Of a DNA stretch of 64,000 nt, positions 1-64,000 are shown one piece after another; positions within the stretch are counted from its first letter, which is position 1, and every line of letters starts with the position of its first letter. Origin of the DNA: Paraspadella gotoi (Eukaryota > Animalia > Chaetognatha); contig CM119267.1 in assembly GCA_051294375.1 (NCBI GenBank), positions 1,185,601-1,249,600 on the forward strand. The letters run 5' to 3'. A program made the translations under genes and the position numbers. The notes beneath the pieces were generated by a model. That model worked only from the letters and a program-made list of their open reading frames with translations, was not told the DNA's origin and ran no database searches.

Positions 1-305
1 TCATGGCGCCCGAGATCATCACCAAGACGCGGGAATCGGGCCACGGGCGTCTGGCCGACGTGTGGAGCTTCGGCTGCGTCGTCATCCAAATGTGGAGCGG
101 GAATCGACCTTGGTTCGATCTGGAGAACAACTACCAGATCATGTTCAAAGTGGGCATGGGCGCTCGCCCGACCTTTCCCGAGAACGCCTCCACCGAGCTG
201 GAGGACTTTCTCGACCGATGCCTCCAACACGACGCCAAGGACAGGTGGACGGCCGATCAGCTGCTCGATCATTCCTTCACCAAAGTCTACACCGAACCCG
301 ATTAA
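1..305 (+). CDS. MAP3K4: MAP kinase kinase kinase 4 (MEKK4), 3' end of kinase domain (last exon, 5'-truncated by window)
   Basis: MAPE..GHGRLADVWSFGCVVIQMWSGNRPW..NYQIMFKVGMG..RWTADQLLDHSF closely follows the recalled MAP3K4 C-terminus (GHGRAADIWSLGCVVIEM..FQIMYKVGMG..RWTASQLLDHSF); TAA at 303-305. Confidence 0.9.
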   Translation, partial: MAPEIITKTRESGHGRLADVWSFGCVVIQMWSGNRPWFDLENNYQIMFKVGMGARPTFPENASTELEDFLDRCLQHDAKDRWTADQLLDHSFTKVYTEPD

Positions 306-1445
306 AGTTTTGGGGGGGGGGAATTGACTCGACGCCCCCGAAGAAGTCAATTGATTTGCTTTTCTTTTTGTTTTTCAATTTAGATTTTTGTTTTTTTGTT
401 TGTTTTTTTTTCTTCTCGAATTCACTCACAAAGACAAATTTCACTTTTATTCTTCCCGTTTTTATATTAATGTTTTCGGTCTCAGTATTTAATTAGTTAA
501 TTTATTACAGTAATCAATGTTTATTTTTTTTTTACGCACCTTGGATTGGTTCAGTGTTCCAAGCTTGGGAAATTGTTTCTTTTTAAACGACGTGTGTTGG
601 ATTTTGTGTCGTCGTTGTTGTTGTTGTTGTTTAGACGCACCTAGTGATTCTAGTCAGGTGAATATCACCAGCTTTTTTTTATATGTATGATTTAACAGTT
701 TATGACATGCTAATTAATTGATGTATTTATTACTTTTCGTAACTGATTTCAATCGAATCTCGGGTTTTTTGGAGATAAATCGTCGTGATTCCGTTTTGCA
801 CAGAAAAAAAAGATCTGCATTTTATTTTCATTGATTTGTTGTGCTCCATAATTTTACCTGAAATTAGCTTCCAGGACTTTTAAGGGCTAATTTCTTTTTG
901 GGCATTTTCTTATATATTTGAATTTTGCTAAAAGGGTAAAGGGATATTTTTATTTGTTTAAATAGTTAAACCTGATAAATGTTCATTGCTAAACATTGTT
1001 TAATGTTTATATTTTTTTTACTTTTAATACATTTTCTAGATTCAAAAGCCAGGTGTCAAGGCTTTTTCTTTATTCGTTTTCAGTGTTAATCGAAAAAAGA
1101 GAAAAATTTAAAAGTTTTCTGTATAAGTTAAGATCTACAATTTTCATTTTTGTTTAATCAGTGATTCAATAATCTCCGGCTAATGAAGTAAAAAGGTAAA
1201 CACACATAAGTGAAAAAAACATTAAACAAGTTTGCTCAAACTCAGACTACAAGGATTATCAAATAAAGAAAGTTAAACAACGAGGCTTAATAATTTCTTT
1301 GAAGCTCCATGTAAAACTCACTTCAATGTCCATTCATTGTTTGGCCAGAATGTCTAGGACAAAAACCTATCCCCCAGGATAGATAAAAAAAAACTCACTA
1401 AATGAACCTAATGAGTGAATCGCGATCGTCGGACGTAAGAGGAAG

Positions 1446-1740
1446 ATGCGACGGCTACTGGCGTCGCTGAGAAAACTCAACGAACATTTGATAGAGAATA
1501 ACGTGAAACGTTATCCCTTGATCGCCAACAGGTTTTGAACGGACAACGATGATGTGGAGGCTTTGAATGTACGGACCGACGGACATATTGATGACCCGAA
1601 CCCCTTTTTTTTTGTCAAGTCTTTTCTACGGAGGAATCTACGGCCTCTCAGATGTCTCCAATCAACTCGTGGTCAAACCCTTGGCGACGGGAAAACCCAG
1701 AGATGATTTCCACTTCGACTCCGCCTTCAGATTTTGGGTG

Positions 1741-1800
<60 letters not shown>

Positions 1801-3422
1801 CGGGTGGACGAGGCCGACTTTGGTTTAGGCCTCCATCCCTATTACAAGATAATCACATAGCAAGACTCTCTCGCAGACTAGCTTAGTATTAAAAATCTAT
1901 TAGTTTTTATCATGTATTAGTCCGAGGTCTAACCAGTCTTTTATTTATTAAAGGGGAGATAAGAGAAATTGTAATCCGAATCGGATCTAAAAAGGCGATC
2001 GCTCACCACCCCACCTTTCTAACATCATAGTTCATGGGCACGTTCGTCTTCGGTCCGTCCGTGACTTCCTTTGTTCGATTCGCCAACTGGCTCGTCCCCG
2101 GATCTTCTCTCAGCGCCGCCTGCAAGAAGATCCTTCTCGACCAGATGGTCATGCCTCTTCCGATGCTGACCTCTTTTTACTTGGGGATGAACCTCCTTCA
2201 GGGGAACTCATTTCAAGACTTTCAGCGAGAATGGAAGGTGAGGGAAAGATAAAACAATAATAGATTCAATTTGAAATATCTTAGAAATAAAAAATTTAAA
2301 AAAAAACAAAACCAATAATATGAAAGTTTTATTCTCGTATCGGTCCGTCTCGTCACGAATGCCCTTTTGTCCGCGGTAGTCGAAAGATTTACTTTTTATT
2401 TATTTATTTTTTTTTAAATTATTTTGTGCGATTCCGAAAGCAAGAATCTCATACAAAAGTTACAGGCGAACGAAATGACCGATAATCTTAATCTTATCTC
2501 TATATCCATTTTCACTTTCCTTAAAGCTGTTATTTATATTATTATATAATATTATTTATAAGTCAGCTAAACTCATTATATAACGACTAAGTCGTCTTCA
2601 TCAACGATGTTATTCCCCTCTTTCTCTAATTAGTTAGTTTCCGTAGACTTTCTAAATCCAATCTACTCAGATGAAGGTCTTTCGCTCATGGACGACCGGT
2701 TTGTGTTTTTGGCCTTTCGTCCATCTCTTCTCCTGGACGCGCGTCTCTCAGGAGGCTCGTCCGCGATATCTCGCCTGTTGCGGTTTCGCCTTCGCTAACT
2801 TCATGTGTTACATGAAGAGTTTGCCCGTCACGGACGATGGGTAGATTGTTGATTGCTGATTGGTCAATGGTCGGGCTCTCGCTTGAGCCAATCACGAGTC
2901 GATACTCTATGTATACGTGTTTTTTTTGTTTTTTTTACGTCATGTGATCATTTTTCTAGTAGTTGTGAATAAGTGAAAGGTAGAAAGAATTAAACTATCG
3001 ACTTAAGCGACGTACAGACCAGCCAATCAAGTTGCCCGTGAAACTGACCCTAAAGATTCAGAAAAAGTTGTCAGTAAAATGATATAGCTCCTTACCAGAA
3101 TTTAGCAGTTCTTCCTCGAACTTTTTCGGGTCAGTTTAAATTTATCTAAAACTATTAAACTTTAATATTAATATTAATATTAAACTTTCTCTTCGCCCTT
3201 ACCCCAGTTAATATTTCCCATCATGACCCTTTCCCCCTATTTTCTCCGCAGATGAAATTCGTCCCCACTTGGCTGACGGCCTTGTGCTACTTTCCCGTCG
3301 TCCAGTTGATCTGCTGGACGCAGGTGCCCCACCTTTGGCGCCCTCGCTACCTCTCTCTCTCCGCTTTCGTCTGGTCAAACTTTTTGTGTTTCGCCAAGAG
3401 CGTCCCCGTGCCCGAGGGATGA
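1446..3422 (+). CDS. Mpv17/PMP22 family protein, gene 1; exons 1446-1531, 1620-1737, 2031-2237, then alternative last exon 2671-2844 or 3252-3422
   Basis: GT-AG phase-consistent splicing gives ..YPLIANSLFYGGIYGLSDVSNQ..FRFWFMGTFVFGP..KKILLDQMV..WK+MK..W..CFWP/YFP.V..RPRYL..F..NF.C; typical Mpv17/PMP22 pattern. Confidence 0.85.
1740..1799. repeat. (ATA)n microsatellite at start of intron 2
   Basis: about 19-20 perfect ATA units. Confidence 0.95.
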
Positions 3423-3909
3423 CGCTAACGTTTAATGTTTAATGTTTAACTGCCGAACGAAATATTATTTTACCCAATCATTAACCAAAAATCATAGTGC
3501 GTCTCTCTTCGATAACGCTCCTTCCTTTTCCTTGTTCAATATTAAGTTCTATATTGAAGTCTACATACTTGTTACCATGGGTTTTATATTGTTGATTAAT
3601 GATTATTTAAAATTTTATGAAAGAAAAAAAAATCGATTTTCAGATGAAAAGGAAAAAAAAAAGATGAAACTAATACAGTAGTAGTTTTTGGGGTATTTTG
3701 ATTTTTTTTATCTTTTCTTTTTCATTTCTGCTTTTTTCTGTGCTTTCCTTTCTGCTTTTTTCTCTTTTCTTTCTTCTTTTACTTTATCTATTTCTTTTTT
3801 TCCCTTTCTACCTTTCTATCACTCTTTCTTTCTCTCTTTCTTTCTACTTCTTTCTTTCTACTTCTTTCTTTCTTTCTTTCCCCCCCACCCTCTCAACCCA
3901 TAACTCACC

Positions 3910-4915
3910 ATGCGATCCAAACTTCTCTCCCTCCTCAAAAACGTCGACCCCAAAAAATGCGTGGCTTACGGCGTCATCCTCGGAACGTCGGCCGTGACGC
4001 AGGACCGCGTGGTGGCGCCGCTGGCGTCCGGAGCCAACGCCGCCCCGCGTGACTTTGACGCGTCGTTTCCGGCGCGATGCTTCGTGTTGGGAACGTGTTG
4101 GCTCGGCCCAGCGGTCATGGTATATCAGGGATTCGCCGAGCGAACTTTCCCCGGTGAGGGACACAAGGAGGAAGTGGTTGGAGATTAATTAATTAATCAA
4201 AGATTAATTAGTTAATTAAATGATTTCTTGGATTTTAATTTAGATTTTACTGAAACTTTTTTGATTAATTAATTACGAGTTAATTACTTAATCTCTATAT
4301 TAAACCAAGTAAATGATTAATTATTTTATTTAATTTAGAGATTTCTGAAACTTTTTTGATTAATTAATTACGAGTTAATTAAATGATTAAATGATTAAAT
4401 GATTAATTATTTTATTTAATTTAGAGATTTCTGAAACTTTTGTCCAGCCCTCGAACGACGATGGCCGCGTCTGTATTTACAGGCCACAGTTAAACCCGAT
4501 TCCTTTCGATGAAGCCATCGTCGTCTCTCCTTTTAAAGAGACCAAATCGATATTCTTGTCTCTATCTATGTCTCTCTCTCTCACTCGCTCCCTAGGCGTG
4601 GCCTGGCGGGCGGTGGCCAAAAAGATAAGTCTCGATCAACTCACCCTCGGACCCTTCATGATATCCTCCTTCTTCCTGGGGATCAACCTGTTGGAAGGCG
4701 CGGGTTGGCGCGGCGCCGTCGAGGAGTGGCGCCGCAAGTTCCTCGTCGCCTACGTCGTTGGCCTCTGCTTCTGGCCTCTCGCCAACACCGTCCTCTGGCG
4801 AGCCGTTCCGCCCGGCGTCCGCCCCGTGTGGCACGCGACCATGGCCCTCGTCTGGGGAAACGTTCTCTGTTTTCTCAAAAACAGATCCGTGGAAGCGGAT
4901 GGAAAACAAGGATGA
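3910..4915 (+). CDS. Mpv17/PMP22 family protein, gene 2; exons 3910-4153, 4596-4915
   Basis: ..VLGTCWLGP..FPG|VAWRAVAKKISLDQLTLGPF..KFLVAYVVGLCFWPLANTV..VPPGVRP..; phase-1 GT-AG intron. Confidence 0.85.
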
Positions 4916-5300
4916 AAACAAAAGGGGGAAAAAAACAACAGTTGCTCTTTTGTTTTCTGGTTTTAATGTTTAACCAAAAACAAAAACAAACAAAAAAAAC
5001 CAAAAATAGGAAAAATGATTGAAAGTTTTAAATTCTTGAAATTTAGTCAAAAAAATTGATGGTTTCTCATGTTGAGTTTTATCTCGGGACAAAAAAATTC
5101 TCCCCTGAATGAACGATTTTCGATCCACCGAATCGGTTTAATATAATGTCTATTAGACAATAGACATGCAAATATGAAATAGCCGAGCAAATCACATTCA
5201 AGACGTGCAATTAATATTTTAAGATTCTTGGGATTTCTTCTCACTATCGTTTGCCAATTGTTTAGGGTTGAATGTTTAGCCAAAGGAAAAACTCTTCGTC

Positions 5301-6997
5301 ATGGCGTCTGACGTAAAGGAGGACGGAAACGAGGGTCGTAAGAGCGGTGGCGGAGGCGTTGCTAAGGATGCATCCGTTGCTAAGGATGCAACGAACGTTG
5401 CAAAGAGCAATGACGATGCGCGTTCGAGGTAAACGCTAAACAATCATATTGAAATAAATAGAAAACAAATAACTGTGGACGCAACAAACAAAAAAAAATC
5501 TAGGCGACAAAAGACGGCGATGTCCAAAGTCCCTCAAGGATCGACGAACGCCTCCCACGCCCCCTTGGATCCTTACTACAAAACCCCTGCCCCGTTGCCC
5601 CCCGATCCCGCTCCCGCCTCGCCCCTGCGTCCGAGACCCCGCACGGCCGTGCCTTCTCGGGCGCCGCCATTGCCTCGTCCACCGGTGGCCATCGTCCCGC
5701 GAACTTCAGTCGCCGGGCGACCCAAGACCGCCTCCGCCGCCACCTCTGCAGCATCCTCTGCAGCCGCTTCAGCAGCTGCTTCGGCCGCCGCCTCGACCGC
5801 CAACGTGGCGCACCTTTCTCGTCCTGTCAGTCAGACGGGCGCCGCTCGTGGCGTGCAAACCGGAATGGGAGGAGCCATGGGAAGGTAGAGATAATCATTA
5901 GTACTCTATTTATTTATGGATTTTTATATGAAATTGTTGCAACCAATATAAGGATTATCCATTCATTTAATGAATAAGCTATCTTGCCCATGTCTTTGGC
6001 CAGCCTATGTTAAGTTAAGACCCCTTCTTTTAAGATAATAACATAGCCAGACCCTGTGAGCTTTCAGACAAAAATCTCATTATCTAATTTACTCTCAGAT
6101 TAGCTAAAAGCTTCCTGGCTTTCCTATCAATGAAGTGGTAAAATTAGATTGGCTATAATTCACTCGGCACTAGCATCATTTATTTACTTTTTGCATAGTG
6201 ATTCCCGCTCGTCGGAGCGAGCGAGCGACCGACGTCGACTTCCCCCCGCCGCGCATAAATCCTCCAACTCGAATAAATCTTCCATCGCCAAATCCTCCGC
6301 CGCCAATAAATCCTCCACCACCGATAAATCCCGATACAAGAAAAAGTCGAAGGTCTCAATTTCTCCAGCGACGAGGGAAAAGAGGCAAAGGGTTGCCCAC
6401 AATGAAGATGGCGCTAGAGATGGCGCTGGAGATGGTTTAGATGGCGTTGATGTCGGGACAGGCGACGACATCGGCGACGACTTTAAAAATATGGAAGTTG
6501 GTGCCGAGGATATCGCGTTGGACGAGTCAAGCACGGAAGAAGGCGGAAACGATTTGCTTGATCGATTCGAGAATGGGATCAAGCATCAAGCATGCTTGGA
6601 AAATGGCTTGCTAGACGATAGAGAAGATCAGATCAAATATAGAATGGAGAAGGACGTGAAAGCAGGAAAGGACGAAGACGCGCCTCTAGTTTCTCGTGGA
6701 GATGGCGCTGGAGACGGTTTTGAAGGCGGCGTCGACGCTTACCTCAGTGCCCCCGAAGAAAGCGGTGCGGACGTCGAAATTGACGGCGCTTTTAGCGGCG
6801 CCGAGGGCGAAGACGGCGGCGCTTCGGACGAAGCCGGCGCCGCGGACGACGAAGCCTTCGCGCGACTTTTGCAGCTCAACTATTTCTTCGTTTTCGACGC
6901 TGAAGAAAAGAGAGCAAAAAATAGAGAGAACGAAGAGGAAGAGGAAAAGCTAATCTCCAAGGAAGAGATGCTGAGGAGAGAGTTCGAATCGTGGTGA
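5301..6997 (+). CDS. Uncharacterised low-complexity protein (Pro/Ala-rich then acidic); exons 5301-5428, 5504-5884, 6199-6997
   Basis: Two phase-2 GT-AG introns join three GC-rich open segments in frame; no recognisable domain. Confidence 0.6.
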
Positions 6998-7620
6998 GGT
7001 CCTCAATGATGACTCCTTATCATTACTTTGCTCTTCTTTCTTTACTTTATTCCTTGTTCCTCTCTCCTTACTTTATTCCTTGCTCCTCTTTCCTCACTTA
7101 TTCTTTGCTCCTCTCTCTCTTAACATCATTTTTTAATCCCCTCTGCTTCTCTCTTTTTTTTCTTTGCTCCTCTGGCTTCCTTCTCCGCTCCACTCTTCTC
7201 CTCTTTGCTCCTGACTCTTCGATGACCAATGGTCATTGACCATCGACGAACCGCGTGTGCCAAAAAAAAAATCAAAAACAAAACTCAACCAACCAAATCC
7301 CAACAAAACACATGAATTGATCGATTCACTCTGACCCTTAATCGTTTGGGCCAAGCAACGTCCTAAATAAATAATATTTATTGAATTATTTATCTAATAG
7401 GCCCAACACGATGTATCACCACCCGATTGCCTCTTTCTTGTCGCAAGGGAATCGCATTTTGATTTCCGAGATAACCAATTTCATTTTAACCTTTTTGATA
7501 ACAAGATTAACCTAACCTCTTCTATTTCTCGTTACTATCTGCGCGTTACACTTATTATTTATTTTCGTAACTTATATTATATTATATTATATTTATTTAA
7601 ATATTTAAAAAGAGTATATA

Positions 7621-9062
7621 CAGAAGGCTTCATATTATAAAATGATGTACCCCTTTTTTGTGACCAGAATCTGTTCCTACCAAACTACCCGATCAAATTT
7701 AGTGAAATTTTACATTTAGAGTGCTAATGACTATATAAATGGAACTATCGATGCGAATTTTGAATATTCAACGCCTGACAAGAGATACAGGGCCCTGGAG
7801 GGCCAAAAAATGCTAAATTTTTTTTTTCATTTTTCAAAATTTTTTAGTAGCATCAGGTGCATTGACGTTTTAAACATAAGAAAAAAACATTTGAGAACTA
7901 AAATTGTTAAATTTGCAATAATTAAGCATGGTTGAAGATGCATGGTTCATTGTTTTACTTCCAATTTTCCCAAATTATTCCAAATTTGACTTTAACTGGT
8001 GATGTTCATGAAGCTAAAAATTAAGGTAAATGAATATTTTTGAGGTAATAAATACGTTTTTGTGGAAAAGTAAACGTCTTTGTAACTGTTCAAAACAAAA
8101 ATAATAAAAAAATTCGAGAAAAATTTTTGATCATTTTTTGCCCCAATGGGTGACCCCCCGGGGGCCCATATCTCGGCTCAGCGGTCAAATATTGAAATTC
8201 GCCTCGATAGTTTTTATTGTATTCACATGGGATCATTCATTTCCAAATTTCAATAAATTTGGTCAGTAGTTTTCTCGGAACGAGTACTGGTCACAAAAAA
8301 GGGGTTGTGGCGGTATATTCACACCGCCTCACGTCCACCATCCGTCAGCAAATCCATTGGCTCAGAGGGGGAACACACCATCCAGGCGTAGTGTTCCATC
8401 CACAGTTCTAATGACTTCCCTCTGCGTTGGCAAAGCGAGACCGTCCTAGGGTAACCGCCGCCAGTGACTGGAGGCGTCACTGAGGGTCGGAAGCCCCCAA
8501 AGCCAACAGTGAGATGCCCATCCCAATGGGCATCACAGGCAACCCGGCTGTTGCCATAAGTGGTGAGCCCTACTATCAAACATGCAACCTTCTCAGGGTG
8601 CGTCCGACAAACGCCTATGCCCTGCCGACTTCGGGTACGCTACGACAAACGCCTATGCCCCTGGGGTACGCTACGACAAACGCCTATGCCCCCACAACTC
8701 GCGCTCTCTCTCTCTCCCACTATGGTAACAGTCTTGTCAGACACCTCTCAGGCTTGAGGAACCTGAGTGATGTCTTGGCCGGGATCCTGTGGCGGTATAT
8801 TCACACCGCCTCACGTCCACCATCGTCAGCCAAATCATTGGTGGGAACACACCATCCCAGGCGTAGTGTTCCATCCACAGTTCTAATGACTTCCCTCTGC
8901 GTTGGCAAAGCGAGACCGTCCTAGGGTAACCGCGCCAGTGACTGGAGGCGTCACTGAGGGTCGGAAGCCCCCAAAGCCAACAGTGAGATGCCCCATCCCA
9001 ATGGGCATCACAGGCAACCGGCTGTTGCCATAGTACCTCATTTTATAATATGAAGCCTTCTG
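7621..9062. mobile_element. Non-autonomous TIR element (MITE, CAG..CTG ends, TA-flanked; Tc1/mariner-like) interrupted by a TRIM-like insertion
   Basis: TIR cagaaggcttcatattataaaatg / cattttataatatgaagccttctg; uninterrupted relative at 59048-59760. Confidence 0.85.
8306..9032 (+). mobile_element. TRIM-like miniature LTR retroelement: LTR 8306-8558, PBS 8561-8573, internal region with 3 tandem repeats, LTR 8788-9032
   Basis: Two ~250-bp direct repeats tgtggc..gccata; tggtgagccctac 2 nt after the first repeat; inserted inside the right TIR of the host MITE; PPT and TSD not clear. Confidence 0.7.
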
Positions 9063-9347
9063 AGTTCTGTATTCGCTTTTCTTTTTAATTTTTTATTGCG
9101 AACTACGAAACAACATTTGTGATACTTTTTGCCGTAATAATTTTACGTTAAGATTTTATTTATTTCGACTATGACACTTTTTTTTTCTCCAGGTCGTCGG
9201 ATCGTTTATCGAATATTTATTTATTTAAAAAACGCACTCGCACAAAATAACAGTTTCGAACAAAAAACAAAAAATCGAAATAAAATATAACTACATCGCC
9301 GCCTCGAATCTTCAACATAATTAACTTGGGATTCTCCTCCGTAAATT

Positions 9348-12300
9348 ATGAACGATACCGAATCCTACAACTCCTTCTACCATGAGAAGGCGGCGGAGGC
9401 CAAGGACGAAGTGGAAGAGAAACTCGGGTTCAAACCCCAAAAGATCGTAGTCTACAACAGACTCCTTCCGTACGCGGAGGATCTCATCCTGGAGGCGGGG
9501 CACAACCTCGCCGAGATCAAGGCCAACCTGGGATGCGCCCTTCTCAAGAGGGAGATTCGCCCTGGGGTGAGGGAATGGGGGAGAAGGGGGGCGGAGATGG
9601 GAGGGTGGCTTTGGTTGGGATTTAAGGCGGAGATAGGTTAAAGCGGGTGATTAAGAAAAAGAAAAACCAGTGGCTGCCCCAATACATGTTAATCGTTTTT
9701 AGAGTTACTTTAGATTTACAAAAATGACAAAAAGATAAAAAAATTTACTTTCTCTTTTGTTTACTTTAAATTTAAACTCTTATCTTTTTCCTTGATTTTC
9801 CTATATATACAGTACCGGAAACCTAGAATGTCGTAAGTCTGTACATGGGATAACTTTTCCATTTATAGGATAAATGGCTTTAGGATTTTATAGGAGGTTG
9901 CCTGGATGTCTGGCTATGCCCATTTAAGCAATTTTTAAAAAAAATAATCTTAAACCACTTAAAAATTGGGTCAAAATTTTTTTAAAAAACTTGCATAGCT
10001 CCAATATATTTTAAATTTTTTTCTTAAAATTTTGCTAAATTGTACTCAAGAGGGTTTGTAAACTACTGTAAAAATATTGTTACTATCAAAAAGTTTTTTT
10101 CCATATTTATCAGTGCTAATATTTTAGATGGGTCATTTTTTCAATGATGCATAACTTCCTTATTTGTGAATATTATGGTTTTTAAATTTAGTAATAGGTG
10201 GGCCTTGGGTAGTCCTACAATACATATAAATTTCAATCATTTTGAAAAACTTTTTGACACAGGTCAAAATTTTTTTTACAAAATTCAATTGTCAATCCTG
10301 CTAAAAATATTATTGCAAATAATGTTATTCTTTGCCTATAAATCAGTTAAAACATATTTAAAATAAGCCTTAAGCAAAAAATTTTTCTCAACATTTTTAA
10401 AAACTCATTTGCATATTGTTGCATTTTATATTTTTTACATTTTTTCACATAAAAGTAATCCATTTTTTAAAATTTTGTATACAGATAATATATAATCAGA
10501 CCTTTAAAAATATACCATCAAATCTAATTTTTAATAAATTTCAAATATTTTAAATATATTTTAAAATTACTAAAAATTAGGATTTTAATAAGCATTCTGC
10601 TAACTTTTTCAAAGTGGGCATCGTTGAAAAGAGGGCAACTCAAGGATTCCAAATATATAATTTTTTTACCAAATTTATTGTCCCAATGCTGAGATAATTC
10701 TTTCCAAAGTGCTCAAAAATTGAAAAAAACACTACTTTTTAATCGTTAATAAAAAATGCTACTATGATAGTTTTGTTTCAATACTTGGTAACTAGGTCAA
10801 GAATTGTTCATATTTTGTGGTAATGTCATGTCCAGGGAATAAAATAAATATTATAGTAGATTCCTCAATCGATTTTTAAATTTGGCAGAACATTTTACTC
10901 TTTTTTACTAAGTTTTTAGAGTATGATAAACGTTTCTCTGATTACGCAAAATAGAATTTGAGAAATCAAAAGTTAATAGTACCAATAGTTGGTGTTATCT
11001 CTCAAATAGATGGAAAAAAAACCTTGTTTAAAAATTTGATCTGGAATAGGGGTAACTTAGGCGTACCAATGGCATCGTCCATGCCAATCGTTCTTTCAAA
11101 TAATTTTTTTTATTTAATACATTTGAAAGGGGGAAAAAGGAAATTAGAAATGCTGGTGGCATGAAAGTTATAAAAAATCTGGGCATAGTGACTTGAAAAT
11201 CATGACCTTTTATGTCTTGCGTAATGGGGGCTGTAAATAAACCCAAAAAATTCAATCATTAAGTCAGTCAATCAACCCTTTCAAATAGGTTGTTCTACGA
11301 AATTTTTTAGTGAAGAAAAAAAAATTGAATGAAGAGAAAAAATTTTGCAGAACAGTCTATTTGAAAGGGTTGATTGACTGACTTAATAATGAATTTTTTG
11401 GGTTTATTTACTGCCCCCATTACGCAAGACATATAAAGTCATAATTTTCAAGTCACTATGGCCAGATTTTTTTTAAATTTCATGCCACCAGCATTTCTAA
11501 TTTCCTTTTTCCCCCTTTCAAATGTATTAAATAAAAAGAATTATTTGAAAGAACGATTGGCATGGACGATGCCATTGGTACGCCTAAGTTACCCCTATTC
11601 CAGATCAAATTTTTAAACAAGGTTTTTTTCCATCTATTTGAGACATAACACCAACTATTGGTACTATTAACTTTTGATTTCTCAAATTCTATTTTGCGTA
11701 ATCAGAGAAACGTTTATCATACTCTAAAAACTTAGTAAAAAAGAGTAAAATGTTCTGCCAAATTTAAAAATCGATTGAGAAATCTACTATAATATTTATT
11801 TTATTCCCTGGACATGACATTACCACAAAATATGAACAATTCTTGACCTAGTTACCAAGTATTGAAACAAAACTATCATAGTCGCATTTTTTATTAACGA
11901 TTAAAAAGTAGTGTTTTTTTCAATTTTGAGCACTTTGGAAAGAATTATCTCAGCTTTGGACATTAAATTTGGTAAAAAAATTATATATTTGGAATCCTTG
12001 AGTTGCCCCTCTTTTAATGATGCCCATTTGAAAAGGTTAGCAGAATGCTTATTAAAATCCTAATTTTTAGTAATATTTAAAATACATTTAAAATATTTAA
12101 AATTTATTAAAAATTAGATTTGATGGTATATTTTTAAAGGTCTGATTATATATTATCTGTGTACCAAAAATTTTTAAAAAATGGATTACTTTTATGTGAA
12201 AAAATGTAAAAAAATATAAAATGCAACAATATGCAAATGAGTTTTTAAAAATGTTGAGAACAATTTTTTGATTTAGGCTTATTTTAAATATGTTTTAACT

Positions 12301-15300
12301 GATTTATAGGCAAAGAATAACATTATTTGCAATAATATTTTTAGCAGGATTGACAATTGAATTTTGTAAAAAAAATTTTGACCTGTGCCAAAAAGTTTTT
12401 CAAAATGATTGAAATTTATATGTATTGCAGGACTACCCAAGGCCCACCTATTACTAAAATTTAAAACCATAATATTCACAAATAAGGAAGTTATGCATCA
12501 TTGAAAAAATGACCCATCTAAAATATTAGCACTGATAAATATGGAAAAAAACTTTTTGATAGTAACAATATTTCTACAGAGTTTACAAACCCTCTTGAGT
12601 ACAATTTAGCAAAATTTTAAGAAAAAAATTTAAAATATATTGGAGCTATGCAAGTTTTTTAAAAAAAATTTTAACCCAATTTTTAAGTGGTTTAAGATTA
12701 TTTTTTTTTAAAATTGCTTAAATGGGCAATAGCCAGACATCCAGGCAACCTCCTATAAAATCCTAAAGCCATTTATCCTATAAATGGAAAAGTTATCCCA
12801 TGTACAGACTTAAGACATTCTAGGTTTCCGGTACTGTACGTTTTCTTTTTTTTTCTTTTTTTCTTTTTTTTTTTTTCTTTTTTTTTCCTTTTTTTCCCAT
12901 CTTCCCTACTTTACTTCACCCAGGTGAGCCACTGGATGGGACGCCTCGACAAATTCATTCGCCTTCACGGTCACATGTTCTCCAAAGAGGATCACGTCTT
13001 GTTCATCAAGTGATAATTTAAAAAGATAATTATAATTTTAATAGTTAATAATTTGAATATAAATATCGCAGGGCTCTCTTCGACTTAATGGTGACTCCCC
13101 ACTTGGAGTTCACCCTATTGGCGAAGACGGCGAATCTGCTGGTTCTGTTGATGAAGAAACGACATTTGCTGTCGCCGAAAGGTCAAAGAAAAACTATTAA
13201 CAAAAATCTTGGTTATTAATAAATTTGCCAAATCTTCCTCCTTCCCTTTCTATTACAGACTTGGAACTTTCCTGGAAGCCCCTCCACAACTTGCTCGAAT
13301 TCTGCCTCTACAACAAATACGAATCTCACGGCCTCATCCTGATTCCTAAGAATCTGGAGAACATCCTCAAGAACGTCGTCCGCACGTGCAGGCCTTACTT
13401 TGCCACGTCGTGCACGCGCGAGATGCTGGAGGAGTGGCGCCCTCTATTGTGTCCCTTCGACGTCTCCATCACGGCGAGTAGGATTTCGCAATCGATGACG
13501 ACGACGATAACGACGACAAAGTTTACATCGTCGATTAGTAATTTCTTAAATGGCTTATATTATACAAAAGCTTTTAAAAAAGATAACGTTTAAGATGAAA
13601 TGGTTGTACTAATTTCATAGAATATACATTTTACATTATACAACTAGGAACTTTGATTTCAAAGTGATGCGCTAGTTATTAAACATGCATTAGTACTTTA
13701 AATAGAGCATGATCGCATGATCGAATTTGATTAAGCTCACTTCTCTACTGAGGATTTTCCAAGATTTTTGTTATATAAAGCCTATTATAAAAAACGTACG
13801 AGATAAAGTTACACCGACTGACTCACCGACCGAAAAGTACTTTTATATCAGAAGACGAGTGAGATTTCTTAATCATTGATAACCGAGTCAAATTCTCCGA
13901 AAACCTACTTACTCTCTACTTTCCAGAAAGGACTGTTCTATCTGGAACTCTTCCTGCCGACACTTCTCGCCCCCGAGGACAGCGACCAAGGATTCCGTCT
14001 TTGGTTCGACGAGCTTATTCTCCTCTGGGATTCCGTGACAAACTCTCCCTCCTTCGAGAACCCCCTCGTCTGGCTCTTCGCCCGTCTCGCCTTCGACAAC
14101 GTTGGTCGCGTGGATTGGGTGCCTTGGATTCCAAAGATCTTCAGTCGGATCATGAGGAGCTTTAACCTCCCGACGGCGGGACATCTCAATCTTACGGGTT
14201 CTTTACTTCAAGTTCCATTTCTTTTTTTTTTAATTTTTAAAACATTTAGATACGAATTTTAATTTCTAATTGGGTCGGGAATCGTTAATTTTTTTTACAA
14301 TAGCCCCGTCGGAAACTTAAGTGAGACACATTTTACACTAAATTTATTATTCCTTTGATAATGTTTTTTTTTTAAAAAGAGGGTCAAAAAAATGAAATAT
14401 CTGTAGTTTTTTAAGAATAATTATTTTAACAAAAACATTTAGTTTAAATTGTTTAAAATACTTTTTAATTAGTTATTGCAAAGACCAATAACAAATTAAA
14501 TTTAAACTGAATATTTATTAAGGCCAAAAATCGCACGAGAATTATGAGATGACGCCGGTTGTTGCTTGGATCGTCGCTTTATTGGGCGGAGGCAGCGAAG
14601 CCCAGACTCACCTCGAGATAATGCTTAAGGTAAGGACAAAGAAGCTTTTTTTTTTGCTTCGAGAAGTGGATTTGATTGATTGATTGATTCTCAGTAATTT
14701 ATCTCTTACGTTATGTATCCTTTATCCTCTTTAGTCCTTCAATGCCCCTTTATTACTTTAATACTCTATCAAATCTTTGTCTCGCTCTTCGCCTCTTAAT
14801 CTGTTCCCCTTTGACCCCATAATTTCTCCCCAATCATTCGTGAATCATCCCTTTCACAAATCTCTTTCACAAATTCCTTTCAAACTTCCTCCATCTATCA
14901 ATCAACCCCCCCCCCCTAATTTCAGGCCATGGCGTCCTTTTATCATCCTTCCAATTACGGCAAATGGACTTCGAGTCTCTTGAGATTCATGAATAAACTC
15001 TCGACGCAATTCGTGAGACGCCTCCACCGCGAGCGCTATCAAGCCGCGAGCTGGGAGACGCCGGTTCCTGCAGAAAAGAAACTCACCGACGCCGACGTCA
15101 CCAGATTCGTCGAGTCTCTACTTCCGGTTCGTCGCGCCTCTAGCGGTCATTTATTTTCGGAGAAAACTTTTTTTTTTAAACAAAATGCTTTCTCTTCCCC
15201 TCAGGTTGTTCATTTGTCCATGTTCTCTAAACTGGGAAGCTCTGATTCCGCGTCGACCCTTCACCAATTGTCGAGCATGCGGCCTGAGATCGTCATCCCT

Positions 15301-18300
15301 CCACTCATTGAGAAGTTCTACGTGGCGTTGGAGACGGTCACGGAGCCGCACAGGTTCAGGGAGTTCAATGTTAAAATATTTGCAGCTGAATGGATAATTT
15401 TTATATTGGTTGTACCAATTTCATATATAAAAATATAATTAATATACAATATATACATTAATCTTTAACTTGAACAGATTAACGGCGACATTGAATTGCA
15501 TGGTGGGCGTGTCTCGCTCTCTCTTGGCGGGAAGTCACTTTTATCCGGAAGGAAGGACACACGCTTTGCCAGCCCTGCAATGTTCTTTGCCAGGCTTGGA
15601 CCCCAACGACATGAAAAAGTGCATGGTGAGTTTTTTTCGCGTCGAGTCGAATTCGCTTCAAAGTCACGTCATCTTTTTATCTCTCCACCCGTCTTGGGTG
15701 AGATTTTGGTTTACTATTGGGTGAGATTTTGGGTTACTATTGCTTCTTAGTGACGTCGTCGCCGGCGTCATGCTTTTTTAAAATTGGATATTATAAAAGT
15801 TTGCAATTGTGGGAAACTAGAAAATTAAATATGGCTTCTCATCATCAAGATCTTTTAATATGACATGTTTCATATTGATGCAAGGATTTGTTGGTTTTGA
15901 AGAGACAGTTATTATTGTTATGTGTTAGTGACAGAACCGTTCAAAATAAGCAGTCCCTGAGCTTCGGATCAGGCTGTAACACCATGTTACAGGCGGGTTA
16001 AGCGCCCCGTTCCTCTTTAACTGCTAGGCGACCACCGGGCTAGAACCCCGGACCTTTGGGTTGGGAGGCGAATGACTTGCCTCCGGCACCAATGGCCGCT
16101 GATGAACGGTTGGTGGATTTTAGTCCACCATAGTTTTATTTATAAAACAATTATATTTATTTTTATATAAAAACTACTATGAATTACGATTGATTCTAAT
16201 AAAAGTGCAATCATGGGAAGTTAAAAATTTAGATTTGACTTTTCATTATTAAGATCTTTTAATATGACTTTTTTTATATTGATACAAGGATTTGTTTTTC
16301 TCTTTTTTTTTCTTTTTTTTATTATTAATATTGGTGATTAACATCGTTTTATGAGGAAAACGCATATTATTTTTATTTGAGCAATATATTTCGGTTAACA
16401 TCGCTTAACTATTTATATAAAATACATTAAAATTCAATACTTTTATTTATTTCATTCATTTCATTCATTCAATTTATTTCATTCAATTCAATTTATTTTA
16501 TACAATTCATTTCATTCAATTCATTTCTTTTTTTCTATCTGCAGGTGACGTTTCAGTTTTTGTCAACGATGTTCAGTCTGATCCCTTTCGTTGACTGTTC
16601 CGCCGCCTTGAAGAGGGATGGTGAGGGAAAGATATAACGGTTGTGATTGAATAAGCACGTGATCTCTCCCTGTGTCTCTCTCTCTCTCTCTCTCTCTCCC
16701 TTAGATTTGACGGAGGTTGAGAGACGCATCTGCGAACAGACGGCCAATTTCGAGGACTTTGTCCTTCAATTCTTGGACAAAGTCTTAATTCTCATTCAAA
16801 ATTGTTCTGGTAAGTTTCCTCGTTCATTTGATATTTAATAAATAATATTTATTATTCATTTATTATTTATTTTACATTTAATTATCTTGCCAGACGGGCC
16901 TAAGCCCATCTTGGGTGAGATTTTGGTTTACTAGTGCTTCTGAGTGTCGTTGTTGTAAAAGAGTATATTTGTAGTAAGCTAAAAATTTAAATATCGCTTT
17001 GCATCATCAAGCTCTTTTAAAAAAAACATTTTCACATGGATACATGTATTTTTTGTTTGAATTTTCTTAACATTGACTAACTGTAATATGCAAATTAAGA
17101 TATAGAGGATATTTTTTTCTCAGTCGCTGCCTCTTCTGATTTATCTAAAAACGAGTTGAGCCCTGCATCGGCTGGTCTTCTCTCTTTCTCTCTCTTTCTT
17201 TCTATCCTTCTTTCTTTATTTCTCTTTCTTTTTATTTAAAAAAAGTGATGAGGATGAATCTCGTGACGTTAATCGTCGCCGTCGTTCTCTCGATGGCGAC
17301 TTGAATAATTGAGAAGGAAACGGGTTTTAACGAGGATACATTTAATAAAATGTCCAAAGAGTTTAACATTAACAAGAATAAGCAATTATAACGGTGAACG
17401 TGAATTTCGAGTTGTGTTAAGTGTCGTGAGCTTGTCGGCTTTTATAGCCGAAAGTCGGCCTAAGTGTCCTCAGCGTAAGGACAGGGGCTAAACAACCACT
17501 GGTGACCACGGTGGCCAGAGACATGACCCACATGTTCTCCATATCTCTCTTTTACTATTTGTTTATCTCGCTTACATTTATTCATTGATTTCTTTAATTA
17601 AATTAATTAATTTTTTTCTATTTAATTAAAATAATTAAATTCGTTCCGTTTATTTACTTCAGTTAATACTTTAAATTTATTTACTCGATGCAATTTATTT
17701 ATCTTAATTCTTTCATTTATTTTAATTAAATAAATTTAAATTAATTCATTCATTCAATTAATTTTATTCAAATCATTTCATTCAACTCATTTCATTCATT
17801 TTATTTAATTACATTTTTTTAACGTTTTACCATAATTCTTTATCATCACATCAATATTTCGTTATCATCGCATCAATAATTCGTTATCATCGCATCAATA
17901 ATTCATTATCATTGGATAAATATTGATCGATGGATCATTATGATTTTAAGATTTTCTCAGTAATTTTCTTTGAAAGAAACGTCTGGCGAGAACTCTATAC
18001 TTTAACATTTTTTTTCCCTCATTTAGGAGCAGAATCAACGAGGGCCGACGCGGCCGCTTGGGGAAATTCAGCCGCCACAGAAAAGCTGACTAATGAAGAA
18101 TCCATGATGCAGGTTTGGTTATCGATCGGCTAATTAAATAACTACTTAATTAAAAATTAGCTTTAAAATAAAATTACAAAACGAAACGAAATTTGTCCGA
18201 AATATACTTTGAGTCATTCCCCTCTGACCTCATACTTCTCCAGATCGGTATGACCTCGACCGTAGCGGCCATCCTTCAGCAATCCTCACCCGCCATCTTC

Positions 18301-18979
18301 AAACTCGCCCTGGAGCGGATCTTCCGCTTCTCCACGACGTCCGTACTGGAGCCAAAATTGGCTGGGAGATACACTGGAGACTTGGTTCGCTCTGCGGTCA
18401 AGGTCGACCCTCCGCAGGTCAGCGGTTCTATTATAAATGTTCCACTTTTATTTTTCGTACTCCTTGTTCCTTTCGTGTTCGTATTCATTTTCCTTTTATA
18501 TCCATCCATATTCATATATAATATATATAATATTGTATATATCCATTTTCCACATTTATGTCTCATACTTTTTTCCCCACTTTCCTCCATTTTTATTCAA
18601 TTTTAATTCTATTATTTCCCTCAATGTATTTTTTATCATTTTACATTAATTCGTCTCCATTTGTCCACATTTACCTCTTTTTTCCTCCCCTTTAATTATC
18701 CCTTGCCCCCTTTCACCCCCTTATCATCCTATGCCCCACTCCCTCCTTCCCCAGGCTTTAAACCTGTTCCTCCCATTCATCCACAAGAAGTTGATGAGCC
18801 TCTTGACGGAGTCGACCTTCGAGGAAGAGAATCTCGACGATGAGATCCTTTGGAATCTGCAGATGATGTCGGAGATCGTGAGATCGGATGGACAGGAGCT
18901 CGTCAAGTATAGTCAACAGATTCTCCAAGTGCTGGACAAATCAAATCGACTCACCTGCAAACAAGGTCGGTCGCGAATC

Positions 18980-19018
<39 letters not shown>

Positions 19019-19813
19019 CTATTTTCGTTTCCCTTCCCCAAATTTTCCAGGTTACGAATTCTCGGCCACGATCCTCCGCAATTTGTTCAAAGCGTTGACG
19101 CTGACATACAGCCTCAACTACTCCAGCGTCACTGTTCCGCTGGGCATGCCGCCCGAGGAGCATTTCTATGTCAGGGATTGGGCTAAGCCAGGTCTGGTTG
19201 TGCAGTCGTGTGGTTGTTCAGGCTGCCTAGTTTTTCCTTTGTCTGGTTGTCAGGTCGTCCAGTTGTCCGTCCTTCCAGTTGTCTGTCCTTCCAGTTGTCT
19301 GGTCCTCGGGTCACCCAGTTGTCCAGACGTTGTTCGGTTGTCTCTCCGTTCTGTCGTTTTCTTCTCCACTCGGATGGTCCAGCTCATCCAGCTCATCCAT
19401 TGTTCTATTTTAATTTTATCCCTTTTGTTTTCTGTCATTGCCAGGCGACGTTTACAACCTTGGCCTCCGCTGGCACAGTCCCAACGAGGAAGAGCTCCAC
19501 TTTGCCCAGCGACTCTTCGATGTGTTCGTCCTTCCTGAAGTCGAAGCCTTGGACGCCTTCGCCGACGACCGACTGCAGCTCAAGAGGGAACGACTTCAAC
19601 GCGGCCTCAATCTCGTCTTGCAGGTCAGGTCTTTATATATTTATTAATTTAATTTATATCTATTTGTTTAAAACAAATTATTATTATCTTTTCTTTCTTC
19701 CAGACTTTGCAAGGTCTTGCCTGCGTCCTTCCTCAGTGGACTGGTCAATTTCTCCATCCGATGCCTTCTCAGGTGAGCACTGAGCTAAGACCAAACGCGG
19801 GCAAATGTCTTAT

Positions 19814-19911
<98 letters not shown>

Positions 19912-20885
19912 GTCAGCCTCGCCAACCCGCCCCGCTTAGCCTTCGAGCGTCCGTGCGTCGTCCGCTTCCGAAGCGAAAAGATCCGCCGCGCCGACGACGG
20001 CGGCGGCGGCGGCGATAGCGGCAGTAATGATAACAACAACGACAACGTCAGGGAGAACATCGCCGTCGTCATGCGAAAGCTGAAGGTCCGTTTCATGTTG
20101 ATTCCCATCGACGAATTCACGCTTCATAATCGGTGATCCCCTTCCCCTTCCCTCGCAGGCGGCCATCTTAGAAAGGATCCCCGACGACACCAAGTCCCTC
20201 TACCTCCTCATCGCCATCCTCCAAAGTCTGCTCATGTTCCACGGAGCAAGTAGGGATGACTTCGACGCCAGATGGAAATCCTTTCATGTCGTCAAGCGGG
20301 CGATGGAGAACAAACTCGTGCGAAAGAAGAGGCACATGAGAGGTATTTGGCCGATCGGGAGGAAATATTTTTAAGATTATGTGACGCTGTCGCTTAGCCA
20401 TCAATAAAGTAATAATAATGTAATATAATAAAATTTAGGGAGAGGAGGCAAAAACGAATATTTTTTAAAAAAAATTAAAAAGCATAAACAAAAGGTAAGA
20501 TTGACTTTTTTAATATTTTTTCCGACTTCAGCGCTGCTCATCGACCGGACGGTGCTGCAGCACGAGCGACGCCTGCTCAACCGCTCCTACCAGCCTTACA
20601 CCAGCCTGCACTTGGACATCTTGCGCGATCTCTTTCAGCTCTCCACTTCTCATTATGGCGAGGTATGTAAAATTGGTTGAGACAGAGAGACACGACGACG
20701 ATTTAACTTACCTTAAATGAGGCCTTACCGTTCCCTTCCCCGCAGGTTCGAATTCGCGCTCAAAACATTTTGTCTCAAGGTCTCCATGTCTTCACTTATT
20801 CTTATATGCATCTTCTTGACGACATCGTCGAACTTCTTAAAGAATCCGACGACGTCACTCATGATCACTTTAAAGGTCTCTCTCG

Positions 20886-20972
<87 letters not shown>

Positions 20973-23900
20973 ACACTTTTCTCCCTTCTAAGGTGCTCTC
21001 TACGTTCTGATCGGTCCCAAACACCGCTGCCTGGCGGTCAAGCCCCACTGGTCGGTCATCTCGCGCCTGTGGCCAGCCATCGTTCAGGCTCAGCATTCGG
21101 AGAAGCCCTCGATCCAACTCCTGATGGACGAACTCATTGATAAGATCTCTAAGAACATGGACACCATCGCCATCGACTTCGCGATGCAGGATTCCACGCT
21201 CGCCTTCGCCTCTCAATTTTGGTTGCTCACCGACTTATCATTTAAATTGGGTTATGCGATTTTTAAAATCCAAGTTGTTTTGTTTTTCCCTTCAGGTCTA
21301 GTCAGCAATCCCTTCCCCTCCCATCCCTCCCGCCACCTTCCTCAGAGGAGATGTCATCCTGCGCTGCGGCGGAGTCGGCGGCTGTCGCCTCCAAAACCCG
21401 CGAGTACGAGAGCCTCGTCCAGCGTCTCGTCGGCCTCATCGTCTCCGGGAATTTGAGATGGAAGTTCGCTCAGGTGGCGCTGGCGTTGACGGGGATGCTC
21501 TTTCGCTACGATCGCCCTCTGCCGGAACCGGGCGTCAAGGTCGTCACGGATCTGTTGTTGCACGATACCGTCCTCGTCAGGTTGGGGGGGAGGTTGGAAT
21601 GGGTGAATGTGGTGAGGTTATGAGAGATCATGAGATCGTGTTTTTATGAGAATGAGAATTTTATTTCATATCAATAATGATACAGTAGCATATATCGGCA
21701 ACAAAATAAACCAAATAAAAACAGAATTAAGACGTTAACGTGAAGGAAAACTAAGCTACGAGATCATTTCTATATTTCCATAGAAATAAGACAAAACTTT
21801 ATTTTTCGTCAAAGTTAAACGTTTTATGAATCGTTCATGACTAATTTTGAAAATTTTATAAATGTTAGGGTAACCAAAACATTCTCTAAGGTTTCTGATG
21901 CTTTCCCATCGATGCCAGCCAAAGATCTTACGAATTCCATTATTAATGGCTACATTTAGTTGGTACATATCTTTACAACGAAAGTCTTTACCTTCACAAC
22001 CATATTGTAGTACTGAGACACAATTACTGGAAAATAATTGTAACAAAACTGCTTCATTTGGTTTGTGTAACGCATTCAAAATACTATTGGAGGACATTAG
22101 ATCAGGTGTGGGATCGAAATCAAAATTATTTCCTGATTTTTAGTTATAGATATTTCCAACTCGTGACTCTTTCGATAGGACATGAATCAACATTTAAATT
22201 GAAAATTAAAAATTTTATATTTTTATCAACAGAAAAACTAATGAGACATTCACATCCTTGAAAAAAAGCGTTTTGCGAGGGTAATAGTCGTTTCGAAATA
22301 AATGTTTCCGATTGATTCAAAACAAATATATTTACGATCGCAAATGTCCGAAATTTTGGGAGAGCAAATATTGCTGACAGCAGGTGGTTATATGATGGAG
22401 GGGGGAAATCCCGCTTCCTACAAACGCAAGCATAACCTTTTCCGCTGTGCGGTTTTAAGATGGTAGAAGAGGCGTTGGTGTTTTTGTAGCCTTATAGTTA
22501 AAAGTTATAGTTAAATGTAGACCGTGGAATAAAAGTTTGTTAATTTCACTAGAAAAATGTCAATCTCTGGCGTCTCCGCACTCTTGAAGCAGTCGAAGCG
22601 GCCGCACAAAAAAGTCCAGATCGACCTAAACTCAATGGCGGGTAAGTTTGTTGACTATGCCCTTCGATAAGTATTGGAGGAGGCCGTCTGGCACTCCGTT
22701 ATTTTCCCGAAACCATTTCCACAGGGCCAGAGGTGTCCGCACGCAGCAACGGGGTCGTCCGCCCAGGAAGTCGCGCGGACAACGCGTGGATGGAGTACGA
22801 TCCTTCGTCGGTCCCTCGAACGGAAGAGGACTGGTCCACCGCCAACTTTGTGGACAAGACCCACTGGGGCTTCTACTGTTGGCCAAAGCGGCTCGAGGTC
22901 TACGCCCCTCGGGATAAACAGCCCGTCGTACCGCAACCTCGTGAGGCGATGGATCGAGTTGAAGGTTGAAGGATTACATTTTTGTGTTTCAAATGATCGT
23001 TTCTGTCAACTCACTCTTATTTTTTTAAATTCGGTTTAGGAATAATCTACGACTTCTTTTCGTCCAAGGACAACGTGGACAAGCTCATCGAGTTTTTGTC
23101 CTTGGAGGAAAGAAAAGGAAAGGACAAGTTTAGTGCCAAAAGGTTTATCCTTTTTAAGGTGAGGCTTTAAAAGAAAAAAAAAATAGGAGCGAATATGATC
23201 CGATTTTTCCGCAATTGTCTCCCCAAGGGCCTCTTCCGCAACTATGGCCCAGCCTTTCTTCCTCTGCTTCGCCCACACCTGGAGAAGCTCTCAACCGACT
23301 CGATCGAGTCCAAGCAGAGGTGCGCCGCCGAGATCGTCGCCGGTCTCGTCAGGGGCTCCAAGCATTGGGCCTTCACCGACCTGGAGTCAATGTGGGCGTG
23401 GCTCGCGCCCCTGCTCGAGACCGCCTTCGCCAACATCACCACGGAAACGGTCGTAGACTGGGGCACCTGTATCGCCACCTGCTCCGAGTCGCGCGATCCT
23501 CGACGCATCCACTGGCTATTGGAGGTCGTCATGAAGGATCCGGTCAAGGGAGAGATCGATTCCTCCTTCAGGGACACCAATCATCTCTACGCGTTGCAGG
23601 GGGCGCTCTCGCAGCAGGTAAGGAAAACGAAAAGAGAAAGGGAAGCGACAGAGCAGCGGCAGAGCTGCGGAAGATCAGCGACGCAGCAGCTACAGAACGA
23701 GATTCCTTTTTTTTCTTTTTTAATCCAGGAATGGCGAGTTCCAACTCTCCTTCACCGACACCTCGAACAGGTTCTGCCTCACATCCACCACCCCTACAAG
23801 AACATGAGGGATCGCCTTGGATCTGTCTTGACTTCCATCTATCTCTACGATTGGACCTTTCCAGGGGGACCTGAATGCAGGTTGGTCGCTGAGGCAGGAG

Positions 23901-25629
23901 AATCGCCCCGTCCCACTTAACTCTTTACTTTTAAGCGACCCCGGAAATTTTGGTGGATTTTAATTATCCATATATAGTTTTAATTAAATCTTACTAAATT
24001 ATTCGAATCTCCTAATTTAACTCTTTCATTCGTCAGATCTCCGCGGAAAAAGTCATTCATCGAAAGAATCCTTCCGGGTTTGGAAGCCTTGAAAATTTCA
24101 TCGGGCCCACAGGCAGAGGCCGAAAAGATTCAGGTATGGCGAGGTGGCCTTTAGAAAAGAGTGTTATGAAAAACATTACATTTAATATTGGCCACTTTTA
24201 TGTCCTTCGACAAAAGATTCTATTTCTCAGAAAAGATCCCATTTCTCAGAAAAGCGAAGGTTCGTCTTCGTCAGCTGATGATCTAGACTACAAAGACTCG
24301 TCGGCTTACAAAGGCGCCGTCCAAATCTGCGAGACTCTCATCTCCTGGTACAAAGCTTCAGCCTCGCGGACTCTCGACGGATTCTCGTCGGTATTTGAGG
24401 GGAAAGAGAGAGAGACAGACAGACAGACAAAATAACAGACGTCTTTACCCCATTCGCAGGAAATGTTTTCTGCCATTCCTTACTTCTGCGCGCTGGAGGG
24501 TGAAGCAACGGACGAGGCTTTGAAGAAAGAATGCTTTACCGTCCTTTACGTCCTCGCGTCGGCGCAACAGAAGGCGTCGACTCTGGAACGACTCGTCGAC
24601 GTCCTCGTCAGCGTCAAAGAGACGGGGTCCTGGCACGCCAGGATCTCTCTTTTGCGGTTTTTACAGATTATGGTCTTCACGAATCTCCCGCTTCTAAAGG
24701 TTAGGAAAAGTGTGTCGGTATATGACACACCTTACTTACCTGTCACTCGATGAGCCAATTCCAATTAAAGGTAGAATACTAAATTCCACGCATAAAAACG
24801 AGTAATTGTTTTGAAAACATCCACAACGCCTTGTAGTTGCTTAAAAATCTATTTTGTTTTATTGCATACGAAAGAAAAAAGCCATAATCTTTTTATTATT
24901 GTATTGTTCAAATATATTGTCCAGATATATTTTCTCACCTCGTTATATCTCGATTCTCTTTATATCTTTTAATTTTCCTCCCCCTCCTCCCCCTAGTCCT
25001 TCTCCACCCACTCTTCAACCCTCACCTCCCTGGTCACGGATCTTCTCGCCGACGAGCGACTCGAGGTTCGCGAGGCGGCGGGGATTACTCTGGGCGGCTT
25101 CTTCCACTGTCGATTCGCCTCCATCGAAGAGAAGATTCTCGCTTCTTTCCGAAAATTGGCCAATACTCGAATCGGCGCCGCGTTAAAGTCCGGAGCAGCC
25201 ACCGCCGCTGCCGCAGCCGCAAATCGAGCTCCGGCCGAAGAGGCCCGTCGACGCCACGGGGGCGTCCTCGGCCTTTGCGCCGTCGTTCAAGCCTTTCCCT
25301 ACGACGTGCCGGACATTCTGCCTCCCGTTCTGATGGAAGTTTGCGATCACATTCACGACCCCATGCCCATCAGCGAATCGGGTAAGTTGTCATGTCATGT
25401 CAATCACATTCACGACTCCATGCCCATCAGCGGATCATGTCAATCTTCATTGACCGTCGAACCAATTGGTTCTCCTCCCCCCCTTCCTTTCCTCACCGCA
25501 GCGAAGCGCACCCTTTCTTCCTTCAGACGAACTCACTACGACAATTGGGAAGATCACAAACTCAAGTTCTCCGAAGAAGAAATTCACACTCTCACCGACA
25601 TCCTCGTCTCCCCGAATTACTACGCTTAA
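9348..25629 (+). CDS. PSME4: Proteasome activator complex subunit 4 (PA200/Blm10), ~30 exons
   Basis: Spliced exons give [100 protein letters not shown] and the C-terminal SPNYYA (HbYX-type YYA tail); junctions checked for phase. Confidence 0.95.
9810..12836. mobile_element. ~3-kb foldback (palindromic) non-autonomous DNA element in PSME4 intron 1
   Basis: TA|cagtaccggaaacctagaatg ... cattctaggtttccggtactg|TA; two ~1.5-kb arms are near-identical inverted copies with centre ~11300-11345; TA TSD and CAGT ends suggest Tc1/mariner family. Confidence 0.9.
15693..15900. repeat. Intronic interspersed repeat, second copy at ~16910-17060
   Basis: Shared ttgggtgagattttggtttacta..cttct.agtg and aaaat.taaatat..ct..catcatcaag.tcttttaa blocks. 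Confidence 0.6.
15977..16099 (-). mobile_element. tRNA-derived SINE-like element
   Basis: Minus strand gcggccattggtgccggagg (A-box-like) .. ggggttctagcccgg (B-box-like) followed by a non-tRNA body. Confidence 0.55.
17245..17576 (-). mobile_element. Possible solo LTR in PSME4 intron
   Basis: Minus strand begins tgtaagc (same start as the LTR at 52665), contains tataaaag and attaaa, ends ..catca; no clear TSD. Confidence 0.35.
19817..19909. repeat. (CT)n microsatellite forming a splice-acceptor pyrimidine tract
   Basis: ~90 nt of (ct)n ending directly in cag|gtcagc. Confidence 0.9.
21740..22350 (-). mobile_element. Non-LTR retrotransposon (CR1/L2-group-like) 3' fragment in PSME4 intron
   Basis: [40 protein letters not shown] resembles the post-RT C-terminal region of LINE ORF2. 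Confidence 0.7.
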
Positions 25630-25718
25630 ATCTTTTAGAACTGACGTCGACGACGCTTAAATCTTTTAGAACTGACGTCGACGACGCTTAAATCTTTTAG
25701 AACTGACGTCGACGACTC
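25622..25718 (+). repeat. 31-bp tandem repeat x3 starting at the PSME4 stop codon
   Basis: acgcttaaatcttttagaactgacgtcgacg repeated three times. Confidence 0.9.
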
Positions 25719-26199
25719 TTAATAAAAATACGAGTGAATCGCGGTGGTCGGACGCCCGCGTCCGTGTGTACGAATTTATCGTTATCGAAATTGGTACAAC
25801 CAATATAAAAATTATCCATTATTTATATTAGCTAAATAATCGTTAGTATAAAAAAATATTATTTTTTTTTGGGGAGCTTTTTTTTTTGTTGTTGTTGTTA
25901 ATATCTCCGATATTCGTCGTTTTAGCAGAGAAACTACAACAACAACAACAACTATTGCCTCGCTCGATCCCAAACGCGATTTCAATCATGACGCCAATGG
26001 ACGATATTCGATTGGTTGAATTTCGTGATCGGTAATTGGCCCAATTTCACGATCGTTCATTTGTGCGAATCGGGTGGAAAAAACGAGGAAACAATTCGTC
26101 AAAGCGGAGATCGAGCCAAATCCCGCCCCCCCCTTGCATCTCCCCGCAACCCCCTGCACCTCCCCGCATCTCCCACGCGCACCGCCATTCCCTTGGAAA

Positions 26200-27289
26200 A
26201 TGTCGTCTCCGTCGCCGGGCAAACGGCGAATGGACACCGACGTCGTCAAGTTGATAGAATCCAAACACGAAGTGACGATCCTTGGAGGACTCAACGAGTT
26301 CGTCGTCATGTTCTACGGACCCACGGAGACGCCCTACGAAGGTGGAAGGGGTGGTGATGGAATGGTCAGTCAGTCAGTCAGTCAAGTTTGTTTAATGAAG
26401 GCGAACAAGTGACAATTTTTTTAAACTTAAAATGTAATATTATGAATAGTTTTAGTAGTAAAAAAAAATTTGATTGCAGAAAGTTTTATTATAAAACTAT
26501 TTTGTTTAATCTTCACTTCTGTCCCTTCTCTCTAATTAAAGGCGGGGTATGGAAGGTCCGCGTGGATCTTCCAGAGCGCTATCCCTTCAAATCTCCGTCC
26601 ATCGGTTTTCTCAACAAAATTTATCATCCAAACATCGACGAAGCTTCTGGTGAATTCTATTTTGTTGCTGACCAACATTTTGTTGTGTTTCAAGTTTTTC
26701 TTGTGTTCATTTTTTTGCTGGTTTTGTGAAAATTGTAAGTGCAACTTTGTGCGAAAGTTGTGTATTTTGTTTTTATTTCTTCGTTTTATTTCGCTATTTA
26801 TTTTTTTTTTCTCTTTCACAGGGACAGTCTGCCTCGACGTGATCAACCAAACATGGACTGCCCTCTACGACCTGACCAACATCTTCGAGACTTTCCTCCC
26901 CCAACTCTTGACTTACCCGAATCCCACCGATCCTCTCAACGGCGACGCGGCCGCTCTCTACCTCCACAAACCCGGTTCGTTCTACTAAACCGAATTTTCA
27001 TGGAGAATTTCATTAGTTAATGTTGAGATTCTTTTCCTGGTTTCTTTCAATTTAAATATTGCACGAAGTTAAATATTTGAATGGGCTTACACTATGATAT
27101 TCACTGTTTAAAGCCATATAATTTTTAATTAATGCATAATTTCCAGACGACTACAAAAAGAAAGTAAAGGAATACGTGAAGAAATACGCGACGGAGGCGG
27201 CGTTGAAAGAGCAGGAAGGCAATCGGTCGTCGTCAGAATCTTCAATGAGCGACTTCAGTGAAGACGAAGCACAAAACATGGAACTCTGA
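26200..27289 (+). CDS. UBE2H: Ubiquitin-conjugating enzyme E2 H; exons 26200-26341, 26542-26649, 26822-26974, 27147-27289
   Basis: [79 protein letters not shown], nearly identical to recalled UBE2H. Confidence 0.97.
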
Positions 27290-28709
27290 CGAAAAACTCC
27301 TCTCGTTTTTATGCCTCCCTTTGACAAAATCCCCCCGTTTTTTCTATGCCTCTCTATAACAAGAACCACTCTCCCTTTCATGCTTCTCATTGACAAAAAC
27401 CCCCTATTTTTTCGATGCCTCTCTATAACAAAAACCCCTTTCTCTTCCATGCCTCCCTTAGACAAAAATCCTCTTTTTTTTCATAAAAAATTCTTCTCTC
27501 ATTCCTCTTTTTGGTAGAAAACTCCTCTTTTTCTTCCTTCCCCTTATTTTTGACAAAACCTTCTCTCTCTTCTCAACACTTATTCCGCTGCTCAGTTTTT
27601 TTTCATAGTTTTCCTTAATTTACTGTAAAGTCGACTCGTCCTAACGACAGGCTCTTTGAGTTTTCACTCAATCTCTCCTTTTTTTGTTTACATGAACTTT
27701 GACCTCACTTGATTTACATATTAAGCAGGGACGTGCTCTTTACTTTATTTTCTCATATTTTTTATAATTTTCCCCCTTTTTTTTAAATATTTATTTTTTG
27801 TATTACTTCGACCTTTTCCTCCCATCCCTTATGACGGCCTTAACTTTTTAATTAGACTGATATCTTCTTCGGCATCGCGCTGCGACAACCTTACCATTCT
27901 ACTGTATCATACTCTTTCAAAAATTGATCAGAAAGTCGCTGTAAATTTCAATCTCTAAACATTACATTAATAGACGTCTGATTAAACTTTTTGGGCAATA
28001 ATTACTTGAATTGTTTCATTGTGGTCAAAAAATGGATGTTTATTGTATACAACGTGTCTTCATTCTGTCTTATTTGCGTTTTTCTCACACAACATGAGGA
28101 CTAGTCGTTTATAATTATTATTATTCTCAATACATGCCAAGGCCTAGTCTCTCTTTCTCTCTCTCTCTCTTCTCTATTTTCAGCAATTTCGTTCTGACCA
28201 AAATTATTCTGCTACTAAAATTGATCCTAACTCTGATTTTATCTTTTCTTTAAATAACTTTGATAAAAATTCGTTAGTACCAATTCTTTGAAAGGAGATA
28301 TTTAGAACGTTATTCTTACAACAAAATTATAGTACATCTGTTGAGTCCTTTCTATTTGATTCATAGCATAAGCTTGATTTGTCATTCAAATTTAAATAAT
28401 ATTTTGATTAAGTTTGGTTTCATCAGTTTAGATTTGTCATACATCAACCGATACTAAGAGTTAAGAATTTTTAAATCTGCCGTTAGTCATTTGAAATGCG
28501 TTGAGTTTTGTCATTTTTAAATACCACGAAATGGCAAATTGTTTACAGATTAGTCTTGTGCAGTAAAAGTCAAAGAATCAAAGAATCAATCGTGAAAATC
28601 GAGATTCATGAGTGAAGTCTGTGATAACTACTTTCTTTTAAAACAAAACAAAATGTTCTTTTGTTTTCTAATTCCATGTTTTTCTTTTAGTTTCTCTTCT
28701 CTCCGCAAA

Positions 28710-29030
28710 ATGGAAGAGATTCTTTCCCTTCGAGGTTTTGAGCTCCGACGTCACGTCCAATCCGTCTTCTCTCTCAAGAAGCTGCCCGTGCTGAAGAAAG
28801 CGTGCCGCGAGCGACGCCTCAGAGTCGGCGGTCGCAAAGAGAAGCTCGTCGAGAGGCTCGTCGACGACGTCTTGATGAGAGGATGGAGCGTCCCGTCAGA
28901 ATCAGATCTCTGGATGGACGCCTCCCTCGCCGATCCCTTTGCGAATAGGAATGTGGAATGGAGCGGGCGAGGGCGCCATAGAGCGAGGGATACAGAGCAA
29001 GACTTGTTGTTGAAGAGTTTTCTCTTTTGA
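28710..29030 (+). CDS. SAP-domain ORF (possibly first exon of the 30655-31863 gene)
   Basis: KKLPVLKKACRERRLRVGGRKEKLVERL matches the SAP helix-turn-helix consensus. Confidence 0.65.
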   Translation: MEEILSLRGFELRRHVQSVFSLKKLPVLKKACRERRLRVGGRKEKLVERLVDDVLMRGWSVPSESDLWMDASLADPFANRNVEWSGRGRHRARDTEQDLLLKSFLF

Positions 29031-29723
29031 TTAGGCTGTAGGCTGTAGGCTGTAGGCTGTAGGGTGTAGGCTGTAGGGTAGTGCGGGGTAATTCGGAACG
29101 GAATGAGTGCATGGAATAAAAAAAAAATTAACTACCTTTCGATATTAAATTTACTTTATGACAGAAAAAAGGGTTATTTTAATTACTATTTTAGTTCATA
29201 TTATAAGACATTTTTTATAACTTACTAAGTGTTCCGAATTACCCTATGGTGGGGTAGAGCTAGCTCGCTATATCACTAGGAAAATTTTTTTTTCAAATAA
29301 ATTTACTTTGCGAATAATGTGTTAACTTACAAAAGTGTTTAGTGTCACCCCGAAATACCCAATAGCTTACTTTAACCTAAGAAACCTAACAAAATTAAGA
29401 CGGTTAATTTATTATAAGACCCAGCTAGTTAATTTAGTCATAAAGTCGGACTGTAAGTGTAATAAAACAATGAGACTTAACTTATTTCAGCGATCAACTA
29501 GATTATTTTGGAATATAGAATTAAGAGTAGCGGCTGAGAGGCGGCCATATAACGATAACAGTATGATTTGATTTATAAGAAAAACCTAATAAATTACCTT
29601 AAGTAAGAAATAGAATATGTTTGACAGGGATAAAGGGAGTCTCTGGTGACTCAAATTTACGGAGTCACCAGAGTTAAACATTATATGACATAATAATATA
29701 TATCGTCAAACATATGGCATACA

Positions 29724-30008
29724 ATCCCTATCTAATACTTAAGGGAGTGGTCTTTTCATACAATTGATACATTCTTTGAAATATTATACCACTTCATTGA
29801 TAGGGAAGCCGGGAACTCTGGGAGTGAATTAACGAGACTGTGAGAGTGTCTTGATTGTAAGCTTGCAGGGACCTGCTATGTCATTATCTTGTGTGATGGA
29901 GGCCTTAAACCACCAAAGCCTCTCCAAAGTCAGGGGCAAGATAGCTTATTAATTAAATGAATGGATAATTTTTATATTTGTTGTACCAATATCATATTAT
30001 ATTATATT
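29724..30008 (+). mobile_element. 5'-truncated non-LTR (SINE/LINE tail) insertion; shorter family members at ~5934-5990(-), 15388-15420(+), 25790-25821(-), 61007-61081(+)
   Basis: Flanked by direct repeat aaacatatggcataca, ends in an (atatt)n tail; shared 3' motif tgaatggataatttttatatt.gttgtaccaat. Confidence 0.7.
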
Positions 30009-30069
30009 AAACATATGGCATACATATTTTTTATCATCATTCTCGTTCTTGTCGTTGTCCAATGTTCAT

Positions 30070-30589
30070 TAAGGCGTAGTAAAATTTCTAAATTTAATTT
30101 TAATTAAAATTCTAAAAGTAAGGAATGAACAATATTATACTAATGAACATTTATATAATAAAAAAAATTATATTAAATTTTACAATTTACGCAGTAGGCC
30201 ATATTTATATTAGTACTAAACCAATAAATGTTAAAATTTTAAAACAGTTTTTTCTAAGATTTTTTTGAAGATTTGGATTCGTCATAAAAAGTTGACAAAA
30301 AGAAATATAATTTTTTTAAAAAAATTCCTTCATAAAGTGGGTCAAAAATTAGAAAAATCTATATTTTAAGCTGAAAATTAATTTTTTATATATTAAATAT
30401 AGTTTTTTTAATTTTTAACCCACTTAATGAAAGAATTTTTAAAAATGATTTATATTTTCTTTTATCAACTTTTGACGAGGAATTCAAATCTGCATAAAAT
30501 TAATTTTTTTTACAAATTAATGTTCACTGATGGTATGTTGTTCATAATTGACTTTTAGAATTTTCGTATGTAACTTTCACTACGCCTTA
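30070..30589 (+). mobile_element. hAT-type MITE, copy 1
   Basis: TIR taaggcgtagt..actacgcctta; 8-bp TSD atgttcat. Confidence 0.9.
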
Positions 30590-30654
30590 ATGTTCATGTT
30601 GTTATATGTTTAAAATGAGACCCACTACATTATTCCACATTCCTCTTCGTCGAA

Positions 30655-31863
30655 GATCCCCTCCAAAACTTCCTCCCGCCGAATACAACCCGTCGATCTC
30701 AAACTCAGACGACAGCGAGAGCGGCCGAAGTTCCTCCTCCCCTTCCTCCTCCGCCGCCAGTCGCCGAACCGTCGGCGCTCTGCGAAGCGGACGCCCCTCT
30801 CCATCGAGAAGCAGCTGCAGCAGCAGCGGCGGAGCAGGATCGGAGAGCGGCGGTGATTCTGATTCGTCGGCGCGGAAGAGGATTCGCCTCTCGGTCGACA
30901 CGGAGGCGCCGAAGGAAAAGAGGAGGAAATCGGGGTCGGTGAAGGTGATTGAAGAAAGTGGAGGGAGACGAGGAGGTTGATTGGTCGTTTTGAGGGGTTG
31001 AGGGGTTGAGGCTCGACTTTTCTCGGTTTACACAGAGTTGCTGAAGGAAAATAGGGTAAAATTTTACTTTTGCGTTTCGAATTTTGGCGTCTTTTGAAAA
31101 ACAATTTAAAAATACTTATTTATAAAAAAAAATTCAAATTATTACTTAATTACCCTAACCCTAATCCCCCCTAAACAACCATTAAAACATGCTTAACCCT
31201 TAATTGACGTTTGAAACCGGTAGAGAAAGGACTGGGTTAACAGTCAATCACACACTAGTCGTGATCACGAGTGAACTTGGATCTTTCACTGTACGTACAA
31301 GACTTAAGCGATATAGTTTAGAGTCAAAACTCCTCTAAAAACGAGATAATAATTTCGCCTCATTTCCCCTCCCTCCAAAGTCTGGCCCTTCGAGCCTCGA
31401 CACTTCCCTCGATTCCGGCATTTCCGCCGCCTCCTTCTCCGTCCGGTCCCGCCCCCGCATGCCCCGTCGCGCCCTCAAGGCCAGTCTGCGTTCCGCCCGC
31501 TCGAGCTGCTCCCTTCTCTCCGAGAACAACGCCGACCTCATTCGCTCCACGATGGAAGATTTCGGTGGCGATGCCGCCACGCCCTCCGTCGACGCCGCGC
31601 CATTCACCGCCACGACTTTTCGAACTTTTTTGGCGCCGTTTGTGCGCGAGGAGACGACGACGGAAGAGCCGGATTGCGTCTGCATCGACGCCGCCGAATC
31701 CGCGTCTCACGGTTCCAAAGTCGTGGCGACCGTAACTTCCGCCGGCGTCCCCGTCGCCATAGTGACGAGCGATGATTCCGGGTCGTCGCTTTTGTCGTTG
31801 GCGACGTCGAAGACGTCGACGATTGTGACGCCGTCCGTAGATTGGATAGAGATGAGGAGATGA
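30655..31863 (+). CDS. Uncharacterised Ser/Arg-rich protein exons 30655-30944, 31381-31863 (5' part uncertain)
   Basis: GC-rich open frames joined by a phase-0 GT-AG intron. Confidence 0.55.
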
Positions 31864-32475
31864 GGAGCGTCTGATCGTAAAACGAAATGAGGAAGTCAGA
31901 TTTACGTTGTTTGTTAGGGGAGGTTAGCTCAATTAATAAAAGCTAGAAAAGTTCTCACATCAAACCGGATTTTTTTTCTTTCAATTTTTTTCTCGCTTTT
32001 ATGATATTCTTGGGCTGCCGTCGGAATGCAATTTTTTCTCCCGTTTACTTTTGTACGTGCGTAATATTTCTATCTTTTTTCCCGATTTTTTATACTCGTT
32101 GTTCGTACGAATATGAAGGGATTTAGACTTAGCAATGATTATTTTTTTCTGTTGCCTCTTGTATCTCTCACGTCTCTTCCAAATAATTTCTATGATTCGC
32201 CTCCATGAAATTTTTCTTTCATGAAATTCAAATGTTAAAATGTAATTATGAATCGCGAGAGTTGACTCTATATTTATGATTCGTTTGTAGAAAAGAATTT
32301 AAGCGTAATTAACATGAACGGGATCGACTTAAAATTTCGAAATCGTTTTCTTATTGGGTCTTTGTTACCCTTTTTTTTTTTAAGTGATCGCGACGTAATT
32401 TTAGGTGAGCGAGATGGATGGTCACAGAATCCGTCCGTCCGTTTGAGTCTGTCTCTCCCGCGCGCTGGACCGAGT

Positions 32476-32727
32476 ATGTCGTCCTCGCCGAGACCGCCCC
32501 CACCGGCGCCGATATCCAAGACGCTAACCCAGGCGGCTCACCACCGTCTGCCGGGACCGAGAAAGAAACTCGTGGCGAAGGCGTTGGCGCCCGGCGCCTT
32601 CCGTTTCGTTGTCGCCGGCATCCTGCTAACCTTTTACGTCTTTGAATACAAGACGGTGATGCGGTGGTTCCCAGTTTACGGGAGAAAGTACGGGTCTGAC
32701 CGGACAAAAACCCAAAGTGGGAAGTAA
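32476..32727 (+). CDS. UQCR11: Cytochrome b-c1 complex 6.4-kDa subunit-like (UQCR11/QCR10 family) with Pro-rich N-terminal extension
   Basis: RLPGPRKKLVAKALAPGAFRFVVAGILLTFYVFEYKTVMRWFPVYGRKY aligns by eye with the recalled RFLGPRYRELVKNWVPTAYTWGAVGAVGLVWATDWRLILDWVPYINGKF. Confidence 0.65.
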   Translation: MSSSPRPPPPAPISKTLTQAAHHRLPGPRKKLVAKALAPGAFRFVVAGILLTFYVFEYKTVMRWFPVYGRKYGSDRTKTQSGK

Positions 32728-33302
32728 CCAGCTCCCGGATTTTCTCGACCAGAAGGAGACGTATTTCTGTCCCGCTCTCCCTTTGTCTTTTTTCAAGTCG
32801 ATATTGAATCCGTTATTACCTCAGGTTACATCGTTCAGGTCTCGACTACATACAATCATACATAGTATTTTTTTTTTGGTCTTTTATCGAGCGTTTACTT
32901 TTTTTAAGTTGCATTTTGATATCAATCATATTCGACTGGTTACAATTAGAAATTTATTGCAAGGATGTCCAGGAACATTCCCAATTAAAAAAAAACAAAA
33001 GACAGAAGATAGAACTTGAACTTGAAAGGCATTCGTCCAAAGAAGATAGACACTGAGGATAAAAGCCATTCGTCCATGATATTTTGTACATTTTACATTC
33101 AAGGCTATCTATTTAATTCCATTATTAGCTTCTGTACTGTATATATTGCTGGCGTTTATTCTTTTTTTTTTACATCTAAAGATAACCTCTAAATCATATT
33201 GCAGTTAATAGTAACAGTAAACTTAGTGATCCCGGTCATTTTAATCCTTTTCGGCCTTTGGACGCAAGATAGATCACCGTTTGAGCTTTTCTCTCACCTG
33301 CG

Positions 33303-35623
33303 ATGTTACAAGATCAAAGTTACGACGACGTTGTGCTGGAATTGAACCCCGACTCCCCTTCCCCTCCGAGATCGCCGGGTCACCCGCCCGGGGCGACCCT
33401 GACGGTCACAGCTCCGCCCCAAACGACTCAGCAGTGGGCACTTGGCTTTGGCAGGGCCAAGCCAAAACAAGACTCTTCTTCGCGTCGATGGAATGTCGGT
33501 CGCTCTGACGCTCCGCTTCCGAGAGGGCGCGGAAACAATCAAAAGTCCCGCGATCGTAAACAGTTTTAAAAATTTTGTTTTTTTGCCCCGGAGCAACTCT
33601 TATAAGTCACTTTTCAGTCGGTCCGTCCGTCTGTCTGTCGGGAAGAAACGTTAGTGGATTTGTTCATTGCCTTTTAAATGCTCATAAATCGGGTGATACC
33701 ACATCAATTAAATTGATATTTGGTTAAAAAGTAATGTACCATAAGAGCTTCAATATATAATATATGTAAATTATATATCATACTGATCAAAAATTAAATA
33801 CTGCATAATTCATAAAATACTGAGTTTTTTAGTTGATTTTTGGCAGATTGGTGAAGTACCAGTTAATGCTTTTTGAGCTTATATTTTATATTTGTATATA
33901 ATGTATACTATATTGTATAGTAGAGCGTAGTGAAAGTTACGTACGGAAATTCTAAAAGTCAATTATGAACAACATACCATCAGTGAACAACTGAACATTA
34001 ATTTGTAAAAAAAAAAAAAATTGTTTTTTAATTTTCGCAGTAGGCTATATTTATATATAGTACTATCTTTATAAAATTAAAAAATTTTCAAATAGGCTTT
34101 TCTTAATTTTAATAAAAGTTGATAAAAGAAAATATAAATCATTTTTAAAATTTTTTTCATTAAATGAGTTAAAAATTTAAAAAACTATATTTAATATATA
34201 AAAAGTTTCTTTTTAGTTTAAAATATAGCTTTTTCTAATTTTTGACCCATTTAATGAAGAAATTTTTAAAAAAAAGTAATATTTCTTTTTAATAACTTTT
34301 TATGACGAATCCAAATCTGCAAAAAAAATTTAGAAAAACTGTTTTGAAATTTTAACATTTATTGGATTAGTACTAGTATAAATATGGCCTACTGCGTAAA
34401 TTGTAAAATTTATTATAAATTTTTTTATTACATAAATGTTCGTTAGTATAATGTTGTTCGTTCCTCACTTTTAGAATTTTAATTAAAGTTAAATTTAAAA
34501 GTTTTACTACGACTTATTGTATAGTTATGTGATCATTGAAAAATACGTTCACAAAAGTGGTTTATTGGAGCTCAACATCTTGAACTTGTGTGAAAAATAA
34601 ACCTTTTTCCAAGGGTTATCGATCGGTGCGCGAAAAATTAAAGTCGATTGAGCCAGTAGCAACACTTGAAAATCAAAGCTTTTAAACGAAATTGGGAAAA
34701 ATCAATTTCCCACTTTTTTCTGAAAATTCGAAATAAGGAAAGAATAGTTTCAATTTGAGACAATCGATAAAATATATTGTTATTATGTTGTATGAAAAAT
34801 GTTACGATCGCGCGATTTTGTGGCGAAAAAGAATTAAAGCTATAGAGGAGGGCCCGTTCGGTCGAGGCGCGGCCATCCCTCGATTTTCGATCTCCAGCAA
34901 TCGACGCGTCGTTGGCACGACTGATCTGCGCCTCGAATCGCCCCAACTCGTCCGCGTCGCCAATCAGTTCGATGGACCATCGGATCGAAACCTCAAGTTG
35001 CCGGAAGTCGACGGCTCCTTAGATCCGGCCGAGAAATCCTTAGATTCGAATGGCGGCTGCGGTGGCTGCAGCGACTGCGGCGGCGGTGGCGGCGGCGGCG
35101 AACAAGCCCCGAAAAACGAGAAGCCCTTTTCTTTTCGCGGCTTCAGGGAAATTCTTCCGCTAGGTTGTGAGGGGATGTAACTAATGTATATAACGTTAGA
35201 CATAGACAGTACTTAACCAGATAGTTTTACTTTTATTTTAAATATGTATACAAAGTATATAAATTTTACGCGACTTCCTCTTGAATTGACTTCAACAGCC
35301 GAGATGGAATATTGGGACGGAACCGGCCAATCGTCATCGCCGACGAAATCGACGCCGCTTGAAACGGAAACGGCGCTCGATTCGACGCCGACAGCCTCGG
35401 TGCCCGCCTTCGACACTTCTGTCCTCCAGACTCTTCAAGGTCTCGAGCCTTTGCCTCAAGACTCGAATGCCAAGTCGGTGGACCTGAACGAGGTTTACGG
35501 CCACGAAGACGACGACGACGATCACGACGAATTAATCAGTCTTAGTTCCTCCGAGGGACCAAAAGGGATTAAAAAGTAAAGTTATGGTTAATTCATTGGG
35601 ATTTTTTTATTACAAGTTCAGGG

Positions 35624-35679
<56 letters not shown>

Positions 35680-38600
35680 GTACTACCACATCCGTAAAGA
35701 AATGCTTAAAAGAGACGTAGAAAAATTGGCGATGAAGACGAGTTCAACCATCACCGAAGATCGAATGGCATCGCGACGCTTCTTAGATGGCGTTCGTCAA
35801 TCTCTGATGGCAGAAACCAAGTCTTCGACGACAGAATTGTCATCCTCGATGGCAGATCCTCGGGCGAAGCGGCCCGAGCATCGCAACGAAGAGTTTCACT
35901 CTAATGACGCGAGTAGCGCCACCGCCGACTTAGGCGCCACCGTCGACGCCGCCGCGAATGAAAACTGGGGCGCGGTCCCGAAAATGGCGAGGGCGTGGCA
36001 ACGAATCAAAACGCAAGCGAAGATTCAGAGCGGCGTCGAGGGACACCTCGGCGTCGGACCGCCGATCATTGACGTCGCCGCTTTTAAAAGATTCCGGCGT
36101 CGTCTTAGCCAATCAAGATGGAGTCACGATGAAAATATCCAAGTTCCTTCTGGCGATGAGATTAAAAATCTCTTAATCCAATTTGATGACGAAAGGTTGG
36201 AGCCTGGTTCATTTGGCTCCGACAACTTTGATGACCAAACGCGACTCCTGCAAGTCAAACGGAATAATAATGATAATGATAATAATTTTAAAATCGAAAC
36301 GAGTCCGCCTGATACCAAACATGTCAAAGATAGAAATGTCAAACGTTGGAGTCACTTGGACCATCCAAAGGTCAAGCTTCATTTCGTCAACTCGAGCGCG
36401 GGCAACTCCAAGTTGTATTCGGGTCAATGTGGCGAGAAACGGGTCCCAATTCCCTTGGGTTATTGTGATGATAAAGAAATGATTCGAAATCCTGGTCATT
36501 TGAACCCAACCACAATCTCGAGTGACTCGAAATCTCTCAAAAATGTAAAGCCACTTGAGAGCGAATTAGATTACTCAAATCTACCAAACGAGCTAAAGTT
36601 CCAGTTTTCTGTTAATATGTCTCCTGAGACAAAAGTTAAATCTTTATCTGATTTTACGAAATTCGTTGAGGTTCAATCTCGCTCGCCCGACGCCTGCGAC
36701 CACAACGAAGATTCCAAACCACAAGCTCTAGTTAACAATAAGAAGGTTCACAAAGCCCCGCTCCAAACGAATCGCGCTCACGTTCAATCTTATTCAAGTG
36801 ATATCGAAGAACCAATTGTCCAAATTTGTTCAATTCCCACTGAAGATCCCAATCTTATTCCATCCAATGAACCTTCCACCAAAACTATTTCCATTCACTC
36901 AGAAGATCTTCCATCTTTGTCGAATGACCCTGATTCACCTCGAAGTCAATATCTTCCGATTAACCTACAAGATGACAAAGCTCAGACCAACTCGGACAAG
37001 GACATCCTCGACGGGGAGATCCAGGAGATCCGCGACCGGATTGACGAGATACTTGGTCGTCTGGCCATCGATAAGGGAAGCCCCTTCGACGCGGCCTGGC
37101 TGCTTTACGATCTCGTCGTCGGGAAGATAATCGCCTTAGGAGAATACGATAAGGAGAGGGTGTTGTTCAAAGAGGTTAGCCAAATACGTTTTTTTATCGT
37201 CGCAATCGCTAAGCGTTTGCGACGATATTGTATCGCTTTTGCCCATAAATGGCATCGTCGTCGTCGTCGTCGTCGGCGTTACAAATTATAGATCGCCTTT
37301 TTTATGATTAAATTTGGGTGTATGAAGCTAAAAATTTATATACAGCTTCTCATCAACGATGTGCTTAAAATTGAGTCTGGACAGTTATTAAATATTAAGG
37401 CGTAGTAAAATTTCTAAATTTAACTTTAATTAAAATTCTAAAAGTGAGGAACGAACAACATTATACTAATGAACATTTATGTAATAAAAAAATTTAAAAT
37501 AAATTTTACAATTTACGCAGTAGGCCATATTTATACTAGTACTTAACCAATAAATGTTAAAATTTCAAAACAGTTTTTTCTAAGATTTTTTTGCAGATTT
37601 AGATTCCTCATAAAAAGTTGATAAAAAGAAATATAACTCTTTTTGAAAAATTCCTTCATTAAGTAGGTCAAAAATTAGAAAAAGCTATATTTTAAGCTGA
37701 AAATTAACTTTTTATATATTAAATATAGTTTTTTTAATTTTTAACCCACTTAATGAAAGAATTTTTAAAAATGATTTATATTTTCTTGTATCAACTTTTG
37801 ACGAGGAATTCAAATCTGCAATCAAAATTAAGAAAAGCCTATTTTGAAATTTTTCGATTTTATAAGGATAGTACTATGTATAAATATAGCCTACTGCGAA
37901 AATTAAAAAACAAAAAATAATTTTTTTTTACAAATTAATGTTCACTGATGGTATGTTGTTCATAATTGACTTTTAGAATTTTCGTATGTAACTTTCACTA
38001 CGCCTTATTAAATATGTTTTGTTTACGTTTTATCAAAACAAACAAATTTTTTTCTCTTTTATTTTCATATTTCTTTTTCTCTCTCTTTTCTCTTTTAATT
38101 ACATGTCTCTCTCCCTCTCTCTTTTCCCTAGTCATAGGGGAAAAAAACGAGCCTGCAGCTGGCTCTGCAGGGGCTTATTCTTTTTCTCTCTTTTCTCCTG
38201 CTGTTTCTGCTGCTGCTTTTTGAGTCTGCAGCTGGCTCTGTAGTGGCTCTTTCTTTTTCTCTCTTTTCTCCTGCTGCTTCTGCTGCTGCCTTTTGATTTC
38301 TTTCTTTTCTCTCTCTCTCTTTCTCTCTCTCTCTGCGTTTTTATTAAAAAAAAAAAAGAATTAGGATTGAACTCGTAAAATTGAACTCGTAAAAGTAGGC
38401 ATAGCATTCGTGCATGTTATCCTTTTGCTATTTTTCAGAAACTGTAACTTTAATTTTCTTGCGTACTTTATTATTTTTTTTATTGACAAAATAGAATTTT
38501 TCTTTGTTTATAATTTATTTTTTTTTAGTATCAAAATTTGTCCAGATCAATCCAGATCAATCCAGATCAATCCAGATTTTTCTTATGCTATTGCGACGAT

Positions 38601-39708
38601 CCTTATTCTTTTAAGATTTTTTATATCAATAATATTCATGATAAGCAATTAGTTAATGGTATTTATGTTTCGCAATCTTATTCAATCCACTTGTTAAAAA
38701 GAGTTAAGCTTCCTAATTTATAAATTAACCATGACTCTTGCGTCGGGGTAAAACCGTTAATGAACTGCATATGAACTTTCAGGGTTTCACTGCTGTAAAC
38801 TCGTGAGAGGGATAGATCATAGAGGCTTTAACCCACCATAGCCTGTCAGGCTTTAACCCACCATAGCCTGTCCTCAGTCAGGAAGCGCAAAAGCTTTTTA
38901 ATTGATTAAAAAAGGCAAATGTTTTGTGCAATTAAATGTAAATGACCATAAATATAACATTATATAACTCGTTCTCATTTTTCCCGACAAGTTCTCTCAA
39001 CGCCTGGCGAACCCGGCCGATATCATCATCGTGGGCGAAGAGACTGCGCGCATCTCCGTCTCCTTCGTTGCCAAAACCTTCTCCTTTTTCTTCCGCTGCT
39101 TCTTGCCTCGAATGACGGAGGCCAAGTCGGTGCCGAAGGCCGACTGGACGAGCCTCTTCATCCAAGGCCTCTTTGCTTTGGCGGAGAAGCGATCGAGACT
39201 CCCGGCATTTTACGCGTTGCTGGGGAAGATCGTCAAGGTTGGGATTTGAAGAGGGCGGACGATATGATGAATGAAATGAAAATAAAATTGAAATAAATAC
39301 AAAATTTCTGAAAGTTTCTGAAGGCGCCCGTTTTGACTCATTAAAAACTTATATGCCTTATCTTTTATTTATTGTAATTCCCTTTTAAAATCAAATTAAT
39401 CCTTAATTAAGTTCCCCCCCCCTTCCTCCCCGCGCCCCCAGGCCGTCCTCAAAGAGTCCGAGGATTTCTTCCCCGTTTCCCTCGACTCCTTCGTCGGATT
39501 CGTTCTCCTCCAACTCATCGACGCCGTCGACGTCTCCGATCGAAGCCACGCCCACCTCCTCTTCGAATCCGTCAAGGAAGATGCGCGGCGTCTCTGTCCT
39601 CGTCTCGTCGAGGACTACATCAGAAATTTGAAGGAGAAAATACTCGACGAAAAGGAGGATCAACGAATGAGAAAAAGTCTTTTAGATTTGTTGCTTTTCA
39701 TTAATTAA
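33303..39708 (+). CDS. Large uncharacterised protein, disordered N-terminus with helical (possibly MIF4G-like) C-terminus; exons ~33303-33555, 34845-35164, 35299-35575, 35680-37173, 38991-39237, 39442-39708
   Basis: All five GT-AG junctions keep frame; C-terminus ends ..QRMRKSLLDLLLFIN*; domain call is weak. Confidence 0.65.
33921..34516 (-). mobile_element. hAT-type MITE, copy 2 (inverted)
   Basis: Same internal sequence as 30070-30589; 8-bp TSD ttgtatag. Confidence 0.85.
37396..38007 (+). mobile_element. hAT-type MITE, copy 3
   Basis: TIR taaggcgtagt..actacgcctta; 8-bp TSD ttaaatat. Confidence 0.9.
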
Positions 39709-39907
39709 TAATAATTATTTTCCTTTGAATCAATTACATTTTTTCCCGCTTTTCTATCATTTACGAGTTGAAATTATGTGGAAAAAAAATCTTCGGTTTT
39801 TTGTTCGTTTTTGTTAACTGACCAGACGGGCCGTCGTGTCTGAAGGGCTCCGAAAATTGTTTATTTATTTGATGTTTTTGACACAAAACTATCAGATTTA
39901 AATGCAG

Positions 39908-42900
39908 CTATCGAGACGAGGCTGACTACCGACAGCAGTGAGGCAGCTTTTATTCGTGCTGCCACACAGTTTGTGGATTCCTTTCGCTCGTTTAAAATTA
40001 GCTCGCGGAATTATCACTTTATAATATCTAACTGCCAGTCATGGTCAGCTTTCTCATTTATTATTATTTTATTTTCTCTCTCTCTCTCACTTATGTAAAT
40101 TAAGTGTGATAAAAACCGCTATGGTTACCGAGAAAGTGAGAGAAAGAGAGAAAGAGAGAAAGAAAGAAAGAGAAAGTAAGAGATTAGAGAAAGAAAGATA
40201 AAGAAATACTTAAGAAGGTAACAAGATCATAGAAAAAGAAACGGACAATTTTTTTTAATCGAGTTATTTTTCGCTAAAAAGTAGAATTTACCATAAAAAA
40301 AATACTTTATGGCTTTAAAAAAATAGCGTACTGTTTAATTACCTGTTTTTCGGTTTTACCGATCTTAAATTTTTTTCAGAATATTCATTTGCGTTTAGAG
40401 CGGGTTTTAACTAATTTTTAAAAAAACTTATGTATCCCAATAATAAATTTTAAAAAGCTATCTGATTTGGCTTGATGCTAGTTGTTTCGAGTCAAGCTTA
40501 CGAACTGATAGTGCAAACTAATGATTGCATGAGCTGCGACGACAACGCATGGGATGCCGTGTCAGTCGCCGCCGGAAATCAAACGCTAATAAAGACGAAC
40601 GAAGATCTGGCGGCAACGACAGAAACGTCAACCGGCGACTCGATCCCACGGAAGGCCACGCCTACTTGGATCTCGTGCGCAAAACGTGGCGTCAATTGAC
40701 GCGCGGCGAATCAGATGAGACTGACCCGCGTCGCATTAGACATCGCAATCAAAACAAACGTGGGTTGCGACGAGGCCAAGCCAGAGCCGGACAGGGCAGC
40801 GCCAACGCGAGACNNNNNNNNNNGCCACAGTCCATCGGGACAACGCCGCGGACCGACCCGCCAAACTCGAAAAGTTGGCGCCGAAACTCCGCAAAAACTT
40901 TGAGAAGGAAATGGGAAAGGACGATTGGAAATCAAAGGATAAGACTAAGTCGATCCATGATCTGTTTGGAGAGAAAGACGCCGCCGCCACACTCGCCGCC
41001 GTCGACGACCTCGTCAACGCCTCTGGCGACGAGGCACGCCTCAATCTCGCCTTTAATGCTCTCAGCGAGAGAGTCTGCGAGGCGAAAAAGGCCGAGCCGG
41101 GTGGGCTCTTCGCCTACAAGTCCGTGGAGGACGTCCTTGCCGGAATGAGAATCGCGTTCATCATGATGCTCGACGATAATGCTAGGGTATACGGGGGTTA
41201 GGGGGTGGGGAGAGGAAGAAGAATAATCCATGTTGCTTTACAAAATGGAATACAATATTGATTAAAAACGTCGAATATGGGTTCAAGACCCGAATGGCTC
41301 TGATTTCCAGTATCGACCGCTCTCTTGTTCTCTGCAGTACAGGTATCAATGTGATAAATGTTTTTGCCATCAGCGAGTCAGGTTTTGATTTGTTTGAACA
41401 AAGAATATTAGAGGGTCTGTCCACTTTTAGTAAAAAGGTTTGCCCCAGCTTTGGCAATTGCTGGGTCACCCCTGGAACATAGGGCAACGTGGCATAAGGA
41501 CGAAGCTGTATGTTGTCCTTATTGTGAAATGGGATTTGTGTTGTATTGTTTGACTCTCACCTGCTCTCTCTCTCTCTCTCTCTCACTTTTCCCCCTCATT
41601 TCACTTTTACTACATGTACCCTGAACGATGATCTGTCAATTAAGATCGAAATATTGGTCTTCAATAAAAATAAATTCTAAACCCAAATTCGACGTTTTTA
41701 ATCAATATTTAAACAGTGCTTATGGAATACAATATTATTTATTTGGAGAGAAACTTGGAAATTACAAGTTAAGTTAAGTCTAAACGAAGTTTGTTTTTTC
41801 ATATTTTGGGTTTTGCCACATTATTATCTGTAAAAACTCTCCTCTAATTTTAAGGGATGGATATCTATCATTGCCTATAGCCAGGAGAAAAGATCACTTT
41901 TTTAAATGAACAGATAATTTGGTGTTACTTATTTTATAAAACAAAATTTTTTATCCTAATGATAAATTAATGACAAAGTCCATGTAAATCATTATCCATG
42001 GAATAAGTTTTATAATAAATTTCATATTTTTTAAAATCCTTGTAAGTTATACCGAATATCATAATGAAATTTCCCTCACGCCCTAACCACAGGGGGGCAA
42101 AATGGATTTCGCCTCCTTCAATTCCTGGGCCAAATTCATGGACGATAGTTGCGCGGGAATTCTGGAGGCTTATTGGAAAATGCAGAGCGAGTCGGGAATT
42201 CTCTCTTCGATTGGTCAAGCGGGCATAGGATTCATCAGGGACAACTTTTGGAACATCCTCTCCGCCCTATGCCAGATGGGGCTTTATTACTGGAGGGCCA
42301 GGCGGGAATTAGAAGTCACGCGGGCGACGGGCGCATCGGGCGCCTCGGGCGCCTCGGGCGCCCGGGCGCGAGTAAGTCGGGCCAAAATTGATCACTTTTA
42401 TCATTCGGAGTTCTGTAATATAAAATTCATTTGTCCATCATATACTTAATAAATATTTATTATTGCTGTTTTAACTAGTGAAGCACAGAATAACTTTGAA
42501 AGCATTTAAATATTTATCAATGCATAGGCAATGAAAAAATTAATTTGTAGAAATTGTATTTTTTAAGAACGGATTCAGATAGCCCATAAAAAGTTGTCTT
42601 CTCAAAGTATAATTCGTTTGTCAATATTTCGATGATAAATGGGTTAAATAAAGGAAAACCCTTAAAAATCATCATCATTATCATACCATTATTTTTATAG
42701 CTTTTGCTAATTTTAACCGATAAAACATGAAAATCTTGAAGTTTTGTAATAATATTTTTTATTTATTTTTTCATGTTCTACCAGAATACGTTTTTAAAAA
42801 TTCTAAATTAAAAAAAAAAAGAAATTACGATTTATAGTAATACTGTAGTCGGGCATTGCATAAGTTCACCCCGCTTATAAGCATGACACATTCGGTCGTG

Positions 42901-43380
42901 ACCCGGTGGCTCATTGAGTAAAGCCATCAGCTCATGACCACTAGGTACCGGGTTCAATCCCAACCCAGTACCTACCCTACGGGAAGCGTGAGGACGGTCG
43001 TCCGTGGAAATCCCTCAAGCCTGGTTTCAAGCCCAGGACCCATTCCATGGCTGCTAGAGGGGGTTAAAGAAGTTGCGGATAGCACTCTTCAGCCCCCTTA
43101 CCCACAATACAATAAACTTCAAATGCTTCTGTTATTAACTATACATAAAATCTTAAATTGGATGCTCTAACGTTATTTATATTATAGAACTTAGTTTTTA
43201 CCTTATTCCGCCTTAGCCGCGAGGTCTGCACCCAGTATTGCATGCAACGCCCGGGCGCTGGAAGAGGGGGACCGCAGAACCAGCCGGCGCCCTACGTGCA
43301 GCAGCAACGATGGCCTAATAATGGAAGGGAAAGAATTCGTATTCGTATCGAAGCAAATCCCGACGCTTTTCTCGGGCCTT
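39908..43380 (+). CDS. Uncharacterised multi-exon gene or pseudogene (candidate exons ~39908-40043, 40480-41186 with N gap, 42093-42371, 43217-43380)
   Basis: GC-rich open segments with AG/GT borders; frame cannot be followed across the gap at 40814-40823. Confidence 0.45.
41245..41740. mobile_element. Penelope-like element remnant with degenerate hammerhead motif
   Basis: Minus-strand LPYVPGVT (PLE RT C-terminal motif); inverted repeat aatattgattaaaaacgtcgaat..gggtt / aaccc..attcgacgtttttaatcaatatt; direct repeat atggaatacaatatt on both sides; acc-CTGAACGA-tgatct..agatc-GAAA-tatt-ggt at 41618-41658. Confidence 0.7.
42900..43105 (+). mobile_element. tRNA-derived SINE-like element
   Basis: A-box-like tggctcattgagt, B box ggttcaatcc, then a GC-rich body. 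Confidence 0.55.
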
Positions 43381-43689
43381 AGATAAATGGACCATCTGGA
43401 AACGAATTTTTAAGATTTTTTGTATTTTTATGAATCCTTATTTTAGGAAAAATATATACTGTATATATGTACTGTATAGTCTTCAGCTTGTTATTGATTT
43501 TTACTCCCGTTGGCAGCGTTGGCTGCACTATAGCAGGGGGGAAGCAAATTCATAAATATGGCTATACAGTATACACGATGATAAATTTGATCTATGGTAA
43601 ATCGACTTTTCTCGAATTATAAGTTTACATGATTAGTTTGATTACTGTAAGAGTAAGAATGTAAGTTATAAATTTGCTTAGTCAATTAG

Positions 43690-44550
43690 GAAATGGCAAA
43701 ATTTTAATTTCGCCGCCTGGAGTTTTGGTGTCTTTTGAAAAACCACTTTAAAATATTTATTAAAATTTTTTAAAAAAAATATTACTTAATTACCGTATCC
43801 TTAAACCCTAAACCCTCTTAACCCTAACCAACCTTAACCCTAAACCACCGCTAGACCACCTTTAACCCTAAAACCCCCCTTAACCCCCTGTCGGTGAAAA
43901 TAAAATTAAAATTAAACCTAGGAAATTACAGCGTCTGAATTATTAGCACTGCAAATTCATTCATTGGATTTATCACGATCGTAATAGTTTTTAACTTTAC
44001 TAGAGAGCACTAAAATTTTAGCGGCATAACTGACCAGAAACGTGCCAGTCGGTTATTTTTCTAATCGCATATATCATTACCGTGGTTTGATATTATAAGG
44101 AAATAAATAAAGTTTGGTTTGGGTTAGGAGTGGCTAGGGTTAATTAGGCCTTAACTTAAAGTTAATGGTGGTTTTTGGTTACGTTCAAGGTAGGTTGGGT
44201 TAATATTTGAAAAACTATTATTTTTTTTCTAAAAATTTTTTTTTACATTTGTGCTTATAAGCAGAATAAAAAATCACCGACCGGGAAGATCCTAAATGGT
44301 TGAATATTCAATTTTAACCTTAACGGCTTATTTTTACATTCGCCGACTGGAATTTTGCGGTTGGTTATTTATTTTTCACTTCTTATGAGCATGTATCGGA
44401 ATTTCGTTACGGAAAAATTTAAAAAAAAAAAAAAAAAAAAAACTGGTAGTGGTATAAAAACTTTTTTTAAATTTTATTTCGAAACCTCCCCTAACCCTAA
44501 CTACCCCTAATCCCTAACCAGTAACCACCCTTAACCCAATTGCTAACCGT
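43690..44550. repeat. Interspersed repeat with degenerate telomere-like (taaccc) arrays; related copy ~31055-31205
   Basis: Shared ttttgg.gtcttttgaaaaac..ttacttaattacc followed by (ct)aaccc runs. Confidence 0.55.
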
Positions 44551-44655
44551 TTAAAATGATAACATCAAAATATTGTTTTTCCTTTTTTTCGTTGCCTTAT
44601 TTTTTGAGTTGGAAAATGAATTGTTTGTTTACATACGAATTTTATTAAGAAATAA

Positions 44656-44700
44656 AAATTTCGGACATGTTTCGGTTTCAATGTAAGCCTTCATCAGCGC
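44656..44700 (-). ncRNA. Minimal type I hammerhead ribozyme motif (PLE type)
   Basis: gcg-CTGATGA-aggcttacattgaaacc-GAAA-catGTC-cg on the minus strand. Confidence 0.7.
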
Positions 44701-44799
44701 AAAAACGTATTGATTTGTGAAACAAATATTTTTACAGACTCTCTCTTTTCAAACTTCAAAGTCTGTAAAAATATTTGTTTCACAAATCAATTCATTTTT

Positions 44800-44844
44800 G
44801 CGCTGACGAAGGCTTACATTGAAGCCGAAACATGTCCGAAATTT
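44800..44844 (+). ncRNA. Minimal type I hammerhead ribozyme motif (PLE type)
   Basis: gcg-CTGACGA(44803-44809)-a-ggctt/aagcc stem II-GAAA(44827-44830)-palindromic acatgt stem III-GTC cleavage site (44834-44836). Confidence 0.8.
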
Positions 44845-45619
44845 GTTTTATTTTCTACCTCAAACATATAAAATAAAATAAAATAAATTTAAATTTATTA
44901 TTAATTATCAAAATTATATAAATTTGTATTACTGCACAAAAAAAGTATATATTAACTTACTTTGAACTATAACATAATCATTACCTAAACGTTAATAATA
45001 ATAACAATAATTACAAATATAAAAAAGTTATGATATCTGAATTCCTTTAGTTTTTTGGGTTTTTTTTTTTTTTTTGAGAAATTATCCTCTTCCCGTTCTG
45101 TTTTGTTCCTCTTCTTTTTTCGTTAATTTATTAAGAAAAACCTTGCTCTTTATTTTCCCATAGACCTCTAGGAATGCCCAGGAATGCCAGGAATGCCCTT
45201 TGATCCTTGGCAAACAAGGGAATCGTCTGATTTCCCTGATTGGATTCTATCAATCTACGTTTTCCTTCTGCTCTCAACATTTTGAGGGCAGCAATTTGCC
45301 CATTGTCGTCGTCGTCGTCGTCTCTGTCNNNNNNNNNNCCCATTGTCGTCGTCGTCGTCGTCGTCGTCTCTGTCTCCCGCCGAGATTTCATTCTGTCTCC
45401 GCAGTCAAAAAGGCTGCTGCAGCTGCTGTTCTGACGACTGCGGCCTCTGCTGCCCAAAAGCAGCCGCTTTAACTGTTTCAAACTTTTGATTCTTGAGAAT
45501 CCTCGCTTTTCCTTAACTCTTGTTTTTCCTTTGTTTTCCTCCTTTGTTTTGTTCCCAAAAACAGAATAACAACAACGGCTTTGGCTCGATAACCAAAAAG
45601 AAGAATTGTTATTATTATA

Positions 45620-45651
<32 letters not shown>

Positions 45652-45738
45652 TACTATTATTATTATTATTATTATTCTCTTCCAAAACTTAAAAAAAAAC
45701 CTTTTCTTCTCGAACTAAAAAACTTCAAATCATCAGAA

Positions 45739-47525
45739 ATGAACTTCGCCTACCTTCCCATGGGCTCCATGCAGCTCGGACCCAACGGGGAATTGTTCCC
45801 GACTTCCCTCCCGTCCTCGCCGCTCCCCGCCGCTTCCTCGGTCAGGGGTCACCCTTCCGCTTACCACACTGTCGCCGCTCCCGCCCCGGCGCCAAACGGA
45901 TCCTCCTCCTCCGCCGCCGCTAACTGGAAGATGACGGATTTGGCGCCGCTTTACTCGGCGGCGCCACACGGCTTCGCTCTCGTGGAACCCATGACCGTCT
46001 CTTCATCCGGACATCACGCCGTTATGCCCATGACCGTTGCAGGTATAGGGATTCAGGAAGGTTGGTGGGGGGGGGAATCAATTATAGTTATTAGTTAATT
46101 AATGCGGTAATAATAGTATTTACAACTTTGTCGTAAAATTGTCAAGGAGGGAAATCGGATTTCATAATACTTAGTCGTCATATGCTTGTTTGATTTCAAT
46201 GACATTAAGTGACCATAGTTTAAAAAAAAAAACTCTCTCCTTTCCCAGGGCTCGACGGCCAACTGGTTGAACCTCTTCAAGCGCAACCAGTAGCGATGCC
46301 CGTCGCTCAGTCTCAAATTCCAAAAGACGACGATGACGACGACGACAATGAAGCGAACGAAAAGAAGCAGCACCATGAACTCAAAACCATGTTGCAAATG
46401 AAGCAAGAAGAGTTAAAGCCATTGCCGCAGTTCAACCTTCAAGTCGTTCATCCACAACATATGACGCAGCAACATTTTGCCACGGATCAGCTTCATCCCG
46501 TTTCAAACTCAGTTCGACAAATTGAGCAGCGGACGCTTTTGCCACCACAGCAACAGCAGCAAGGAGAACAGCGACAGCAAGAATCTCAACCCACGAGTTT
46601 TTGGCACACGCGGCTGCCTGTGGAGAGGGACTCGTCTAACTCCTCCGCGGGACCCCTCCTCAAAAACAACAACAACGACGACGACGACGACGACAATGAG
46701 GTCGTTGATGTCAAGAATCGTCACGTTTGTCAAATTTGTCGCAAGACGTTTCGTAGTCAAGGAAACTTGAAGCGGCACAACAAAGACTTTCACGAAAGAA
46801 GGAACGATCGAGTCACTTATCATTGCGATTTGTGTCGTAAAGATTTTCAGAACCGATATAACCTCAGGCGCCATAGACTCGGTGTCCACGGCTCTGAAGA
46901 ACCCAAGAGTCGAAGCGTGCTTTGCCCTGTCTGCGGCAAGGCCTTCATCTATGCCGACAATCTCAAGCGTCACAAACGAAACGTCCACGGCCTCGCGGAC
47001 GAGCCCGGAGGGCCGCGAATGACCCAGACGGGTCTCGAGGAAGAGGACGGCCCCGACGACGATTCCGCCGCGTCGGAGGAGGCTCGTTTCGTTTGCGGAA
47101 TTTGCCAAAAAGACTTGCTCAACCAGAGCAACCTCAAACGACACGTCCAATCCGTCCACAAGAACGCCCGTCTTCTCTACGGATGCGACGAATGTGAGAA
47201 AACCTTCGCCACCATCGCCAACTATCGACGCCACAAACTCGTCGCCCACGCCCACGCCCACGGGAGAGTCGTCTTCGAGTGCCCGGCATGCGGCAAGGCC
47301 TTCTCCACCAAGGACGCTCTCGATCGACACTCGGCGAGCGTGCACGCCTCGCCGGGCAAGGGTCTCGCCGTTCTGCCTGCCGACAGTACGACCGCGTCGT
47401 CGGCGTTCAGACAGGCGGCGCAACAGGCGCCCAAACTGGCGGCGGAACAGGCGCTTAAACATGCGATACAACAGGCGAAGGAACAGGCGTTTAAACAGGC
47501 GCACGGTCATTCCCTCGGCGTTTGA
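45739..47525 (+). CDS. C2H2 zinc-finger protein (6 fingers); exons 45739-46042, 46249-47525
   Basis: Six CxxC..HxxxxH fingers (CQIC, CDLC, CPVC, CGIC, CDEC, CPAC); phase-1 intron keeps frame. Confidence 0.88.
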
Positions 47526-48301
47526 ATTCCAACTATTTTTACGGTAGAGATAGAAACGATTTCTCTCGTTTGATATTCGATTTATATTGATAACGTATTC
47601 GATGATATTCTTCAATTTCTGATTTTTCGCTTTGTTCTTGTTTTCAGATTTAAAGATTTATTGTTAGGTATGACTCTCATTTGGCTTTTCTATTGTTTGA
47701 TGCTGTAAAGAAAGTGTTAAAAATTTTTATATAATGTTAAAAATTTCGTTAGGAAAATTACTTAATTTCCATGAGTGAAGTGAAACTTGTTTGTTTAGAA
47801 GCCGGCCTTAACCAGATAGTTTTAACATAAAAATCACTATGAATGTATTTCTTTTCATTGAAATTTAATATTCGTTACAAAAATTTTATTACAATTTAAT
47901 TTCGCGTTTACACGATTCGTTTTTCTTATTTATTACTTTTCGTTAATAACGACCAGTTAATCAATTAGCCAATTCGCGGAGCAGTTATCTTAGTTCCTCT
48001 TACACAAAGGACCCTTAACCTATAGTACCGTCTCTTTGAATCGGCCGTCTTTCATTCTCCTATCCCTTTTTCCTTTCCCAATAACTTTGAAGTGGCGTGT
48101 CCCCGATAAAACGATGCTTTACCTCCCAATTTCTATTTATATCGAAACGACTTTTTTTTCCCTTCGATAATTTTTTTTTTCTTCGCTTCGAGTTTCGACT
48201 AAAAAAGAAAAATTCAGAAAAAGCGAAAGAAAAAAAAAGAAGCGGAAATCGAAGTTGGCCGTTTCTTGTGGGAGATTTCTCCGGTTTATTACGAAGAAGG
48301 A

Positions 48302-50502
48302 ATGAAAAACGGTAAAAAGTCCAAGGCTAGCCCCGCCCGGATCGGCACGGTGCCCAACTGGTGGCCGATGCCTCCCGTGCAGGGGGCACCCATGGGGCCG
48401 GGTATGTACTCCCCCACGGGCATCAACGGGTATCGCTTTCCTACGGCCTCCGCCACGACGGGCGCTTCTTTTCCCATGTCGTCGGGCTTCATGGGGTCGG
48501 CCATGTCGCTTTCGGCTTACTCTCCCTATTTCTCCGGGGTTCCGCCTTATCCCATGTACGGCGGAGCGCAGGCCGCCGCGGCGCTCTTGGCCAATCCGCG
48601 GCCCTCATTCGCAGCCTCGGGAGACAGCGCGCCAAGGTCCGAACGCCGTCGAAGTCCCAAAGATTCATCGGACGAACCGAAAGCGAAGAAATCGGCGCCG
48701 AATGGGGACGACGCCAGGAATGTCGACGCCGCAAATCAGAAAGCGGAGCCAATAGACGAAAAGAATCTCACGTCCGTAACCGCGCCGGACGATGGAGCAG
48801 CTACAAAGCCACAGGAAAGCTGCGAACCAGCGACCAGGCAGCCCGAAGTTGGCAGATCATCGAGCAAGGAAACTGTCGAACCCACGAAAGCGTCGAATTA
48901 TCTTGAGACCAATCAACAAACATCACCCGTACCTGACAAGCATTCGTCCGTTGCCGAAACGAGCCAGCTAGAAGTCAAGGTCACGCGAATTTCTCAGCAG
49001 TCAGTTTCCAGCGATTTTAGTCATTTAGCATCACAGCAGCCCTCATCCAGCGGTTCAACTTCTTATGATAATACCCAGCACGCAAATTCCAGAGATTCCA
49101 AGGAGTCAATTACATATTCCAAGCAACAGCACAGTCCTTACCCTTTTCAGCAGTCGACCTCCAGCTCTTCCAAGCAGCCGCCCTTGATCTCAAGTCGGCC
49201 CATTTTTCCAACGCCAGGATTTTCGCCTTCTCGATTTCCCGTTCCGCCGAGTTTCCCTTTCTACCCAGGAATGTCCCGCTATCCCATGGCGTCGTTAATG
49301 ATTCCTCCGATGGCAACGCCGCTCCCGCCCTCTATGTCAGCGCCCATGTCGACACAAATGACTCCCATGATGGCTTCCTCTTTGTCTTCTATGCCGTCAC
49401 CCATGCCTTCTCCCATGCCTTCTCCCATGCCATCTTCGGGACTCATGTACAACCCTTATCTTCCGCATATTCAGTCTCCAGCTTCTTGTTTTCCTCGCGC
49501 CGGATATTCGACGCCGACGACGCCGTTTTCCGCTGACGCGACGCCGACCGACGACGCCGCCGGTTCATCGAGCGCAGAGGAGGAAGCAGAGAAAAGCGCC
49601 GCAGCCGGAAAAGGATCTCCCGGCGGCGCAGAGATCGGAGGAGTCGCAGAAGAGGACGCCTCCTCCGCCGATGACGCTTACGACGACGAAAAGGCAAACG
49701 ACGACCAAAGCTCTTCCTCCAAAGATGAAGACGCCGATTTGGACGACGACGACGACGACGACAACGGCGGAGGCGAAAAAGACGAAGATGACGGAGTCAA
49801 AAAAGAGGACGAGACGGAAGGAGAACGAAAAGGTTATCCTTGCGAATCTTGTCCAAAAGTCTTCATGGCCAAACACTCCCTCAAGCGCCACGTCAAAGAG
49901 GTTAGGATGGGTTACGTATACAATAGGTGAAGGACATTAAAAATATTTTGTATTTATTCTTATTATTATTATTTTCTTTCTTTCCCAGATTCACGAAGGG
50001 ATTCGCTTCCAGTGCCCCAACTGCTTCGAGTGTTACACGCGAATGACGAGCTACAATCAACACGTCTGCGGAGCCAATTGGCGGAAGGCAAGTGCTGGGC
50101 TCACGAGGACAGACTCGCACTGTTTTAAAAATATCGTTAAAAATACGTACCATTTCGTAATTCTGTTTCACTCATCACTCAGTTAAAAGACGAAGCCGTC
50201 AGGGAAGCCTTTCTCTCCAAAAGCGAAAAACCAATCTGTTCCATTTGTGGGAAACTTTGTCTGAACAAAGTAACGTTAAAGAGACACTTTCAAGAGGTGA
50301 GCCCTTAGGTGGCCTTTAGCTCAAACCTTCGGCCTCAATCTATTCTAATCTCGGTTTTTAGGTCCACGAAAAACTCCGGTTTTCTTGTCCTCTTTGCGGC
50401 GAATCTTATTATAGGATCGACAGCTACAGATCCCACGTTTGCGGATCGAAAAAGGCCAAACTTGGCACTGACGATTTTAGAGGTGATGTGAGCATAATTT
50501 GA
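48302..50502 (+). CDS. Zinc-finger protein with Pro/Ser/Met-rich N-terminus and two C2H2+C2HC finger pairs; exons ~48302-49900, 49989-50087, 50183-50296, 50362-50502
   Basis: CESC..HVKE|IH, CPNC..HVC, CSIC..HFQE|VH, CPLC..HVC after splicing; intron 2 is GC-AG. Confidence 0.8.
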
Positions 50503-52039
50503 TCGTTTTGTGATTTTGGGGCTTTAGTTTAAGTAGACGAGAATCTCGCTTAAAAAAAAATTCAACATTTTTCTAATAGAGAATTCCGTTCAAATCTGAC
50601 TACCCAAATTGCAAATGCGTTTGCCAGAAATTCGGTTAAAAACACTTGTAAAAACACACGATTCCGAGAGCGTTACATCTGAAGAGCTTGTCCTATTCAT
50701 TTTATGGCATTTGATAAAGGATTTAATATCAAACAAGCCAGGGAAATGCACTACTCATCTCCGGAGAATTTTCAAACCTCATTTTTACTATAGAAATGAA
50801 AGGAAAGTTTACAAACTTAAAATTGCAAACGGGATTGCTATATGTTCCTGTTACATGAGCGACTTCGAATTTCGCGATTCTGATAGCTTTGTGTCTGAAG
50901 AGCTTGTCCTATTTTTCTTTTTTCATTTTATAATGATTTTGACATAAAATGATCAGGTTTAAATGAAATAGTCCGGTTTGAATCGCGAAATTTTTATTTA
51001 AAAAGAAATTAAAAGGAAGGTCTAGAAAAAAACTGATTTTTCCTAATATCTTTTGAAGGAATAAAGATAAAGGGATGGTAATAGTACCAAAATGAAGCCA
51101 TAATCATAGGGCACATACAAGATACAATTTTAGAATTACTTATGCTGAAACCTCCTTACAGGGTGAGTGTCAAACTAAGTCAAAATTATAATGAATTTTA
51201 AAACTAATGACACCCCATAAGAATAAATGAAAATTTAATTCTTTGTAATGATTCTGAAAGAAAAAAGGCTAAATTGTACTCTAGTAAAACTTTAAAGTTT
51301 TTTGGATAAAGAAATTGTGAATTTTTTTCACTTAAATATTTGCTTGTCTGATTTTACAAGCATGCTTACAAAATTCTACAAAATATTATTCACCCCATCA
51401 CAGCCTAAGTATTTATCTTTCTTTTCCACCAGCAAAAAGTAAACATTATTTTATGCTAGAGAACAGGGATGTTTACTGAAATGAGCCGGAAGACATTCAA
51501 CTTCTTCACTTTACTGTCATTTTTCAATAATAAAATAGGCGAATTTTTTACTTATTTAACTCTCACAGGCTTCACAAGACATTATACTTTCATAATATCC
51601 CAATGTTAATGTAATTTATTATATTTTTTACCCAGAAATCATAAAATAACAGAAAGTTGTGGATTCCCTTCGCTCGTTTAAGAAAAAAAAATTAACTAGC
51701 GGAATTATAAGTTTGTAAGAGGAAGTCAGAATCGGCGAAAATCTTAAAAGGCGAGAATGTTGAAAAAAAGGGGTGGAATTTTGATGGGTTTCCTAAGATT
51801 TCTCCACAATGTGAGGTCCAATTAAAGCGAAACTTGAGATTTACAATATTCCCGTCATTCCACATCTATCGATATAAAAATATAAGAAAAAAGTCACTGG
51901 CTTCTTTTTCTATAGCGGCTTCCTAGTTTAAGGGATAGATAGATTGATTAATTAATTGATTGATTAATCTCGGAAGCAGTTTTGATTTTTCATTCAATTA
52001 TTGTCGATTGTTTAAATATAAACTCCAACCCATTGACAG

Positions 52040-52829
52040 CCAAGTGGAAGCAACCCTCGCAATTCGGACCCGCCGAAGCCTTAGCCGCCGCCGCCGCCAT
52101 GGGTTCTCTCCGCTGTCCTTTCAGCCGGGGCACAACTTTTAAAGACTCGGCCGCCGCTACGGCCGCGACAGTCGGGGCCGGGTGGGCGCGGCTCGCCAAG
52201 GATACCCCCGCCGCCAAGGCAAAAAATGGAGGGGGAAATTAATAATTATTATTAATTATAATACTTTATTATAATTGGTCTTGCTATGAAAACTTTTTCT
52301 TTTAATATTTACTTTTGCCAGATGTTTTTTTGTTTATCTCAATGACTCTGTCTCTAGTTAAAGAAGACAAAAGACAGTAACCCGTATTTAGCATTTAAAA
52401 TTTTTCATTTTCAATCTTTAAAAAAAGGAATATACTATTTAATTGTTTCCGCGATAATCTATTGTCCTCAGAAACCAGCCGAGGCTTCAAAGTCTGCAGA
52501 GAAACCATCATCTCTTCCTTTGATCTCCGACTCTGAATCCGCGCGGAGCTGCATCGTCCGTCAGTTGGATCAAGAGGACGTCGGCCTTGAGACGCTCATC
52601 CCATTTGTCTACAGGTTGGGCGGCCTGGTGGGGATTTACATTTTGGGTTGATCAGATTGAGAGGTGTAAGCATTAGCTAAAATAAAAGGAGACAGGATTT
52701 GATCTCGTGACTTTAGAGGTCGCAGTCTCAATCGCTACCATTACGCCATCGGGCGTAATTACAAATTGATATCATAAAGTTCAACATATTTAGTCAATTG
52801 ATAACTATTATTAATGTATTGTTCTTTTG

Positions 52830-52875
<46 letters not shown>

Positions 52876-54011
52876 AAAAAGGTTATTTGGTAATTCTATA
52901 AACGATCTGTTTTCACTCTGCTTTCTCTCTGAATAAAGCTAAACACCAAAACGTCGACCTTTTTATTCTAACGATAATAATCGTTTACAAGTGTGATACA
53001 AATTACAGAGAATGTAATGTTAAAATATCCGCTCGGTCAGACATCCACAAATGGTGGATCACGTCGGGCTCACCATTTGTGGATGTCTGACTGAGCGGAT
53101 ATTTTAACATTACATTCTCTGTAATTTGTATCACACTTGTAAACGATTATTATCGTTAGAATAAAAAGGTCAACGTTTTGGTGTTTAGCTTTATTCAGAG
53201 AGAAAGCAGAGTGAAAACAGATCGTTTATAGAATTACCAAATAACCTTTTTAGAGAGAGAGAGAGAGAGAGAGAAGAGAGAAAGACAGAGACAAAAGAAC
53301 AATACATTAATAATAGTTATCAATTGACTAAATATGTTGAACTTTATGATATCAATTTGTAATTACGCCCGATGGCGTAATGGTAGCGATTGAGACTGCG
53401 ACCTCTAAAGTCACGAGATCAAATCCTGTCTCCTTTTATTTTAGCTAATGCTTACAGAGGTTCTAGAGTACATCAGATATCAGATCAATAATACGTTGGC
53501 GATACTTAATAATTATAAGGTATTTGGTAATTGTTTTGCCTCCTTGGCGAATTGCAAATCGTTTAAAATTGTATACATTTCCCCAATGTTTGCGAAATAC
53601 ACCATTAATTAAAATTGTAGAGATTCTAATGTATTTCTCACTTCAGCCACTACCCGCCCAAAGATAAGCGAAGATTTGGAGAAGAAGAGATGAATCTTTT
53701 CCAGTCGCTCGTCGTGGATCGTCGACCCGAAGGAAGGAAGAAGCTCAAGCATCTCCTGCTTAAGGTCAACAAAAGACAATTTTCCTTTTTTGGAAAAATG
53801 TCAACTTTGTTTTCAACTTTCTTTTTTAAAAAAAAATTTATCGTTTCGTCAATATATTTTAGTTTTGATAATAACAATGAACATTCTTTCCTTTCAGGTT
53901 TTACAAGACTACCATCCGGACAAAGTTGATCCCAACCACGGAGCTCAATGGAAGTTCATTTCCGAAGAGATTTCCAAGAGGCTTAACAATCACTTCGAAC
54001 AATTGAAATGA
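52040..54011 (+). CDS. Protein with C-terminal J (DnaJ-like) domain; 3' exons ~52040-52218, 52472-52614, 53647-53764, 53898-54011; start not located
   Basis: ..FVYSHYPPK..KKLKHLLLK|VLQDYHPDKVDPNHGAQWKFISEEISKRLN; HPD motif. Confidence 0.65.
52665..53456. mobile_element. Palindromic inverted-LTR element: LTR(+) 52665-53049, central tRNA-Trp PBS(-) 53058-53075, LTR(-) 53078-53456; 4-bp TSD gagg
   Basis: Each arm runs TGTAAGC..CCACA with tataaa and aataaa; aa spacer then TGGTG; TSD gagg at 52661-52664 and 53457-53460. Confidence 0.85.
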
Positions 54012-54461
54012 GTCGGCGCTCTCAATCACCGACTACAGAGTTTCGGGTTTTTCGTTCTCACACTAATTAATTCTTTGTTTTCACTTATGTACTAATTAGA
54101 TTAATTGTCGAATTGTATATTTTTAAGTCATTAAATTATTGGCACAGCAATTTTTTTTTTTGAAAACTTTTTATTTCGAACGAATGTACGAGAAAATGTA
54201 ATAATGGAACAAGTAATTTTATATTTTGGCAATTGAATGAATATTGTCATAGCTATGGACAAAATAAATGCGGTTGAGAATATTGGAAATAATTTAAGAG
54301 TGGAGGAGCGAGAGAGACGGAGTTCGGGTGGGGAGGAGGGATAAGAAGGGATAAGAGGTTGGAGGAATTATTAGACGAGAGAAAGTTTAGGGGAATGAGG
54401 TCACCGGGGAAAAGAAGAATACCAATCGATGCAACCAAATAATTAGTTAAAACCAAAATGT

Positions 54462-56111
54462 TCACGAATTTTCCCTGATGGTTTTTCGAATCCATTCTAC
54501 AAAATTGGAGACTCTGGCGTAGACGCCGAACTTTCCCCTGACCCCGCATCCGTCCCCAAAGGAGGTGACCCCGTAGAGGGTCCACCCTGAACTGTCTTTG
54601 GTACCACCCCCTTGCGATCCCGCCTGACTCTTTCTCCTCTCTTCTCTCGATCGATTTCTCGACATTCTCTTAGGTTTTCTCCTCCTCCTGTTCCTCCTCC
54701 TTTCCTCGTCTTCTTCTTCGCTCTTCCCCGTCGACCGCTTGTTCTTCTCTCCTCCCGTTTTGCAGACCAGCGGCCCGCCCGAGTCTCCATCGCAGCTGTC
54801 GATGTGTCCGCTCTTGTATCCCGCGCAGAGCATGTTGTCCGTGATTTCGTACTCGAAGGCTCGACGACAGACTCGTTGATCGATGAGCGGGACTCTCGCC
54901 TGATGGAGAATCTCGGCGCCCGTGTAAGCGCTGGCGTGAAGCTTGCCCCACCCAGTCACGAAGCACTCGGTCCCTGGCGGAAGATCCTCGCCGGCTGGCG
55001 GGAGACAGGCTGGCTGAGCGAATGGCGTAGCCCTGACGGGACGTTCCAACTTGAGCAGAGCCACGTCGGAGTCGACCGTCTCCAGGTCGAAGTCGGGATG
55101 CTGGAATTTGGCTTCAACTCTGACCTCGAACTCGCTTCTTTCATAGAGGGTGTTGTCGTGATCTCCGACCCGGATAAGGATGTTACGAGGACGAAGCTTC
55201 TTGCGTCGGACGCAGTGGGCGGCGGTGACGACCCATTGGGGGTGGATGAGAGTCCCGCCGCAAGAGATTTCCCGCCATCTGTTCATCACCGACACCTGCC
55301 AGGGCCAACTCCCTCGTCGTGACACCTTCCCGCCGATAATGCGGAGGCGTCGAGGGTTGAAGGAAGGTTTGGTGCCGCACTCGAAGTCGCCAAAGTCGAG
55401 AAAGGTCGAGTTGGAGCCTTTCGAGGATTTCTCTGCGTCCTCAGGTGTATCTTTCTTTTTCTCCTCCTCTATCTCCTCTTCCTCTCCATAAATAATCTTC
55501 GTCTCATAAGATCCGCTGTTTCTCTTCCTCTCTCCGCATCTCGTTCCTTCGGGAAAGCATTCTCTCTCTTCCTGAATTCGTCTCCTTTCGCAGAGAAGTT
55601 GGAACTGGCACTCCTTGACGCGCCGTTGACGGCAAGAGCGTGAGCATCGCGACCATTGCGACCAGTTTGAGAAAACGAGGTCCTCCATGTCGGCGTCGGG
55701 GTTCTCCCTCCGCGTGTTGGACAAGTCTGTGAGCAGGCGTTTGATAAAAGTCTGATGCCGAGCTCGCCTAGATCGACAGGTGTTCGGACAAGCGCGTTTC
55801 TCGACCACGACGTTTTCTCCACAGGCGGAGGGCATCAGGCAATCGCGCCGGCGCCTTTGAACGCACCTGGCGGAACAGCGGGACCAATGGGTCCAGGGGG
55901 AGAAGAGGCGCTCTTTTGAGGGGGCGGTGTCGACAGACGCCGAATCGTCGACGCCGACGAGAGGGGCGGCGTTCGATGGCGCCGGAGACGAAATCGACGC
56001 CGCCGCGAAAGACGAAATGATAGAAAGAAAGAGGAAGAAAACGACGCCGCTTGAGACGGCGCCGTCTCGAGTGATACGGGCGTCGGAACTCATTTTGGAA
56101 TTACGAATCAT
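54462..56111 (-). CDS. Trypsin-like serine protease with N-terminal hydrophobic segment and two TSP1 repeats; intronless CDS
   Basis: WTHWSRCS..C and WSQWSRCS..C TSP1 motifs; CG..R|IIGG activation site; TAAHC, DVALL, DSCDGDSGGP; GVYARV. Confidence 0.92.
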   Translation of the reverse strand: MIRNSKMSSDARITRDGAVSSGVVFFLFLSIISSFAAASISSPAPSNAAPLVGVDDSASVDTAPSKERLFSPWTHWSRCSARCVQRRRRDCLMPSACGENVVVEKRACPNTCRSRRARHQTFIKRLLTDLSNTRRENPDADMEDLVFSNWSQWSRCSRSCRQRRVKECQFQLLCERRRIQEERECFPEGTRCGERKRNSGSYETKIIYGEEEEIEEEKKKDTPEDAEKSSKGSNSTFLDFGDFECGTKPSFNPRRLRIIGGKVSRRGSWPWQVSVMNRWREISCGGTLIHPQWVVTAAHCVRRKKLRPRNILIRVGDHDNTLYERSEFEVRVEAKFQHPDFDLETVDSDVALLKLERPVRATPFAQPACLPPAGEDLPPGTECFVTGWGKLHASAYTGAEILHQARVPLIDQRVCRRAFEYEITDNMLCAGYKSGHIDSCDGDSGGPLVCKTGGEKNKRSTGKSEEEDEERRRNRRRRKPKRMSRNRSREERRKSQAGSQGGGTKDSSGWTLYGVTSFGDGCGVRGKFGVYARVSNFVEWIRKTIRENS

Positions 56112-57398
56112 CACGAAATAAAGTTTTTTTTAATTTTTTTATTTTTTTTTTACAATTTCTAAAATGTCCTTTTTTTTCTTGTCTCTTCGCGGTTTTGTTT
56201 CGTTTGAATCTCCCGTTGATTTCGGGTTTTTTCTTTTATTCTTTTTTTTTTCGATTAAAGTTTTTTTTTTCAATGGAGAAAAAAGTTTGATAGATCGTTG
56301 GCGGTGTGAAAAGATTTGAGTGAGAGAGAGAGAGAGAGTAGGGTAGCCTGGGAAGTTTGATCTTTAAGGTTGGAATTAAAACTCGGATTGAATTCTCGGT
56401 CGAATCTCGGATCAAACGCAAATTTGAGATTTTTTTTTTGTTGTTGTCCGAAGGATGAAGTTTTTTTTTTCGGGGGTGGGGTTCGTACGCGACCTCGCTC
56501 GATCTTTTGGGTACGCAACAGATCTGTTTAGTTCGAACCAGATGGAGATGGAGACGGATGAATTGACGGAGACAGAGACACGAATTATCCGCGTGGTTGA
56601 CGATGAAGAGAAATCGATATCCTCAGATTTTTTTTTCTGAGTTCGATCTCTCCTTCGTCTTTTTTATATCCAGAGAGAGAGAGAGAGATGAAGGGGGGCG
56701 GTGGGTCTCGATCGCGGAACTAGCGTGAGAATCGATGCTCGAAATTCCGGGGGAGAAGGAAGAGGAAGAGGAAGTGTTGTGTTCGGAAATGAAAAAAAAA
56801 GAGAATGTAAAAGATAAAATAGATGAATGAAATAGATTGTTTCAGGAAAAGTCACAGAATAATCTTCAGATAATAAACTAATAAACTTGAAAATAAAGGG
56901 AAATAAAGATAATAATAACTTTGAAAGGGAGACGCAAGGAATTTTAAAAAAAAGAAGAAGAAAGGACCGGACCTAAACATGAATTAAAGAAAGAGAAAGA
57001 AAGATCGAGAGAGAAAGATCTAGAAATTCCTCAACTGTGAATCATCCTTTCGATTTAGAATGAATAAAAAAAAGTTTAAATTTAAATTTTTATTTCAGAT
57101 TTTTTTTTTTGGGGGGGGAGCGATATAAACTTTAGATGAAACATCGGACGATCGAGTTTGAAAATCGATCTCAGGATTGAGAAATATTCGTCAACAACGA
57201 AAACACTATCGACCATTTGGTTTCATTTGATTTATCCCGTTTTTGGCATTTTTTCCCCCGTTGCCTAGCGACAGAAAGGAAGATAGTCCAACATCTATAA
57301 ATTTGTAAATATTTTTGATTTGAATCGTTTTTGACAATCGTCCGGCAGCTGGATTCTATTAATCCCTTTTTTTCGATAGTTCTCCGATTTTCCGAAAT

Positions 57399-57400
<2 letters not shown>

Positions 57401-57492
<92 letters not shown>
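57401..57492. repeat. (CT)n microsatellite
   Basis: ~90 nt perfect dinucleotide run. Confidence 0.95.
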
Positions 57493-57496
<4 letters not shown>

Positions 57497-58721
57497 AAGA
57501 GCCGCTCCCTCTCCGTCGATGACAAACAACATCTTGAATCACTTCGGAAACCGGAAGCGAGAGAGCGAGCGAGCGAGACAGGGACAACAGAGAGAGAGTG
57601 AACGACAGGGTCAATGAATCGAGACGGTCCGCCCACTCCCCCCCTCCGTCCTCCCTCCCGCTGAGTAGGTGGAGCGGAGGAGAAGATTAAAGTGTGGAGA
57701 GGCGAGGGAGGAGGAGGAAGAGGAGGAAGAAGGCTTGAGGACAGGGAGTCGCAGGGGGCGGCGTCACCCGTCCGGCCGCCAAAAGCCGATCCGACCTTCG
57801 ACCTTCGAACCGACAACTTCCGGCGTCGGAACAATGGACGAATCTTTTTCCCATTTACCTTTCGATCGATCGATCGATGTCGTCGTCGTCGTCGTCGTCG
57901 ATAATGGGGGATTGATTCTCTCCCGATTCGAATCGGAAATCGCTCCTTCTTTTCTCCCTTTGTTTACTCCTTTTGTCTTTTGTTTTTTTGTTTTTTTTCG
58001 GGGGGGGGGGAGGGGAGCCAGTGGCGGCAAATTGGCATCGGAAGTAAATCCTTCGTTGTTTAGTTGTTTTTCTGACCGAAAGGAGGAAGAAATGCGAGGA
58101 GAGAGCGAGGTAGCGAGAGGAGAAGGAAGTACCAAAGTTTTTTTTAGTTTTTTGACGTTTTTAACTTTTAACGTTAATGGGATGACTTGTGAAGTGCGAT
58201 TCTTCTTAGTTAATTGTTAAAAACTGCAAGAATGAAAGACGAGGAATAAACAATTCAGTCTGGCGAATCCTAAATTCGCCTCCCGTACATATTTGCTCGT
58301 CTCTGGTTACTGAAGGTCCTAAGCCCTGAGGACCAGCTGTTGGGAGATGCCTCACACCCTGGACACTACACATGTACACATGTGTGATGAGGTGCCATAG
58401 TAGTCTTCAGCCCAATCAGCACCTTATCTATCGAAAGACCGACCGACCCGTGTTATTGCATTAATGACCTAGACTGATTCGCTGATGGACTTAATAATTT
58501 ACCGACTGGCTGACCTTATCATGTTACTTGAGTAATTGAAAGACTGATTGATGTGAAAATGATTGGCTGACAATAGTGATTGACTGATTGCTTGACAATT
58601 CTAACGAAACAAAATACTTTCTGTGAAGTTCTCATCTTTCCTTCTCGCCTCTCACCCCCTCCTCCTCCTCCTTTCACCGACCAACAAAGAATCACATTCA
58701 TAATTTTAACAAAAAACGATT

Positions 58722-58780
<59 letters not shown>

Positions 58781-59047
58781 ATTTTAATTGGTCTATTTAA
58801 ATTTCAACTTTAAACTTTAGGAGATTTCCCAAGAAACACTAGTTAACATGATGAATGAATTATAATGAATACTATCTTTTGATAGCGAATTGGCATTGCT
58901 TAGTGAAATCTATAAAATATGATTTAAATTTTAATCCAATCTCCCACACAGGGGATTCTGTAGATTTGGACAGCTCGACAAATTGTCCGATTTCTTAGTC
59001 ACCCAGGATTTCCTGATTTTTGGATTCGATCTTCAAACAGTATATAA

Positions 59048-59760
59048 CAGGCTTCATATTATCAAATGTGGTACCCATTTTTTGTGACCAGAACACGTTC
59101 CGAGAAAACTACTGAATAGAATTTAATGAAATTTTGCATGCGGAGTACCAGTAGTGATACAAATGGAACTATCGAGGCGAATTTTTACATTCCACCCCTA
59201 AGCTGAGATAAGTGGCCCTGAGGGGGCAGCCCCTGAGGGCAAAAAATGGACAAAAATTGTTTTCAAATTTTATTTTTTTTTGTTTTGAACAGTTGCACAG
59301 ACGTTTACTCTTTCACAAAAACGTATTTATTACCTCAAAAATATTCATTTACCTTAATTTTTAGCTTCATTAACATCAGCAGTTAAAGTCAGATTTGGAA
59401 TAATTTGGGAAAATTGGAAGTAAAACGATGAACCATGCATCTTCAACCATGCTTAATTATTGCAAATTTATAAATTTTAGTTCTAAAATGTTTTTTTCTT
59501 ATGTTTAAAACCTCAATGCACCTGATGCTACTAAAAAATTTGAAAAAAAAATTTAGCATTTTTTGGCCCCCCAGGGGTCCACCCCCAGGGTCCTGTATCT
59601 CTTGTCAGGGGTTGAATATCAAAATTCGCCTCGATAGTTCCATTTATATAGTCATTAGCACTCTAAATGTAAAATTTCATTAAATTCGATTGGGTAGTTT
59701 GGTGGGAACAGGTTCTGGTCACAAAAAAGGGTACTACATTTTACAATATGAAGCCTTCTG
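59048..59760. mobile_element. MITE, uninterrupted relative of 7621-9062 (opposite orientation)
   Basis: Same TIR (gcttcatatt..aaatg..gtaccc..ttgtgaccagaa) and internal sequence. Confidence 0.85.
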
Positions 59761-60120
59761 TAAATGAAAATTTCTGTCAATCTGTGCTTCGAGCGTCGCA
59801 ACCAGGATTGTATTGGAGAAGGAAGAGTCGACGACATCTTCAAAGGCGTCTCCGAGGGAGACTGGAATCGGTCGCAGATTGCGGAAATGACATCCACGTT
59901 CAAATCCAAGTTGACCCCTCCAATGAAAAAGAACCAAAGTTTTAGAATCAATGTTAATTAATGTTAATGTTGATCTTTAATCTGAAATCGAAAAAAAAAA
60001 TGGTAAGCAAAGATATAAAATTAATTAATTTATTTAATTTTAATTACCAGTGATACTTTAAATCCTTAAAAATCTATAATTTTCTCTTCGATCGAATTGA
60101 ATGACATAAGTTGAATTTTA

Positions 60121-60330
60121 AAATCCCATTGGCTCAGAGGGGGAACGCAACATCCTGAGCGCTGCGTTCCATCCAGTCTTAACGAATTCCCTCTGCGTTT
60201 GCAAAGCGAGACCCTCCTAGGGTAACCACGCCACTGACTGGAGGTGTCACTGAGGGTCGGAAGCCCCCAAAGCCAACAGTTAGATTCTCCATCCCGATGG
60301 GCATCACTGGCAACCCGGCTGTTGCCCTAA
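60121..60330 (+). mobile_element. Diverged, 5'-truncated solo copy of the TRIM LTR
   Basis: Colinear with 8350-8558 (cattggctcagaggggg..gtcactgagggtcggaagcccccaaagccaacag..ggcaacccggctgttgcc). Confidence 0.85.
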
Positions 60331-61623
60331 GGCAACCTTTTTGGCCCCTCGAAATGTCGGTAAAATGACAAAAATATGAATTCAATTGAAAATGTCTGAA
60401 AAACACGCGAGGCCGTTTTGCTTTCAACTTCCGCCACCAGAGTTCGAATTGTTGATATTGAGTGGATAGACATTAGACAATTTTGATCAAATGATCTCCT
60501 AAGTTGAAAACTCGCTTTGATGAGTAAAAACTAGTAAAACCTAGCTTTGATGATAATTAAAAAAATATTTTATACAAAGTTTTAAATCATCCTAATCAGA
60601 ATAAAATATTTTTGTAAAAGCTTTTTAAAATTCAAAATATTTAAAAAAAAATTAAAAACACTTAAAATTTTTATTAAATTTCAAATTTTTAGGCAATAAA
60701 CGAGAGACTGAGCCAAAAATAAACTTAATACTAAACATCAACTGCGACTGAAAGAGAAAAAAAGAGAAGTTGAAAGATTTCAAAGCCAGAAAAGTGATGC
60801 GACAATTTGAGGGTCTTTGCAAAAGTTCAGATTATGAAAGGAAAAAAAAGGGTTGAATGAGGAGAAAAGAAGGAGAAAGGGAGTGCGCTATTTAACGAGA
60901 GCGCCCTGTTTCTGTTCCTAATCCCTCTACTTAATTTTAACCTAAATAATTAATCTTAATCTTTTATTAAACCCTAATTCCAAGCTATAACCTGATATCT
61001 AACATCAGTCAGGGGCAAGGTAGCTTATTTATTAAATGAATGGATAATTTTTAAAATTATTTTATATTGGTTGTACCAATTTCTTTCAGTTCTAATATTT
61101 ATTAGTAAATTTATCTATTTTTCTTCGTTTTTTATCTTTCTTAAGTTTTATTGTATAATGTATAAGTAAAGTTTTATGTCATCATCGTGATTAAACTTCA
61201 TGTGAAAATTCAATTGAATCTCAGCCGTGAAGCAACAACGAATTCTTTCACTTTTATTTTATCTTTTTTTTTTTTAAAAAGTTTAAAAAGTTGTAGCGAC
61301 AGTAAACGACCGGTTGAACGAAAATCTCTTTAAAGAAAATAATTTATTTACAAAACCGAATAAAAATAGGATTGAGACATAAACATTAATTGAAAAAAAA
61401 AACACCATATTTTATAATTATATTTTATATTTTATATTCAATGATTTAAAAATTTCATTACGCCAACTCATTGCGTTTTGCTTTTTTAAAACGACCCTAC
61501 TCTATTTTGATATTTATCTCAACCTTGAAACTTTTTGTATTTGACAGTTTTTTTTAATGGTTCCCCTTTCTTCCAACTGATTTTTCTCTCTCTCTCTCTC
61601 AAAATAAAAAAAAAAAATAAATC

Positions 61624-61854
61624 ATGAGTGGAAAGAAGATTCTGTTTGTTTTGTCCATTTTTGCTTCCATCTTCTTGGAGATTCTTGCCGATCCTCTTCC
61701 TCCTCGTTCTCCTCGTTCTCCTCCTCGTTCTCCTCGTTCTTCTTCCCATCGTCCTCTGGAAGCGGAGGAAATCCTGAGAGAAGCGGAAATTCCAGACGAT
61801 GACGGAAGCGATGGAAAGACGATGGATCAGCTGATCTCTGAGGCGAGGGGAGAA
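61624..61854 (+). CDS. First exon of a secreted protein (signal peptide plus propeptide-like segment)
   Basis: MSGKKILFVLSIFASIFLEILA signal peptide; donor gaa|gtaaga; downstream exons not identified. Confidence 0.6.
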
Positions 61855-63399
61855 GTAAGAGGGGAAGGGGGGAGAGATGGAGGGAGGGAGGACAGGTGGG
61901 GAAGAGAAGAGGATAAATGAGGAGGGAGGAGAGGGAGTAAGGCAGGGAAGAGGGAGGAGAGGGGAAGAAGGGCAGGGAAGAGGAGGTAGGGAGGAGAGGG
62001 GAGGAAGGGCAGGGAAGAGGGAGGTAGGGAGGAGAGGAGAGGAGGGCAGAGAAGAAGAGGGAGGTAGGGAGGAGAGGGAAGGAAGGGCAGAGAAGAGGGA
62101 GGTAGGGAGGAGAGAGATGAGGGGACGATGAGAAAAAGAAGGTCAGGCGGAATTAGAGTAGAGATAGGATAGAGATTGAGATAGGATTAGAGTAGAGATA
62201 GGAAAGAATGTGAATAGTTGATATTATTAAAGATAAGTAGGGAAGTGAGAAGGAGAATTAAATGTTAAGAAAAATTCATACTTATTAAGATAATCAATGA
62301 AATTCCAAAGATTGAAGGTTGGAGAGAATCGGGTGAGGATGATTTTAACTTACCTCATGCCTAACCCTATCTTTAAGCAAATATAACCTAATCTCTAAAA
62401 CTAATTCCTAATCCATAATCTCTAAAACTAATCCCTAATCCATAACGTAATCTAACCTAATCTCTAAAACTAATCCATAATCCATAACCTAATATTTGAA
62501 TTTAAAAAGTAAATAAACAGTAAATAAACAAACCAACGTACAGACCGATGGACAGACCGACGGACAGACAGACGGACAGACCGACGGACACACCGACGGA
62601 CTGACCGACCGACCAAAAAGTGACTTATAGAGTTGATCCGCGAGCGGCGCAACTAAAAAGTCGGTGGAGCTAATCTGAGTGAGTTTAGTCGCGACGTTTC
62701 TTGACGAGTTGATTGGCAGACTTGGGAATCCATCCCTGACATTGACGAGGGTTTAGGACCAACTCTGGGCAATTGGGAAATGGGAATAGAGTATTGGGCT
62801 TTGGGAGGACGGAATTGGCCATTGGGTTATGGAAATGGGAAATGGAAATAGTGTTGGGGTATAGGAATAGGATTCATTGGATACAGGGCAATGGGAAAAT
62901 GGTTTTGTGCAATTACCAGTGAGATGTGGGGAATCGGGCATTTGGCCTTTGGCCTTTGAGAATTGGCCACTGGAAAAGTTGCTTTGGAACTGAGGCCAGG
63001 ACGAAGGTCGCTTAGAGTTAGGGGGCGACTAGATTCTGAAGGATTAAGTATTCGGGGAAAATTAATGGGAAAAGGGGATAATAATTAATAGAAGATTGGA
63101 AAAAAAAAGAAAAAAAAATATTAAAAAAACTTACAGCGAAATTAGAAAAAAAACTAATTTTTCCGGTCTTCTGGAAAGAAAAAAATTTGAGCAAACAATG
63201 TCGGATCTGCCTACGATAATTAAGCGGTAATCTGCGAATCAGATGATAAATCATTATAATTCTTTCAATTTGTGATCCTAAGTGATCATAACAGATCGTA
63301 CCATACCAAACCAATAGCTGCGCCAATACATGTAAATCGCTTGCAAAGAATTAAACTGAACTGTTACTATGGTACAAATAATTTATTTGACTAATATTT

Positions 63400-63800
63400 T
63401 TTTCAACTTGAATCATTTTTAAACTCGCATGATTTTTTAAACTCACATCTTTTTTTCAACTTGCATCATTTTTTCAATTTGCATCATTTTAACCTGCTAA
63501 AATTTTTCAACTGGCAATATTAATTTTAACTTGCATCATTTTTTAAACTTGCATCATTTTTTCAATTTCCATCATTTTTTGTAATTTCCATCATTTTTTA
63601 ACTTGCATAATTTTTTTAACTTGCATCATTTTTTAACTGCATCATTTTTATCTATTTTTCCAATTTCCATCATTTTTGTAATTTCCATCATTTTTTAACT
63701 CGCTTAATTTTTTTAATTTGCATCATTTTTTTAACTTGCATCATTTTTTTCACTTGCTTCATTTTTTAACTTGCATCATTTTATCATTTTGCATCATTCA
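63400..63800. repeat. Degenerate ~17-18-bp tandem repeat (ttgcatcattttttaac)
   Basis: About 20 imperfect units. Confidence 0.85.
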
Positions 63801-64000
63801 ACTCGCAATAAACCAATCAATCATTTTATCTGAGAGAGAGAAAGAGAAACTGAAATCAACTTCAAGTGAATGTTATTTTTTTTACTTTTTCGCTCGCAAG
63901 ATTCTATCGAAACTTTATATCCAGGTCAATCACACACTTTTCTAACCACACACAAAATGTCATTCCAATCCAACCATCCAATCACGAGTAATTGGAGTGT

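Follow-up and report, generated by a model that had tools for sequence, protein, structure and literature searches.

A palindrome of two LTRs joined U5-to-U5 across a single tRNA-Trp primer-binding site, probably an integrated strong-stop product

The genome of the chaetognath Paraspadella gotoi contains a short palindrome that raises the question of how two long terminal repeats (LTRs) can come to lie inverted around a single primer-binding site (PBS) and within one target-site duplication (TSD). In the window, i.e., the whole 64-kb stretch of DNA that was analyzed, this element occupies positions 52665-53456 (792 bp), starts with TGTAAG, ends with CTTACA and is bordered at both edges by GAGG on the + strand (52661-52664 and 53457-53460), an identity of flanks for which the chance is about 0.002 at the local composition. 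Its arms (52665-53056 and 53071-53456) leave 14 unpaired bases in the middle. From left to right it consists of a 385-bp repeat of the TGT...ACA type on the + strand (52665-53049) with its CA end at 53049, the spacer AA followed by TGGTG, the first five nucleotides of the PBS (53050-53056), an extra G (53057; C on the minus strand), the reverse complement of TGGTGAGCCCGACGTGAT (53058-53075), TT, and an inverted 379-bp repeat on the - strand (53078-53456). The minus strand across the centre reads CA-AA-TGGTGAGCCCGACGTGAT, with a 2-nt AA spacer (53077-53076) between the right LTR and the single full PBS (53075-53058), and the two LTRs are 28 bases apart (AA, TGGTG, G, the 18-mer and TT). The left LTR carries TATAAA at 52897 and AATAAA at 52932, in the order promoter then poly(A), and a (CT)n tract at about 52830-52875. 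The best reading of this arrangement is that two LTRs of a low-copy, tRNA-Trp-primed retrotransposon family were joined U5-to-U5 across one 18-nt PBS.

A first-pass annotation of the locus had described a near-perfect palindrome of this length with LTR-like arms and 4-bp GAGG flanks, and this description is confirmed. It had also placed TGGTG after each arm around the centre, a layout that stands, except that one extra G (53057) separates the 18-mer from the TGGTG of the second arm. The slight differences between the arms that it listed (microsatellite length and one substitution) are real; however, outside the (CT)n tract, which is altered in the right LTR, there are two substitutions, at 53092 and 53172, and not one. 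Each is a transition at CpG, as is expected of two genomic copies with a separate history; CpG makes up only 7.6% of positions, and the chance that both differences fall there is about 0.006. A search of the palindrome against Rfam gave four matches to miRNA models, all below the gathering scores; a miRNA identity was rejected, the matches being explained by the hairpin.

The identity of the arms can be read from other copies in public sequencing runs. The stretch is contained in nine runs of one organism, and contigs from four of them (four samples, two studies) were aligned over 52100-54000, with a threshold of 31 letters for bridging a junction; such contig data show presence only. Over the left LTR the contigs carry the left-arm alleles and no other letters. 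In all four runs other copies follow the reference up to the CA at 53049 and not a base further, the sequence beyond being unrelated, which is expected of 3' or solo LTRs. In all four, AA-TGGTG also runs on after 53056 into one and the same non-reference sequence, including a record of 2,113 nt in run X5, so that the same seven letters precede the family PBS in 4/4 runs. Loose ends lie exactly after 53456 in three of the four runs, with a poly-C run in X1, and a polypurine tract (PPT), GGGGGGGA, stands directly before the first TG in one contig of X1 (record 7) and in mixed consensus in X4 and X5. Since the other copies share the CA end and have a PPT upstream and a PBS with internal sequence downstream, the arm is a true LTR, with U3 facing outward and U5 inward.

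These contigs also bear on the reading of the element as a foldback MITE of a Ginger-type DNA transposon whose tRNA-like centre arose by chance. TGT...ACA ends and a 4-bp TSD are typical of Ginger1 and Ginger2 too (PMC2836005), and several foldback MITEs occur in the window; however, elsewhere the arm is an LTR in direct orientation with PPT, PBS and U5-to-flank junctions, the arms measure 385 bp against terminal inverted repeats (TIRs) of 40-270 bp, and the TSD is neither CCGG/CCGT nor within RTATAY (PMC2836005). This origin is hardly credible. The arms are the LTRs of a conventional direct-repeat family of the same organism, as the first-pass annotation had proposed, by the PPT, the PBS with internal sequence and the common CA end in the run contigs; the annotation had also considered TIRs of Ginger or another DNA transposon, and in the contigs the arm is an LTR instead.

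Two other classes of element were considered and set aside. DIRS-1-like inverted-repeat retrotransposons have no TSD and no tRNA PBS and use a tyrosine recombinase, and the palindrome has a TSD, a tRNA PBS and a PPT-bearing parent. An identity as a terminal-repeat retrotransposon in miniature (TRIM) was rejected on the inverted arms and the lack of an internal direct repeat and of a PPT.

The per-record depth of the LTR contigs is 3.6-6.8x that of the flank contigs, a depth that is no copy number. There is a hint that the LTR family is low-copy, with little room for many palindromes, and the rest of the 64-kb window contains no further copy of the arm. Within the right arm, at 53141-53180, contigs of X1 and X7 match a 40-base LTR stretch with four differences and then diverge, and a loose end of X4 falls there too; a second LTR family with a common U5 motif may possibly lie behind these matches.

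The same runs show how the palindrome sits in the genome. The left junction, from the flank to the U3 end on the + strand, is present in contigs of X1, X5 and X7, and the right junction, from the U3 end on the - strand to the flank, in contigs of X1, X4 and X5, so that both are present in X1 and X5. Most junction records extend 28-30 letters into the element, just below the 31-letter threshold, which is passed only by the left junction of X7 (154 letters). An empty allele is represented by one contig in one of the four runs (X4), which joins 52659 to 53456 and skips 796 bases (792 + 4); its short side is 30 letters long, six of which fit either side. No joint of a U5 end to either flank is listed among the contigs of the four runs. 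Two outward U3 ends within one 4-bp duplication are therefore supported beyond the assembly, although one of the runs may be the source of the assembly. Insertion as one unit with a 4-bp TSD, which the first reading had claimed, is borne out by both junctions and by the empty-site allele that it had suggested looking for.

The flank appears likely to be polymorphic as well: one-base insertions at 52230 and 52250 occur in X1 and X4, and X5 is without the one at 52230 (no cover at 52250). By eye, the palindrome appears to have inserted into a short intron, with a possible acceptor a few bases further on. Pfam gave no name to the three putative host exons beside the palindrome (three of ten proteins tested had any match), and no RNA data sets are listed among those containing the stretch. 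In a homolog search the best named invertebrate matches of the neighboring serine protease were spiralians, at 44-47% identity.

The 18-mer is identical in 17 of 18 positions to the 18-nt 3' fragment of mouse tRNA-Trp-CCA, tRF-3002a (PMC7555719), and its length is that at which retroviral plus-strand strong-stop DNA ends, 18 nt into the tRNA at m1A58 (PMC13191261). If about 60 tRNAs and 10 offsets are allowed for, at least 12/13 loop-side matches would arise by chance with a probability of about 4e-4. The PBS of the family, as read from the run contigs, is TGGTGAACCCAAC followed by ATTCGAA, and ungapped it is identical to the palindrome 18-mer in only 12 of 18 positions; in an alternative alignment 11 of the first 13 positions agree and, after a 3-nt gap, a run follows that would pair with the tRNA T-loop, the T-loop consensus being used for this reading of ATTCGAA. 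The position of ATTCGAA after the first 13 family-PBS positions recalls the sequence of lentiviral primer over-extension (PMC13191261).

Because the 18-mer matches the tRNA better than the family PBS does and stops where plus-strand strong-stop DNA stops, it is likely a copy of the tRNA and not an inherited family PBS. The identification of the 18-mer as a tRNA-Trp copy within plus-strand strong-stop DNA, made in the first-pass annotation, thus agrees with the match to the mouse fragment and with the 18-nt length. A family member with an undegenerate PBS may exist, since contigs drop rare variants, and in that case the 18-mer need not be a fresh tRNA copy. ARAGORN found no tRNA in the window. 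A 15-mer had 59 matches in viral contigs, of which 0/59 were followed by CCA, and they were read as chance.

A junction-like pattern had no matches in viral contigs and seven in metagenome contigs. Most of these seven unrelated loci have this 18-mer, with C at position 7, separated from a preceding CA by 1-3 bases, and all of them (7/7) have CACCA 3-6 nt beyond the tRNA-Trp PBS, which closes a TGGTG/CACCA mini-stem, a feature for which the search pattern selected. No tRNA gene was found in any of the seven (0/7). Three of the loci (L004, L006, L007) contain direct repeats about 1 kb apart and are TRIM-like, L003 contains tandem PBS-containing repeats, and Pfam gave no name to the ORF of L006.

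Such mini-stems are relevant to a rearrangement after integration, in which a conventional element, or two opposite nested elements, would have been reduced to an inverted pair through template switching during replication or through a deletion. Short inverted repeats are general sites of fold-back inversion (PMC4689423), and a CACCA 3-6 nt past a tRNA-Trp PBS, as in the seven loci selected for it, would provide a ready mini-hairpin. The family sequence past the PBS, however, is without CACCA within 30 letters, the break lies at PBS position 18-19, both ends of the palindrome are exact U3 termini with one 4-bp duplication around them, and the empty allele is a clean one; a rearrangement of this kind is regarded as quite unlikely.

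The 14-base centre, which is the base of the tRNA argument, is seen in the assembly only. Contigs across it were found in 0/4 runs, and the depth in the bin 53060-53123 is that of a record at 53123-53152, which gives no evidence either way. This lack of coverage is not informative, since the same tables miss junctions that are implied by the opposite ones: the left junction is missing in X4 and the right one in X7. Short connectors beside high-depth repeats are removed by assembly graph cleaning. The outer junctions could be real and the centre misassembled, or derived from amplification or extrachromosomal cDNA, the true interior being another, possibly longer, inverted structure. The support for the centre does not extend beyond the assembly, which is a draft with two 10-N gaps in the window, and inversion chimeras are a frequent amplification artefact. 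Against this, two outward U3 ends at one TSD demand an inversion point inside, a tRNA-like 18-mer unlike the family PBS cannot be invented by an assembler, the arms have private CpG-type differences, and the same assembly contains a 3-kb foldback with arms 96% identical. A false centre is on balance improbable.

That foldback (9810-12838) is a 3.0-kb AT-rich element, TA-CAGTACCGG...CCGGTACTG-TA, with a short asymmetric centre near 11290-11355 and no ORF of 100 aa or more; it is presumably a giant non-autonomous element of Tc1/pogo type in the region of a PSME4-like gene. The window includes further repeats: a 204-bp palindrome at 44650-44853 with a 19-nt loop and arms about 88-93% complementary, three copies of a MITE-like family of about 600 bp with long imperfect inverted arms (30067-30585, 33925-34516 and 37396-38003), two copies of another MITE-like element of about 700 bp with TIRs (7616-8305 and 59049-59765), and an array of 18-bp tandem repeats at 63380-63800. 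A frame of 127 aa on the minus strand (21756-22139) had no Pfam match, and we take it to resemble the C-terminal end of a LINE reverse transcriptase.

The evidence from ends, TSD and centre is brought together by an integrated, misfired strong-stop product, a core that is shared by both cDNA routes set out below and is considered probable. For the more specific proposal that two plus-strand strong-stop DNAs, both displaced, each used the 3' end of the other as a priming site, giving a duplex with two U3 ends that was integrated as one unit, the chances are about even. Reverse transcriptase would copy U3-R-U5 together with the AA spacer, then 18 nt of the primer tRNA, and halt at m1A58, which yields strand A. 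Since the family PBS matches the tRNA copy well only in the first 6 nt, strand A would be a poor substrate for the second strand transfer and would be displaced as a dead end. Strand B, a second strong-stop DNA ending 5 nt into the PBS, would then be held to strand A by a clamp of 1-2 bases, of which one was non-templated or misincorporated, before extension of both strands; the joint of A and B would have one additional base and an overlap of 0-2 bases. The letters at 53050-53056 would accordingly represent the 3' end of this shorter strand (or the folded-back template of the other route), and the extra G at 53057 is likely a base that was non-templated or misincorporated opposite m1A58. Non-templated addition of C and misincorporation opposite m1A58 by reverse transcriptase are possible sources of such a G. 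Both U3 ends would be taken by the integrase, likely one of Gypsy type with its 4-bp duplication, and after insertion two CpG transitions in the right arm and slippage of the microsatellite would complete the present sequence. In vitro, retroviral reverse transcriptases clamp 2-nt 3' overlaps and use non-templated ends in strand transfer (PMC3035444); this clamp needs a second strand annealed upstream or adjacent, whereas no such strand is demonstrated in the model for the palindrome.

The other cDNA route is an intramolecular snap-back, in which one strong-stop strand folds at the PBS, primes on its own G at PBS position 5, copies to the U3 end and is opened to a full duplex before integration. 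The expected sequence is no different from that of the two-strand route: one complete PBS and a loop of 14 bases. The junction that is observed would result if one or two C were added and paired with G5, and all the evidence for a strong-stop origin fits equally well; the junction letters are alike under both routes. However, the predicted fold-backs of the 3' end are not stable (0 to -3.7 kcal/mol, and in no structure is the 3' terminus paired), and a hairpin offers one duplex end, so that integration by two ends with a clean TSD would call for an additional strand displacement. Snap-back is thus a tentative alternative, and the mutual priming of two strands is favored over it. Of the first-pass proposal, strong-stop snap-back followed by integration, the strong-stop origin and the insertion as a unit are retained, and the intramolecular fold-back is less favored, no stable fold being predicted and a hairpin having only one duplex end.

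Whether the palindrome is a single event or a member of a class is a separate matter. A search of the element found no direct repeat inside it, a PPT is absent from its 28-base interior, and its longest stop-free frame is at most 62 codons. Since it is without a PPT, a direct R repeat and a transposase or other ORF, the palindrome is likely a dead end, with no means of further transposition apparent. Neither the window nor the seven metagenome pattern matches (0/7 with inverted arms) nor IMG/VR yielded a second palindrome. A non-autonomous class of inverted-LTR elements, which had been suggested if several copies existed, is not supported by these results and by the low-copy hint, and the palindrome is likely a one-off rather than the first of a new class. 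It is doubtful, though worth stating, that the mismatched PBS would cause frequent failure of the second transfer and so the repeated formation of palindromic cDNAs with two U3 ends, which would integrate at various sites and all end at tRNA position 59. If this were true, there would be a one-step, recurrent route from an LTR retrotransposon to inverted-repeat elements with TG...CA ends, raw material for MITE-like foldbacks and hairpin-RNA silencing loci against the family, and, with an integrase region caught between the arms, for DNA transposons of Ginger1 type. A transcript through the palindrome would form a long hairpin and could possibly be a source of siRNA.

The biological weight of a single dead-end copy is small. 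Its significance lies in preserving in the germ line, as a natural polymorphism, a replication intermediate that is known mostly through work on yeast particles and retroviral reactions. The tRNA-derived 18-mer beside a differing family PBS suggests that this animal Gypsy-type element, as Ty1 and Ty3, does not inherit its primer sequence, and the two outward ends indicate that the integrase likely accepts two U3 ends in vivo. They also suggest that one accident of reverse transcription can yield inverted TG...CA ends in a single TSD, although here no integrase gene was captured.

Among known retrotransposons, the parent family is a candidate member of the CsRn1 clade of Ty3/Gypsy (PwRn1, AgCR), in a comparison of PBS, TSD and ends. 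Elements of this clade have the PBS TGGTGA[G/C]CCCG for tRNA-Trp, a 4-bp TSD without sequence preference, ends of the TGT...ACA type, LTRs of 146-381 bp and a PPT directly upstream of the 3' LTR (PMC2582038). A CHCC Gag motif, the order PR-RT-RH-IN and the phylogeny of the reverse transcriptase are further criteria for the clade. The PBS pattern is exact in the palindrome 18-mer, which the family PBS matches in 11 of the first 13 positions, and the 4-bp GAGG duplication agrees with the clade (PMC2582038); in contrast, CsRn1 elements have direct repeats and gag-pol, and the palindrome has inverted LTRs and no internal region (PMC2582038). In Ty3 and Ty1 the plus strand made first, which includes the tRNA copy, is displaced to accumulate as a dead end, and the PBS of the genome is not adjusted to the tRNA sequence (PMC5371799), much as the family PBS differs from the 18-mer here. 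Mismatched PBSs are kept by families of endogenous retroviruses, too (PMC7472051). The dead-end product of yeast has 12 tRNA-derived nucleotides, and section 2.2 of that paper does not describe formation or integration of a palindrome (PMC5371799). TRIMs and solo LTRs are also short non-coding LTR derivatives with a PBS and 4-bp TSDs in animals, but the LTRs of TRIMs are direct, and TRIMs, with both PBS and PPT, can be mobilized in trans by retrotransposition, whereas the palindrome has inverted LTRs and no PPT (PMC10886601).

Ginger1 and Ginger2 encode a transposase between TIRs of 40-270 bp and have target preferences (Bao et al. 2010, PMC2836005). They share with the palindrome inverted ends that start with TGT (TGTNR; here TGTAA...TTACA), a 4-bp TSD and Gypsy-related integrase chemistry, but the palindrome codes for nothing and its arms are whole LTRs (PMC2836005). 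In the Ginger paper the route from LTRs to TIRs is described as unclear, and two separate insertions in opposite orientation are proposed (PMC2836005). A one-step passage from direct to inverted repeats would bear on the origin of the Ginger1 TIRs and offer an alternative to two chance insertions.

No description of an integrated LTR-PBS-inverted-LTR palindrome was found in the open-access literature by titles and the starts of abstracts, a scope outside which most older retrovirology lies. The integration of aberrant cDNA by an LTR integrase is known; the LTR palindrome with two U3 ends is the new variant. Its nearest precedent is provided by the Ty1 composite elements of Saccharomyces cerevisiae, in which a dead-end intermediate that ends in the PBS and two tRNA-derived bases became attached to other DNA before integration (Friedl et al. 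2010, PMC2939329). In both cases a dead-end plus-strand strong-stop product with a copied tRNA end was joined by erroneous priming or template switching and then integrated (PMC2939329). The tRNA copy measures 12 nt in the composites and 18 nt in the palindrome, and the partner was transformed foreign DNA in laboratory yeast (yku70 or integrase-overexpressing) as against a second LTR here (PMC2939329). Unlike the Ty1 composites, the palindrome has two U3 ends and is a natural, polymorphic insertion in an animal (PMC2939329).
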